DNA of 64,000 nt from Narcine bancroftii (lineage: Eukaryota), in assembly GCF_036971445.1 (NCBI RefSeq), contig NC_091476.1, positions 138,508,001-138,572,000 of the forward strand, given 5' to 3'. Positions 1 to 64,000 of the stretch are shown piece after piece. Every line of letters begins with the position of its first letter. Position 1 is the stretch's first letter. The notes below the pieces were generated by a model. The model was given only the letters and a program-made list of their open reading frames with translations. It was not told the origin of the DNA and ran no database searches. The position numbers were made by a program, and so were the translations under genes.

Positions 1-384
1 TGAAAGAGCTGGGGGGTCACACCTTTTGCCCTGTTCACTGCTCAAGATTGTCTGGCACACAGTTCTAAATCTTACATTGACTAACTTGTAAGTGTTGTAT
101 TGTATGCAAAAAAACAAAACAATATTTTGATGGATGATCAAAGAAAGAGAAAAAATTCCTGTCACACCAACAAATAATTGATATGTGGTTGTTGACAAAT
201 CAGAATAATCAATCCCCTTTTATTAATTTATAGTACATTGACATAGTGGAGAAAGCTTGCATACCATGGAACCACATAGGTTCAGTCATCTATTCCTCAC
301 CAGCATGCCATACTTATCATTTGCCAAGTTCAAATTACCTACACAGTCGTAAAACATTATTTGATGCATTGTCGTTGAACCAGA

Positions 385-1425
385 AAGTTTGCAGATGCTG
401 TGATGGTAGATTACACAAAAATGCTGGAGAAACTCAGCAAATCACACAGTGTTCTTTATGTAGCAAAGATAATGAATCACAACCAAGGTTTTGGACCTGA
501 TCTCTTCAAGGTATGAAAAAAGAGCAGGCAGGTTTCTGAATAAAATGGTGGGGGTGGGGGGGAGGGGCGAAACATAAGCCCACAGGGAAGAGGTAGATAT
601 GAGAAAAAAGTTGAGGTGATAGGGGAAGGGGATAGGTCTGAATGGATAAGAAAGGGGCTGGACAGCTGGAGGAAAGGAGGCAGAGGGATAGGGAGAGAAG
701 GAGATAGGGGTGTGTCCTAACGAAAACTGGAGAAGTTGATGGCAATACTTGACAGATGGAGAATGCCCAGATGGAATATTAGGTGATGCCCCTCCATTTT
801 GAAGATTACCTCAATTTGGCAATTCATGAGGCCATGGACAGACGTGTTGGTATGGGAATGAGGCACAGAATTGAAATGCCCACTGGGAGGCCCCTGCCAT
901 TGCAAAGGTGATCAGTGAAACGATCTCCCAGTCAGCATGCAGTCTCGCCAATGTAGAGAAGGTCATAACTAGAGCAGAGGATGTGTTAGATGACCCTCGT
1001 AGATTCACACGTGAAGTGTTTCATTTCGAAGGACTGTTTGGGGCCATGAATGGTGGTGAGGGAGAAGGTGTGGGCACTGATGCACAATCAATTACTTGAA
1101 AGACTATTATAAAGAAACCAATAGGCTTTTATTCACTTAAGAACACAAGCACATCCATACATTTGGTTGTCCTGCACTGAGCTGCAAGGGACTGTGGAAC
1201 AGTCACCTTTATACAGGAACCTGTGGAGAGGAGCCACAGGTACAACGACCAATAGGTGTGTCTGACCAGACAATTAAACATAACAATGGTTTACCACAGG
1301 CACAAGTGTAGCACTTCCTGCAGTCACAGGGTTAGGTACCAAGGGGGCAATTAGGGAAAAGAGATGATGGGCGAGGGAGGAGTCCCTGCAGAAGATGGAA
1401 AGGGGAGGAATGGGGAATATGTGTT
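385..1425 (-). mobile_element. Penelope-like element 3' fragment (GIY-YIG endonuclease C-terminus plus terminal repeat)
   Basis: Minus-strand remnants KHFTCESTRVI..IGET..LGDRF and HFNSVPHSH..GHHLIFHLGILH..INFSSFR, then the tgctggagaaactcagca terminal motif. Interrupted by a solo LTR. Confidence 0.75.
1078..1298 (-). mobile_element. Solo LTR (221 bp)
   Basis: TG...CA ends, 5-bp TSD GGCAC (1073-1077 and 1299-1303), TATAAA and AATAAA on the minus strand. Confidence 0.85.
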
Positions 1426-1636
1426 TAGTAGTTCATTGTTAATTGGCCTAAATTTTTGGCAAATTTTCAGACAATTTTATCTTGAGATTCAGGTGGTGTT
1501 TCTGTGTGTGTGTGTGTGTGAGGCACAAAAATTGACATTATTACTGATACTACGATTTTAATATGTACTATTTCTCTCTCCTCTTTCCACTTCATTCTTC
1601 AACATTTTCCAATCATGCTTGTGTCCTATTTCAAAG

Positions 1637-1729
1637 TTTGGAACAGGAATACTCTGGCAACAACCTCTGCCCTATCAAGTGTACCAGCCACTGCCCTGGA
1701 AAGTGCAGAGTGTCAGTCGTGTGGACAAG
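1637..1729 (+). CDS. Candidate upstream exon of the PCP4-like gene (xWNRNTLATTSALSSVPATALESAECQSCGQ)
   Basis: Long pyrimidine tract ending tcaaag, donor caag|gtaaaa. 93 nt, open, phase 1-1, compatible with the 13770 acceptor. No recognisable homology. Confidence 0.4.
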
Positions 1730-2724
1730 GTAAAAAGCCACTTGTTCTTTTTGGATTATAGATTGATCGCTGCAACCATTTTTATACATAATTTTTTTTT
1801 AAAGTATTTATTATACATAAATTATAACAACTGTAAAACTTTGATCAATGCGATTTCAGAGTTTGTTCTGCTTGTGTAAGTGCTCTATCACCTCCATATC
1901 CTGAGTATTTTTGGAGGTTAGTGGCAGTATGCTTAATTTAAATCTCTCTGCAGAGACTTGGACACAATGATTTGGAATCCAGCCATGCTCAACAGTGGTC
2001 ACAGCGCATTTAAGGGTAGGGGGCAAAGATTGAAATCATGAATATTTTTTTGTTAGTCAGTAGGAGAGAAGTATGGAAGAAACCAACTAAACTTGACTGC
2101 TTCACAGGGAGGGGACCCATAAACTTTGAGCAGAATCTTATGGAGGGCATAGCCATTAAAAGGCTGAGAATTAGCTGGGTTAGACTGATGCACCTGTGTT
2201 CTTCTGGGAGAATATTGTGAATTGAGGTCATGAGTCATAGAGTTTGGCCAATCTACCCATGCTGACCAAACTACTTCACTCACACTAGTCCCACCTGCCC
2301 CCATTTGGCCAATATCTCTCTAAACTGGTCCCTGTATTTGTCTAAATTGCCCTTAAACTTTGCAATAGCATCTGGCTCAACTACCTCCTCTGGTAGCTTG
2401 TTCCATATACCCACATCCTTTGTTTATTTTCTAACAGGATCAGTGGCACTTCAAAAGAGGTACCATATTGGTCTTTGTATGAACTGATTATACTGTCATC
2501 CTTCCTCTATTACTTAATAGTAAAGTTCATGCTTGGGTCTCAAGAGCTGTGGGGAAAGGTGAAAGCGCACAGAAAGAGGCACTACCGGGTCAGTACCAAC
2601 CATGTGTAACTCATTTGCACTAAACCTCCACCATGATGCCACTCCAAACTAGTTTCATGTGCCTCACATCCCTTTAATCCCTTCCAGATTCTAGCATTTG
2701 CCTGCGCACATGGGCCAATAACCT

Positions 2725-2865
2725 AATAATTAGGGCCTATTTAGGATATGGGAGGAAACTAAACCACCCAGAGGGAGAATATGCAATGCTTCACATAGAC
2801 AGCACCAGAGGTGAGGCTTGAACCTGTGTCCCCGGCATTGTAAGGCAATGGCTCTATCAGCTAAG
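2725..2865 (-). mobile_element. tRNA-derived SINE. Related copies at ~14050-14215(+), 17270-17390(-), 21000-21250(-), 25230-25460(-), 36760-36965(-), 38470-38735(-), 53480-53610(-), 54965-55130(+)
   Basis: Shared core gctgtctgtgtggagtttgcatgttctcccc...gggtttcctcc and tRNA-like heads with a B-box (ggttcaa) in many dispersed copies. Confidence 0.7.
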
Positions 2866-3776
2866 CTGTGGGATTTTGAAAGGTAAAAACCTAAATGTTT
2901 GTCTGGACTGTCTTGCTCTGACTGACTCACCATTGGAATACCGAGAGAGTGGTGAAATATTTAACTCCATTAAAGGATGGAATTCTAATATTCCCAGCAT
3001 TTTGTTTGAAAATAACCCTTTTCTATTCATATCCTCACAGCCAGAATTGAAAATAACCCTCGAGAATCCAAATGTCATAATTTGGAACTTTGTGAACACA
3101 TCGGGATCATTCTGATCCTGGGTCACACACTAGTTATTGTTACAAACAGCAGTGTCCAATTAAATGTATTATTGATATACTGTATAAAAGGTGAAGGATC
3201 CAGGATAAATAAAGGCTTGCAGATTCCCTGTTTATTCGGACACATAGTGAGAAAAACCATGTCCCATTGTCACACAATTCATTGCTGTCAATAATTCAGT
3301 CCTCTAGTGTATTCATTCACAGATTGTGGGCAGTTGCAAGGCACGTAATCACTTTTGGGAAGACCAATAAGGGCAGCAGCTTGCCTTTCATGAAGCAAAT
3401 CTAATTTTTATGACAATTTAATAAGCTTGCAGTCACCATTATTAATGCTAGCTTTTTAATCACAGATTTTCTTAGTTCATTGAATTAAAAAAATCCCCAC
3501 AGGTGCCATGCTGGGATTTGAACTCAAATCTTCAGAATTTTAATCCAATGACATAACCAAAATTGTACCGCACCCACCTGAATTAAATGCTTCTGTTTTA
3601 TTTAAAGTCATCCCTTTGGCAAAATCAGTGATTGGGTGAAATTGAAGTACAGTAAAAATCGCCAGTATCTGGCACCAATGGGGACTGGTAGATGCCAGAT
3701 TAATGAATTTGTGTGTTGAGTAGATTGGCAAACTGACTGCTAGGGGGGGTCAATTTTAAACTTTTGTATTTTTTAC

Positions 3777-4171
3777 CATAGGCACTTCTCAGTTATATGA
3801 TGGGGTTACGTTCCGGTGAACCCATCGAAAGTCAAAATAGAATACCACGCCCACCATTTTTTATAATTAAAAATTGAATACCTTTATTTCACACTGAAAA
3901 ACACCATTAATGTACACACTTGAAGGCACACTGGGCATGAAGAATGTTTGAAGCTTTGAGACTGCGAGTGTGGTTGAGCCAGCATCGCGAGAGAGAATGC
4001 TGTATGATACTTTCAGGTGATGCTGCCTTTGCTCAGCATCGCAAGAGAGTAGCGTACCACCTATCGCAAGTGTAGGAACAGATTGGAATTTAAATTGAAA
4101 CCACTGATTCAAATCATGATAACTTTGAAAAATTGTAAATCAGACCATCGTAAGTAGGAGAGCACCTATAT
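3777..4171. mobile_element. Non-autonomous Tc1/mariner (Tigger/pogo-like) MITE
   Basis: Degenerate terminal inverted repeats cataggcacttctcagttatatgatgg / ccatcgtaagtaggagagcacctata; no ORF. Confidence 0.55.
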
Positions 4172-5819
4172 TTATTTTCCATGATTTTGTTTTTGCCGGT
4201 TGCTTGAGGCTATTGTTTGCTTGAATTCCAGATAACGGGGATTTTACTGTATTCCTATGCAAGTAAGCAGGGGAAAAGAGGAAATGGAATGTTCTGATAG
4301 TACATTGGAATTAATTAAAAATGACTTTCATTAAAAACAAAGTTCTCCTTGCTGCTTAAGCAACCTCTCCATGTCTGCACCTGCTCCAGGTTTTAAAGCA
4401 CTGACCAGAGTGATTAAGGCGTTTTGGATGCACTGCAAATAAAACACAGGGAACAAGGAAGTCATCTTGTTGATATTCCAACAATATGATCTCCATTGAT
4501 GAAAGAAACACCAGAGTAACAAAATAGATGCTTCTCCCAGGCTGATAAACAATTGAACAAGGCCCAGTATGCTGTGTGAGCTTGTTGCATGACTGATGCT
4601 GTTTGCAGCCAGCGTTGACATTTTTATAATTCTATAATCCCTGCTGTGATTTCCACCATCTGTGCATCTCCAGCAGAAGGAATGTGACCTTCCAGTGCTC
4701 AGGGAAAACAGCAGAGTCAAGGGAAAAGGAAGGCAAGAATTTTGCTGGGCTCATAAAAAATGTTGCCAAGTCAAAACTTGACAGTTGAATCGAAATCCAG
4801 ACCATCAGTTCTGAGAGAGAGTGAACTCCTTTCCTGAGAAACAAAATCAATTACATCATTTGTTTTTCAAAGGACAAACCTTTTCTTGCTAACATATCCA
4901 ATGAAAGTTCAGATATATTAATTATGTTTTTCCACAAAATGTTTTTCTTTAATATTGAAATCTTTCAGAAGAGAATGAGATGATTCTTATGGAAAGGTAA
5001 ACAGTGAAGTTAGTAGGCCACACAGCCCAATGAGGAAAGAACATTTTTTGTTTGAAATATGTCGTTTCTTTTCTATAAATGTATATACAGTATTCATATA
5101 CGTTGGCATCATTGACTAGGCCAGCACGTCCATCTTGGGCCTTTGGGCATCAAGAAATGTTTGGGGACTTAAGGAGGCCAGTGAGCCCATTAAATATGTG
5201 CTGATCCTTCAGAGAGCAAGACTGTTAGTCCCCTTTCCCTGCTCATTCCTGTAGCCTTGTCAATTGTTCTCTTTCAAGTGCTTGTCCAATTCCCTTTTCA
5301 AAGCAGTAATTGGAAAGGATCAACGAGGTCAGGGGTAAAATTAATTTCTTCACATGAGCAACATTTGGAGTGGTTTGGAGTCAGTGGTTGGAAACCTTTG
5401 ATTTATTCAGTGAGCACCAAGATGATGTTCATTCTCCTTTTTGATGCCATGTGCTGAACCAGAAGGCTGGGCTCCTTCATCTAAGAACATCCAAAGAACA
5501 TCATGGTTGTGAAGTTTGAGTACGTCTCAGTAGTTTAAAGCCGGTATCTCTTGATGAAGATCTGGGAACTAGACCAGAGGAAGACATTCCTTCAGGAAAT
5601 CTTCATCTACTACTCCCTTCAACCATCGATAAGCTCAATATAATCCTGATGTACCTTTCTGGGCCTCCCATGTAAACTGCAACAATGATCATTAAGAAGT
5701 TGACAGTTGATGGTTGTTTGAGAGCAAACATAAATTTGATTGATAATAGTTTGTGTTGTACTATTAATTTACACAATCAAACCGCATGGATTACTTATAT
5801 CCTTTTGTAATCAAGACTT

Positions 5820-8665
5820 AAGAAGTGAGATGGAGGAGGATAAAAGACATGCGAGGACTCCATGTATAGTCAGAAATCATAGGTTTGTATGTGATAGAAA
5901 TTTTTTCAGGTGTATTTACTTTAATTTAAGAAGTATTGTTAGAAAGGCAGATGAGTTTAGGACATGGATTGACATGTTGGATTATGATATTATTGCTATT
6001 AGTGAGACTTGTTTGCAGGATGGGCAAGACTGGCATCTTAATGTTCCAGGGTACCGTTGCTTCAGACGTGATATAGGAGGAGGAATGAAGGGGGAGGAGT
6101 GGCATTGCTAGTCAGGGAAAATATATCAGTCGTGCGGTCAGGACAGCCAGGAAGACTTGACTAGAGAGGCCATATGGGTGCAGCTGAAAAATGGGAAAGG
6201 TGTGACCACACTGATAGGGTTGTATTATAGACTGCCCAATTGACAGAGAAAATTGAAGGAGGAAATCTGTAGCGAGATAGCAGACCGATGTAAGAAACAG
6301 AACATTGTGATAGTAGGAGATTTTAACTTCCCAAATATTGATTGGAACTCCCATACTGAAAAAGGGCTGGATGGCTTGGGGTTTGTAAAATGTGTCTAGG
6401 AAATTTTTCTAAACCAATACATAGTACATAGAGGTACCAACGAGAGAGAATACAATGCTTTATCTCCTATTAGGGAACAAGACAGGTCAGAAGATTAATG
6501 TATGTGTAGGTGAATATTTTGGATCCATTGATCATAATGTCATTAGCTTCAAGTTATGTATAGAGAAGGATAAGTCTGGTCCTCATGTTGGGGTTTTAAA
6601 TTGGAGGAAAGCAAATTTTGTGGAAATAGAAAAGATCTAGGAAGAGTGGATTTGAATAAGTTGTGTTATGGCAAGGGTGTGTTAGGTAAGTTGAAGGCCT
6701 TCAAGGGTGAAATCTTGAGAGTGCAAAGTTTTCATGTTCCTGTTAGGATTAAAGGGAAAGTTACCAGGCATAGGTATCCTTGGTTTTCTATGGATATTAG
6801 ACATCTTGTTAAGAAAAAGAGGGAGGTGTATAGCAAGTATAGGCAACAAGGAGCTAATGAGGTACTTGAAGAGTTCAAGAAAATCAAGAAAGAAATCAGG
6901 AAGGCAAAAAGAAGACACGAGGCTACTCTGGGAGATTATATGAAGGAAAATCTTAAGGGTTTCTATAAGTATATGAGTAAAAGGGTAGTAAGGGACAAAA
7001 TTTGTCCCCTAGAGGATCAGAGTGGTCAATTATGTGAGGGGGAAGATCTTAAACAGGTTTTTTTTCCATCAGTATTTACTCAGGAAATCAGCATTATGCA
7101 TATGGAAGGAGGGGAAAAAAAACGGAAGAGTCATGGAACAGATGGAGATTAAGGAAGAAGAGGTGCTTGCTGCCTTACAGCGAATAAAGATAGATAAATC
7201 ACCTGGACCAGATATTCCCTCCGACATTGAGGGAGACTAGTGTAGAAATTTGTTGATATATTCTAAATGTCCTTGGCCACAGGTGAGATGCCAGAGGATT
7301 GGAGGGTAGCTCATGCTGTCTGTTTGTTTAAAAAAGGCTCCAAAAATAAACCAGGTAATTATAGGCTGGGTGAGCCTGATATCAGTAATGGGTAACTTAT
7401 TGGAAGAAGTTCTGGGAAACAGGATAGTCCTGGGCTGATTAAGGATATTCAGCACAGCTTTGTGTGTGGTAGGTCATGTTTAATGAATCTTGTAGAGTTT
7501 TTTGAAGAGGTTATCAAGAAGGGTGTTCAAGGAAAGGCAGTGGATATTGTCTACAAGGACTTTATTAAAGCTTTTGACATTATCTCACATGGGAAGTTAG
7601 TTCAGAAGGTTATGACACGAGGTATTTAAGGAGAAGTAAACTGGATTTGAAATTGGCAATGTGGGAGAAAACAGAGGGTGGTAGTGATGGTTGCTTCTCA
7701 GACTGGAGGCCTATGACTAGTGGTGTGCCTCAAGGATTCATGTTGGGACCATTGTTGTTTGTTGTCTGTATCAGTCATCTGGATGATAATGTGGAGAATT
7801 GGATCAGCAATTTTGCTGATGACACAAAGATAGGGGGCATTATGAACAGCGAGGAAAATTTTCAAAGCTTGCAGAAGGATCTGGACTAACTGGGAGAATG
7901 GGCCAGTAAATGGCAGATGGAGTTTGATGCATTTTGGAAGAGGAAAGCAAGGTAGGAGATATATAGTGAATGATAGGGCACTGAGGAGGGCGGAGGAGCA
8001 GAAATCTGGGAATACAATTACATTATTTCCTGAAGGTGGCATCACATGTGGACAGGGTTGTAAAGAAAGATTTTAGTATCTTAGCCTTCATAAATCAAAG
8101 TATTGAGTATAGGAGTTGGGATGTTATGTTGAAGTTTTTTAAGACATCGGTGAGGCCAAATTTGGAATATTGTGTGTAGTTCTGGTCGCCTAACTACAGG
8201 AAGGATATCAATAAGATTGAAAGAGTGCAGGATGTTGCCGGGTCTTCAGGAGTTGAGTTACAGGGAAAGATTAAATAGATTAGAACTTTATTCCTTGGAG
8301 TGAAGAAGAATGAGGGGAGACTTGATAGAAACTTACAAGATTATGAGAGGCATAGACAGAATGGATGCGAATAGGCTCTTTCCACTTACATTGGGGGAGA
8401 TAAATACAAGAGGTCATCATTTTAAGATGAAGGGGGAAAGGTTTAGGGGAAATTCTTCACTTAGAATGTGGAATGAGCTGCCATCAGATGTGGTGAATGC
8501 AGGCTCAATAGTGTGTTTTAAGAATAAATTGGTTAAGTACATGGATGGGAGAGGCCTGGAAGGTTATGGAATGGGAACAAATCACTGGGACTAGGGGGAT
8601 GATGGTTGGCATAGACTAGAGGGGCAAAATGGCCTGTTTTCTGTGCTGTAGCATTCTAATGTTCT
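5820..8665 (+). mobile_element. CR1-clade LINE, degraded ORF2 (APE endonuclease + RT) through the 3' end
   Basis: DIIAISET and VGDFN endonuclease motifs, SGVPQG..LGPLLF and FADDTK RT motifs, RGDLIETYKI tail. Many stops and frameshifts. Confidence 0.92.
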
Positions 8666-9569
8666 ATTTGTAAGCAAAGAGAAGCTGGAGGGACTCAGCA
8701 GATCAGGCAGTATACATGGATAGAAATGATTAAGCAACATTTTAAGTTGGGACCCTTTATTCAAAACTCTAATCAGTCTCAATAAAGGGTTCTGAAAGAA
8801 ACATTGAATTTTTATTTCCACAGATGCTGCCTGATCTGCGGAGTCCTCCAGCTTCCCTTTGTTTTCTCAAAATTCCAGCCACTGCAGTTTTTGTGTTTCT
8901 TAAATACTTTCCTCTGACATTCTCATTTAAGTAAGAACTAGATCAGAAATCCATAATTTCTCAGCAGAAAGCATTCATCTAATGGGATCTCAACCACATC
9001 TACAAGTGTCCAGAACATGGAAACTCGTATATGTCAGATTATAAAATGTAAATCTTGCTGGCTGGATCTATTAGTCTTGATCTACAGAACAGTTCTTCAA
9101 CTGTTAATAATTCAGAAGGTCATAGACTTCCACAGAAATTCTGAATATGAACCTCTGGATTCACCAAGTGGTTGACATGTCTGTGCTTCACGTGGAGTAT
9201 AATTGTTGGATTGCCCTACTTTATAATAGGTCAGACCAGGCATAGGATTGAAAGTCTCCATTCAGGAGGCAAGACATCAGTATTTTTAAAGTTCAGTTGT
9301 GTTTTTGTTGCTTCTAAATATTTTTACATTTTTGGTACATTGTAATAGTCAGGGGGCACTTAAACTGTTAAAATACCTTACTGGTTTGACAGAGGTTGTC
9401 AGTTTTGACTTCTGTGAAAGCTTGTCAGGGTTCTGCGAGCATGCATTCTGCTCTAAACTGCCTGAAGTCTAACAGGCTGACTCAAAGGTGCGGAGGCCCC
9501 GTGAGATCACAAGCTGATTGCACGTGTGCTAGGACTGTAGGCAGTGGGCTGGAGGATCCAACCCATTGT

Positions 9570-9675
9570 TTCTTTCTTCTTTGGCTTGGCTTCGCAGACG
9601 AAGATTTATGGAGGGGGTAAAAGTCCACGTCGGCTGCAGGCTCGATTGTGGCTGACAAGTCCGATGCGGGACAGG
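9570..9675 (-). mobile_element. 5'-truncated RTE-clade LINE 3' end with 11-bp TSD
   Basis: Minus strand reads CLSRIGLVSHNRACSRR (RTE C-terminal motif), then a gccaagccaaagaagaaaga tail. TSD CAACCCATTGT at 9559-9569 and 9676-9686. Confidence 0.85.
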
Positions 9676-10669
9676 CAACCCATTGTATTTACTCCTCTAT
9701 TATAGCTATACAGACACTATAAAGTCAACAGGAGCATAGAGAGGTAAGAGCGACAAGGTGATTACTGTTATAGTCAAATATAAACTGTAACACATGACAT
9801 CATGCATCGTATGCTGCAGCTGAATATACTCAAGTCCAAAGTATTACATTGTCTAAAAGGAAGACGAAACATTTCCGTTGGATGTAATTGTTATGGAGAT
9901 CCCATTTCACCACACCATCACAATTATGCTGATTTGACAAAGCTGAATCTTGAACAAGTATTTTGGCTGTGCAGTTTGCTGAAATGGGTGATTCGTAAAG
10001 AATTATGTCTTAGCAGAAATTCCCCAATTCAAGTTACATTATTTAGAAATTAGTGTATAATTTCTTTCTTTAAAATAAAGATTTTTTTAGCTGAAATGCA
10101 TAAAATCATGTTCCAGATTTATTTTATCTCGCATATTTAAAGGACTTTACCACTAGGAAGCACTGGCCTTGATTTTAAAGACAACAATCCCATGGTAATA
10201 AGATGCGCCTATTCAAGTTGATTCTTGCTTAAGATAGCCATTAGATCAGCACAATTTACAATGACCATTCACACAGATTCTTGTGCTCTTTCATAAGGAC
10301 AGAGGATTTCAACGAAGCAGCAGCGTTAACAGCTCAAAGGGTCACTCCACAAGAGGTAGGTTTTCAATTTCCACATGGCAACCATTCAGAATTCGAATTG
10401 CAACCATCTGGTGTTTCTGAGTCTTTTCTCCAGGTGTCCACACGACTGTTCAGGCAGGCCATGAGAGCTAAAGAAAGAAAAATAAGGAGAGGCCTGTATT
10501 GATATACCACCTTGTATGCCCCATTTAGAACACCCCAAAAGTATGGCAGACAAAAGTTGAAGTATATCATGTATGTTATATTTTTAATGTGTTATTATGT
10601 GATAATAAAAGGAATCTTGAAGTATTTTGGACCCTAGGTCAATGATTGAGCATAGGAAATGCAGCAGAC

Positions 10670-11465
10670 TACAGGTAGTCCCCGACTTATGACCTATGTG
10701 ACTTACGACCATCCTCACATAAGACTGAATTTTAAAAAAGTATATTAAAAGACATAAAACGTACACAGTTTATTTTGTATCTCACAAGCAATAACAGGGA
10801 TACAGGTCATATAAGAGCCAAAATGTGCATACTTACCTTGTTAGTTTGCACCCTGGGGCTGGGTGCAGCCTTCTTCATTCCTGTACGAATGTGCATGCAC
10901 TGTGGTTTTGTGTATTGGAATTTGGTTGGCGCATGCGCGAGAGTTAAGGAGGTGAATTCAATATTGTCAGTGCGCCTAACTCTCGCGCATGTGCCAACCA
11001 AACTCCAATATGCGAACCTGCCATGCATGTGTATTGAAGTTTGGTTGGCACATGCGCGAGAGTTATCCACACTGACAATATTGAATTCGTACATGCGTGA
11101 GATTTAAGGATGCAATTCTGTAATTGTTATATGGTCATATGATTTCAATATCGTCACACCTGCGCCAATCAAACTCCAACACGTGAACCCACCGAAGGCT
11201 TGTGTATGTGCACAGGATTCAAGATGGCCGTGCCCAGCCCCGGGACCCCAGAACGCCAACTAACAAGAATGTGGAAAGATTCACCAAGGTTGATTGAAAA
11301 ATTCAGGAAGCTTCGTTATTGTCAAATGTACAATGAAAAAAAAAATTAATCAAAAAGTTTGATTTAAGTCTTCGGTACTCCACACACGTGGGCACAATTC
11401 TGACTTGCATTCATTCCAAGGTACGACCAATTCTTTGGTCCCCATTATGGTTGAAAGTCAGTGTT
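10670..11465. mobile_element. Tigger/pogo-like non-autonomous DNA element with palindromic interior
   Basis: TA then CAGGTAGTCCCCGACTTATGACC left TIR; degenerate right end; nested inverted repeats at 10850-11245. Confidence 0.6.
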
Positions 11466-12154
11466 TTTGCACACAGTATTGCTCACGCCAACAGCAATTT
11501 AACAATGATTATTTTACTAACATTGTAACAAGGTAACAAACAAAACAAATAACAATTGTAACAATGACTGTTTTACTAACATTGATTTGAGCAGACCGAG
11601 TTGGTATAACCTGATGCCTTGAAATCAATGCCACTAGGATGTGTCGCCCAATTCTGGTGATTTGTCTCTATTGGTGAAAGAAAAATGAAAGAGAAGTATT
11701 GTCAGCTGCAGGATTACATTTTCCATGATGCATAATAATGTGAAAAATTACCAGTAGAGGGAGTGCTCAGTCAATTAAAGGAAGATGGGATAGAATTTCC
11801 AATGTGTTCCCCATGATTGGTTGGAGACTTGATGCAAAGCTCACCAGAAATGAAGTAAGTTGTGTTTCTCTTTGAGTACAAGTTCAGGTATGGTCTTGAA
11901 CAGGTGCAAGAGCAATGCAAGAACAACATTGTTCATGTAGCTGAAAGTTAATGGAATGGTTCGTATGTGGAGTGAGAAAAATGAAATTTGAGAGAGGCTC
12001 ATCATGACTTATAGATTCTAGAGAAGGAAAGAGTTATGAAAAAAAAAACAGCAGGGAAAGGCTATTACTGTGGTTTATTCAAGATTCTTTAGGCTGCACA
12101 CAATGACTTTACATAGTTATGATGCATATGTGTACATACAATATAATTTAGTAT

Positions 12155-12390
12155 ACTGTGACCAGGGTGATGGGGTCCTTTATGATGTTGGCCACCTTCT
12201 TGAAAGGCAGAGCCTCACGTCGATGCCCGCAATGCATGAGAGTTGGAGCTTGTGATGGACCTGGCTAGGTTTGCTACTGTCTGCAGTTCTGCATTCCTGG
12301 ATACTTGAATTACCAAACCAGGCCATGATCCAGACAGTCAGTGTACTTTCTTCAGTATACCTGTTGAAGTTTGATGGAATTTTTAAGACA
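12155..12390 (-). mobile_element. Rex-Babar-type LINE fragment
   Basis: ESTLTVWIMAWFGN motif, shared with the copies at 28600-32755, 56945-57520 and 60435-61315. Confidence 0.65.
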
Positions 12391-12685
12391 TTTGTGCAGA
12401 ATACAGAAAATAAGTACTTTTGCAAAGACTAAACTATCGACTTCGAATCTCTCTCAACAGATTCTTTGACATCTGAGTCTTTCTAGCATTTTCTATTTAT
12501 GTTCCTGGTTAGAATATGTTGTTCTTGCTGTATATTTTTAGGATGTTGAAAGAGTGCAAGCATCTTAAAAAAGTGTATAATATTACAAAAGGAAGAGTGT
12601 TAAAGGAAAGCAGAAAGATTAGACTATATTAATCTTTTTGGAATTGTCTCTCTGAATATGCAAACAAGTTGACATCCCATCAATA

Positions 12686-12897
12686 GAGATAAAATTGGCA
12701 CTTAACAGGGTTTCAACAGTGTCATTACACCCAGCTCCCTGATATTGCAAGGCCTGAGATAAAATTGGCACTTAACATGGTTTCAAAGGTGTCATTACAT
12801 CCAGCTCCCTGATATTGCAAGGCCCGAGATTAAATTGGCACTTAACATGGTTTCAATGGTGTCATTACACCCAGCTCCCTGATATTGCAAGGCCCGA
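12686..12897. repeat. 70-bp tandem repeat, 3 copies
   Basis: Units start at 12686, 12756 and 12826 (gagataaaattggcacttaac...gatattgcaaggcc), near-identical. Confidence 0.95.
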
Positions 12898-13769
12898 AAC
12901 TCTGGCAATTTTTCATTTCACACTAAATGCAAATTATAATGCACTTTCAAAAAAAAAATCAGAAAGATATATTTGTTTTTAAATTATGAAATTATTGTGA
13001 TTCTTTTGACTACTAGATGCAAGAAATGGCATTGGTTCTGGACATTAAATCATTTTGATGTGATAAAACAGTAATAGACATCCCAGGGTTCAGAATCCAT
13101 GGTTACAAAAGGCAATGCAAGATAACCTGACTTGCTAAATGATAGAATTAGCTCATTATTGTAAAAAAAATGAGTTTTGAAAACACAATTCCACCTCAGG
13201 GGCCAATATCATATTATTTTATGGCAAGCAAAGGATTTTGGAAAATTAGCACTCATGGTACTGAGAAGAAGCACACAGATCAGGCATTATGGAAGGATTG
13301 TTTGATAGTGATTTGTAAGCTATTCTGAGAACACACATTTGGCTGAGTGATTCTGAAACTCCCATTGTTGTGGCAGAAATACATAATTTTTCTTCAACAC
13401 AAGTTCTAACATCTAACAGTCTCTATACCTGTAGGGCACCCCACTGTGCAATAGATTTCCTTCTCATCTTAAACCTATGCCCTCTGATTATAGATTCCTC
13501 TACCTTGGGGAAAACACCGACTACTTACCTCATCTGTGCCCCTCATTATCTTTGAAACTTCTACAAGGTCTCCTCTCAGCCTCTGACACTCCCAGCCTGT
13601 TCTTGTACCTCAATCCAGCCTGACCCAATATTACTTTAACCTTTATTGCTTTCAATTCAGATCTCCAACATTTTGCATTTGGACACAAGTTAAAAATTAA
13701 ACTGCGGCACAGTTAAAAGACTTGAGTGACAAAATAATTGTCATATAAAGTTAATTTATATTTTTGCAG

Positions 13770-13891
13770 TGTCTGTACATATTGATCATTCAGAAGAACC
13801 CAGCCTGGAGAGAGCAGCTGTAACCATCCAGAAGCAGTAGAGGAGGTACCAGCAATACAAGAAGATCAACAGCAACCCACAAGGGGTGTGA
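13770..13891 (+). pseudogene. PCP4/PEP-19-like IQ-motif terminal exon with in-frame TAG (xSVHIDHSEEPSLERAAVTIQKQ*RRYQQYKKINSNPQGV*)
   Basis: tttttgcag acceptor, phase-1 start. An acidic ID..EE segment and ERAAVTIQ..xRR resemble PCP4 ([14 protein letters not shown]). TAG at 13838-13840, TGA at 13889-13891, AATAAA at 14040-14045. Pseudogene status is uncertain. Confidence 0.7.
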
Positions 13892-16800
13892 TATGCCAGG
13901 AGGTCTTTACTGTCGTACCAAAGTCCTTGCTGTTTAACAGTAGTGATCGTTTATTAGATACCAGGTCCAGCACATAAAAGTAGATGATTGTTCATTTTCC
14001 TGCCTATGATTTGTTGAACTGTATATTTCTATGGTATTTAATAAAGATTAGAAGACATGAGGAGTTTGTCCATTCTCCCCATGACTGCATGGGTTTCCTC
14101 CGGATGCTCCGGTTTCCTAACAAATTCCAAAGTCGGTTAATTGGTCACATGGGTGTATTTGGGTGGCACGGGCTCATGGGCAGGAAGGCCCAGTTACCTG
14201 TATCTCTAAATTAATTTTTTTTTAAATTATGAACCAAATGTTGATTGTGGACTGGAGGCCCAGTGGAAGGTACACTTAGAATCATGGTCATGCCTTCATT
14301 TAATTCCAAACAGAAGGATTCAAACTTCTTCTATCAATGCCCTTAAGTGTATTTTCTAAAATAAATTCAGTGAGTCTAAACTCATTCTCGCTGTGTCAGA
14401 TTGGCTCTCTGAGGAACACTTGTATCTCTGTGCTGCAGTAACAGAGTGGCTGGAACCTCTTCACACATTCTGAAGAGTAAAATGACGTAGTGTTGTGAAA
14501 AATCCATTTTGTCTGGAATGGAGCAATTTTCCACACTTTTCTGGGTGTCTTGGTGCCCATCTTAGCCAAACATTGCAGGATAAGTAATCTAGCTCATGCC
14601 GTATCTCTCTGAGACACCATGGTGATTGAAATGGAAAGGAACAGAGGAGATTGATCAGAAATTGTCAGGACTGGAAAATTGAGGAGGAGCTTGTGCAAGC
14701 TTTAGTCATTTTCATCTGAACAGTGTAAATGTCGAGAGGGCATGATGAAAAAGATTTAACATTTATGAAGGATCTGCATGAAGAAAATGGGAAGTTTCAA
14801 GTTTTATTAGTTGAGGGATCAAAAAACTAGATTTACTTCCTATTGACTCTGTGTGGCCTGCTGAGTTTCTCCAGTAATTTTGTGAAATTACACTGAACAT
14901 CAGCATATGCAGATTTACTTGTTAGTACTTGGGAACACATTAAGAGGAGAGCAAAGAAAATGTGGTACAGGTCTGGTACTCGTTGGCTGAATGAGCCCAA
15001 AATCTCATTACTCGATGACCTTTGACTCACAAGACTCTAGGTGCAGTACTGAGGGATGAAGTTAAGTTGGCTTGTTCATCTATGACTGATACAAACCCAA
15101 TGGACTCAATGGCCTTCTTCTGAGACATAACATTTCCTTGATTTTCTGATCCTGCCACTTGATTCTATTTTATTTTTTTGATGAGATTTTCATTCTCTCT
15201 AGCACCTTCTTTCCAGTGGAAATTTCCCCCAATGAGGGTTCAGTTGTGTATCAATATCCACCATGGAGAAGGACAAGGGCAAACACAAGATCAGTGTAGG
15301 GTTGCTCTAATAATCTCAGGGACGTTGATCTCAAGAACAAAGAGATGTCAGATTTATTTATACCACAAACAGCAGAGGTCCCAGGACTGATCCCTATGGA
15401 ACACCAGTAGTGATAGACCTCCACTAGCAGTGAGGGTAGAATGAGGGAACATAGACTCAAGATTTGGGGGAGTAAACAAAACACAGAAGGAACTTCTTTC
15501 CCCAGAGAGATGTGAAAATGTGGAATTTGACTAAGGAAGCAGTGGGGGTGCCTCATTAAATATATATGACATAATTAGATTTTTACACAGTAGGAGGTTT
15601 GGAAAAAAGGAGTTGAGTCCAAGGCCATGATATTGTTGAATGGTGGAGCAGTCTCGATGGCCTCCTGCCCGTGTTTCTTATGTTCTTGTGACTGGATAAC
15701 TTTTGATTCTAAAATTCCCTTTCTCCACCTCCCATGTCTAATAACTTAATGGCTAAATGTATCAGGGTGTCCAAAGAAAGTTAATTAAAAAACAATGTTT
15801 TAATGCTGTTTTTCGCTCAGACATTGCAGAGCCCTGGAGCAGTGGCTTTTAAATCCAGGAGAATGCAGGGTAGTCTAGGACAGTTGTCAACCCATCAAAA
15901 GGCAAAGGGTCATCCTGCTCTGAACTGGTTGAACTGCCTTGCAATGCCCTGACTACATGACTGCCACATTCCAGAGCACCTATTTAAAAAACGAATGCCA
16001 GGGGAAGGGTGATAGTGACCAACTGAAGCACAATGACAAATGCAATTGGAGCCGTCTCTCACTCAGTAGCCTGAAGAGACTCATGAATGTTTTGCAGGGT
16101 GTCTCTGTTATCTGCTGAAATATTCCACACATAATACTCAATATTCAAAACAACAATGGTTGTAGAAATCACCTTGCAAGACACCTGAAGCCCCAAGCCA
16201 CCTCGCAAAGCAATTAGCAAAGAATAACTCAAGCAGCTTTTGTTTCTTGTGTTGAGTAATAGGTGGTGAAAAGCTGAGGGTTAATAACTATTTGAACCTG
16301 AATATCAGCCAGTCGGAGGAGGATCAGGCGGAGAGAGTTCCCAGTCACATGAAGCTGGTGCACAGCAACAGAATGATAGTAAGTACGGCCCTAAACCCAG
16401 ATGGTTTGTATTCCAATTACATAGCTGTTGAAGAAACACAAGCAGTTCTAAGGAGTATGAAGAGACAGTGGAAAAGGCCACATATGCTGCAGTATCATTC
16501 AGTTTAGGCTTGTGATCATTAGGAAGTAGAGACTCTCATTATTCTCCTACTCTACTTAGGATAGAAATATCAACGACAGCACTAGTAAGGACCACAAGCC
16601 TGTTACCGTGCTGTATGACTTAAAAAATCTCTGAATCCGTGTTAACAGACATGTTCCAGTGCCCTGAAGCTGACCTGTTTGCTTGATTAATTGCCCAATC
16701 CTAGACTCCAGAGGCCTCCAGGTGAGCTTGGGGCTTAATTCAAATATCTACCAACATCATTGTTTTTGATTAACCCTTCACCCCCCCCTGGATCTTATGT

Positions 16801-18489
16801 CAATTTGAGGAATGCAATTCACTTTTCAGTGTTGTGATCTTCATAGACTATCCCATGCTTCAGTGCCTAAATTTTGTATGCTTCCTAGAGCACAAGAGTT
16901 TGCTTTCTTTCAAGGTAGAGGGGAATAGTAGGAGCTTTTTATTTCATTCAGAGGCTGGTGGAAGTTTGGCAAGCACTGCCTGAGACAATGGTGAGACAGG
17001 GACTCTCAATGTTTAAAGAGAATCTGGACAAGCACTTGAATTGCTCGGGCACAGCAGATAATGGCTTGGTAAATAGGTTTGGTAGAGGTTGGTACTCGAT
17101 GGTCAGCATGGATGGGTGGGCTATGTTTCTATAACAAAATATGCTGGCAATCTAAACTGTCAACCAATAGATCAGGAGAATGGGGTTGAGAGGAAAAATA
17201 CATCAGCCCTGATTTGAATGGTGGAGCACACTCGATGGGCTGAATGACATAATTCTGCTCCTGTGGCTTATGCCTTTTGGATGTGGGTGGAAATTAGAGC
17301 ACCTGGTGAACCCCATGTGTTCACTTGGAGATTGTGAAAACAGACAGCACAGGAAGTCAGAATTGAACCCAGTTCACTGGAGCAGTGAGCAGCTTTAAAA
17401 TGGAAAGAAGCATCTTCTCCCCTTCTGGTGGTTGCAGTGAGTACTGAGAACAAGGGTTCAAGTCTGAGGCACAATGTTTGAGGCATAAGGTTTTAGACAC
17501 TATCTTTTGCTCAAGTTACTGTTTACGGTGCGAGCCCTGCTCTTGAGGAATCATCTGTGCCAAGGCTCAATGATAGGTAGGGATGGGCAATAAGTGCTGG
17601 TCATGCATTAAAAACTCGAAAGACTTTAAACCTTTTGTTAAGAATGATGATCCAATTCATTCATTGGTTTCTTTCAGTCTCCATATGTCAGCTTGGTTTC
17701 ACATTCTTAGCCTAAGGTGTGTAAGTTGAAAAGATAATAGAATTTTATATTAAGGGAACAGGCACAACCCTAAAGAATCTCAGCTGTTGATAATATCTGT
17801 TTTATTTAGCTTTACAATGCTAATATTATGCCAGATTCTATGTGATTCACAGCATTCCTAACATATGGCAGGCCAGTTTATAGGAGATTCTTAGTGCCTG
17901 CCTTCAAGAATCATCTGCAGAAAAACACCCATGGAGGTGATAATCAGAACTTAAGAACACTAGAAAATAGGAAGAGGCCACTTGGCCTTTCAAGCCTACC
18001 CCAAGTGTCAATGTGATGATAGCTGATCTGGCCAAGCCTCAACTCTCTTTCAGTGCCAGTTCCCCACAGCCCTCAAATCCCAGATCTATCAACCTCCTGC
18101 CTCTTGAAATATCTGGGCTCCACAATCCTCTGGGTTGGAGAATTCTTGAAGTTAGATTCTTGTGTACCTCAGTTTTAAATGACTACCTTGTACCCTTGTC
18201 ACGGTGTCACCTGGTTTGAGATTCTCCCACTATTGGAAACATTTTAATATTTACCTTGTTATAAGATTTTCAAATTCAATATTCCCTTAAAATTTAAGAG
18301 ATGCCAAGCAGATCACAGAAAAAAAGTCAACAATGTTTCTAACATCCTAAAGAGATTAACAGAGAGCAGGCCTTGTCTTGATGAGATATCGCTCAGGATT
18401 GTATACAATTTTCACCCGTGCCAACATCAAATGTCATACAGATAAGCTCTCTTCTATTCTTTACCAATAATTTTCCCTAAACAAACTTA

Positions 18490-19095
18490 TAACCATATAA
18501 CAATTACTGTACGGAAACAGGCCATCTCAGCCCCTCTAGTCCGCACCGATTTAAGCGAACTCCACTAGTTCCACCTACTCGCTACCTGTCCATAACCCTC
18601 CAATCCCCTCCCATCCATGCACTCATCCAACCTTCTCTTAAATGACAAAATTGACCCTGCTGCAACCACCTCTTCTGGAAGGTCATTCCTCTCAGCCACC
18701 ACTCACTGACTGAAGAAATTTCCCTTCATGTTACTTATAAACTTTTGCCCCCTAACATTTAACTTATGATCCCTTGTTTCAATCTCACCTATCCTCAACT
18801 ATTCACATCTACTCTATCTATCCCCCTCATAATTTTAAATACCTCTATCAAATCCCCCCTCAACCTTCTACACTCCAATGAATAAAGACCCAGTCTACTC
18901 AATCTTTCTTTGTATTCTAGATACTGCAATCGAGGCAACATTTTAGTAAATCTGCACCCGCCCCACCTTATTGATATCCTTCCTATAATTTGGAGACCAG
19001 AACTGCACACAGTATTCCAAATTGGCCTCACCAATGCCTTGAACATTCTCAACATCACCTCCCAGCTCCTATATGCTATGCTTTGATTTATACCA
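18490..19095 (-). mobile_element. CR1 LINE 3' fragment
   Basis: RLGLYSLECRRLRGDLIEVFKI and a CR1-type 3' tail. Confidence 0.85.
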
Positions 19096-19224
19096 GACAA
19101 AGGTGATACTTCTATACAAAAGAAACATTCTGCTAATACTGGGGATCTGACATAAAAGTATAAATTGGTAGAATTATCAGGTAGCGAAATTGGAGAAAGA
19201 AACAGCCAATGTTTCAGGTTAATG

Positions 19225-19860
19225 AACATAATATATAGGAGCAGAAATAAACTATTCAACCTATAAAGTCTGCCCTGCCATTCAACCATGAGTTGATTCA
19301 TTTTCCCACTCAGCCCCACTGCCCGGCCTTCTGCCCATAAGCTTTGATGCCCTGGCTAATCGAGAACATATCAATCTCTGCCTTAAATACACCCAACAAC
19401 TTGGCCTCCACAACCACCTGTGATGACAAATTCCGATTCACCACCCTCTGATGAAAGAAATTCCTCAGCATCTTTGTTCTAAGTGGATACCTTTCAATCC
19501 TGAAGTTGTTCCCTCTTGTCCTAGCACAACTTTTGGATGCCATAAGTACACTGTGACTTGTAAGGGTTTACTTAAGGTGGAATGTGAGTGGGAGAAAAAG
19601 GTTGAGAAACACTGTTCTAGAGTCACCCTCCATGGGAAACAACCTTTCTGCAGCTGTTCATGCCTTTCAACATTCACACTTTTTCAGAGATCCTTCTTCA
19701 TCCTCCTAAGTTCCAATGAATACAGGCCAAAAGTTGTCAAATGCTCCTAATATGATAACCCCTTCATTCCTGGAATCATGCTTGGGAACTTCTTCTGAAC
19801 CCTCTCCAACTTTTCTTAAATGGGGAGCCCAAACCTGTTCACAATACTCCAAGTGAATTC
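19225..19860 (-). mobile_element. CR1-type LINE 3' fragment interrupted by a short hAT MITE remnant (~19525-19615)
   Basis: LRNFFHQRVVN motif. The MITE end ggttgagaaacactg is followed by ttctagag, a Charlie-like target site. Confidence 0.7.
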
Positions 19861-20289
19861 AGAATTCTAACTCACCATCAATTGTGGAAAATCTCAGATT
19901 GTGTGCAGGACTGATACAAGATAAAGATTCTGTGGCCAGATTGCAACAAATGATCTACAAGATTAGAGGCACTTAACCTGCACTCTGTCTAGTTTTAAAG
20001 GGAGAAAAGGGAAAGACTTTTCCTTCAGAGTGCATATTCCACATCATACAGCATTACAATTATATAATTTCCTTGAGGTTTCATGTAGGGTACATAGTCA
20101 TTTGTTTTCCTAGATTACCAAAGGATATGTTTTTGTTTAGCAACGTTGTGTGAATGGTAAAGACTGGGTACATCTGCACAGCACGTTGCTGTATAATGAT
20201 TAGTACTGTATTTGTTACAGCTAAAAATAACAAAAGCACATGTCCAAAAGAGTCAATGCACCAAAGCAACAATTAGTAAATCGAAAGTT

Positions 20290-20565
20290 TGCAAATTGAG
20301 AAATTTGCACCACAATTAACAATGTGATAGTAGTCAAATCATCTGTTCTGGTGATGCTCAGTGATAAACACCAGGGAGAGTGCCCCTACTCCTCCAGTAA
20401 TTGTTCCTTGTGATGCTTCTTATTCAGCCAAGAGGGTAGGCGGCTCTTTGTTTCAGTGCTTCAAACTCCCAAAAACCTCACCTTCAACAGTACCACAGTT
20501 CTCTTCTTGGAGATAGGTCTTGAACACACCACCTTCCAACTTAAGAACAAAAGTGTGACATGGTT
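20290..20565 (-). mobile_element. Old Deu-domain SINE remnant (SacSINE1/AmnSINE1-like)
   Basis: Resembles the Deu central domain as recalled (aatgtgatag..atcatctgttctggtgatg..caccagggagagtgcccctactc). Heavily diverged. Confidence 0.45.
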
Positions 20566-22789
20566 ATCTTGAAAAGAACTGTATGTTTGTGACATTTTGG
20601 ATGAGGTGATCTCCATATTTTTATCTTAAAACTTGACTACAACCCAGTGTCTTTTATAAGAGTTTACTGGGTCATTTAGCTCATTCAATCTTTATAAAAT
20701 AGCTTCAGGAAGTCTTGATGTAATGAAATTGGAAAGGGCCACTTCATAAATTGATAATCCAATATATCAGGAGAGAGCTGGGACAGGTAACTGACAGGAT
20801 AACGATGAAAACATTTCATCGGTAGTGAAAACAACATTAAGTGTGCTTGTCGTCATAGCCAGAGGTATTGAGTATTAGAGTTGGGCATCACGTTGCCACT
20901 CTACAAGGCATTGGCGACATCACACTTGGAACATTGTTTTCAGTTGTAGTCACCACACCATAGGAAGCCTGTGGTACTAGAAAGAATTCTATTTATTTAT
21001 TTTTAATTTTGACATACAGCACAGTATCAGGCCATTTCGGCCCATGAGTCTTTGCCGCCCAATTCACCCGTCATTAACCTATTAACGTATAGGTTTTGAA
21101 AGGTGGGAGGAAACTGGAGCCCCTGGAGAAAGCCCACACAGTCATGAGGAGAATGTACAAGCTTCTTACAGACAGTGCGAGATTCAAACCTAGGTCCGGT
21201 CCCAATTGCTGGCACTGTAAAGGCGTTGCACTAACTGCTACACCAACTGTGATGCAGAAGTGGTTTACCAGAACGTTCCCTGAACAGAGGGCTTCAGTTA
21301 CAAAGAGACTGCTTTGTTCTCATGGAGTGCAGGGTACACAGGGCATGGATAGCAGAGATAGTCAAAGGTTTAAGATAAAATGGGAAATATGTAAAAAGAG
21401 ATCTGTGAAGCAACTTGTTTTATAGAGGGAAGTAGTTATAAGGAATAACCTACCAGAGGAGGTAGTCGAGGTAGGTACAATCACAGTATTTAAAAAGCAT
21501 CTGGACAGGACCATGGATGTGAAGGGAATAAAGGGATATTGGGCAAATACAGCAAAATGGTGTTAGCAGTTGGCAGGTTGGGCCAAAGGGCCTGATTCCA
21601 TGCTGTATGACTGCATGGTCCAATGTCCCTAAATCAAACACAGTTTTGCTACTGGGATGGGTGTCCACCAGAGGATGGAGGTTAGAGAGGATGCTAAGTT
21701 GATCCACAAGGATGTTGCCTGGGTTAGAGGGTTTCAGTTATATGGAGAGACAAGATAAGATGGCTTTGCTTCCCCTGGAGTGGAAGAAGCTGAGTGAGGG
21801 CTACAAATTTACAAGGAATGTCAGAAACAAAAGGGCATAGGTATGTAGAGGTTTAGAAAGGATCTGAGGGAGAATATTTCCACCCCAAGAGGAGGGAAGA
21901 GAATGAGGAGCATCCAGACATGCGTAGAATTGCCGGAAGGCTTTGGATATGTGGGCGCAGCTTAGTTAAGTGCAATATGTGTCATTGATGTAGTGGGCCC
22001 AAGGGTCTCTTTCTATTCTGTATGATTCGATGACTCTAGTTCTTTGTATCTAATCATGTTCAGCCATTTTATTCATACTTGATAATGAATGTGTGAATGG
22101 GAACATTGCCACCTGCTCGTTTGACTCCAAGCCGCACACCGTCCTGATTTGGAAATATATTGTTTTTCCTCAACATAGCTGGATCCAAGTCCTCAACAAG
22201 CAGCACTCAGAGAATATTTTCACAAGGAGAGCGATGAGTCATGGAGTCTTTAGCCCAACTTGTCTATTACAGCCAAGTTAGCACTTGTCTACATTCTTCT
22301 CATTTCTTTTGACTTATTATTGTCCCACTTCTTTCACTTCCTCTGGCAACTCATTCTTCTGAATGCAAAGTTGTTCCTCAGGCCCTTCTTAAATCTCTCC
22401 CCTCTCAACTTAAACCCATGCTTTTGAGTAGAATGGTCTACTCAGGACAAAAGGGCTATGCGCATTCACTTTATCCATACATCTCGCAGTTCATCACCCC
22501 TTTCTCATGAGCTCCAGAGATGGGCAATGAATGCCGACCTCGTCAATGACATTTGCATAAATGAATAAATTAACTACATGCTACGCATGTTGTATCGCTC
22601 ACTTCTGACACTCATTAATGGTGGCTGCGAGAACTCAGATCCTCAAACAGAGGTGGTGCTAGTGATACAAACCGGACCAAGACAGGTGGATGAAATTTGG
22701 CTACAGATTAATGGAAGGGGCTCAAGGGATTGGTGGTTGTCCTTCTGATCATCCATGCTGGGCTCCACCCATTGAATCAGCCAAATCAG

Positions 22790-23185
22790 TAAACAACCTT
22801 ATATAAACAAATGTTTTATTGCACACGGCATTTGGAATTTTCTTCTCATAGAAAAAAGGTATTAACACAAGCATTTGCAAATAGAAGCAGATTCTTTATG
22901 AGTTATCTTTTTAAACAGTAAAATAGTCCGCATGCATGCTTCAGGGAACTTGCTTTGAAACAATCCACAAGATCAGAAAAAAAAACTTCATTTGTGTCCT
23001 CCGTTCAAAACAATGTGCACTTATTTTTTTTGTTTTTCTTTTTTAAATAACATCACATTTTGATTTTTTTGTGCCCTGCAGAAGAAGAAAATAGTATTAT
23101 TTATACAAAAAGAGTTCTTTATGTACAAGAAATATCTTTATTACAAATTAACAAAGCCAAGAGTATTTAAGGGGCTTATTAGGGC
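22790..23185 (-). terminator. DSCAML1: DSCAML1 3'UTR with polyadenylation signal
   Basis: AATAAA on the minus strand at 22815-22820, followed by U/GU-rich sequence. A/U-rich, repeat-free UTR; a second AATAAA lies near 23137-23142. Confidence 0.7.
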
Positions 23186-23622
23186 CTACACCAGGGTATA
23201 GGACTTTGAATAGGCTCCTGCTCCCTGTTTCTGTGACCTGCCCAGTCCGGCTGCACTCATCTCTAGTAGCGAGTCTCTAGAGCCGCTGATTTTGGTGTGG
23301 GCAGACAGTCGTGGTTCAGAAGGGGCGCTGGCTCCTGCAGCGGTGGTGCTGGTAGCCGTGGTGTTGGTGGTAGTCGTAGCGGTGGGGGCTGTGGAACCTG
23401 GCACGGTGAGAGTCCTCTGAGGTAAGGTGGTCGTGGCATGCGGGTGAATGGGTGGCTTGCTGTTGGGGTCGAGGGTCACGTGCCGGCCTTGGGACTGGTA
23501 TGCTCTGGCCACGTTCCGGATAGAGGCTTCCCTTGGTGGCACCACGGGGCAAGGGTCGCGAGCATCCGGTTTGCGGAAGAACGCATCTGATTTGACGTAG
23601 AGAGGAAGATTGCAATAATCGC
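23186..23622 (-). CDS. DSCAML1: DSCAML1 terminal coding exon ending in PDZ-binding motif SYTLV
   Basis: CAG acceptor at 23623-23625, TAG stop at 23186-23188. The ending GRSQKQGAGAYSKSYTLV is the DSCAML1 type rather than the DSCAM type. Confidence 0.97.
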
Positions 23623-25994
23623 CTGCAAAATAAATAAACATAAAGATTAAAACAAATGCAAAAATCCATGAAATAATGCCAACACCATTGCATATTCTCA
23701 TGTAATTCACTCCAGATTTTGTTCGATTCCAAACTTGCTATTGAGCCTATTAGTGATATCCAATGTGATTCTTACATCAACCTCTCATCAGTAAATATCA
23801 TGTCCTTCGCTGTTTAACTGCACTTTTCTCTGTACCCTGCACTTTGTAGCTCCACACATACTCTTTGGCTTAATGTAACACTAATGTAATAATAGCACTT
23901 TTGTTCTATTAACGCTCTACTTGTTCCATTGAAGTATGGGTTGATTTGTCTGATGGCACACAAAACAAAGTTTTGGTTCACACAACTATATTTGCTAGAA
24001 GTGTAGATTTCTGGCTTGGACTATGTTGTCCTTGGCTTCTGCCTGTCATTTTCCCAAACCTTTGCCTCAAAGACCCTCAGATTCCAAATCGTACAGGCAA
24101 GCTGGAATGCGACAACAGCCACAACAAACTCAGATGATCAGCTCTGGTTGAACTTTGCACAGCCCTTATCCTGCAGGCAGATTCCTTCTGAAAGCCGGTT
24201 CAAGACAGAAATCTTTGAGCCGTAGGACCACGCCTTCTGAAAGGACAATGTCCTATCCCTCTGTCTCATAATTTCTCCAGACTCTGCTGCTTCAAAACTA
24301 TGATGGATGTGTTGTATAATAGTTACGTTATTGATCAGTGATCCATTGACATGGATTAGCAATGGGGAGCCATGAGTTTAATCCCAGGAAGGCTCCCAAT
24401 TGAGGAAATCTCAAATCAAAACATGACCACATTCATGAAGCTTGCCAGAAAAGTCTGCTTGGTTCTCTCAGAGATCTTTCATCCTTACTCACCTCGACCC
24501 ATTTATTACATCAGAGCACTGTAATATATCTGAATCGTAACTACTTTCTAAAATGGCCTGGCAAGGCATACATTTCAAGGAAGATAACAGAGGGGTAATG
24601 AATCCTATTCTTTTCCCAACAGCATCTGTCTCTCAAAAAAATAAATAACCAAAGTATCCACGATGTTGAAAGAAGGTTTCTGTTGAGAGCTTATTGAGAG
24701 GCAATGTGAACTCAAACAGCAGCTACATATCTGCAAACTGTAGACGGCTTGCATTCAAATGGGTCCATTATAAGTGATGTATTGCAGGTATTTTAAGTTA
24801 CTTGATAAAATGTTGCTTTGGGAGGCTGCATTCATAGCCTGTAACCATAGTGATACAAATTAATTACATGATGTGGGAAGCATTGCCTCAGAGGAACTAT
24901 ATTTTGGAAACTATTTTTGCCAATTTCTGTGAACATCAAGGTGAGGGATGTTAGTGCTGGGGATTGAAACACTTCCTGTCATTTCCACCACCCAATATTA
25001 GGAGAGCCATAGTTCTACAGGTTCAGTGGGGCACTCTCTCCAGACTGTCTGATCAATCTCTCAAAGTGCAGAGAAGGCATGGGCTGAGTAAGAAGTAAAC
25101 TCACTTGATGTCCCACTGGACCCTCCAAGGGCAAACAGTACCATTCCCTCTACACTGATTGTGTAACCTACTCATGGCTAGGTGTAGAGTAAAGATCCAT
25201 CATCTCTGTCCTATCAAACATTTAAACCTTAAATTTAAATTTTATGTGCAGCACGGTAACACGACAAAAAAAAGAGCCCATGGACCACGAGCCCATGCCA
25301 TTTAAATATGCCAATTAACCTACAACTCTCGTAGATTTTGAAGGGGATGATGAAACCGGAGTACCCAGAGGGAACCCATGCAGACACGGGGAGGATATAC
25401 AACTCCTTACCGACAGCACCGGATTCAAACCTGGGTCACTGGTGCTGTAATAGCATTGCTGCCCTCTCTGGGAGGGACAGATCACAGGCTTGATGTTATC
25501 CTATTAAATAAACCCTGGGCAGGTATAACATGAGTTACATGGACTAAAGGTCCCATCCTCCCATCCTCCCATCTCATCAGACACTTTAAGGAAAGATGAA
25601 AAACAAACTGGAAATTCATTAAACTTCATAGTCTACCCAATCCCACCTGTCACAGCACAGGGTCAGCACAGCTTAGAATCGATGGACCATCCCTCTAAAC
25701 ATTCCCAGTTCAAATTCCAAATTCTAGTTATCCTGACAAAACTACATGTAACAGCCTGGCCTTAGAGAATGCCCTTGATATTGTAATCCAGCGGAACTTC
25801 AAGAGTAAAAATTCCAGTTGGAATCTTGATCAAGCATTGAACTGCTGGATGAACTCAGCGGATCAGGCAGCATCCATAGGTAGAAATAATCAGTCAGTGT
25901 TTCGGGTAGACCCTTTATCAAGACTAAAGTAGGAAGGGGAAATGTAAAGAAGAAACAAAAGAGCAAAAAGGGGGAAGAAGATAGAGAGGGGCTG

Positions 25995-26470
25995 AGGTTC
26001 AAAGGAGGTTCACTTGGATGATTCTGGGAATGAAAGGGTTATCATACAAGGAGCTTTTGATGACTCTTGGCCTGTACTCATTGGAATTCAGGAGAATGAG
26101 AGGGATCTCATTGAAATATTTTGAATGTTGAAAGACACGGACAGAGGAGATGTTGAAAAGTTGGTTCCCATGATGAGAGCATCTTGGACAAGAAGGCACA
26201 ACTTCAGGATTAAAGGGTGTCCACAGAACAGAGATGCAGAGGAATTTCTTCAGCCAGAGGGTGGTAAATCTGTGGAATTTGGTGCCACAGGCAGTTGTGG
26301 AGGCCAGGTGTATTTAAGGGGGAGATTGATAGGTTCGTTGTTAGCCGGGCATCAAAGGGAGAAGGGCAGGCATTGGGGCTGAGTGGGAAAATGGATCAGC
26401 TCATGATTGAATGATGGGGCAGAATTGATGGGGTGAATAGCCTATTTCTTCTATGTCTTATCGTCTAGGT
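25995..26470 (+). mobile_element. CR1-type LINE 3' fragment. Similar pieces at ~20850-22040, 37770-38115, 39650-39935 and 48945-49800
   Basis: LGLYSLEFRRMRGDLIE motif and the conserved CR1 3'UTR gatcagctcatgattgaatg. Confidence 0.8.
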
Positions 26471-26584
26471 GATAGGGCCCTGATTGTTCAATGTGGACTC
26501 ATGGATGACTGATGCAGACATGGGCAGCACTGCTACCTGTCCTAGTATTGAAGCCAAGGATGGAATAGGCCTGGAGTTGCTTAC

Positions 26585-26890
26585 CAGCTCGATGAGCAAT
26601 GGGCACTGCCACATTCTTCCCTCGGTCAACATCCTGCGGCTGTGGGGGCGATGCTGTAAACCTGCATATGCCGGCCTCTGAAGGGGTGCTCATGGAAGTC
26701 ATACTGTCGGCGTTGTCATTCGTGCCCGTGGTCATCTGATCTGAGGAGCTGTCAGAGATGAAGCACTCGGTGATCTCGAATTTGGCGTGTTGCAGCTGTT
26801 CTTCCAGCTTGGCGTGTTCGTATGCACGTGCTAACTCCTCGTAGGTGGAGGAGGCACTCTCTGTGGAAACCATGCTGTTCCGACCTTTGT
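26585..26890 (-). CDS. DSCAML1: DSCAML1 penultimate exon ([56 protein letters not shown]...PIAHRA)
   Basis: 306 nt, AAG acceptor and GTAAGC donor, phase 1-1. Lies within ORF 26499..27005. Confidence 0.95.
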
Positions 26891-28599
26891 CTTTAATGGA
26901 AGGGAAATTAGATGGAAGAAAGTTGTCAGCAAAGGAATGGAACATGATACATAACACTATTTTGGCAGGATGGAGAGCGGAAGTCATGAGCCCAAGAACC
27001 AGCAATAGAACTTAGTCTCAATACAATAACCTGAAGGAGCAAAGCAAGAAGAATCAATAGTAGTTTTGCAAAGGGGAATGAAGGGGAGAATAGTTTAAGG
27101 GTTATGGAGAGCAAATTATAGCACTGAATGAGAGTTTATTGCCACATACACATGCACCATATATAATCGCAAAGCAAGTCTTACTTGCTGCAGCATCCTA
27201 GATATATAAAACACACTAAAACAAATTAGGTATAATTAAGAAGCCACAAAGAAAAAAAAAGATAATAAATATAACAAGAAGAGGAAAAAAAACAATATTC
27301 ACAGTTGGTCGGCAGTGCCTTAAAAGCATTGTGTCAGTAGTAGGGGAAAAGACAGGTTGGTGGAGATGAGTCTAACCTCAGATCAGCCATGATCTCACTG
27401 GATGGCAGAGCAGGCTTGACAGGTTGGATGGCCTACTCCTGCTCCTATTTCTTATGTTCTTATACAAACAGATCTTTGGTGGTTTTGCAGTAATGTTATG
27501 GTTTAAGTGGCACAGGGAGGTTTAAGGACCTGGATGGGGGAGACCGGGTATAATTGGATGGCCCTGACATTCTAGAACCATAGAACATTACAAGAACCAT
27601 TGCCCTTCTGTGCCGAACTTTTTCTGCCTAGTCCCACTGACTTGCACCCAGTCCATAGCCCTCCATACCTCTCCCATCCATTGTACCTGTCAAAATTGTT
27701 TTAAATGTTAAAATTGAGCAATCATTCACTACTTCAGCTGGCAGCTTGTTCCACACTCCCACCACTCTCTGTGTGAAGAAGTTTCCTCTATTGTCCCCCT
27801 AAACCTTTTCCCTTTCACCCTTCACCCATGTCCTCTGGTTTGTATCTCATCTACCCTCAATATATATTTACTCTGTCTATCCTCCTCATAATTTTAAATA
27901 CCTCTATCAAATCTCCCCTCATTCTTCTACGCGCCAGGGAATAAAGTCCTAACCTGTTTAACCTTTCCCTGTGACTCAGTTCCTGGAGTCCAGGCAACAT
28001 CCCAGTAGATTTTCTCTGCGCTCGTTCTATCTTATTTATATCTTTCCTGTAGTTAGGTGACCAAAACTGCACACAATACTCCAAATTTGGCCTCCACAAT
28101 GTTTTATATAACTTTACCATAGCATCCCAACTCCTATAATTGATTTATGAAGGTCAATTCCCAAAAGCTCTCTTTACAACCCTATCTACCTGTGATGTCA
28201 CTTTCAGGGAACTATGTATCTGTATTCCAAATTCACTACTGCACTCCTCAGTGTTCTACCATTGCCCATAATGTCCTTTCTTGGTTTGTCCTTCCAAAAT
28301 GCAAGACCTCACACTTGTCTGCATTAAATTCCATCTCCCATTTTGCAGCCCATTTTTCCAGCTGGTCCAGATCCCTCTGTGAGCTTTGTCAACCTTTCTT
28401 GCTGTCCACAATCCCTGAATCTTTGTGTCATCTGCAAATTTGCTGATCCATTTTAAATCATTATCATCCAGATCGTTGCTATATATGACAAACTACAATG
28501 GTCCCAGCACCGATCCCTGAGGCCCACCACCACTCCTCTGGCTTCTCCTCTATAGCCAATGTTGATTCCAATTTACCTCCTCACCATGAATACCAAGCT

Positions 28600-31500
28600 T
28601 TGGAATTGGAATCAGAATTTATTGTCACGAACAAGTCATGAAATTAGTGGTGTTTGCAGCAGCGTCCTAGTGTAAACATCCATATTATGACCATCTTATG
28701 ACATTACCTTAAAAAATATAAAAATAAAAGTGCATGAAAAGTATGGCAGTGCCTTTGGTTCATTGATTATCCAGGAATCTGATGGCAGCGGGGAAGAAGC
28801 TGTCCTTGTGCCACTGAGTGCTTGCCTTTAGGTACCCCGTTGGTAGCAGAGTGAAGAAGGCATGGCCTGGTTAGTGGGGTCTTTGAGGAGAGAAGCTGAT
28901 TTTTTAAGACTGCCTCATGTAGATGTCCTTGATGGAGTGAAGTCTGGTGCCTGTGATGTCTCAGGCTGAGTTAACAACCCTCTAGAGCAGGGGTGTCAAA
29001 CTCAAATTCACGGAGGGCCAAAATTAAAAACTTGGACTAAATCGAGGGCCAAACTAAATATTTATTGAAAATTTTCAACAACATCTGCATGTTTTCTCTT
29101 CTTTCAACACATGTAATGTTAAACTTTTTCTTATTAAAATTAATGTTTAATAATAGTTTTGGATAAACTCTTTCATTGTCATTGTCATTGTCATTGGCCC
29201 ATTTCCTTTAGCGTTCTGAAACCATGCACATGACGAGTCAATGAGGGATGATTAAAGCAGTGGTCTTCAAACTTTTTCTTTCCACCCACAGACCACCTTA
29301 AGCAATCCCTTACTAATCACAGAGCACCAATGGCACAGGGACGTGAGTGGAAAGAAAAAGGTTGAGAACTGTTGTATTGTGGTAACTCCACATCTGATTA
29401 GGTTAATTGTTAGGCAAGTGGTCAGAGAAGGACCCCCCCACCCAACCCAAGAAAGGCTTAAATCACATGAACAAAATAAGCTTCCATCTCACTGCTCCCA
29501 ATCTTACACACAGTCCTGATGTGGAATGTGGGGTCGCAGCTCCACGTTCACCCGAGTTCAGGTGCTGTCTGTGTGGAGTTTGTATGCTCTCCCCTTGTCT
29601 TGGACCAACAGGTCGGTCGCCTGACGAAGGCACCCGAACCCCCTGTTGAAACGCCGGCGTCCGGGGCGGTGGAGGAATTGGCTGAGAAGAGCGCATTGCT
29701 CCCATCCCCCTCCCATGGTTGGAGAGGGATTAAACTGCGATCTCACAGCGCCGGGCTCGTCTCCAACAAAAGGAGCGGGAGGCAGGGTCCGCCGCGCACG
29801 GAGCGAGGGGGAAGGCATCGCCAACGAGACGTTCGGTCCGGCGTCGCCGCTGAAGCGCAGACCCAGCGAGGATGGTCCCCAACTCCAGCCACGTCTGTGT
29901 GTCCGGGAGCCGGGCGGGCTGAGTGCAGCGCTCCGATCCCCGGGATTTGGGACTCTGAGATCCCTCCACACCTCCGGCGTCTTCATTTTCACCTTCAGTG
30001 TGCATGCGCTATACTGGCGCGGCGGCCAGCGGGCCAACACTAATATATATTTAATATGATCTTGCGGGCCAAATATAATTATATCGTGGGCCAAATTTGG
30101 CCCACGGGCCAGAGTTTGACATGTGTGCTCTAGAGTTTATTCTTGTTGTGAAAGTTGGGGCCTCCATACCAGGCAGTGATGCATCCAGCTAGAATGCCCT
30201 CCACGGTACACCTGTGGAGGATTTCGAGAGTCTTCAATGACATACCGAATATCATCAGACACCTCACAAAGTATAGCCGCTGGCAAGCCTTCTTTGTGAT
30301 TGCATTAACATGGAGGCTCCAAGACAGATCCTTGGAGATGTTAACACCCAGGAATTTGAAGTTCTTGACTCCTCTCCACTGAGCCCTCGATGAGGACTGG
30401 GTTGTGTTCCCCTAACTTCCTCCTGAAGTCCACAATCATCTCCTTGGTTTTGCTGATGTTGAGCGCAAGGTTGTTGTCATTACACCATTAAATGAGCTGA
30501 TCTATTTCCCTCCTGTATGCTTCCCATTGTCGTTTGTGATTCTGCCAACAACTGTGGTGTCATTGCCAATTGTAGATGGCATTGGAATTGTGCTTGGCCA
30601 CGCAATCATGGGCATATAACGAGTAGAGCAGTGGGCAAAGTATGCATATTTGTGTATGCCTGTGTTGATAATCAGTGAGGAGGAGACAATGTTTCCAATT
30701 TATACTGACTGTGGTCTTCAGGTGAGGATCAAGTTGCTGAGAGGTGCACAGAGGCCTGGAGTTTGTAGCTTCTTGACCAGCACTGAGGGAATAATGGTAT
30801 TGAAGACAATGCTGTAGTTGATGAAGAGTAGTTGTATGCATGAATTGCTGCTTTCAAAGTGATCCAGAGCTAAGTGGAGAGCCAGTGATATTGCATCTGA
30901 TGTGGAGCAAGTGTGATGATAGGTAAATTGCAGTGGGTCCATATCTTAGGCCGCCTCCCCTGGTTTTTCCAGATGCCAGTGTTTGGTCAGCGTGATGGCG
31001 GGTATAGCCCTTGCGCTGCAGCGCTTTTTCCGGAATGTCTGTGTTTAGCCATGTTTCCGTAAGCCACATTATGCAGCATTCCCTGATGTCCGTCTGATGT
31101 TGAAGACTGACTTGGAGTTCATCAAGTTTGTTCTCCAAGGGCTGTACATTAGCCAGGAGGATGGTAAGGAGTGGAAACCTCAGGTCCTGGCCATGACCAG
31201 CCTCTCAGTAGAAGTTAGTACCACTGGGTGGTAGTTATTGAGGCAGCTCCAAATATTCTTCTTGGGTACCAGAATGATTGATGCACTTTTAAAGCAGGTG
31301 GAAACCTCTGAGAGGTTGAAAATGTCCATGAACACTCCGGCTAGTTAGTTTGTGCATATTTTCAGTACCCTGCCAGGTACACCATCATGTCCTAATGCTT
31401 TGTGAGAATTCATCCTCGTGGATGATGTTCTGATGTCTCCCTCAGAGGCAGATATCACAGGGTCCTCAGCCTTTTCAGGGATTCTAGTAGGCCCTGTTTG

Positions 31501-32755
31501 GTTCGTCTTCTCAATGAGGGCAAAAAAGATATTCAGCTCATCGGGTAGCCATCTATGGTGTTCGGCCTTGCTATAATGGCCTGCATTTCCTGCCATAGCT
31601 GGTGTGTATCTGTCTCTGTCTCTAACTTCCTCAAGAATTGCACTTTGCTTCAGAGATGGCCTTCTGCAAGTCGTACCTGGACTTTTTGTAAAGATCCCAA
31701 TCCCTTTGTTCTCACCCTCTGATTCATCCAGGGTTTCTGGTAAGGGCATTTGTGCATGGGCACACTCATCTGCACAAGTCTTGATGAAGTCAGTGACACC
31801 TGTTGCATATTCATTCAAGTCTATGGATGAGTTCTTGAATATGTTCCAGTCCACCGATTCAAAGCTCCTCCACATCCCTCGACCACACCTTTGCTGTCTT
31901 CACCATTGGTTCTGTAGTCTCACTCTCTGTTTGAATGCTGGGAGTAGAAGTACAGGCAGTTGATCAGACTCACCAAAGTGTGGTTGTGGTATGGCTCGGT
32001 TTGCGTTCTTCATGGTAGTGTAGCAGTGGTCGAGTGTGTTGGTTCCCCTGGCCTCGCATGCGAATTGTTGGTGGTAGTTTGTCAGAGCCTTCTTCAGGTT
32101 GGCCTGATTGAAGTCTCCCACAGTGATTAGGAAGGCATCAGGATGTGCTGTTTCATGGCTGTTTATCACAGTCCTCAGTCCCTCCAGTGCCAGCCTGATG
32201 TTAGCCTGGGATGGAATGTACACTGCAACCAGGATAATGGTGGTGAACTCCCTTGACAAGTAGAATAGGTGGCACTTGATTGCTAGATGTTCCAGGTGAG
32301 GGGAGAGGACTGGGACATGACCATCATGTTTGTGCACCATGATGAAATGATGATGACACAAACGCCGCCTCCCCTGGTTTTTCCAGATGCCAGTGTTTGG
32401 TCAGCGTGATGGCGGGTATAGCCCTTGCGCTGCAGCACTTTTTCCGGAATGTCTGTGTTTAGCCATGTTTCCGTAAACCACATTATGCAGCATTCCCTGA
32501 TGTCCGTCTAATGTTGAAGACTGACTTGGAGTTCATCAAGTTTGTTCTCCAAGGGCTGTACATTAGCCAGGAGGATGGTAAGGAGTGGAAACCTCAGGTC
32601 CTGGCATCTCAGCATGAACTGTCGCCCCCTCTGCGTCTACGTGGTCGAGTCTTCTTTATTCAGCCAGTGGGTCCACAGCTGATGGTTCCCATGATGTTTA
32701 AATGGTCCATGCGTTGCCCCTTTAAATCCTCCCGAATAACCACCCCTGAAAGCGC
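28600..32755 (-). mobile_element. Rex1/Babar-clade LINE inserted in the CR1
   Basis: FTETWL, LVAVYIP, GDFNQANL, TLDHCYT and DPLQF..STSDAI motifs; 3' tail aataaattctgattccaattcc. Confidence 0.85.
28988..30127. mobile_element. Non-autonomous hAT (Charlie-like) DNA transposon, 1140 bp
   Basis: TIRs CAGGGGTGTCAAACTC and GAGTTTGACATGTGTG; perfect 8-bp TSD CTCTAGAG (28980-28987 and 30128-30135). Confidence 0.92.
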
Positions 32756-33510
32756 TTACTAAAGCCAATTTAGACAACATCCCCAGTCTTTCCTTCATCA
32801 ATTTTCCTGGTAAACTCCTCAAAAAACTCTATCAGATTAATTAAACACAACCTACCTACCACGCACAAATCCATGTTGATTATCCCTAATCAGTCCCAGG
32901 CTATCTAAATACTTGTATATCCGATCTCTTAGTACATCTTCCAATAATTTACTTACTAATGACATCAGGCTGACCTGCTTATAATTCTCAAGGTTATTTT
33001 GGAGCCTATTTTAAATAACAGAACAACATAAGCTACCCTCCAATCCTCTGGCAACATACCCATGGCTAAGGACATCTTAAATATTTATGCCAGATCCCCT
33101 ACAATTTCTACAATAGCATCCTTCTAATCCTGAGGATTTATCCACATTTGCTTTAAGACAGCAAGCACTTCCTCCTCTTTAATCTGTATAGGTTCCATGA
33201 CTTTACTGCTTGTTTTCGTAATTTCCCATGACTCTGTCCCTGTTTCCAGAGTAAATACTGATGAGAAAAAAACCATTTAAGTTCTCTCCCATCCCTTTTT
33301 GGCTCCATACAAAGCAGATCACTCTGATCATCAAGGGGACCAATTTTGTCCATTACTACCCTCTTGCTCTTAATATACCTGTAGAAATCCTTAGGATTTT
33401 CCTTCACATTGTCTGCCAACTTTTTTTAGCTTTCCTAATTTATTTCTTGAGGTTTTTCTTGCATTTTTTATACTCTTCAAATACCTCATTGGCTCTGTGT
33501 TGCCTACACC

Positions 33511-33786
33511 TGCAATGGTGATACAACCATTATTTTAGCCACATTCCTAATGGCCTACTGCAGGGGGCAACTATTGTACCTGCAAGTAGGCAACCTTGGA
33601 GGGTGGCCCCACCTTGCTGACTGTCAATCACCGGTTCATATAAAGACTCGAGCCGGCCCCTTCCTAAATCAGTCGGGCACGTGGAACCAGAGGCTACAGA
33701 GACCTGGTGTTCAACTTTAAGCTGATTAAAGCCTGCAACACAGACTTCTCAAGTTTTGTATTTGTTTGCTGCACCACAGGGTATCA
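33511..33786 (+). mobile_element. Solo LTR (276 bp) inside the CR1
   Basis: TG...CA ends, TSD CACC, TATAAA at ~33639, ATTAAA at ~33725. The CR1 reads continuously once it is removed. Confidence 0.75.
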
Positions 33787-36336
33787 CACCTGCTATACAC
33801 CTCTCTCTTCTTCCAAACCAGATCCCCAATATCCCTTGAAAACCAAGGTTCTCTATACATGCTAACTTTGCCTTAATCCTGACAGGAACATACAAACTCA
33901 GTACTTTCAAAATTTCACCTTTGAAGTCTTCCACTTGCCTTGCACATCCTTGCTGGAAAACAACATCCCAATCCACACATTCTAGATCCTTTCTCATTTT
34001 CTCAAAATTTGCCTTTCTCCAATTTAGAATCTCCATCCAAGGCCCAGATCTATCCTTCTCCATAATTAACTTGAAACTAATGGCATTATGATCACTGGAC
34101 CTAATATGTTCCCTTACATAGAATTCTGTCCTGTTTCATTCCCTAATAGGAGATCCAGTATTGCATTCTCTTTAGTTGGTATCTCTATATATTCATTTAG
34201 AAAATTTTCCTGAACACATTTGTCAAACTCCAAGCCATCCAGATCTTTTACATTATGGGAGTCCCAGTCAGTATACAGAAAGTTAAAATCTCCTACTATC
34301 ACTACCTTATGTTTCCTGCACCTGTCTACTATCCCTCTACAGATTTGCTCCTCCAATTCTTGCTGATTGTTAGACAGTCTATAATATAACCTCATTAGCG
34401 TGGTCATAACTTTCCCATTCCTCAGCACCACCCATATAGCCTTAGTAGATGAGCCCTCTGGTCTGTTCTGCCTGAGCACAGCTGTGATATTTTCACAGAC
34501 AAGCAATGTTACGCCTCCCCCTTTCATTCTCCCCACTGTTATATCATGTCTGAAACAACGGAAGCCTGAAACATTGAACTCCCTGTCCTGCCTCTCCTGC
34601 AACCAAGTTTCACTAATGGCCACAATGTCATAATTCCATGTGCCAATCCACACTCTAAGCTCATCTGCCTTTCCTACAATATTCCTTGCATTAAAATCGA
34701 TGCATTTGAGAACATTATCACCCCGAACAAATCTTTGACTTCCAACGTAATGTAGAATTTTCACATCATCTTTTCCCTCCTCCACTCCCCCTCTGGCACT
34801 CTGGTTTTCATCTCCCTACAAATCTAGTTTAAATCCCTTGCAGCATCACTACCAAACCTTTCTGCAAGTATATTAGTCACCCTCCAGTTCAGATGCAAAC
34901 CATCACATCGGAACAGGTTCCATTTTCCCTGGAAGAGGGCCCAATGATCCAGAAACCTGAAGCCCTCCATCCGGCACCATGTTTTTAGCCATGTGTTAAG
35001 CTGCATTATCCTCCTATTTCTAACCTCACTAGCACATGGCAAGGGAAGCAATCCTGAGATCACCACCCTAGAGGTCCTGTCCTTCAACTTTGCACCTAAC
35101 TTATTGAACTCTCTTTGTAGGATCTCATCACCCTTCCTACCCACATCATTGGTCCCATGACATCTGGCTGCTCACCCTCCCTCCTGAGAATGCTGTGAAC
35201 CCGATCTGAGATATCTCAGAACCTGGCACCAGGGAGGCAATGTACTCTCTGGCAATCTCAATCCCTTCCACAGAATCTCTTATCTGTCCCCCTTAATTAT
35301 GGAATTCCTTATCACTACAGCTCACCTCTTCTCCTCCCTTCCCTTCTTAGCTACAGGACTAGACTCCATGCCAGAGGCCTGATCACCTTGGCTTGTCCCT
35401 GTTATGTTCCCCCACCTAACAGTATCCAAAATGGTATACTTACTACCGAGGTGAACAGCTGCAGGGGTGCCCTGCACTGCCTGCCTCTTCCCTTTTTCTC
35501 TCCTGACTGTCATCCAGCTACTCTCCACCTGCCTCCTTGGTGTAATAGATCTGAGAAGAAATCCTGGAGGATGAAATCTTTCCTTCAAAAGCATAATGTT
35601 TTTCTTGTTGGATTTCATTGAGGAATGCTAAATCCTACACTGGGCAGCCACAAAACCATTCTGGTATCTTTACTTACCTCCCTCAATCCTGAAGGACTAA
35701 ACCATCTCTCGGGTACCCCCAGGCCTTTACAATCTTGTATGAGAGCCCACCGTGATGGTCAGAGTCTGGCAGGGAGGGTGGTGGCAGCGGCCATTTCATC
35801 AGACAAAATCACCTTTGTTCTGAGTGCACAAGTTGTCAGAATAGGAACAGGACTGAATGACACTGGAACATTCTGCCAGCGACTAACTTAGTAAAACTAC
35901 AGACTATTTTTTTAAAAAGTGCAGACATGGGTAATGATGGCAGGCCAGGATTTATTGATCTCCAATACTTGCTCTTGACAAGTTTCTTGAACCACTACCC
36001 TACTGTTCACATGTTAAAGGTGCACATTGTTAGGCAGGAAATTCCAAGGCTTAGATATGATGACAAAGAAGGAAAACTCCATGCCACGATAGTGTGGAGA
36101 TGGCGGTGTTTCTGTAAGCCTTCCCTTCTTCTTGGTTGAGGGTTTGGGAACTGCTGTTGCAGTAGCTGGATGGGCAAGTGTGGCGCACACTGCATCCATG
36201 CTGGAAGGTGATGCAGGGAGGACAGGGAGCCAAATGATGCATTTCCCACTGTGTTTTACAGGAGGTTATGTCTGCCAATAAATACAGTCATAGACACAAC
36301 AGAAAAAGATGGCTACAGTCTTTTCTGCTTTCTTAC

Positions 36337-36531
36337 CTGTGTCCTGGGAGAGACTGGCACTATAGCTGTCACTCTCTGTCACGGTTATTCCGTGCTGTGA
36401 CCCCACAGTTCTCCAGTCAGAGGTCAAGGTTCGGGCTGGGGTGGAGGCCTGACACTTTGTAAGAGTCCACTGGCTGGAGTACCTGTTCCTTGTGCTATGG
36501 GTTGATTTGACACTCTTCCTGGCAACAGGAT
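36337..36531 (-). CDS. DSCAML1: DSCAML1 cytoplasmic exon (NPVARKSVKSTHSTRNRYSSQWTLTKCQASTPARTLTSDWRTVGSQHGITVTESDSYSASLSQDT)
   Basis: 195 nt, CAG acceptor and GTAAGA donor, phase 1-1. Confidence 0.95.
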
Positions 36532-38755
36532 CTGGTGATGAGAAAAGAGACTTTATTGGGTCATAAAGTTTGACAAAAGGCCATTCAGCTCACTGAATCC
36601 ATCCAAACATCCCTCAGCCATTGAGTCCATCTCAAACATCCCTCACCCACTGTCCATCCCAAACATCCCTCAGCCATTAACATCGCTCCTTCCTCTCCCC
36701 CCCCCCAACAGTTTTCCATCAACTCCCCTCTCCCTTACCACCCAGACTCATCCACTCACCTAAACACAAGGGAAATTTACAGTGGACAATTAGTCTACTG
36801 GCTGCCATGTATTTGGGAATTGGGAGGCAACTGGGTACCTGGAGGAAACCCACATGGTCACAGGGAGAATGTGCAATGCCAATGCAGTTGGCACTAGTAG
36901 TCAGAATGAAACCATGGTCTCTGGGGCCATGGGGGCATTGGTTCTATCTGGTCACCATTGTGCCATCTACATTAGTCCAGACCTCAGATCAAACTAACTT
37001 GACCCTCATCTCACCTCACATTCTACAGACCATTGCCAGTACTCTCAATCAGCATGGCTTGATGTTCAATGACAAGATGGAAATGTCGATAACAAGACTG
37101 GAACAAACGTCTGGCAGAAACTATAAGAGGGCATTACATCTACTTTGTGCCCAGGTGGTGAGGGAGAGTAGGATGGTGTGACTCACATTGTAATTTGTTC
37201 CCAATGGCACCAATAGTGTCATCTAGCTATTCGACTTTGTGGAACATCCCAGCCCAGTCCAATTCTGACCTGGATCTCCATGCACATTCAAGAGCTAATG
37301 GACACTAGGAGAAGGAAACTCAGCCAAGTATCCTCTCCTATCGCAGGTGGAGTATCTCTATTACCATTAGCTAAAACAATAAGCTATGTTGTTTGAGGCT
37401 GTAAGGAGATGATTGGTTCTCCAGGCCATCTTTGGATACACAACTCCCTCTACTCACTGAGACCCCAGGAGCTTTCTGTTTGTAGTGTGGGCTTTGTGGA
37501 CAATGTGCTAACACAGTTAGCCTTTCTTCACTGACAAATACCCTGGAGTCCTCCTTTACTGACCAAAAAACACCCATAGCAAACCCACAAATCCCTGCTG
37601 GGGTGGGGGGTGGGGGGAGGATCCTGATAACTCCAAGTCCTTTCTCAAACCATCAATAGGATCTTTGTATCATTTTAGTGGGAAATGTTTTAGAGAGTGA
37701 TCGTTTTCTCTTGATTTAAATCAATCTTTATTTACACAGGATTTGCTTGTTGGCCACGGAACACTGATACTGACAGAGTAAATGTAAAAAGGCTGTTTCC
37801 CATTGGTGGGAAAATTAAGGAGAAGAGGGCACATCTTCAGGATGGAAGGGCGGCCTCTTAGAACAGGAATTTTTTTAAGCCAAGGGGGGGTGAATCTGTT
37901 GAATTTGTTGTCAGAGGTAGTTGTGGAGGCCAAGTTATTGGGTATATTTAAGGCAGAGACTGATAGGTTCTTGATTAGCCAGGGCATCAAAGGTTAGAGG
38001 GAGAAGGCTGGGTAGTGGGGCTGAGTGAGAGAATGGATCAGCTCATGATTAAATGTTGGGGCAGATTCACTGGGCTGAACGGCCTATTTCTACTCCTATA
38101 TCTTACAGTCTTATAACAAGCCGAGGGACCACCAGTGACCCGCAGATTGAGAAATGCTGCATTTAGGGGATAGATTTGCCTCTCCCAGGTCTGCTCCCTT
38201 TGGCAGCCCAGAAGGTCAACCATTACCAGCTGAAGGACCGAATGCAAACCCACTGTCCACAGCACAAAGACATTGGGACTAAATGGTTACATTTACAGCA
38301 GTGAGGCTGGCCATTTGGCCCATCTGGACAATGTTGGTAATTGTGCTCATGTGAGTTGAGGCTCTTCCCTCTTCATAATCTTCCATACCTTCCACACTCA
38401 GCTTTCCTTTTCTTGATGTCCTCATTCTGACATGAGGTTGCCTCATCTGAATCATTTCACATACTTTAAATTTAAATTTAAAATTTTTGTATTTAAATTT
38501 AGACATACAGAATGGTTTCTGGCCCTGTTGGCCCACGAGTCAATGCTGCTCAATTACATGGATTTGATCTACAACCCCGATCCCTTTTGGAACAGTGCGA
38601 TGAAGCTGTAGTAACTGGTGGAAACCCATATAGACCCGTGGAGAATGTACAAACTCCTTACATGCAACACAGGATTCAATACCCAGTCACTGGCGCTGTA
38701 ACAGTATTGCACTAACCGCTATGCTAACAGTGCCACCCCATCTGCCGATACTTAC

Positions 38756-38908
38756 TGGTGCCAGGACGGATGTCAGACATGTCGATCAGAGGCCCTGTGT
38801 TCTGGACCAAGGCTGGGTGATGCAGGGACACACCTGTGCAGAAACTCTGTGGGTTGACCGATTGGTTAAACTCGGAGTCTGTCACCGGGATTGTGGCCTT
38901 GTCTTCTC
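38756..38908 (-). CDS. DSCAML1: DSCAML1 cytoplasmic exon (GEDKATIPVTDSEFNQSVNPQSFCTGVSLHHPALVQNTGPLIDMSDIRPGT)
   Basis: 153 nt, CAG acceptor and GTAAGT donor, phase 1-1. Confidence 0.95.
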
Positions 38909-40343
38909 CTGCAGCAGAGGGGAGGCACCAAAATTAAGACTATGAAGAATGCAGGGAAGGAGCCTTGCAAAGGGACGGTTGGCAGAAAATGAAGCAGCAT
39001 TTTCCAAGGGTGATCAGTGTTGGCCTGGGGAAAGTTGTCTAAAGCAACCCCTTGGGACTCTGCTCAAAATTTATGGGCCCCCTTCCCTCTGAAACAGTCA
39101 AGTTTCGGTTTCTTTTGTTCTTCTCTCCTACCGACTATATAAAAACACATTAAAAATATTTATCTTACCTGAAATGAAAAGAAAACAATGCTTTTCCTTA
39201 AATGTGCGGTTGGCCCCATTGAAAATGTCTGGTCTACAGTGAAGTTCAAGGAACTCTGAGTAATGTCAACAATATCCTGTTTCTTACACTCTTGAAATGG
39301 ATTCAGAATTTACTTTAACTGGTGGAGATATTATCTGCTAAAAATCAGTGATTGCTAGGGAAAGGAATGGCCTCAGCCCAGTAAAGCAAGGACATGAGAT
39401 TGAATTCAGCTACTCCAACCAGTAAAACTTCCCAGAATCTGATTCATGCCCTGAATGGTCCCCTTGTTAAATTCATCAGTTCTAATTGGGCAAAGTTAAC
39501 ACCTTTCCTTGTTTCCAGGTGACGCAATTGGTTACAAAGCATTAGTGAATATGGGTGGGCCACTTACTTGACTAGCCCATTAGGTCATGGGTTGGCCATT
39601 CAACAGGGTAAAGGATATTTAATGGGAGTAGACCATTTATTCATCAAAGAATGGTAGAATCATAGATAGCAAAGAATATTCTCTAAGGATACGGTGGGAC
39701 ATAGATCAGCTGGAAAGTTGGGAGGAGCAGTGGCAGGTGGAATTAATTCTGATATGTGTGAAGTCATGCAGTTTGGGACATCAGAATCAGGTGAGACATA
39801 TTCAGTGTATGGCAGGGGTGTTGATATACAGGGATACCTCTGGGAGTAAGCTCCTAATTCCCTGACATTAATGACACAGGTGGATGGCATTGTGAATAAA
39901 GCATTTGGTATGCTTGCCTTCACAGTTACAAGGAAAACCAACCATTGGAACTCCACACACATCCTTTGAGGTGAGGATTGAACCGGGGCCAAAGAAACTG
40001 TGAGACACCATTGGGGTTTCAAGGTGGTGACCAGAAGTCACTTTCCAAAGTGGTAAGAGGGAGAAGAATGTTCAACATTAAAAACAACCCAGAGGTTAAC
40101 TTAATGATCCATGAAATGTTGGATTAGATTGAGCAGATCTGTTTTGAGCAACAGAGACCTCATGAGCTTCATGTATTCCATTTGCATTACAATTTTTCTA
40201 CATCGACAATATGGGGATATCGAGTCACATCACAGATAACTCACAATTGGCCTGAAAGACACAACAGGGTCCTGGGAGGAAGTGGATCACCCTTGTTGCT
40301 GGAGTTTGAATGAGTGCCCACTCTGGGTCCCTCTACCACCTAC

Positions 40344-40462
40344 CCAGTTGCTTGATTCCTTCCTTGTCTTCAATCAGCAATTGGACTCTCGGGATGTCGA
40401 TGTGAAGTCGAGGCCCCTGTGCCTGTCCTTTCACTGGAGTATCGAAGCTACGGTTGTTCTTA
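40344..40462 (-). CDS. DSCAML1: DSCAML1 cytoplasmic exon (KNNRSFDTPVKGQAQGPRLHIDIPRVQLLIEDKEGIKQL)
   Basis: 119 nt, CAG acceptor and GTAGGT donor, phase 2-1. Confidence 0.95.
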
Positions 40463-42027
40463 CTGTAAGAAAATATTGCATTCTTCCATCATTTGGATTG
40501 CCAAAATCACTCAGATTAAATGATTGCTTTGACACCTCCAAAGACAGTTCATGGCATTTGTATGTGAAACAAATGATCACATACTCAAAGTCAAATATTT
40601 GGAAAATAATAGGATCTTAATGAATTCCAAGTAATAATCTATTTCAAGATACTGAAGCTCATAAAATCAATCTTTGCAGAGCAATGGGCAATGTTCAAAA
40701 GGATGAAAACGTCTTTTCTTTAATAAAAGGACATAGAATCCTGCATTAAACTAATCTGAACCAGCTAGGGACCTTGTGGTTGACACTAAAATGCATGAAC
40801 ATAGAAAAATGGACAAATCCGAGGCAGCCATCAGTGCCCACCTTCCCTCTGCCGCAGCATTAATAGGGGATCAAAGCAACAAATAGAGACAGCTTCTACA
40901 AATAAGAACTGGTTAATGTTCCTGGTGAACCTTTGCTCTGCTTCCATCGATGGATGCATTAAATTCTTCTTGTATTTATTTCCAGGGTGTATAGTTCTCC
41001 ATGATATTGGAAGTGACCGAATTACAAACAGTTTCTGTGTATTCTGCATCACTGTGGATTCTATTCTGCCTGTTTATTGGTACTTTAACCCCTGGTTCAC
41101 AGGTCTGCAGCTCTTTTATGAAATGTTTGCCATTTCTTTGGAAAGACCTGCTTTAGAGACTCTTCATTGGAAGCACACTTCTGGTTTCTGCTTTGAGCCG
41201 TGTTTAATAAAGAGGCACCTGTTCAAAATGTTTTTTTTTGAACTTCAAGATATAAATGGTTTCATGTCAGAAAATCATTCTCAGAAAACCGAGATGACCC
41301 CAAGGTTTGGGGGTCACAGCCGGTCTTCTGAAGCTGCACCTGGAGGAAAGTGAATAGCAACTGTTGTGAATTGTACCACTGAGAGGTTTCACATCAAAGT
41401 TTCATTTGCTTCAGGAGGCAGCACACTTCTCACTGAACCAAAAGCGCATGGATTTAAGTTGACCAACCATGAAAACCTGGGGTGATCTGCGGTCTTTTCC
41501 AACAACAGATGGGACTCTTGAGGGGGAAGATCTTTTACACAGAGAGTGGCTGATATTAGATCGTGCTGACAGAGGAAGTGTGGAATTAGATAAACTCATG
41601 ACTTTTTACGTGTAGACAGACATTTAAATAAGCAAAGTGTGTTCTTAATGTGGGAAGGATATGGTCTTACTGTGGGAAAATGCGATGTATGGATGGACAA
41701 AGGTGTGCATAATGTGGTGGGCTGAATTCACCCAGCTGTGTCTGATTGTGCCACATAGAATACAGAATTTGCATGTTCTCCCTAACCGTGTGGGCTTCCC
41801 AAGGATAGGTTAATTTGGGGGAAGCTGACGGAAATGCAGGGAGAATGAAATAGTAACATTGTAAAATCAGCTTAAAACATGGTTAGTGCGGATGTAATTG
41901 GCAGATGAGCCTGTTATAAAACCACCTTCTCCCTCAAATGGATGTAAATGTTCCCATGATACCTTTGTTAAGAAGACTGGGGTGTTTCCAGGTCTTCAGG
42001 TCAAATTTCATTCAAGAGAGATTAATC

Positions 42028-44410
42028 GAGGGAGTCACGTGATGGAGTAGTGGCCGGACGGTGAACTCCAGCCCTCTCCAGAAAAGTCGGGAAAAACAAA
42101 GGAAAACACAAAGGCACAGAAATAAAAGTTACAGAAAAGTGAGTATAAAGGTGGAAAGAAGATGGCGACAAAAAAAGAAAAATCGAAAGCAACGGTAAGA
42201 AGAGAGGAAGAGAAGACAAAGGAGGAAAAAGGTGAAGGCCTTACCTGTCCGAAGAGGCCCGCTGCGGAGAGCGAAACCCGCTCCCTCAGGTCGGTAAATA
42301 ATGGACTACAAAAATGGCTCGCTGAGCCGAGTAAAAGTGCGCATGCGCGATGCGAATGAAAAAAAACACACCGACGGGAGGGGGGACCAGCTGGGGAGTC
42401 GATCTCCACAGCCGGCAACGACAGCTGCAGAACACCTGCAGCAAGAAGAGACCACAGAAGACAATAGAAACAAGAAAGAAGAGGAGGAAAGGGCACCAAA
42501 GAAACAACAGATGGCCAACCCAGAGGAAGAAGAAGAGGAAGAGGAAGAGTACAGTGAAATAGAAGAAGAAAAGAAAGGCAAGATAAAGGATATACTTTCT
42601 CTTATTAAAGGATACATGGAGTCATTTAAAGAATGGCAAACACAGGAATTTAAGGATTTAAGAAAAAGAATAAACAACACAGAAGAGAAAATGAATAAAA
42701 TAGAGATGACCTTAACAGAAATGGGAAAGAAAATGGACAAGATGGAAGAGCGGGCAGTAGCAGCAGAAATGGAGGTAGAAGACTTAAAAAAGAAATTGGA
42801 GGAATCTAATAAAAAAACTAAAGAGACACAAGAACTACTAGCTCAAAAAATAGATACAATGGAAAATTATAACAGAAGAAATAACATAAAGATAGTGGGC
42901 CTTAAGGAAGATGAAGAAGGCAAGAATATGAGGGAGTTTATAAAAGAGTGGATCCCTAAGACCCTAGGATGTCCAGAACTACAGCAAGAAATGGAAATAG
43001 AAAGGGCACATAGAGTATTGGCCTCTAAACCACAGCCACAACAAAAAACAAGATCTATTGTAGTAAAATTCCTAAGATATACTACAAGAGAAAAGGTACT
43101 GGAGAAGACAATGGAAAAAGTAAGAGAGGGCAACAAACCACTGGAGTATAAAAGGCAAAAAATCTTCATTTATCCAGATATAAGTTTTGAACTCCTAAAG
43201 AAGAGAAAAGAGTTCAATACAGCAAAGGCGATTTTATGGAAGAAAGGGTATAAATTTATACTAAATTTATTCCAGGACAACAAAACAGACTATTCTCGGA
43301 TCCAGAAGAAGCACGAAAATTTGCAGAACAATTACAAAAATAGACTGAGGGAGGAAGACGGGTAATGAGAGTAAAAATGATCACGATTGATATGTATGTG
43401 GGTAAAGACAAAAATAGACTGAGGGATGAAGACGGGTAATGAGAGTAAAAATGATCACGATTGATATGTATGCGGGTAAAGAGGTATAAGAGTGAATAGA
43501 GACAATGTGCATACGTGAATGTATCTGTACTTAGAGGAAAATATAGATAGTATAGACAAGAATTAATAAGGGAAGGTAATGGAATAGAGAGAATAAGGAG
43601 GGAATTAAAAGAGTGACCTTTGTGACATATGAAAAGTGAAATCTTTTCTGGGGGAGGCGGGGTGGGGGGAAATAGCGGTCACTGCAAAATCAGTTGACGC
43701 TTGCGAGTGGATTCGCAAATCCAAATGGAGAGGGGAGATGTGGTTGTCCGACAAGGGATAAAGGACAACTCAGGAGGGGAAGGGGAGATTGGGGATAAAT
43801 AAGATAGAAATAGGAGAATAAGGAAAATGTTGGATGTTGTAGGAATGTTGTCTTATAAAGAGTTGAAAATAAGAAAACAGAAATGGAAAAGGAGGAAAGG
43901 TAATGATGGAAAAACGGAAAGAGAAGATAAACAAAATATAAAAGGGCTACGCTGAACTATATGACTTTAAATATTAATGGAATACATAACCAAATTAAAA
44001 GGAAGAAACTACTAAATTTAAATGAATAAATGGATTCCATTAGAAAAAATAACATATGGGTTAAGAAATAATATTGAAATATTCGAACAAGTATGGGAGC
44101 CTTACATTAAATACAATAGTGAAAACCTACCGGGGACAAACATTACCTAAGTTGATGGAAGGAGAAGGAAAGAAAAGAATGGACTCAGTAGAATTTCTGG
44201 TGTATTTTTGTTGAATGACAACATTGTCTGACTGGCTTAATGCAACCTAGATTGTATACCTAAAATGGATGAGAGGGGGGGTGGGGGGGTGGCTTGGGAG
44301 GAGGGAGGGGGGGGGGGAGAAAAAGTCACTGTATATGTGTGAAAAAGAAATAGTGTATATCATGGCTAATGTGATTTATGGTGTGAAAAAAAAAAAATTT
44401 AAAAAAAAAA
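42028..44410 (+). mobile_element. L1-clade element with ORF1 and internally deleted ORF2 (HAL1-like non-autonomous), poly(A) and imperfect TSD
   Basis: CpG-rich 5'UTR, ORF1, ORF2 start fused to ORF2 end at ~44020, poly(A) at 44386-44410. Flanks read aagagagattaatc and aagagagagtttaatc. Confidence 0.88.
42301..43365 (+). CDS. L1 ORF1p-like protein (coiled coil + RRM + CTD), C-terminus frameshifted
   Basis: ENYNRRNNIKIVGLKE, IERAHR and IFIYPDIS motifs of L1 ORF1p. Confidence 0.88.
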   Translation: MDYKNGSLSRVKVRMRDANEKKHTDGRGDQLGSRSPQPATTAAEHLQQEETTEDNRNKKEEEERAPKKQQMANPEEEEEEEEEYSEIEEEKKGKIKDILSLIKGYMESFKEWQTQEFKDLRKRINNTEEKMNKIEMTLTEMGKKMDKMEERAVAAEMEVEDLKKKLEESNKKTKETQELLAQKIDTMENYNRRNNIKIVGLKEDEEGKNMREFIKEWIPKTLGCPELQQEMEIERAHRVLASKPQPQQKTRSIVVKFLRYTTREKVLEKTMEKVREGNKPLEYKRQKIFIYPDISFELLKKRKEFNTAKAILWKKGYKFILNLFQDNKTDYSRIQKKHENLQNNYKNRLREEDG

Positions 44411-44544
44411 GAGAGAGTTTAATCCAAATTATATCATCTGGTTATTATTTCACACAATTTGAAGGATTCAAGTGCAGCTACACTTTCTAAAACATGGAGG
44501 TGTTATTTCTATCTTTAGATCTTTTATTGGCTGTGAAGTGAATC

Positions 44545-44928
44545 AGTGGGTGACTGGGTGAGGAGTAATGGGGAGGGGAGTTACTGGGTACGGGATGACT
44601 GGGTGGGGAGTGATGGGGTATGGAATGACTGGGTGGGGAATGACGGGGTGCAGAGTGACTGGGTACGGAGTGAGTGGGTGCGTAGTAACTGAGTGGGCAA
44701 TGAGTGGACGGGAAGTGACCGAGTGGAGAGTGACTGGTTGGGGTGTGACTGGGTATGGAGGGGTGATTGGGTGAGGAGTTACTGGGTTTAGAGTGACTTG
44801 GTGTGGAATGATTGGGTGTGGAGTGACTAAATGGGGAGTGACTGTGTGGGAAGTGACTGAGTGGAAAGTGACTGGGTGAGGTGAGACTGGGTGCAGAGTG
44901 ATTAAGGGTGGCTGGGTGGGGCAGGTCA
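44545..44928. repeat. G-rich degenerate ~15-bp minisatellite (GTGACTGGGTGRGGA)
   Basis: About 25 imperfect units; produces the spurious VTPHP ORF. Confidence 0.9.
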
Positions 44929-45224
44929 CAGTGCTGAGGGCACTGGGGTGAAACTGCTCAGCATACGAGGTTGGTTCATGGACACTTTACGCAGGAACAT
45001 GTAAAAACACAATGCTGGAGAAACTCAGTAGGCCATTCCTTGATAAGAGGCTCAAGTCCGAAATGACTGTTATGTATTTTTATCTTTGCTATATAAAGGA
45101 CACTATTTGACCTGCTGAATTTCTCCAGCATTGTGTTTTTACTTCAACCATGGTGTCTACAGACCTTCACGTTTTACTTCTTACACTGGAACATGTTCAG
45201 GCTGATGCCTCAGGGAGATCTTAC

Positions 45225-45255
45225 CTGATCAGCATCTCTGCTAGGCTCTTTGCAT
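45225..45255 (-). CDS. DSCAML1: DSCAML1 31-nt micro-exon (DAKSLAEMLIS)
   Basis: CAG acceptor and GTAAGA donor, phase 1-2. Joins the flanking exons in frame. Not resolved by the ORF track. Confidence 0.93.
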
Positions 45256-46119
45256 CTGAAATACAGAGAAAAAAAAATGATCAGATTTGGATAACACATA
45301 CAAAGAGGCGAGTTCTTCCCTTCCCCCTCCACAAGGAGCTGCAGCGGAGAAGCTTTCAGCATTCTGCATTTGAACAGTGACCTGAGTGAATGAGAGAAGA
45401 TTAATCTTCCGCAGTGATTGGCAAAGCTGAGTGACAGATTCCTCTCAAAAGTGTTCATGCGGCCAGCTGTCCCCCGACACCTCCAGCCCTGCATTGTGAC
45501 ATTTAAATCGTTTACACTTCCACAGATCCCAGCGGTTCTTTGACATCCTGTCCAACTCCGGCACTCTTTGCTGAGTGTCCTGATTTCTTTCCTGGCTGAG
45601 CAAAGTGTGCACACACCAGAGATTTAATTTTTGCAATGTGACCTGAGGCTGTGAAGCTGGGACTGGGAAGAAGGTGATAAATGGAGAGAGAACCATTGCT
45701 GATACATCAAGACTTTGGAAGAATCGAGCAACAATTTATGAAAGAACCAAAATAAACAAGGCATCTGCACCCACAGAAGTGGAATGGAATAGAAAGAGAA
45801 ATTCAGACCATTTCTACCATGCTAGATTATCCAGCTTAATCCTAATCCCTTGCTCTTCATCATTAATAAAATTTAGGATTTCTGTCTCCATCATTCTGTC
45901 TTTCATTGATTTCCAAACCCCCACCATACCATGGACACAAAAAATTATTTAACTTGCCACCAATTACCAGTATTTTAAAATTTTGCCTTCGATCTCTGCA
46001 TAAGAGATACCAGTTCTTCCTTTTCATCCAATCTAGACCCTATCATTATTTGACATGTCTCAATTAAACCTCTCCCAATCCTTCTATTCCAATGAAATCA
46101 ACTTCACCTGTTTGGTCAT

Positions 46120-48839
46120 GAAGTCAGGGGTCCATTACAATTGTTGAAGGAACAGTGGATACATAATCAAATCTGCTGGATTATGTTTTCAAATTTAAAA
46201 ACAGATTATATCAGGCTTGCGAGATGGCAAGGAAAAATTTAAAAACTGCTCAGGGAAAAATGAAAATTCATTATGATCAAAAAGCAAAAATTAGGGACAT
46301 TAAACCTGGAAACAAAGTATTAGTTTTGTTTCCAATGCAGTCAAACCCTTTGAGAGCTCAGTTTTCAGGGCCATATAAGGTGAAAGCAAAAATTAACCAG
46401 GTCACCTATGCCTGATCATTGAAGAGAGACCCAGGTCTGTCATGTGAACATGCTTAAACCTTACTTTGAGAAAATGACTGAGGAGGAGACTAGGATTCCA
46501 ACCAAGGTGCTAGTTATAGAGGAGGAGATAAGTTTCGTGGAAGGTCATGGAGCACAGAAAGTGATAAGCCCCAAGCTGGAAAATTCTATGGTTTTGCAAA
46601 ACTTAAACACCAAGTTAATGCATTTGACTAAACCAGAATGAAGACATTACTTATGAAATTTATGGATATATTCCCAGATGTTCCAAGAAGAACTACTGTG
46701 GCTTGTCATGATGTGGAGGTCAGTGATGCTAAGCCTATTAAGCAGCATCTTTACCGAGTTAATCAGGAAAAGAGCAGATTGTTGGATCAAAGAGGTGGAT
46801 TATATGCTCAAAAATGACATCATCCAAAAATCAAGTTCAAATTGGAGTTCACCCTGTGTTCTGGTGCCTAAGCCAGATGGCTCAATTAGGTTTTGTACAG
46901 ATTATTGAAAGGTAAACATGGTGACAAAGACTGATGTATTCCTTATCCCAGAATAGATGATTGTGTAGATAAGGTGGGGAAGGCTAAGTTTCTTACAAAG
47001 ATTGATCTCTTAAAAGGATACTGGTGTGTTCCTTTGATAGAGAAAGGCAGGGAGATTTCTGCATTTGTTACATCTTTGGGACTGTATGAGTATAATGTTA
47101 TGCCTTTTGGAATGAAAAATGCACCTGCCACATTTCAGAGAATGATTAATGCAGTAATTCAGGGTTTAGAGCACACAGGATCCTATATCGATGATTTAGT
47201 AATTAGTACAAATACATGGGAAGAACACATGCTTGAATTAGAGCAGTTATTTCAGAGACTGGTAGAAGCACACATCTCAGTGAATTTGCACAAGAGTGAG
47301 TTTGGATATGCCACTGTAATTTATCTGTGTTATGTGGTAGGACAGGGACAGGTGGCACCGGTTGGAGCGAAAGTATTGGCTATCACTGTGTTCCCTATCC
47401 CCAGTAATAAGAAAGCTATTGGAGATTTCTAGGTATGATTGGCTACTATCGTAGATTTTGTGAAAACTTTGTAGAAATTGCACTCACATTAACAAAACTA
47501 CTTGGAAAGAAAGAAAAATTTATCTGGTCAGATGCATGCAAGGAAGCGTTTCTGAAGTTAAAGGCCATTTTATGCCATCAGCCTGTACTTTTGTCCCTTA
47601 ACTTTAAAAAGCCATTCTCTTTAGCTGTGGACATCAGTGACGAAGCGGTTGGCCCTGCACTGTTACAGAAGAAGGATGGTGATGGAATAGAACATCCTAT
47701 TTCGTACTTCTCGAAAAAGTTTAACGACCATCAACAAAATGACTCAACCATTGAGAAGGAGTTATTAGTGCTTGTTTTAGCATTGCAACATTTTGCTGTG
47801 CATATTTGTACTGCTCAAAAACTGTTAATAATATATACTGATGATAATCCATTAGTTTTTCTGTCTAAAATGAAAAATAAGAACAGATGGTTATTGAATT
47901 GGAGCTTACTATTACAAGAGTATGATTTAATTATTACACACATAAAGGGGACGGATAATGTAATAGCAGATTGTTTGTCAAGATGCTAATCTGGGTAGAT
48001 ATGAATCTAATCACATACTTATTGTAAAAAAAAAATGGAGTGTTTATTTTATTTATGTAATACTTCCATTAATTGTTAAAAATTTGTTCTTGTGGACCAA
48101 ATTTTTTTTTTAGCAGGGGAGGTGTTACAGATTTCTATGTTGTGTATTGGCCTATGTGTTGTGTGGTTTTATGTTAAGAAGTGACAGTTTGCCTTAGAGA
48201 GCCAAGGTGAAGGTGGACTGCTGAGAGAGTGGGAGATGGGCTGAGCATGTGCAGAAAATGAAAAAAATTTCTGGTCTTGGATGATAAACCACCACTGGGT
48301 GGTGCTGTGGATTGGAAGGAGGCCCAGAGGATGAGTCATGGACTTAAGGACAGTTTAGAATGTTGGAATTTCAAAAAAGATGAATATTCTGAAGGCAGCC
48401 AGAAGGATCCGAATCAACCCAGTGGTTCCTCTCTCTGCAAACAACACAAGACAACTTCAAATTTTGTGCTCTCTCTCTCCCTCAAAGATCTTTTGGCTTC
48501 AGTTTACCAAACAAACTGAATTTTGTTTATGATCTTTTTGCTTCGGTTGAGATCGAAGTTTTGTGAGCCTTGCATGTTTTGTGATTGTTTTGTGTCTAAG
48601 TTTTTCTGTGGGCTGGTTGGAAATATAACTTAGACTATAATTACATATGTTATATTTAGGCTGGGGAATTTATTAGTTTTACACTGTTATAGAAATTTGC
48701 ATATTAACCAATGGGCATTGTTATAAAAGGGGGTTTTTGAATTAAAGTTTGAAGGTGAATTTTTGTTAATAAAGTAATTGTTCATCTTTACCCCTGTGTG
48801 ATATGCCTTCTTTGTGGTTGCTGGTTTGATCTTGTAACA
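46120..48839 (+). mobile_element. 5'-truncated Gmr1-like Ty3/Gypsy LTR retrotransposon (INT C-terminus, RT, RNase H, PPT, 3' LTR)
   Basis: GPY motif precedes [35 protein letters not shown] and the RNase H (DNVIADCLSR). PPT gcaggggagg, then LTR TGTTAC(48123)...GTAACA(48839). Confidence 0.9.
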
Positions 48840-49062
48840 AATGGCATTTGTGAGAGCAACAAACCAGCTGAATGTACTGAATTCCTATCCATTGAAAGTG
48901 ATCTCTGGCTGAATACAGGTGAGTTCCTTGGTTTAGAGCATAAACCCATGAGATTATAGGAGCAGAAGTAGGCCATTTGGCCCATCGAGCCACAATTCAT
49001 GAGCTGATCCATTCTCCTTCTCACCCTTACTCCCCTGCTTTCTCCCTATAACCTTTGATACC

Positions 49063-49291
49063 TGTGATAGTACAGAATATTATCACCAATGTATATTTGT
49101 ATATATTTGCTTATAGCTGTTGTGATTGGCTGAGAGCTGTAGCCACATCTACTGGCAGGTCACAAAGGGCTGCTCATAACCAGACCCAGGTCAGTCTGGA
49201 CTGGTCGACCTTGCTGTAATACTCTCCAGTCTTTTGCTGATTAAAGCCTTGGTTTGAGTTAGTAAGTCTTTGAGTCATTCAACACGCTGCA
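49063..49291 (+). mobile_element. Solo LTR (229 bp) inside a CR1 fragment
   Basis: TG...CA ends, TSD ATACC (49058-49062 and 49292-49296), ATTAAA at ~49240. Confidence 0.85.
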
Positions 49292-51099
49292 ATACCCTGA
49301 CTATTCGGATTCCTTATCAACCTCTTCCTTAAATGCTCCCAATGACTTGGGCTCCACAGCTATCTGTGATAGTAAATTTTGGAAATTCACCACTCTCTGG
49401 CTAAAGAAATGGGTGACCTTCCATCCTGAAGTTGTGCCCTTTTGTCCTAGACTCCCCTACCATGGAAAACATCTTTGCCACATCTAGTAGTTTGTCCAGG
49501 CCTTTCAACATTTGAAAAGCTTCCATGAGGGCTCCCCACCACCCCCCCCACCCATTCTTCTAAACTCCAAGGAGTACAGTACAAGAGCATCAAACTTGTC
49601 TCAAATGCTAATCCTTTCATTCCAGGAATCATTCTCGTGAATCCTCTCTGAACCCTCTCCAATGCTAGCACATACTTTCTTAAGCACAGAGTACAAAACT
49701 TGTACTCTATACTTTCAGTGAGGTCTCACCAGTGCCTTATAAAGCCTCAACATTAGATCCCTGCTCGTATGTCCTATTGCTTTAGATATGAATACCAATT
49801 TGAGGATTTGTGTCCTCACTTTCTAATGATCCTTCTCTCATTGTTTTTATTTCCATTTGTTTATGTTCTCTCCCCCCTCCCCATTAACCCATCCACTGGA
49901 TGACCTTGTTTGCAATCTTTTAATGACAACCCTTGCCTCAGCTTTTCAGGTACATTCCCTTTGTCTGATTCAGCCCCCCTCCCCCCAACTTTCTCTGCAA
50001 CTTAAAAGCAATTTGTTTCTCTTTTTCCCTTTTCTGATGAAAGTGTTTTGGGCCAAAATGTTAACTGTTTCTCTTTCCGAAGTCACAAGCTGATCAGCAG
50101 AGCATTTTTTTGTGTTTATTGCAGGAGAAAGCAGACTATTCAGCTTCTCTCAACTCATCCACCTGGAAAAACCCGCTGTGCTCCCTTCAAAATTTCCAAC
50201 TGTCACTTAAATGTTTCCAAGTATTTGCCTCTGCCACTCTACCCGGTTGTCCAACTCAAATTGCTGCCAACTGCCCAGGAGGGACTTCTTCCACCACCTG
50301 TGCCTCTACAGCACATCTTTAAAGAGAATGGACTCTAATTAAATCTCAGCTAGATTCACTCTCTGTGCACTTGGCAGGGCCAAGACAAACGAAACAGAGC
50401 ATCACGGCACAACAACAAGGACATGGACATAGTCAGGAATGTAGACCATTATATCACAGGAATGAAACACGAAAGCCTGCCGACACAGAGACTGTAGTAA
50501 AAACACAATGCTGGAGAAACTCAGCAGGTCATACAGAGTCCTTTATATAGCAAAGTTAAAGATAGATAACTATGTTTCGGGCCTGAGACCTTCATCAAGG
50601 TATGATCAATATTAGGCAGGCGCCTGAATTAAATGGTGAGGGTGGGTAGGGGGGGTGGGGAGAGGTGGTGGGGTCAGGGGGAGGAGCACAGGCCGACAGG
50701 CAAGAGTTAGATATGGGAGGGAGGACAAAAGCAAGGGTGTTAGGGGGACCAGGAGGCGGGAAACTTGGGGAAGCCAGATGGGGAAGGGAAGGTTTGAGGC
50801 CAGGGGAGGCCAAAGTGCTCTTGCATTATATTTTTAGTACATCAGAGGAAAGGGCTCTTAAATGCTGCCATGGTATCTCCTTGCACCACTACCCCAGCAA
50901 CCTGTTTCAGGCACCTACCACTCTGTTAAATATTTGCCCTGTACATCTCCTCTAAATTCTTACCTCCTCACCGTAAATGCAAGTCCCCTGGTATTTGACA
51001 TTTTTATAATATTCTGTCTAGTCTACCCTATCTAAGCCTTTCAGAATTTTATAAACATCTATCAGGTCACACCTCAGCCTCCAATGCTTCAGATAAAAA

Positions 51100-52230
51100 A
51101 ATCCATAACTTCAAGGAATTCTACGAGCAATTATACCAAACTGAGAATGAAGGGAAAGAATACAAAATAGATGAGTTTCTAGCTAAAATTGAACTACCGA
51201 AATTGCATGAAGAGGAGCAAAACAAATTGATAAAACCATTTGAAAAAGAGGAAATACAGGATATATTAAAAAAGCTACCGAACAATAAAATGCCTGGAGA
51301 GGACGGACTCCCAATAGAATTCTATAAAACATTTAAAGACTTAATAATTTCTCCTCTCCTGGAAGTAATGAACCAGATTGAAGAAACACAAAACATGCCA
51401 GATTCATGTAAAACAACAATATTAAAGACAGGGAAAGATCCACTAACACCAGCATCGTAGAGATGAATATCTCTACTTAACTCACATTATAAGTTAATAG
51501 CAAAACTATTAGCAAACAGATTGGCTGACTGTGTACCAAAAATAGTAAAACTAGATCAAACTGGATTTATTAAGAAAAGACGAACAACGGACAATATCTG
51601 TAAGTTCGTTAACTTAATACATGCAGTACAAGGAAATAAGACGCCAACAGTGGTGGTGGTTTTAGACGCAGAGAAAGCCATTGACGGGATAGAATGGAAT
51701 TATTTATTCAAAGTACTACAGAATTTCAACCTACCAGAGAAATATATTAATTGGATTAAAGCATTATATAAGGGACCACTGGCGAAGGTGACAGTAAATG
51801 GATATAAATCGAACCAATTTAAATTAAGCAGGTCAACTAGGCAGGGATGTCCACTATCTCCCTCACTGTTCGCTTTAGCTATAGAACCCTTGGCAGAACT
51901 GATAAGAACAGAAAATAAAATAAAAGGGATAAAAATAAAAGATAAGGAATATAAAATCAGTCTATTTGCAGATGACATCATAGTATACTTAACAGAACCA
52001 GAATTATCAATAAAAGAATTACATAAGAAATTGAAGGAATATGGATAAGTATCGGGGTACAAGATCAACACAAATAAAGTGAAGCGATACCAATGAACAA
52101 TGCAGATTTCACAAAGTTTAAGAAAGAATCACCATTTAAATGGCAAACACAAGCAATCCAATACCTAGGTATTAGACTAGATAATAATCTAGACAATCTA
52201 TACAAATTAAATTATCAGCCATTAATGATA
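51100..52230 (+). mobile_element. L1 ORF2 RT internal fragment
   Basis: PGEDGLPIEFYK, DQTGFI, TRQGCPLSPSLF and LFADDI motifs; A-rich L1 strand bias. Confidence 0.9.
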
Positions 52231-52435
52231 AGAGAGTCAAGGTCTGGATTCCATGAGCTTAAAGCAGTGGTGTCAACTTTTTTTTCCATTCACGTGCCAT
52301 CTTAAGTAACCCCTTACTAACCACAATAGATTGGAGAGATTAATTGACCAACTCCTGTTCCCATGTTTTAGGAGACCCCCACCAATCATCTGGCTCAGCA
52401 ACAGGTGTCGATGTTTCCCATCCATGCCTGCTCAC

Positions 52436-52591
52436 CTCGCAGTCTCTTCAGGCGCTTTTCCTTGCGTTTCTTCCGGATAATAAACAAGAGTGCCACAGCC
52501 ACTGTTGCCAGGATCACAGGGCAAGCAATGGTAAACAACTTCTTCACATCATCTCCCTCTCCTTGCATTGATTTGATCGGTGGGATAGTGC
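52436..52591 (-). CDS. DSCAML1: DSCAML1 transmembrane exon (STIPPIKSMQGEGDDVKKLFTIACPVILATVAVALLFIIRKKRKEKRLKRLR)
   Basis: 156 nt, TAG acceptor and GTGAGC donor. Hydrophobic helix followed by a basic stop-transfer/NLS-like run. Confidence 0.97.
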
Positions 52592-55500
52592 CTAAAATAG
52601 CAGAACAAGGAGTGAAAAGAAACCAATATTTAGGTGAGGTGTACCTGGACAGAAATTCCATGGAGTTTCACAGGAGGCCATAAACTATAACAATGGCCGC
52701 AAGGCAAATTGCAATTGCCTTAGGCCTGAAATCAGATTACATTTACCTGTATTTGCTTCAGCGACTTCTAAATTATTTACAACAAACACTTTTGTTTTTT
52801 ATTGATGACACAACATTGAAATGGTTGCACTCACTTGTCACATGAAGCACCCACTGCTGGTTTCCAGGATCTAATTTACAAAGATACATGAACATTGAGG
52901 GGGCAAAGATTAAAGGTCTGACAACAATTTGTACCTGTAAAATGTCCCCTGGAAGGTGGGAGATGATAAATATCCAAAACATTCTTCCTGAAAAGGCTGT
53001 GGATTCTGGAGTGATTGGAAAAAGTGGAGATCAAACTTGTGCAACGTTATAAAGTGATGAATAAGAAAGTTTGGGAAATAAAGAGTGGAGCTAGTCTGGG
53101 GAGCTGATTGGTCTACTCCTGTTCTTAAAGCTTTAATGACTGGGTTACAAGGCACAGAGAGAACTGTGAATGCTGGAATGTGAAGCTAAACACAATCTAC
53201 TAGGGGAAACTTTGGAATGGAGAGAGTTTGAAGCGTCCATGCAGTTCCAAATTTGATTATTTTCTGAAACGTAAAGAAGGGAAGGAACACTTCTACTACT
53301 TTTCCCATGGAGAATTACTCCACATATTTTCTTCCTTCACTGGATGACAATCAGCCCATCGTCTATCCAGTCTTACTAATGATTCCCATCAGTCCTCTTG
53401 CTCCCTTACTTCTAAGAATCCTCTCTCGCATGTCTATCAACCCTCCCTGGTTCTCCTGCCACTCATCTACGCTGGAGGCAATTTGCTGCGGCCAATTAAT
53501 CTATTGGCATACATTTAGGGGGTTGGAGGGAAGCAAAGCACATGGAGGAAAGCCACATGCAAACTCCGCACAGGCAGTACGCAAGGTCAGGATTGAGCCC
53601 AGACTGTTATCCTTGTGTTTGACCAAACTCTGAGAGTTTTTTATAATGATAGTTTTTAAGAGATTTACATGACAATGGAGGACACTTCATGTGGCAGATT
53701 AATGTTAATGTGCCTTTTATCCAGAAAATTCTTGAAATTTGGTTTCTTGTGACCTCCCTCTGTAGTGAGCAGCTATGTTGAACATCAGTGATGCACACAA
53801 GAGAAGACAGGACAGGAAAATGTTCAAATACAGGAGCGAGTGAAAACTGGAGACACAGTAATGATGGAATCTGGAGCAACAAATTACATGCTGGAGGCAC
53901 TCAGTGGGTCATCAGAGGGAGAAAAATAATGGTTAAAGTGAGCGGTGAGAGAAGTCTTCACCACAACACACACTCTGGTCCAGATCATCAATTTATTCTT
54001 GCTCCCATAATCACCCAGCATTCCTCCATTCTCCACCCCCTGTGTCTTTCTACACAGCTCTCTCTGAATAAAGAACTCACTTCGACTGGGTTTATTGGTG
54101 ATACGCAAAATGAAGGACTTCGACTGGGGAAGGCTCAGCACTGGGGAGAAGAGAAATCTTTAGTCGGCTCATCCTGAAGCTCCACAAACACTAACAGATG
54201 GGCTGGCAGGTTCGATGCTGCTGATAAGTGAATTAAAACGCAGAGGAAAGCATCCACTCAGCTGGAGAGACTTCAAGTCCTATTAATGCGTTGGCCTGCG
54301 ATTTTCTCTCCTGCTCCACCTCCTCGCAACTCAACCTGATTTGTGCTCTCATTGTGCCAGTCCGGTGAAGGTTGTTCTGTGCCTGCCTGGTGGCTCAGTG
54401 TACATCCTCACCTGCATGTCTGAGAGTCTGCCACACCCTCCAGGCCCAACCCTGAGAAGCAGTCAGCCCTTCTTGCCTAAGCTTGGAGACAAATGGCATG
54501 ATAACCTCCCTCGAACTCAAAGCAGCCTCTACAGGGTTGAAGCCCTGGCAGACTGTGAATGACCACCCATTAAATAGTTCCCTCTGTGCACCGTGGCAGG
54601 TCAGGCAGCAATGAGGGGGATCACTGTATCTGAGTATGCCCCACTCTGCATCCCTGCTTAATGTGTGCTTGGTAAAAACATATAGTAAATGGTGGAGAAA
54701 CTCGGCTGGTCTCGAAGCATCCATATGAGGTAAAGATATATTACTAATGTTTTTGGCTGAGCCCATCTTCAAGGCATAAGAACAAAATCAGGCAGGTGCT
54801 CTGCAATTGCAGCATATGCAGACTTCCATGTTTGACTCTTAATGTGTGCTTGGTGATCACAGCCTGTGTCTATTGTCAGGACAATGAGGTTAAATTTCTC
54901 TAAAATGTCACAGGGGAATGTTTCACACCCAGCTGAAACACCTCTGACCATATAGCACGCTGGAGTGTGGCACAGCTAGTAGCCCTGCTGCCTCATAGCA
55001 CCACTGACCTCGGTTCAATTTTGACACTGGCCACTGTCTTTGTGTGTGGGAGTCTGCATATTTTCCTTGTAATTCTGTGGGTCGCCTTCCACATTCCAAA
55101 AATGTGCTGCAACTTTGTAGTTTAATTGCTTTGAATTAGAAGGGGGTTATGTTAGGCTGTTAAGTTAATAGTAATAAGATAAAGTTTGATCTTGTTTTCT
55201 GTTTAAAGATAATTAAAAGCAACTTTTGTTTAAGTAACCATTTGTCTTGGTGAATTTCTGTTGCTGCTGGGTTTTGAGGTCCTCTGGGCCCATAACAACT
55301 CTCACTGTCAAACTACTGCACCAGTAAGGTACAATCTGGCTGAGGTAATAATACACTTGGCTTTAGCCAGCCGAGAACAAGACACTGCCGATGCTGCAAT
55401 CTGTAGCACAACCCATTTTGCCCCACAGATGCTGCTTGGCCTGCTGAGTTCCTCCAGCAGATTGATTCTCATTTCTACCAGCTGTGTTGGGCACATGAGG

Positions 55501-55685
55501 TCTCAAGGCAGAGCAGTTTACTGAGACAACAATTTATTTGACTAATCAGCTCACTTCTTGTTAACTTGGCAGAGAATCAGTAGGTCAGGTAGCATCTGTG
55601 GAAATCGCGAGTTAACATTTGAGATTGAAGACCTGGTTGTGATGAAGAGTCTTTTACCCGAAACCTTAATTCTGTTAAAAAAATA

Positions 55686-55885
55686 TAATGCTGGAGAAAC
55701 TCAGCAGGTCAAACAGTGTACTTTATATAGCAAAGATTAAGGTACATAAACAACATTTCAGGCTTGAGCCCTTCATCAAGGTATTCATAACTTGGCTCAA
55801 GCCCTAAACATTGGTTATGTATCTTTATCTTTGCTGAATAAAATGTGCTGTTTGATATGCTGAGTTTCTCCAACATTGTGTTTTT
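55686..55885. repeat. Penelope-derived inverted-repeat element. Similar hairpins at 8680-8855, 45001-45142 and 62862-63290; single arms at 25840-25925, 50495-50600, 54690-54775 and 57775-57875
   Basis: Arms tgctggagaaactcagcaggtc / gacctgctgagtttctccagca. The same motif terminates the Penelope fragment at 385-1425. Confidence 0.75.
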
Positions 55886-56944
55886 ACATCAATCACAGGG
55901 TCTGCAGACTTTTCTATTTTACTCATATTAATTTTGTTTCTCTTTCTGCAACTGCTGCTTGACCTGTCCACCTCTAACTTCTACTGCCTTTGAAAAGCAG
56001 CCAACATAATTTAAACACTTGCCTCAACCCGGCCACATACTTCACCACCCTACTCATCAAGAAGAATGAGACCATACACTAAAAGATTCAAAGGTAGTTA
56101 CTTTCTCACTGTTATCAAATTCCTGAGTTAACCTCATGGAAGTAAAATTATGTTGCCTTTGTTCCATACCAATTTATTTCTCTCTGTAACTCTGTATTTT
56201 TGTACCCTGTTTTACACGTTGTACTATGCATGAGATATTTACTAGTCTGCTCACAAAACAACCTCTATCACTACTTCTTGGTACACACGACAATAAACCT
56301 GAACTTCTACTCAGTTTTCCAGCATTTTCTGCTTTTATTTCAGATTTCCAGCATCTGAACTTTTTTGATTTTCATTTTTATGTTGAATTGATGCTCAATA
56401 GCAGGTTAATTGACCTAAAATATCAATGCTTCTGTTTATGGTCCACAGAAGTCTTCAAATAGCTATCTCCTCCCAATCCAGCTCATACATTCTTTGAAAT
56501 CAATTGTTTATTGTCGCAGTAATAAGCTTTGCTTTTGCGTGCCGTTCAGCCAAGTCAAGCCATACTTGAGCACAGCAGGTACTCCAATAATAAAGCTCAA
56601 GTGTACAGTGTAGTATTACAATGAGTCAAAGTGTGCAGGATGTATTATTACAAGGACAAGATGCAGACTATAGAGTAAAGTATAATTAAACTGGGCGGGG
56701 CATCATCTGTTACTAATGAGTGTTCTATGTAAGAATTTATATCAGCAAGGAAAGAAACAGTCCTTGAAATAACAAATTTTGTGACATGTTCATAACAATA
56801 AATTCTGATTCTGATCTGGATTCATTACTTCCTGATAGGTGCACTGACGTTTGTTCTCAGGAGTCACTGGCTCCTTTATTTGTTTATTAGTTCAAGGGGG
56901 ATGGTCACAACATTTATTGCCCATCCTTAAATGCCATGTAGAAT

Positions 56945-57520
56945 ATGGTGGGGAATGTGGTGAGCTTCAAATTCCTGGGTGTCAACATCTCTCAGGATCT
57001 GTCCTGGGGCCATCATGTTGATGCAATCAAGAAGAAGGCTCACCAGTGGCTATATTTCATGAGGAGATTGAAGAGATTTGGTACGTCACCAAAGTCTCCT
57101 GCAGATTTCTACAGGTGTTCCATGGAGAATATTCTGACTGGTTGCATCACTCCCTGGTATGGAGGTGCCAATGCACAAGAGAGGATAAAACTATGCAGAG
57201 TTGTGAACTCTGCATCAAACTTCACTTCATCAAGGACTAGAAGCAATGTTTTAAGAAAGCAGCCTCGATCTTCAGGACCTTCACCATCCAGGGCATGCCC
57301 TCTTCACATTGCTACCATCAGGAAAGAGGTAGAGGAGTCTGAGCACAAAATCCCAGTGGCACAATGAGAGCTTCTACCCTTCTGCCATCAGATTTATGAA
57401 TGGACATTGAAGCACTAATTTATTTTTAACAGTAGGTTTATCGCAATATTTGTATAGTAACGCTGTCGCTAAACACTGAATTTCCTGACATGTTCATAAC
57501 AATAAATTCTGATTCTAACT
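56945..57520 (+). mobile_element. Rex-Babar-type LINE 3' fragment
   Basis: FKFLGVNISQDLSW..KKAHQWLYF; tail caataaattctgattct. Confidence 0.8.
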
Positions 57521-59521
57521 GAAAGGTTCATGAGACCTTTCCTGAGGGCAGTGAGGAGTTAATCACTTTGCAATGTGTGTGGACTCACATGAGCAGGATG
57601 GATTACATTTCCGTGGGACTATAATGAACCAAATACTCTAAGATGTGTAGGTGAAAGTGTGCTGACCTGATATGGGGCACTAATACCTTTGAACAGAAAG
57701 CCCTGCAAAAGGTAGTGGACACAGCCCAGTACATGAGAGAAACACGATAGGCTGCAGACGCTGTGATTGTAGAAAAAACACCGAAATGCTGGAGGAACTC
57801 GGCTGGTCTATTCAGTGTCTATAGGAGACAAAGATATATTGCCGACATTTCAGGTTTGAGCCCTTTTTCAAGGAAAAAATCAGAAAAGGCAGAATCAGGA
57901 TATATCAGAAAGTCTCAGAATTCAAACAACGGGGGTGACAAAACTTCTTCCACCCCATTGAGAAAATCTACATGGAACCCTGCCGTCGGAGAGCAGCAGC
58001 AATCATCAAGGATCCAAATATGCTAAGCCATCAGAAAAGAGGTATAGGTGCCACAAGACTCGTCCCACCAAGTTTAGGAACAGCAGCTACCCCTCCACCA
58101 TTAGACTCCTAAACAACAAACTCATTCAGAGACTCATTTAAGGACCTCTTTGAATGTTATTTATTATTGAATATTTATTTTCTGTATTGCAGTTTGTTTT
58201 CACTGCCTTCTTGTTTACATTTCTCCATTTTGTGTATGTATCTTTCTTGAGTAGTTTGTTTTGCACTTCCAATAAGTAGAAATTCTCCCTGACCTGCAGG
58301 AAAAAGAATCTCAGGATTGTATGTGATGCAATGTATGAACTCTGATAATAAATCTGAACTTTGAAGTCCCTGTTATTCATTGAAGTACATAAACACTCTA
58401 GACCCCATCTCTGGACTTAAATCTATCCATGTCCATAACTCCAACTGCATGTCCAACATACTTGGAAGAGACAAACTGTCTGCAGAGGACACTGTGGGAC
58501 AGGGCTCTGGGAGTCTTTTCCAAGACTCCCACAGTCAAGCTCACGATTGTGTGGATCCATGGATAGTCAATAGATATTGATGAATAAGTGGAGGTGTTTT
58601 ACAAAAATCTGGTAGTTTCATTGATTCATATTGGATTCTGAAGTTCAGATTAATAAATTAACTGAATATAAATTCTTTCAGATCTCTGGTGGGATTCAAA
58701 CTCAGGTCATTGGCTGTCAAACTGATGAATTACTAGTCTAGTAGCTTTATCAATGGGCAATAATTTTTTTCTATCTCCTATAACTCTTATTAACCATACA
58801 TTTCAGCTCTGTCTCGACATTAACATTGAATCATGAAGGGCCTTGAGCTAAAGCTGAGGTAATTTATGCATTTTAAAAAATGTGCTGCTGTTTAACACGT
58901 TCACATTAGATTGGGAATGTGGCACTAACATATTTGTTGGTTATAATAATAGAACATTTAATGTCTTTCAAAGAAAAGTGTTGTGAGTCCCGAAACACTG
59001 CAGCACAGAAACAGACCCTTCGGCCCAACCATGCTGACCTAATGTTGATCTGAAAACAAATCATAACCTGCATCTCCTGAAAATCTGAAACATTCAGCAG
59101 GTCAAGCAGGCATCTGTGAAGAGAAAGACAAAAAGGCCTTTCACCTGACTCTGTTTCTCTATCCACAGGTCCTGACTATTACTTGAGATTTCTGTTTCTA
59201 TTTAGCTTTCTATGTTCCTATGATCAACATACAGGAATAAAATTGTTTGAGCATTTTCTATTTTTTAGTTCAGTTCGGCTATTCAGCAAACAACAGATGG
59301 GCCAAATGGCCTTTATAGTATCAACATAAGATAGCTCAAATGATATGTGGGGGCAAGGGGAGGTATTGGGGAAGAAACATTTGGAAGCGGTTTTTTTTGT
59401 TGAATGATGTGGGAGTATAACTTACAGCAGGTGTCCAATTCCCTGTTAATTTTCCTCAAGGAATAGTGATGCTGGGAATGGAATAGAATAAATGTTAAGC
59501 CCCCTCCTCAGCACAACTTAC

Positions 59522-59809
59522 TTCCATCAAAATCTAGGGTGGCGAACTGTGTGGTTTCATTGCCACAGCCAGCACTGTTACAAGCTCGCATCTTCAACTC
59601 ATACCAAGTCGCCTCTCGCAGGTCCTGCAGGAAGATCTCATTAGATAAATTGGTCCTCAAGGTAAGCCAAGGCCAAGTGCCTTTGGGACGGTAGTCCATG
59701 ATGATTGCCATGATGGGGCAGCCGCCATTGTTCCACCCCTGGAGATTAAGCCTTGCGTGGCTGGAGTTAATGTGGGTAAAGAGATGGGTATCTTTGTTGA
59801 AAGCCGGTT
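59522..59809 (-). CDS. DSCAML1: DSCAML1 coding exon (last FNIII; EPAFNKDTHLF...CGNETTQFATLDFDG)
   Basis: 288 nt, TAG acceptor and GTAAGT donor, phase 1-1. Contains LREATWYELKMRACNSAGCGNE. Confidence 0.97.
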
Positions 59810-60434
59810 CTAGGCATAAAGTGAAAAAAAAGATATACATTTACTGTCATGGTTTTTTTTTTGTTGTTGCACACTTTATGATTCACATTTAAAACATGAT
59901 GATGTGAAAAAAAAATGTTTAAATTATCTTCCTTCGGGCCCCAAATCCTTCTCTAATTCTAATGGGCATATCCTTAATTTCAAATGTAAATACCAAGCTA
60001 ATAAGATCCAATAACTCCCAAGACCCAAACTCGTATTAGTCAGAATCTTCAACAGATCAACCACTTCCTAATTTTACTTTGAAAGTTACAATTGAATTTG
60101 CTTTCACGACATTTTTAAGTAATGTATTCCAAATTTGTCTTCATTTTGCCCAACACTCTCCTTGAATCTGGCTTGAAAGTCTTGGGGTTAATCTATTCTA
60201 TAGTCTAAATACTTACAGTTTGAAACAGAAATTCAGGTAAAAGTTCATTGTTTTAAACTTTAAAGATTCCTTGAAAATGCGGAGTTTATATTTTAGATTC
60301 TTTGCAATTAACAAGAATTACAGTACAAAATTTGTCAAAACAAATTGCTGCAATTCAGTTGCTTCAAGATTTTCCCCAGTGCAGAAATGAGGAAACCCTT
60401 TGTTTACAAAATAACACTCAGGACTGAAATGTCT

Positions 60435-61315
60435 CACTATACCTATGACTGGGTGGCTATGCACAATTCAAATGCCATATATATATATCTGCTGATGACA
60501 CCACGGTCTTCGGCAGAAATCACAGATGGCAATGAGGAAGTGTACAGGAGGGAGTTCTGTATCAACAGGCTGATGCCTGTTGAGTGGTGTCACAACAACA
60601 ACTTTGCACTGAATGTAAGCAAAACTAAGGAAATGATTGTGGTCTTCAGGAAGGGGAAATCAGGAGAACACAAACCAGTCCTCATCCATGAGTCACCAGT
60701 GGAAAGGGTAAAGAACTGGATGTCAACTTCACTGTGGATCTGTCCTGGGGCCTCCAATTCCATTCAATTCAGGAAGGCTCACCAATGGCTATACTTCGTG
60801 AGGAGTTTGAGGAGATTCGGAATGTCACCAAAGACTGCAAATTTCTACAGGTGTACCATGCAGAGCATTCTGACTGGTTGCATCACTGTCTGGTACGGAG
60901 ATGCCAATGCACAGGACAGGAAAAATACTACAGAGTGTGGTGAACTCAGCCAGTGGCATCACGAGCATCAGGACACTCCACTCAATCGAGGACATCTACA
61001 AGAGGCAATATCTTAAGAAAAGCAGCCTCTATCCTCAAGGACTCTCACTATGCCTTCTTTATACTGCTACCATTGGGAAGGAGGTTCAGGAGCCTGAAGA
61101 TGAACACACAACAGCACAAGAACAACTTCTCCCCCCCTCCTCTGCCACCAAATTTCTGAATGAATCATGAACCACAGGCACTCCTTCACTTTCTCTAATA
61201 TTAGCACTAATTTATTTATTTTAAAATATATAATTTATAGTAATATCTGCGCTGTGACGCTGCTGCTAAACAATTAATTTCATGACAGGTTCATGACAAT
61301 AAATTCTGATTCTGA
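60435..61315 (+). mobile_element. Rex-Babar-type LINE 3' fragment
   Basis: WCHNNNFALNVSKTKEMIV motif; tail caataaattctgattctga. Confidence 0.85.
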
Positions 61316-63548
61316 ATGTACACTAACACCCAATTTTGATCTTTCTCTCTCTGTTCGTCTGCACTTCTGTATTTCTCTTACTTGTTGCACTATGTATGAG
61401 ATGTCTAGCTAGACTACTGTTAAAACAAACTAGCACTGCACCTAGGGACTTATGACAATAAACTTAAACGAACTAGAATGCTTGCATGAGATATTAGAGA
61501 GTGTTGTTAAGGCCTAGAAGAGGAAATGAGGGAGGATTATTAGAATAGTTTGCAAGGTTGAGATATCACAGTTAGGGGAAGAGGCAAAAATAGTTTGAAT
61601 TGTCTCCTGAATAAAGGATAAAAGAACAATAGTCCAGAAAAGATCTATTCAGAGCTTTCAGTTTGGTGGATGGGTGACGATGAGAGCATACAGGTTTAAG
61701 AGAATTGTTAAGATCTGGTACATGTTGCTTGAAATGTTGTGAAGCAGTCACAATTGTAACTTTCAAAAGAACATTGACATTGCTTGATTTGTTGAGCTAT
61801 GGGGATTAAGAGTTGGGGAGTATAGTTCATCGGTTAGTTCATTAAAAGCACTGGCACATTGGGCTGAATGGCCTTCATACTATCAACCTCTGTGACTTTT
61901 CCAGCTGGTTAAAATGTTTCTAATTTGATAAGCAGTAAATCTCATGTCAGTACAGCTATGTTTCATTTTTAATCCAGAAAACAGAGGTTTCCATTTATCT
62001 ATTTATTTATTTATTTATTTGTTCACAGGGATTCTTGGAGTTTATTGCCCAACGTTATCTTCCCTTGAATTAACTAAGCTAGCTGGGGCATTTGACAGAA
62101 TCACAGAAGGCCACTCACCCAATCTCGTCCAAACTAATTCAGTGGACAGTTAAAAGTTGACCAGATTCCTGTGGGTCTGGAGTTTGACAGAAAACTAAAC
62201 CTAGCAAAGGCAGAAGATTTCTTAAAGACACTCATGAAGCAGATTGTGGGGGAGCAGTGGACTGGCACAGGGCATCAGTAATAGGAAGAACACCCCTCCC
62301 TCCCCATTGAGAAGGTGAAGCAGAGGAGACGACCCCAAGGATGATGACCATGGTGGAGGACCAGTGAGGGGTCTGTGGCTGAAGGAAACACACAGGCAGC
62401 GAACTGTTGGTAACTTGCAGGCAAGGCACTCACACCAGGCTGCGGGCTGCTGCAGACTGGCTCATGAAAACGGGGTATTGGAACTGGAATTTGAGAGGAT
62501 GCTGAGGGCAAGAAGGACTTCCAAAGGACCCTGCGCACTGAAGGCTTCCCATCGTGTTGGAGGTTGTATCTGGGCTCAGGTTGCTGATGGTTTGAATTGA
62601 ACTGGAGACTTGTGTAGCTGCAGAGGCTGTGGGAGTGCTGGTGGCGAATCCACAGACATTCGGTAACTCTGAGGGGAGGCTCTTTTTTACTTCTCTGACT
62701 GTAAAGGGCACGGGCCAACACTAAAGCTAATGGGGAATTTCATGGCAGACGAAAGGTAACATAGAAACATAGAAATGCAGTTTTGTGTAATATTACATTT
62801 CTGTTTTATTACATGACCATAAATAGTATCTGATTTGATGGGGCCAAGTGCGGAACCCAAAAGTGCTGGAGAAACTCAGCAGGTCACACAGCTTCCATAT
62901 CCAAAGGTAACAAAAGGAATAAGAAAAAAGACAGGCCTATCCCTCTGTCTCCTTTCTTCCAGCTCTCCATTCCCTTCCCTTCCTTCTCCTATCAGAGTGC
63001 TACCCCTTTTTAGCCCTCTCCCCTCTCCCCCTATCGCTTCTCAGCTCTTTTCTCTTCTCCTCTCCCACTTGTATCCACCTACTAACTTCTACCAGTTAGC
63101 CTGTGGACTTGCCCCTGCCCCTTCTTCCCTCCTCTCCTCTTGTCCTCCCCCCTCCCCTCACCTTTTTATTCAGGCTTTGCCTGTCTTTTTTCTTCTACCT
63201 AACGAAAGGCTCAGGCAGGCCTGAATCGTTGGTTAATATTTACCTCACGTGAATGCTGCACGACCTGCTGAGTTTCTCCTGCATATTTGTGCAATGAACC
63301 TGATGGCTTTTTGTAACAAAGTTGTACTTTGGCTGTTGCCAATAACATTGTTTTAATTAGCACTCTTTAATTCCTGATGATTTAACCAAGTGAAATTTAG
63401 AGTTGGTGGGGGCGGTGGGGCAGGGAAGTGAACTGATCACTGGCTTAGACCAGTTTCACTTGCATCCATACCAACAAATGCACATTAATTAGCAACCTCC
63501 CCCTCTACACTTAAGGACCAGAAGGAGGAAGGATCTCCGCTGACTCAC

Positions 63549-63737
63549 CCCTTCCATGGGTCTTGGCCTCAATAATCTCGCTGATACGTCCTGCGCCAAC
63601 ACTGTTCTTGGCAGCCAGTTTCACCTTGTACCAAGTGCCGCATTTGAGGTTGTCCAGCTTGAAGGAGCGCTCACTGGGGTTGATGAAGATATCCTTCCAT
63701 TCTTCACTGTTATCAACCGAGTACTGCAGCACGAATC
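63549..63737 (-). CDS. DSCAML1: DSCAML1 coding exon (FNIII repeat; [63 protein letters not shown])
   Basis: 189 nt, CAG acceptor and GTGAGT donor, phase 1-1. Translation matches the DSCAM-family FNIII domain as recalled. The gene continues beyond the window end. Confidence 0.96.
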
Positions 63738-64000
63738 CTGTCAGGAAAGGGCGATGGATGTCTCATTAGTGCTTCAGATTGAATTGCCAGTATAACCTCC
63801 GAGTGTCAATCACCCTGCAGGCCAGTGAGATCTTGCTCAGTCTTGTAAAATTAACCTTTTCCTGAAGGGCCTCTTTCCTCTTGAAGGCTCAGTGTTTCGA
63901 ATATTTTGAAAGGTTACTTAAAAATGATTATTACTTGGGTCGTGAACAAGTGTATAATAAATAGTGGGATTAGGTCACAGCTGCTTGTTCCACTCACTGC

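Follow-up and report, generated by a model that had tools for sequence, protein, structure and literature searches.

Beside the end of a DSCAM-family gene, the genome of the ray Narcine bancroftii carries a gene that descends from a PCP4-type regulator and fails as an intact one. We regard it as a genome-duplication paralogue of PCP4 that is now a transcribed pseudogene, and we give this reading a probability of about 0.58. The exons of the gene are joined in RNA contigs that end just past an AATAAA signal, its last exon holds an in-frame TAG, and a PCP4-DSCAM pair elsewhere in the same genome mirrors the arrangement. The window, that is the whole stretch of 64,000 nucleotides that was analysed, corresponds to positions 138,508,001-138,572,000 of C17, which like C16 below is a chromosome-scale contig of the Narcine bancroftii genome.

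Features of the PCP4-like gene and its convergent neighbour, in positions of the window
Feature	Position	Strand	Description
Exon A	1637..1729	+	93 nt; internal in the RefSeq models; without ATG; in contigs X1 record 1 and X2 record 8
Exon B	10298..10355	+	58 nt; starts in phase 0, ends in phase 1; rich in Ser, Gly and Lys; corresponds to exon 2 of PCP4
Acceptor AG of exon C	13768-13769	+	sequence
Exon C	13770..14054	+	terminal, phase-1 acceptor; weakly acidic segment, proline and IQ motif, then 3' UTR
In-frame TAG	13838..13840	+	at the PEP-19 Phe50 position; in genome and RNA contigs
TGA	13889..13891	+	likely former stop of the exon C frame
AATAAA polyadenylation signal	14040..14045	+	sequence; contigs end at 14051 and 14054
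Coding part of DSCAM-family (DSCAML1) last exon	23186..23622	-	stop at 23186-23188; 5' edge approximate; convergent with the PCP4-like gene

An earlier note, made from the sequence alone, had described a hidden gene here with a splice acceptor, a phase-1 exon from 13770, a peptide interrupted by a stop, a TGA and an AATAAA, and every one of these elements is present where it was placed. The word hidden holds for the list of open reading frames, from which the exon is absent; it does not hold for the annotation, as RefSeq already has four protein models (XP_069752205-8), each called ‘uncharacterized protein’ and each stopping at the TAG. Being built from the same assembly, these models are not independent evidence for that stop. 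Exons A, B and C are common to all four, with three alternative first exons lying 1-3.4 kb upstream of the window, and one isoform takes an acceptor of exon B 5 nt further in. A library-wide protein search returned two proteins identical to exon C up to the stop, both of them models of this gene. Within the 3.33-Gb genome exon C matches itself alone, and two further matches of a loose pattern did not resemble the exons of the family. No frame of exon A contains a stop triplet, a property noticed post hoc that 89 of 20,000 shuffles share. Exon B was also the sole match of a blind scan of positions 1-13770 for a short phase 0-to-1 exon, a rule that finds 17 matches in 800,000 control bases and would be expected to give 0.29 in the stretch scanned; the match agrees with the RefSeq models and with the gap in the RNA contigs described below.

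Transcription was followed in three runs of one study (X1-X3), compared over positions 1200-16000. They are not on record as RNA and come without a tissue record; we read them as RNA because their contigs skip introns. Among the contigs listed, two of the three runs hold exon A, 59 letters and exon C in one contig with no differences (X1 record 1, 862 nt at depth 52.9; X2 record 8, 660 nt at depth 11.9). The 59 letters equal exon B plus edge overlaps, and we take exon B to be included since the gap fits it in both contigs; the A-B and B-C joints themselves are absent among the 15 of 170 joint rows listed. Repeat-free intronic bins have a depth of 0 to 0.84. Both contigs contain the TAG, which rules out an assembly error at this site, and no letter differs over 13768-14054 (X1) and 13768-14051 (X2), up to their 3' ends 6-9 bases past the AATAAA. 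The third run shows depth over the exon bins, with no contig piece among those listed. Skipped introns and contig ends just past the signal indicate that the locus is spliced and likely polyadenylated, and the joining at 13770 for which the earlier note had suggested a search is there, as contigs of two RNA-like runs link exon C to upstream exons. Such contigs drop minority variants and give no tissue, level or strand, and the runs may come from the assembled animal.

What kind of peptide did exon C encode? A profile of 64 of 78 PCP4-like proteins (those of 50-75 residues) scores it at 22.8 bits (E 8.5e-5), so that of 23,196 six-frame tiles covering 464 kb only PCP4 itself ranks higher; the next unrelated tile reaches 13.3 bits. 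The portion up to the stop reaches 11.4 bits by itself, and about half of the score thus lies beyond the stop. Against four PCP4 proteins exon C gives z values of 10.0-11.9, with none of 2000 shuffles reaching the score in each case, and against the ray's NRGN-like and GAP43-like peptides (names that we assume from their motifs) and one further IQ peptide the values are 3.2, 4.2 and 4.7 (24, 3 and 1 of 2000 shuffles). Gene structure points in the same direction. In the ray's intact PCP4 (XP_069748450.1, named PCP4-like in RefSeq; match to PEP-19 at E 4e-13) the first exon closes with ATG plus two codons, the middle exon of 52 nt runs from phase 0 to phase 1, and the terminal exon starts in phase 1; the 58-nt middle exon and the terminal exon of the PCP4-like gene have the same phases.

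The tree proposed in the earlier note was built from 22 rows and 37 columns with 18 selected PCP4s; PCP4L1 is absent from its rows and the exon C branch is saturated. Support for placing exon C on the side of PCP4 is 99/95, and for its place as sister to all 18 PCP4 rows 86/82 (unstarred). Grouping it with NRGN and GAP43 is rejected (p-AU 0.005), which rules out membership of that family; the IQ exon of the NRGN-like and GAP43-like loci is apparently in phase 0, judged by eye. Profile rank, shuffle tests, intron phases and tree side thus agree on the PCP4-family membership that had been claimed for this exon.

Membership of the family is not the same as being intact. Of the anchors compared in the acidic segment, that is Pro37, Phe30, Ile32 and Met34 of PEP-19, the proline is conserved, an Ile-Asp pair is present at an offset of one residue, and Met34 is absent; the segment holds 4 acidic residues against 5, 7 and 7 in three PCP4s. 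Read through the TAG, exon C keeps Ile46, Gln47, Arg51 and Lys57 and has Tyr for Phe53. The complete IQ helix (PEP-19 residues 38-58) is not kept, with the TAG standing at position 50, and this stop inside the helix makes the gene PCP4-family-derived and not an intact member. The TGA lies 30 codons past the conserved proline, compared with 25 in the ray's PCP4.

The position of the gene points to an origin by genome duplication. As the earlier note had stated, it lies tail-to-tail with DSCAML1 at about 9 kb: the neighbouring minus-strand last exon has its stop 9.1 kb from the transcript end of the PCP4-like gene. Pfam FN3_DSCAM-DSCAML_C matches two upstream exons of this neighbour, the tail has no PDB match, and its C-terminal sequence agrees with what we take to be the DSCAML1 tail. 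Its exon leads to one paralogue in the genome, on C16, where the DSCAM stop (C16:13,018,859, + strand) faces PCP4 (C16:13,054,913, - strand) 36 kb beyond. Because the C16 copy adjoins PCP4, the C17 copy is named DSCAML1 by elimination. The tail-to-tail PCP4-DSCAM block on which the earlier note built its argument is hence mirrored in one and the same genome: PCP4 and DSCAM on C16, the PCP4-like gene and DSCAML1 on C17, in the same orientation, as expected of ohnologues. Upstream on C17 we find an H2A gene with the SQ motif end of H2AX, C2CD2L, DPAGT1 and a zinc-finger gene that we take to be HINFP; in human these four presumably group at 11q23.3. A GAP43-like gene is located on C16 and an NRGN-like gene on C17. 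C2CD2 was not found by family search and adds nothing on C16. In the available part of a recent preprint, Dscam of jawed vertebrates has Pcp4 as a neighbour and Dscaml1 has Cep164; no PCP4-like gene is named next to the latter, and the DSCAM/DSCAML1 split is dated to likely before the divergence of cyclostomes and jawed vertebrates (10.64898/2026.04.14.718097). CEP164 was not seen among the recognised genes upstream on C17, so the local order may have changed.

The same position could have been reached by another route, in which the gene belongs to the PCP4 family and is not a separate genome-duplication copy: it may be the PCP4L1 of this lineage, either relocated to the side of DSCAML1 or retained there, or else PCP4 may have been duplicated long ago as a single gene. 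PCP4L1 lies near MPZ (human 1q23) and is much closer to PCP4 in sequence than the gene described here. In Narcine bancroftii no canonical PCP4L1 was found by two patterns, by protein search or by a profile scan of 19,998 tiles in the 400 kb around a Myelin-P0 (MPZ-family) match. The PCP4-like gene could therefore be its moved orthologue, and its status as a third copy is drawn from position. Trees in which exon C nests with the PCP4 of the ray itself (p-AU 0.19) or among the chondrichthyan PCP4s (p-AU 0.30) are not rejected. Against this, a chance landing tail-to-tail at the one paralogue of PCP4's own neighbour is improbable, and over 33 columns the gene shares no more than 45% identity with PCP4, below the level of PCP4L1. 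A processed retrocopy of either gene is ruled out by introns of 8.6 kb and 3.4 kb in PCP4's phases, as the earlier note had expected. We consider a moved PCP4L1 or a single-gene duplicate unlikely.

Returning to the genome-duplication paralogue, the second part of our reading is its decay. The earlier note left open whether the lineage retains the copy or is now losing it, and loss is favoured by the TAG in the RNA contigs and by the absence of a PCP4-type start: there is no ATG in exon A, in exon B, or in exon C before the TAG. The three alternative first exons and the two reading frames found among the four RefSeq models also speak for decay. The last 9 bases of exon A read GTG plus two codons, followed by a phase-0 donor, at the place where PCP4 exon 1 has ATG plus two codons. 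A start at this GTG would give 62 codons, the length of PEP-19, where a PCP4-family product of about 62-68 residues is expected. One might speculate that the GTG is a decayed PCP4-type start codon; in about 1 of 7 cases, however, a random triplet is a single substitution away from ATG, which makes the match a weak one.

Before the break, the peptide seems to have been maintained. Over the 20 codons from Pro37 to Lys57 the gene and the ray's PCP4 differ with a pS of 0.99, which is saturated, and a pN of 0.31; in blastn, neither the UTR nor any exon of the gene matches the PCP4 locus. Silent-site differences occur in 6 of 10 identical residues (p is 0.013 when neutral change is assumed on one branch and 0.093 with the fairer null of two branches). 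This is suggestive of long purifying selection. The gene may have split from PCP4 before bony and cartilaginous fishes diverged, in line with its place as sister to all 18 PCP4 rows, but the nested trees, the saturated pS and the two-branch null leave room for a later date. Since the frame beyond the stop is still IQ-like, the break is likely recent.

The loss can be pictured as follows. An early doubling of the vertebrate genome would have copied the PCP4-DSCAM block and left a PCP4-like gene beside DSCAML1. Its ancestral product would have been a peptide some 62 residues long and disordered, with an IQ helix that bound the calmodulin C-lobe in the manner of PEP-19; with 4 acidic residues where PCP4s have 5-7, and no Met34 anchor, it was probably a weaker tuner of calcium binding than PEP-19. 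The TAG then arose in the last exon, probably recently. A premature stop in the last exon escapes junction-dependent nonsense-mediated decay, and the mRNA would for this reason persist, still spliced and polyadenylated. The present product, if made, would end four residues into the IQ motif. According to the available part of PMC5122967, the groove of calmodulin buries Phe50 and Phe53 of PEP-19, and the peptide's activity is impaired by the substitutions F50G, R51K, K56A and K57A. Devoid of equivalents of Phe50, Arg51, Phe53, Lys56 and Lys57, the truncated peptide is predicted not to bind calmodulin, and the TAG likely leaves the gene non-functional in Narcine bancroftii.

Is this loss shared by the species? 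All three runs stem from one study and may represent the assembled animal, and for this reason the TAG may not be fixed. The sampled animal could carry it as a null allele, private or segregating, with a working PCP4-type regulator in the species: the stop is the one certain lesion, apart from it the frame continues to a TGA near the position of PCP4's stop, the phases are kept, and splicing and polyadenylation are intact. Yet both contigs listed show the TAG form only, the lack of a PCP4-type ATG would amount to a second lesion, and the acidic segment is eroded, which together make such an allele improbable.

A different possibility is that the locus now makes another peptide, truncated or secreted, with a hydrophobic, signal-peptide-like start supplied by one of the first exons, then a Pro/Gln-rich exon A, and the TAG as its new true stop. 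The model XP_069752207 starts with nine-residue windows of hydropathy 1.9-2.8, and the absence of stop triplets from exon A could be counted on this side. However, the isoforms read exon A in two frames (one of the four models differs), the signal peptide is called by hydropathy only, and for the N-terminal parts the matches listed in protein searches are the genome's own models only. We find this quite improbable.

Exon C might also be an unrelated IQ-like sequence, or a chance similarity inside a non-coding transcript. A search of 1.84 billion proteins (E<=0.001) gave 16 matches, 14 of them long proteins aligned over 2-10 stretches, and PCP4 is not among the 16; the family call consequently needs similarity, gene structure and synteny in combination. 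In the PDB, PEP-19 is the best match at an E of just 0.022, Pfam IQ scores 16.8 bits, below its cut-off of 20.3, and in the Atlas the truncated natural protein yields only leads under 0.9; the ray's PCP4 leads to PCP4 clusters there. Still, profile rank, shuffle tests, two intron phases, the terminal position and the mirrored synteny agree with one another, and we hold an unrelated origin to be more doubtful still. Recoding of the TAG, whether through readthrough or through A-to-I editing that yields a Trp codon, so that a full IQ peptide is made under regulation, would fit an amber stop at an aromatic motif position, a conserved downstream frame and contigs that cannot show minority editing, but is very improbable given no edited letter in the two contigs listed, a region that folds no better than shuffles (z -0.36), exon C in none of the 25 longest of 407 inverted repeats, and a TAG context that we take to be unlike known readthrough motifs.

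If the PCP4-like gene is an ancient genome-duplication copy, intact orthologues may exist in other lineages. A bolder proposal would be that jawed vertebrates had a third, unnamed PCP4-type regulator beside DSCAML1, which selection maintained over hundreds of millions of years; other sharks, rays or chimaeras would still have it intact, and this electric ray would just have lost it, with the gene still spliced and polyadenylated. We put this tentative proposal a little short of even odds. Many sharks and rays have PCP4 on record, whereas protein searches found no orthologue of the gene described here. A search with exon C found no orthologue among proteins of 22-70 residues, and one with exons B-C up to the stop among proteins of 50-160 residues gave two candidates, both the genome's own models. 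With a two-row profile no orthologue appeared among the 80 of 340 candidates listed: two were the genome's own models, and the rest were PCP4, PCP4-like or unnamed proteins with 74-100% identity to the last exon of PCP4. Such searches depend on exact words in common or collapse relatives into a single cluster, and absence is not demonstrated by them. The literature searched, mostly outside subscription papers and in the portions available, holds no description of a PCP4-like gene beside DSCAML1, and the main text of PMC11979771 mentions neither pcp4 nor dscaml1.

Should our reading be true, it would add a further branch to the PCP4 family and imply that the tail-to-tail pairing of PCP4 and DSCAM predates the DSCAM/DSCAML1 split. 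It would also correct an ‘uncharacterized protein’ annotation and offer a clean case of early gene decay. With its reshaped acidic segment, an intact orthologue would offer a natural variant in which to study the tuning of calcium binding by calmodulin. Pcp4 has been found in neuromasts and ampullary organs of sturgeon (PMC13069148, as far as its available part goes), which makes expression in electroreceptors of interest and says nothing on the gene described here. An extra duplication-derived paralogue in cartilaginous fish belongs to a familiar class of event, useful rather than startling.

How does the gene compare with known systems? The closest is PCP4 (PEP-19; PDB 2N77, and XP_069748450.1 in the ray), which shares the phase-1 terminal exon with acidic segment, proline and IQ motif, the short phase 0-to-1 middle exon and the tail-to-tail position with a DSCAM-family gene, and is identical in 10 of 21 residues from Pro37 to Lys57. 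Unlike PCP4, the gene stops at Phe50, has additional exons upstream and no ATG at the end of the exon before the middle one, and is linked to DSCAML1; its acidic residues are fewer, the Met34 anchor is missing, there is one residue more ahead of the proline, and Lys stands at Ser48. PCP4L1 is likewise a paralogue of PCP4. Full-length Pcp4l1 binds no calmodulin unless its Ile36 is changed to an aromatic residue (PMC5424795, a review, from its available part); a non-aromatic residue of our gene would correspond to this position. Neurogranin and GAP43 are small calmodulin-binding IQ proteins too, and an NRGN-like gene even shares the contig, yet they differ from the PCP4-like gene in their IQ signature, in an IQ exon apparently in phase 0 and in the low z values of 3.2 and 4.2. 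As a type of event, a parallel is crh2, a genome-duplication paralogue kept in only some vertebrate lineages (PMC9353778, in the part available). Both cases are extra paralogues at a paralogous position in cartilaginous fish, with the difference that the copy described here is broken in the one species examined.

In the PCP4-like gene beside DSCAML1, exon A is free of stop triplets in all three frames, a property found in 89 of 20,000 shuffles. In XP_069752207, one of four RefSeq models that use three different first exons between them, the joining of one such exon to exon A generates a hydrophobic, signal-peptide-like start. A short duplicated unit is also seen inside exon A.

The window also holds repeats, among them a LINE-like element called by eye and from deep cross-mapping of contigs. 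The longest of the nested inverted repeats has 57-nt arms with 93% complementarity, and the whole array resembles a small non-autonomous transposon.

Coordinates of features of the PCP4-like gene and of other exons in Narcine bancroftii (L036 and L050, stretches of contigs C16 and C9)
Feature	Position	Setting	Description
Exon A	window 1637-1729		
LINE-like element	window ~5900-8650	intron between exons A and B	decayed
Inverted repeats	window 10852-11244	intron between exons B and C	nested
Tandem repeat	window 12686-12897		70-base unit, 3 copies, 94% matched
IQ exon	L050:1409-1530	C9, near 315,828,350	
PCP4	L036:4913-5041	C16	

In the 200 kb upstream of the window (L002-L021), DPAGT1, a HINFP-like zinc-finger gene, C2CD2L and H2AX were recognised. 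This set does not include CEP164, reported as a Dscaml1 neighbour in a preprint (10.64898/2026.04.14.718097), and its absence from the genes recognised is a hint of rearrangement.

Canonical PCP4L1 was found neither by patterns and protein search across the whole genome nor by a profile scan around the Myelin-P0 match (C11:214,500,001-214,900,000); it may be lost, diverged or located elsewhere. A further short exon on C9 codes for an acidic segment, a proline and the beginning of an IQ motif of NRGN/GAP43 type; a splice donor follows it directly. It is distinct from both the NRGN-like and GAP43-like loci and gave no Pfam match.

The PCP4 of Narcine bancroftii itself is more diverged than that of other sharks and rays: at 90% clustering it stands alone, whereas those of skate, sawfish and shark fall into a single cluster.
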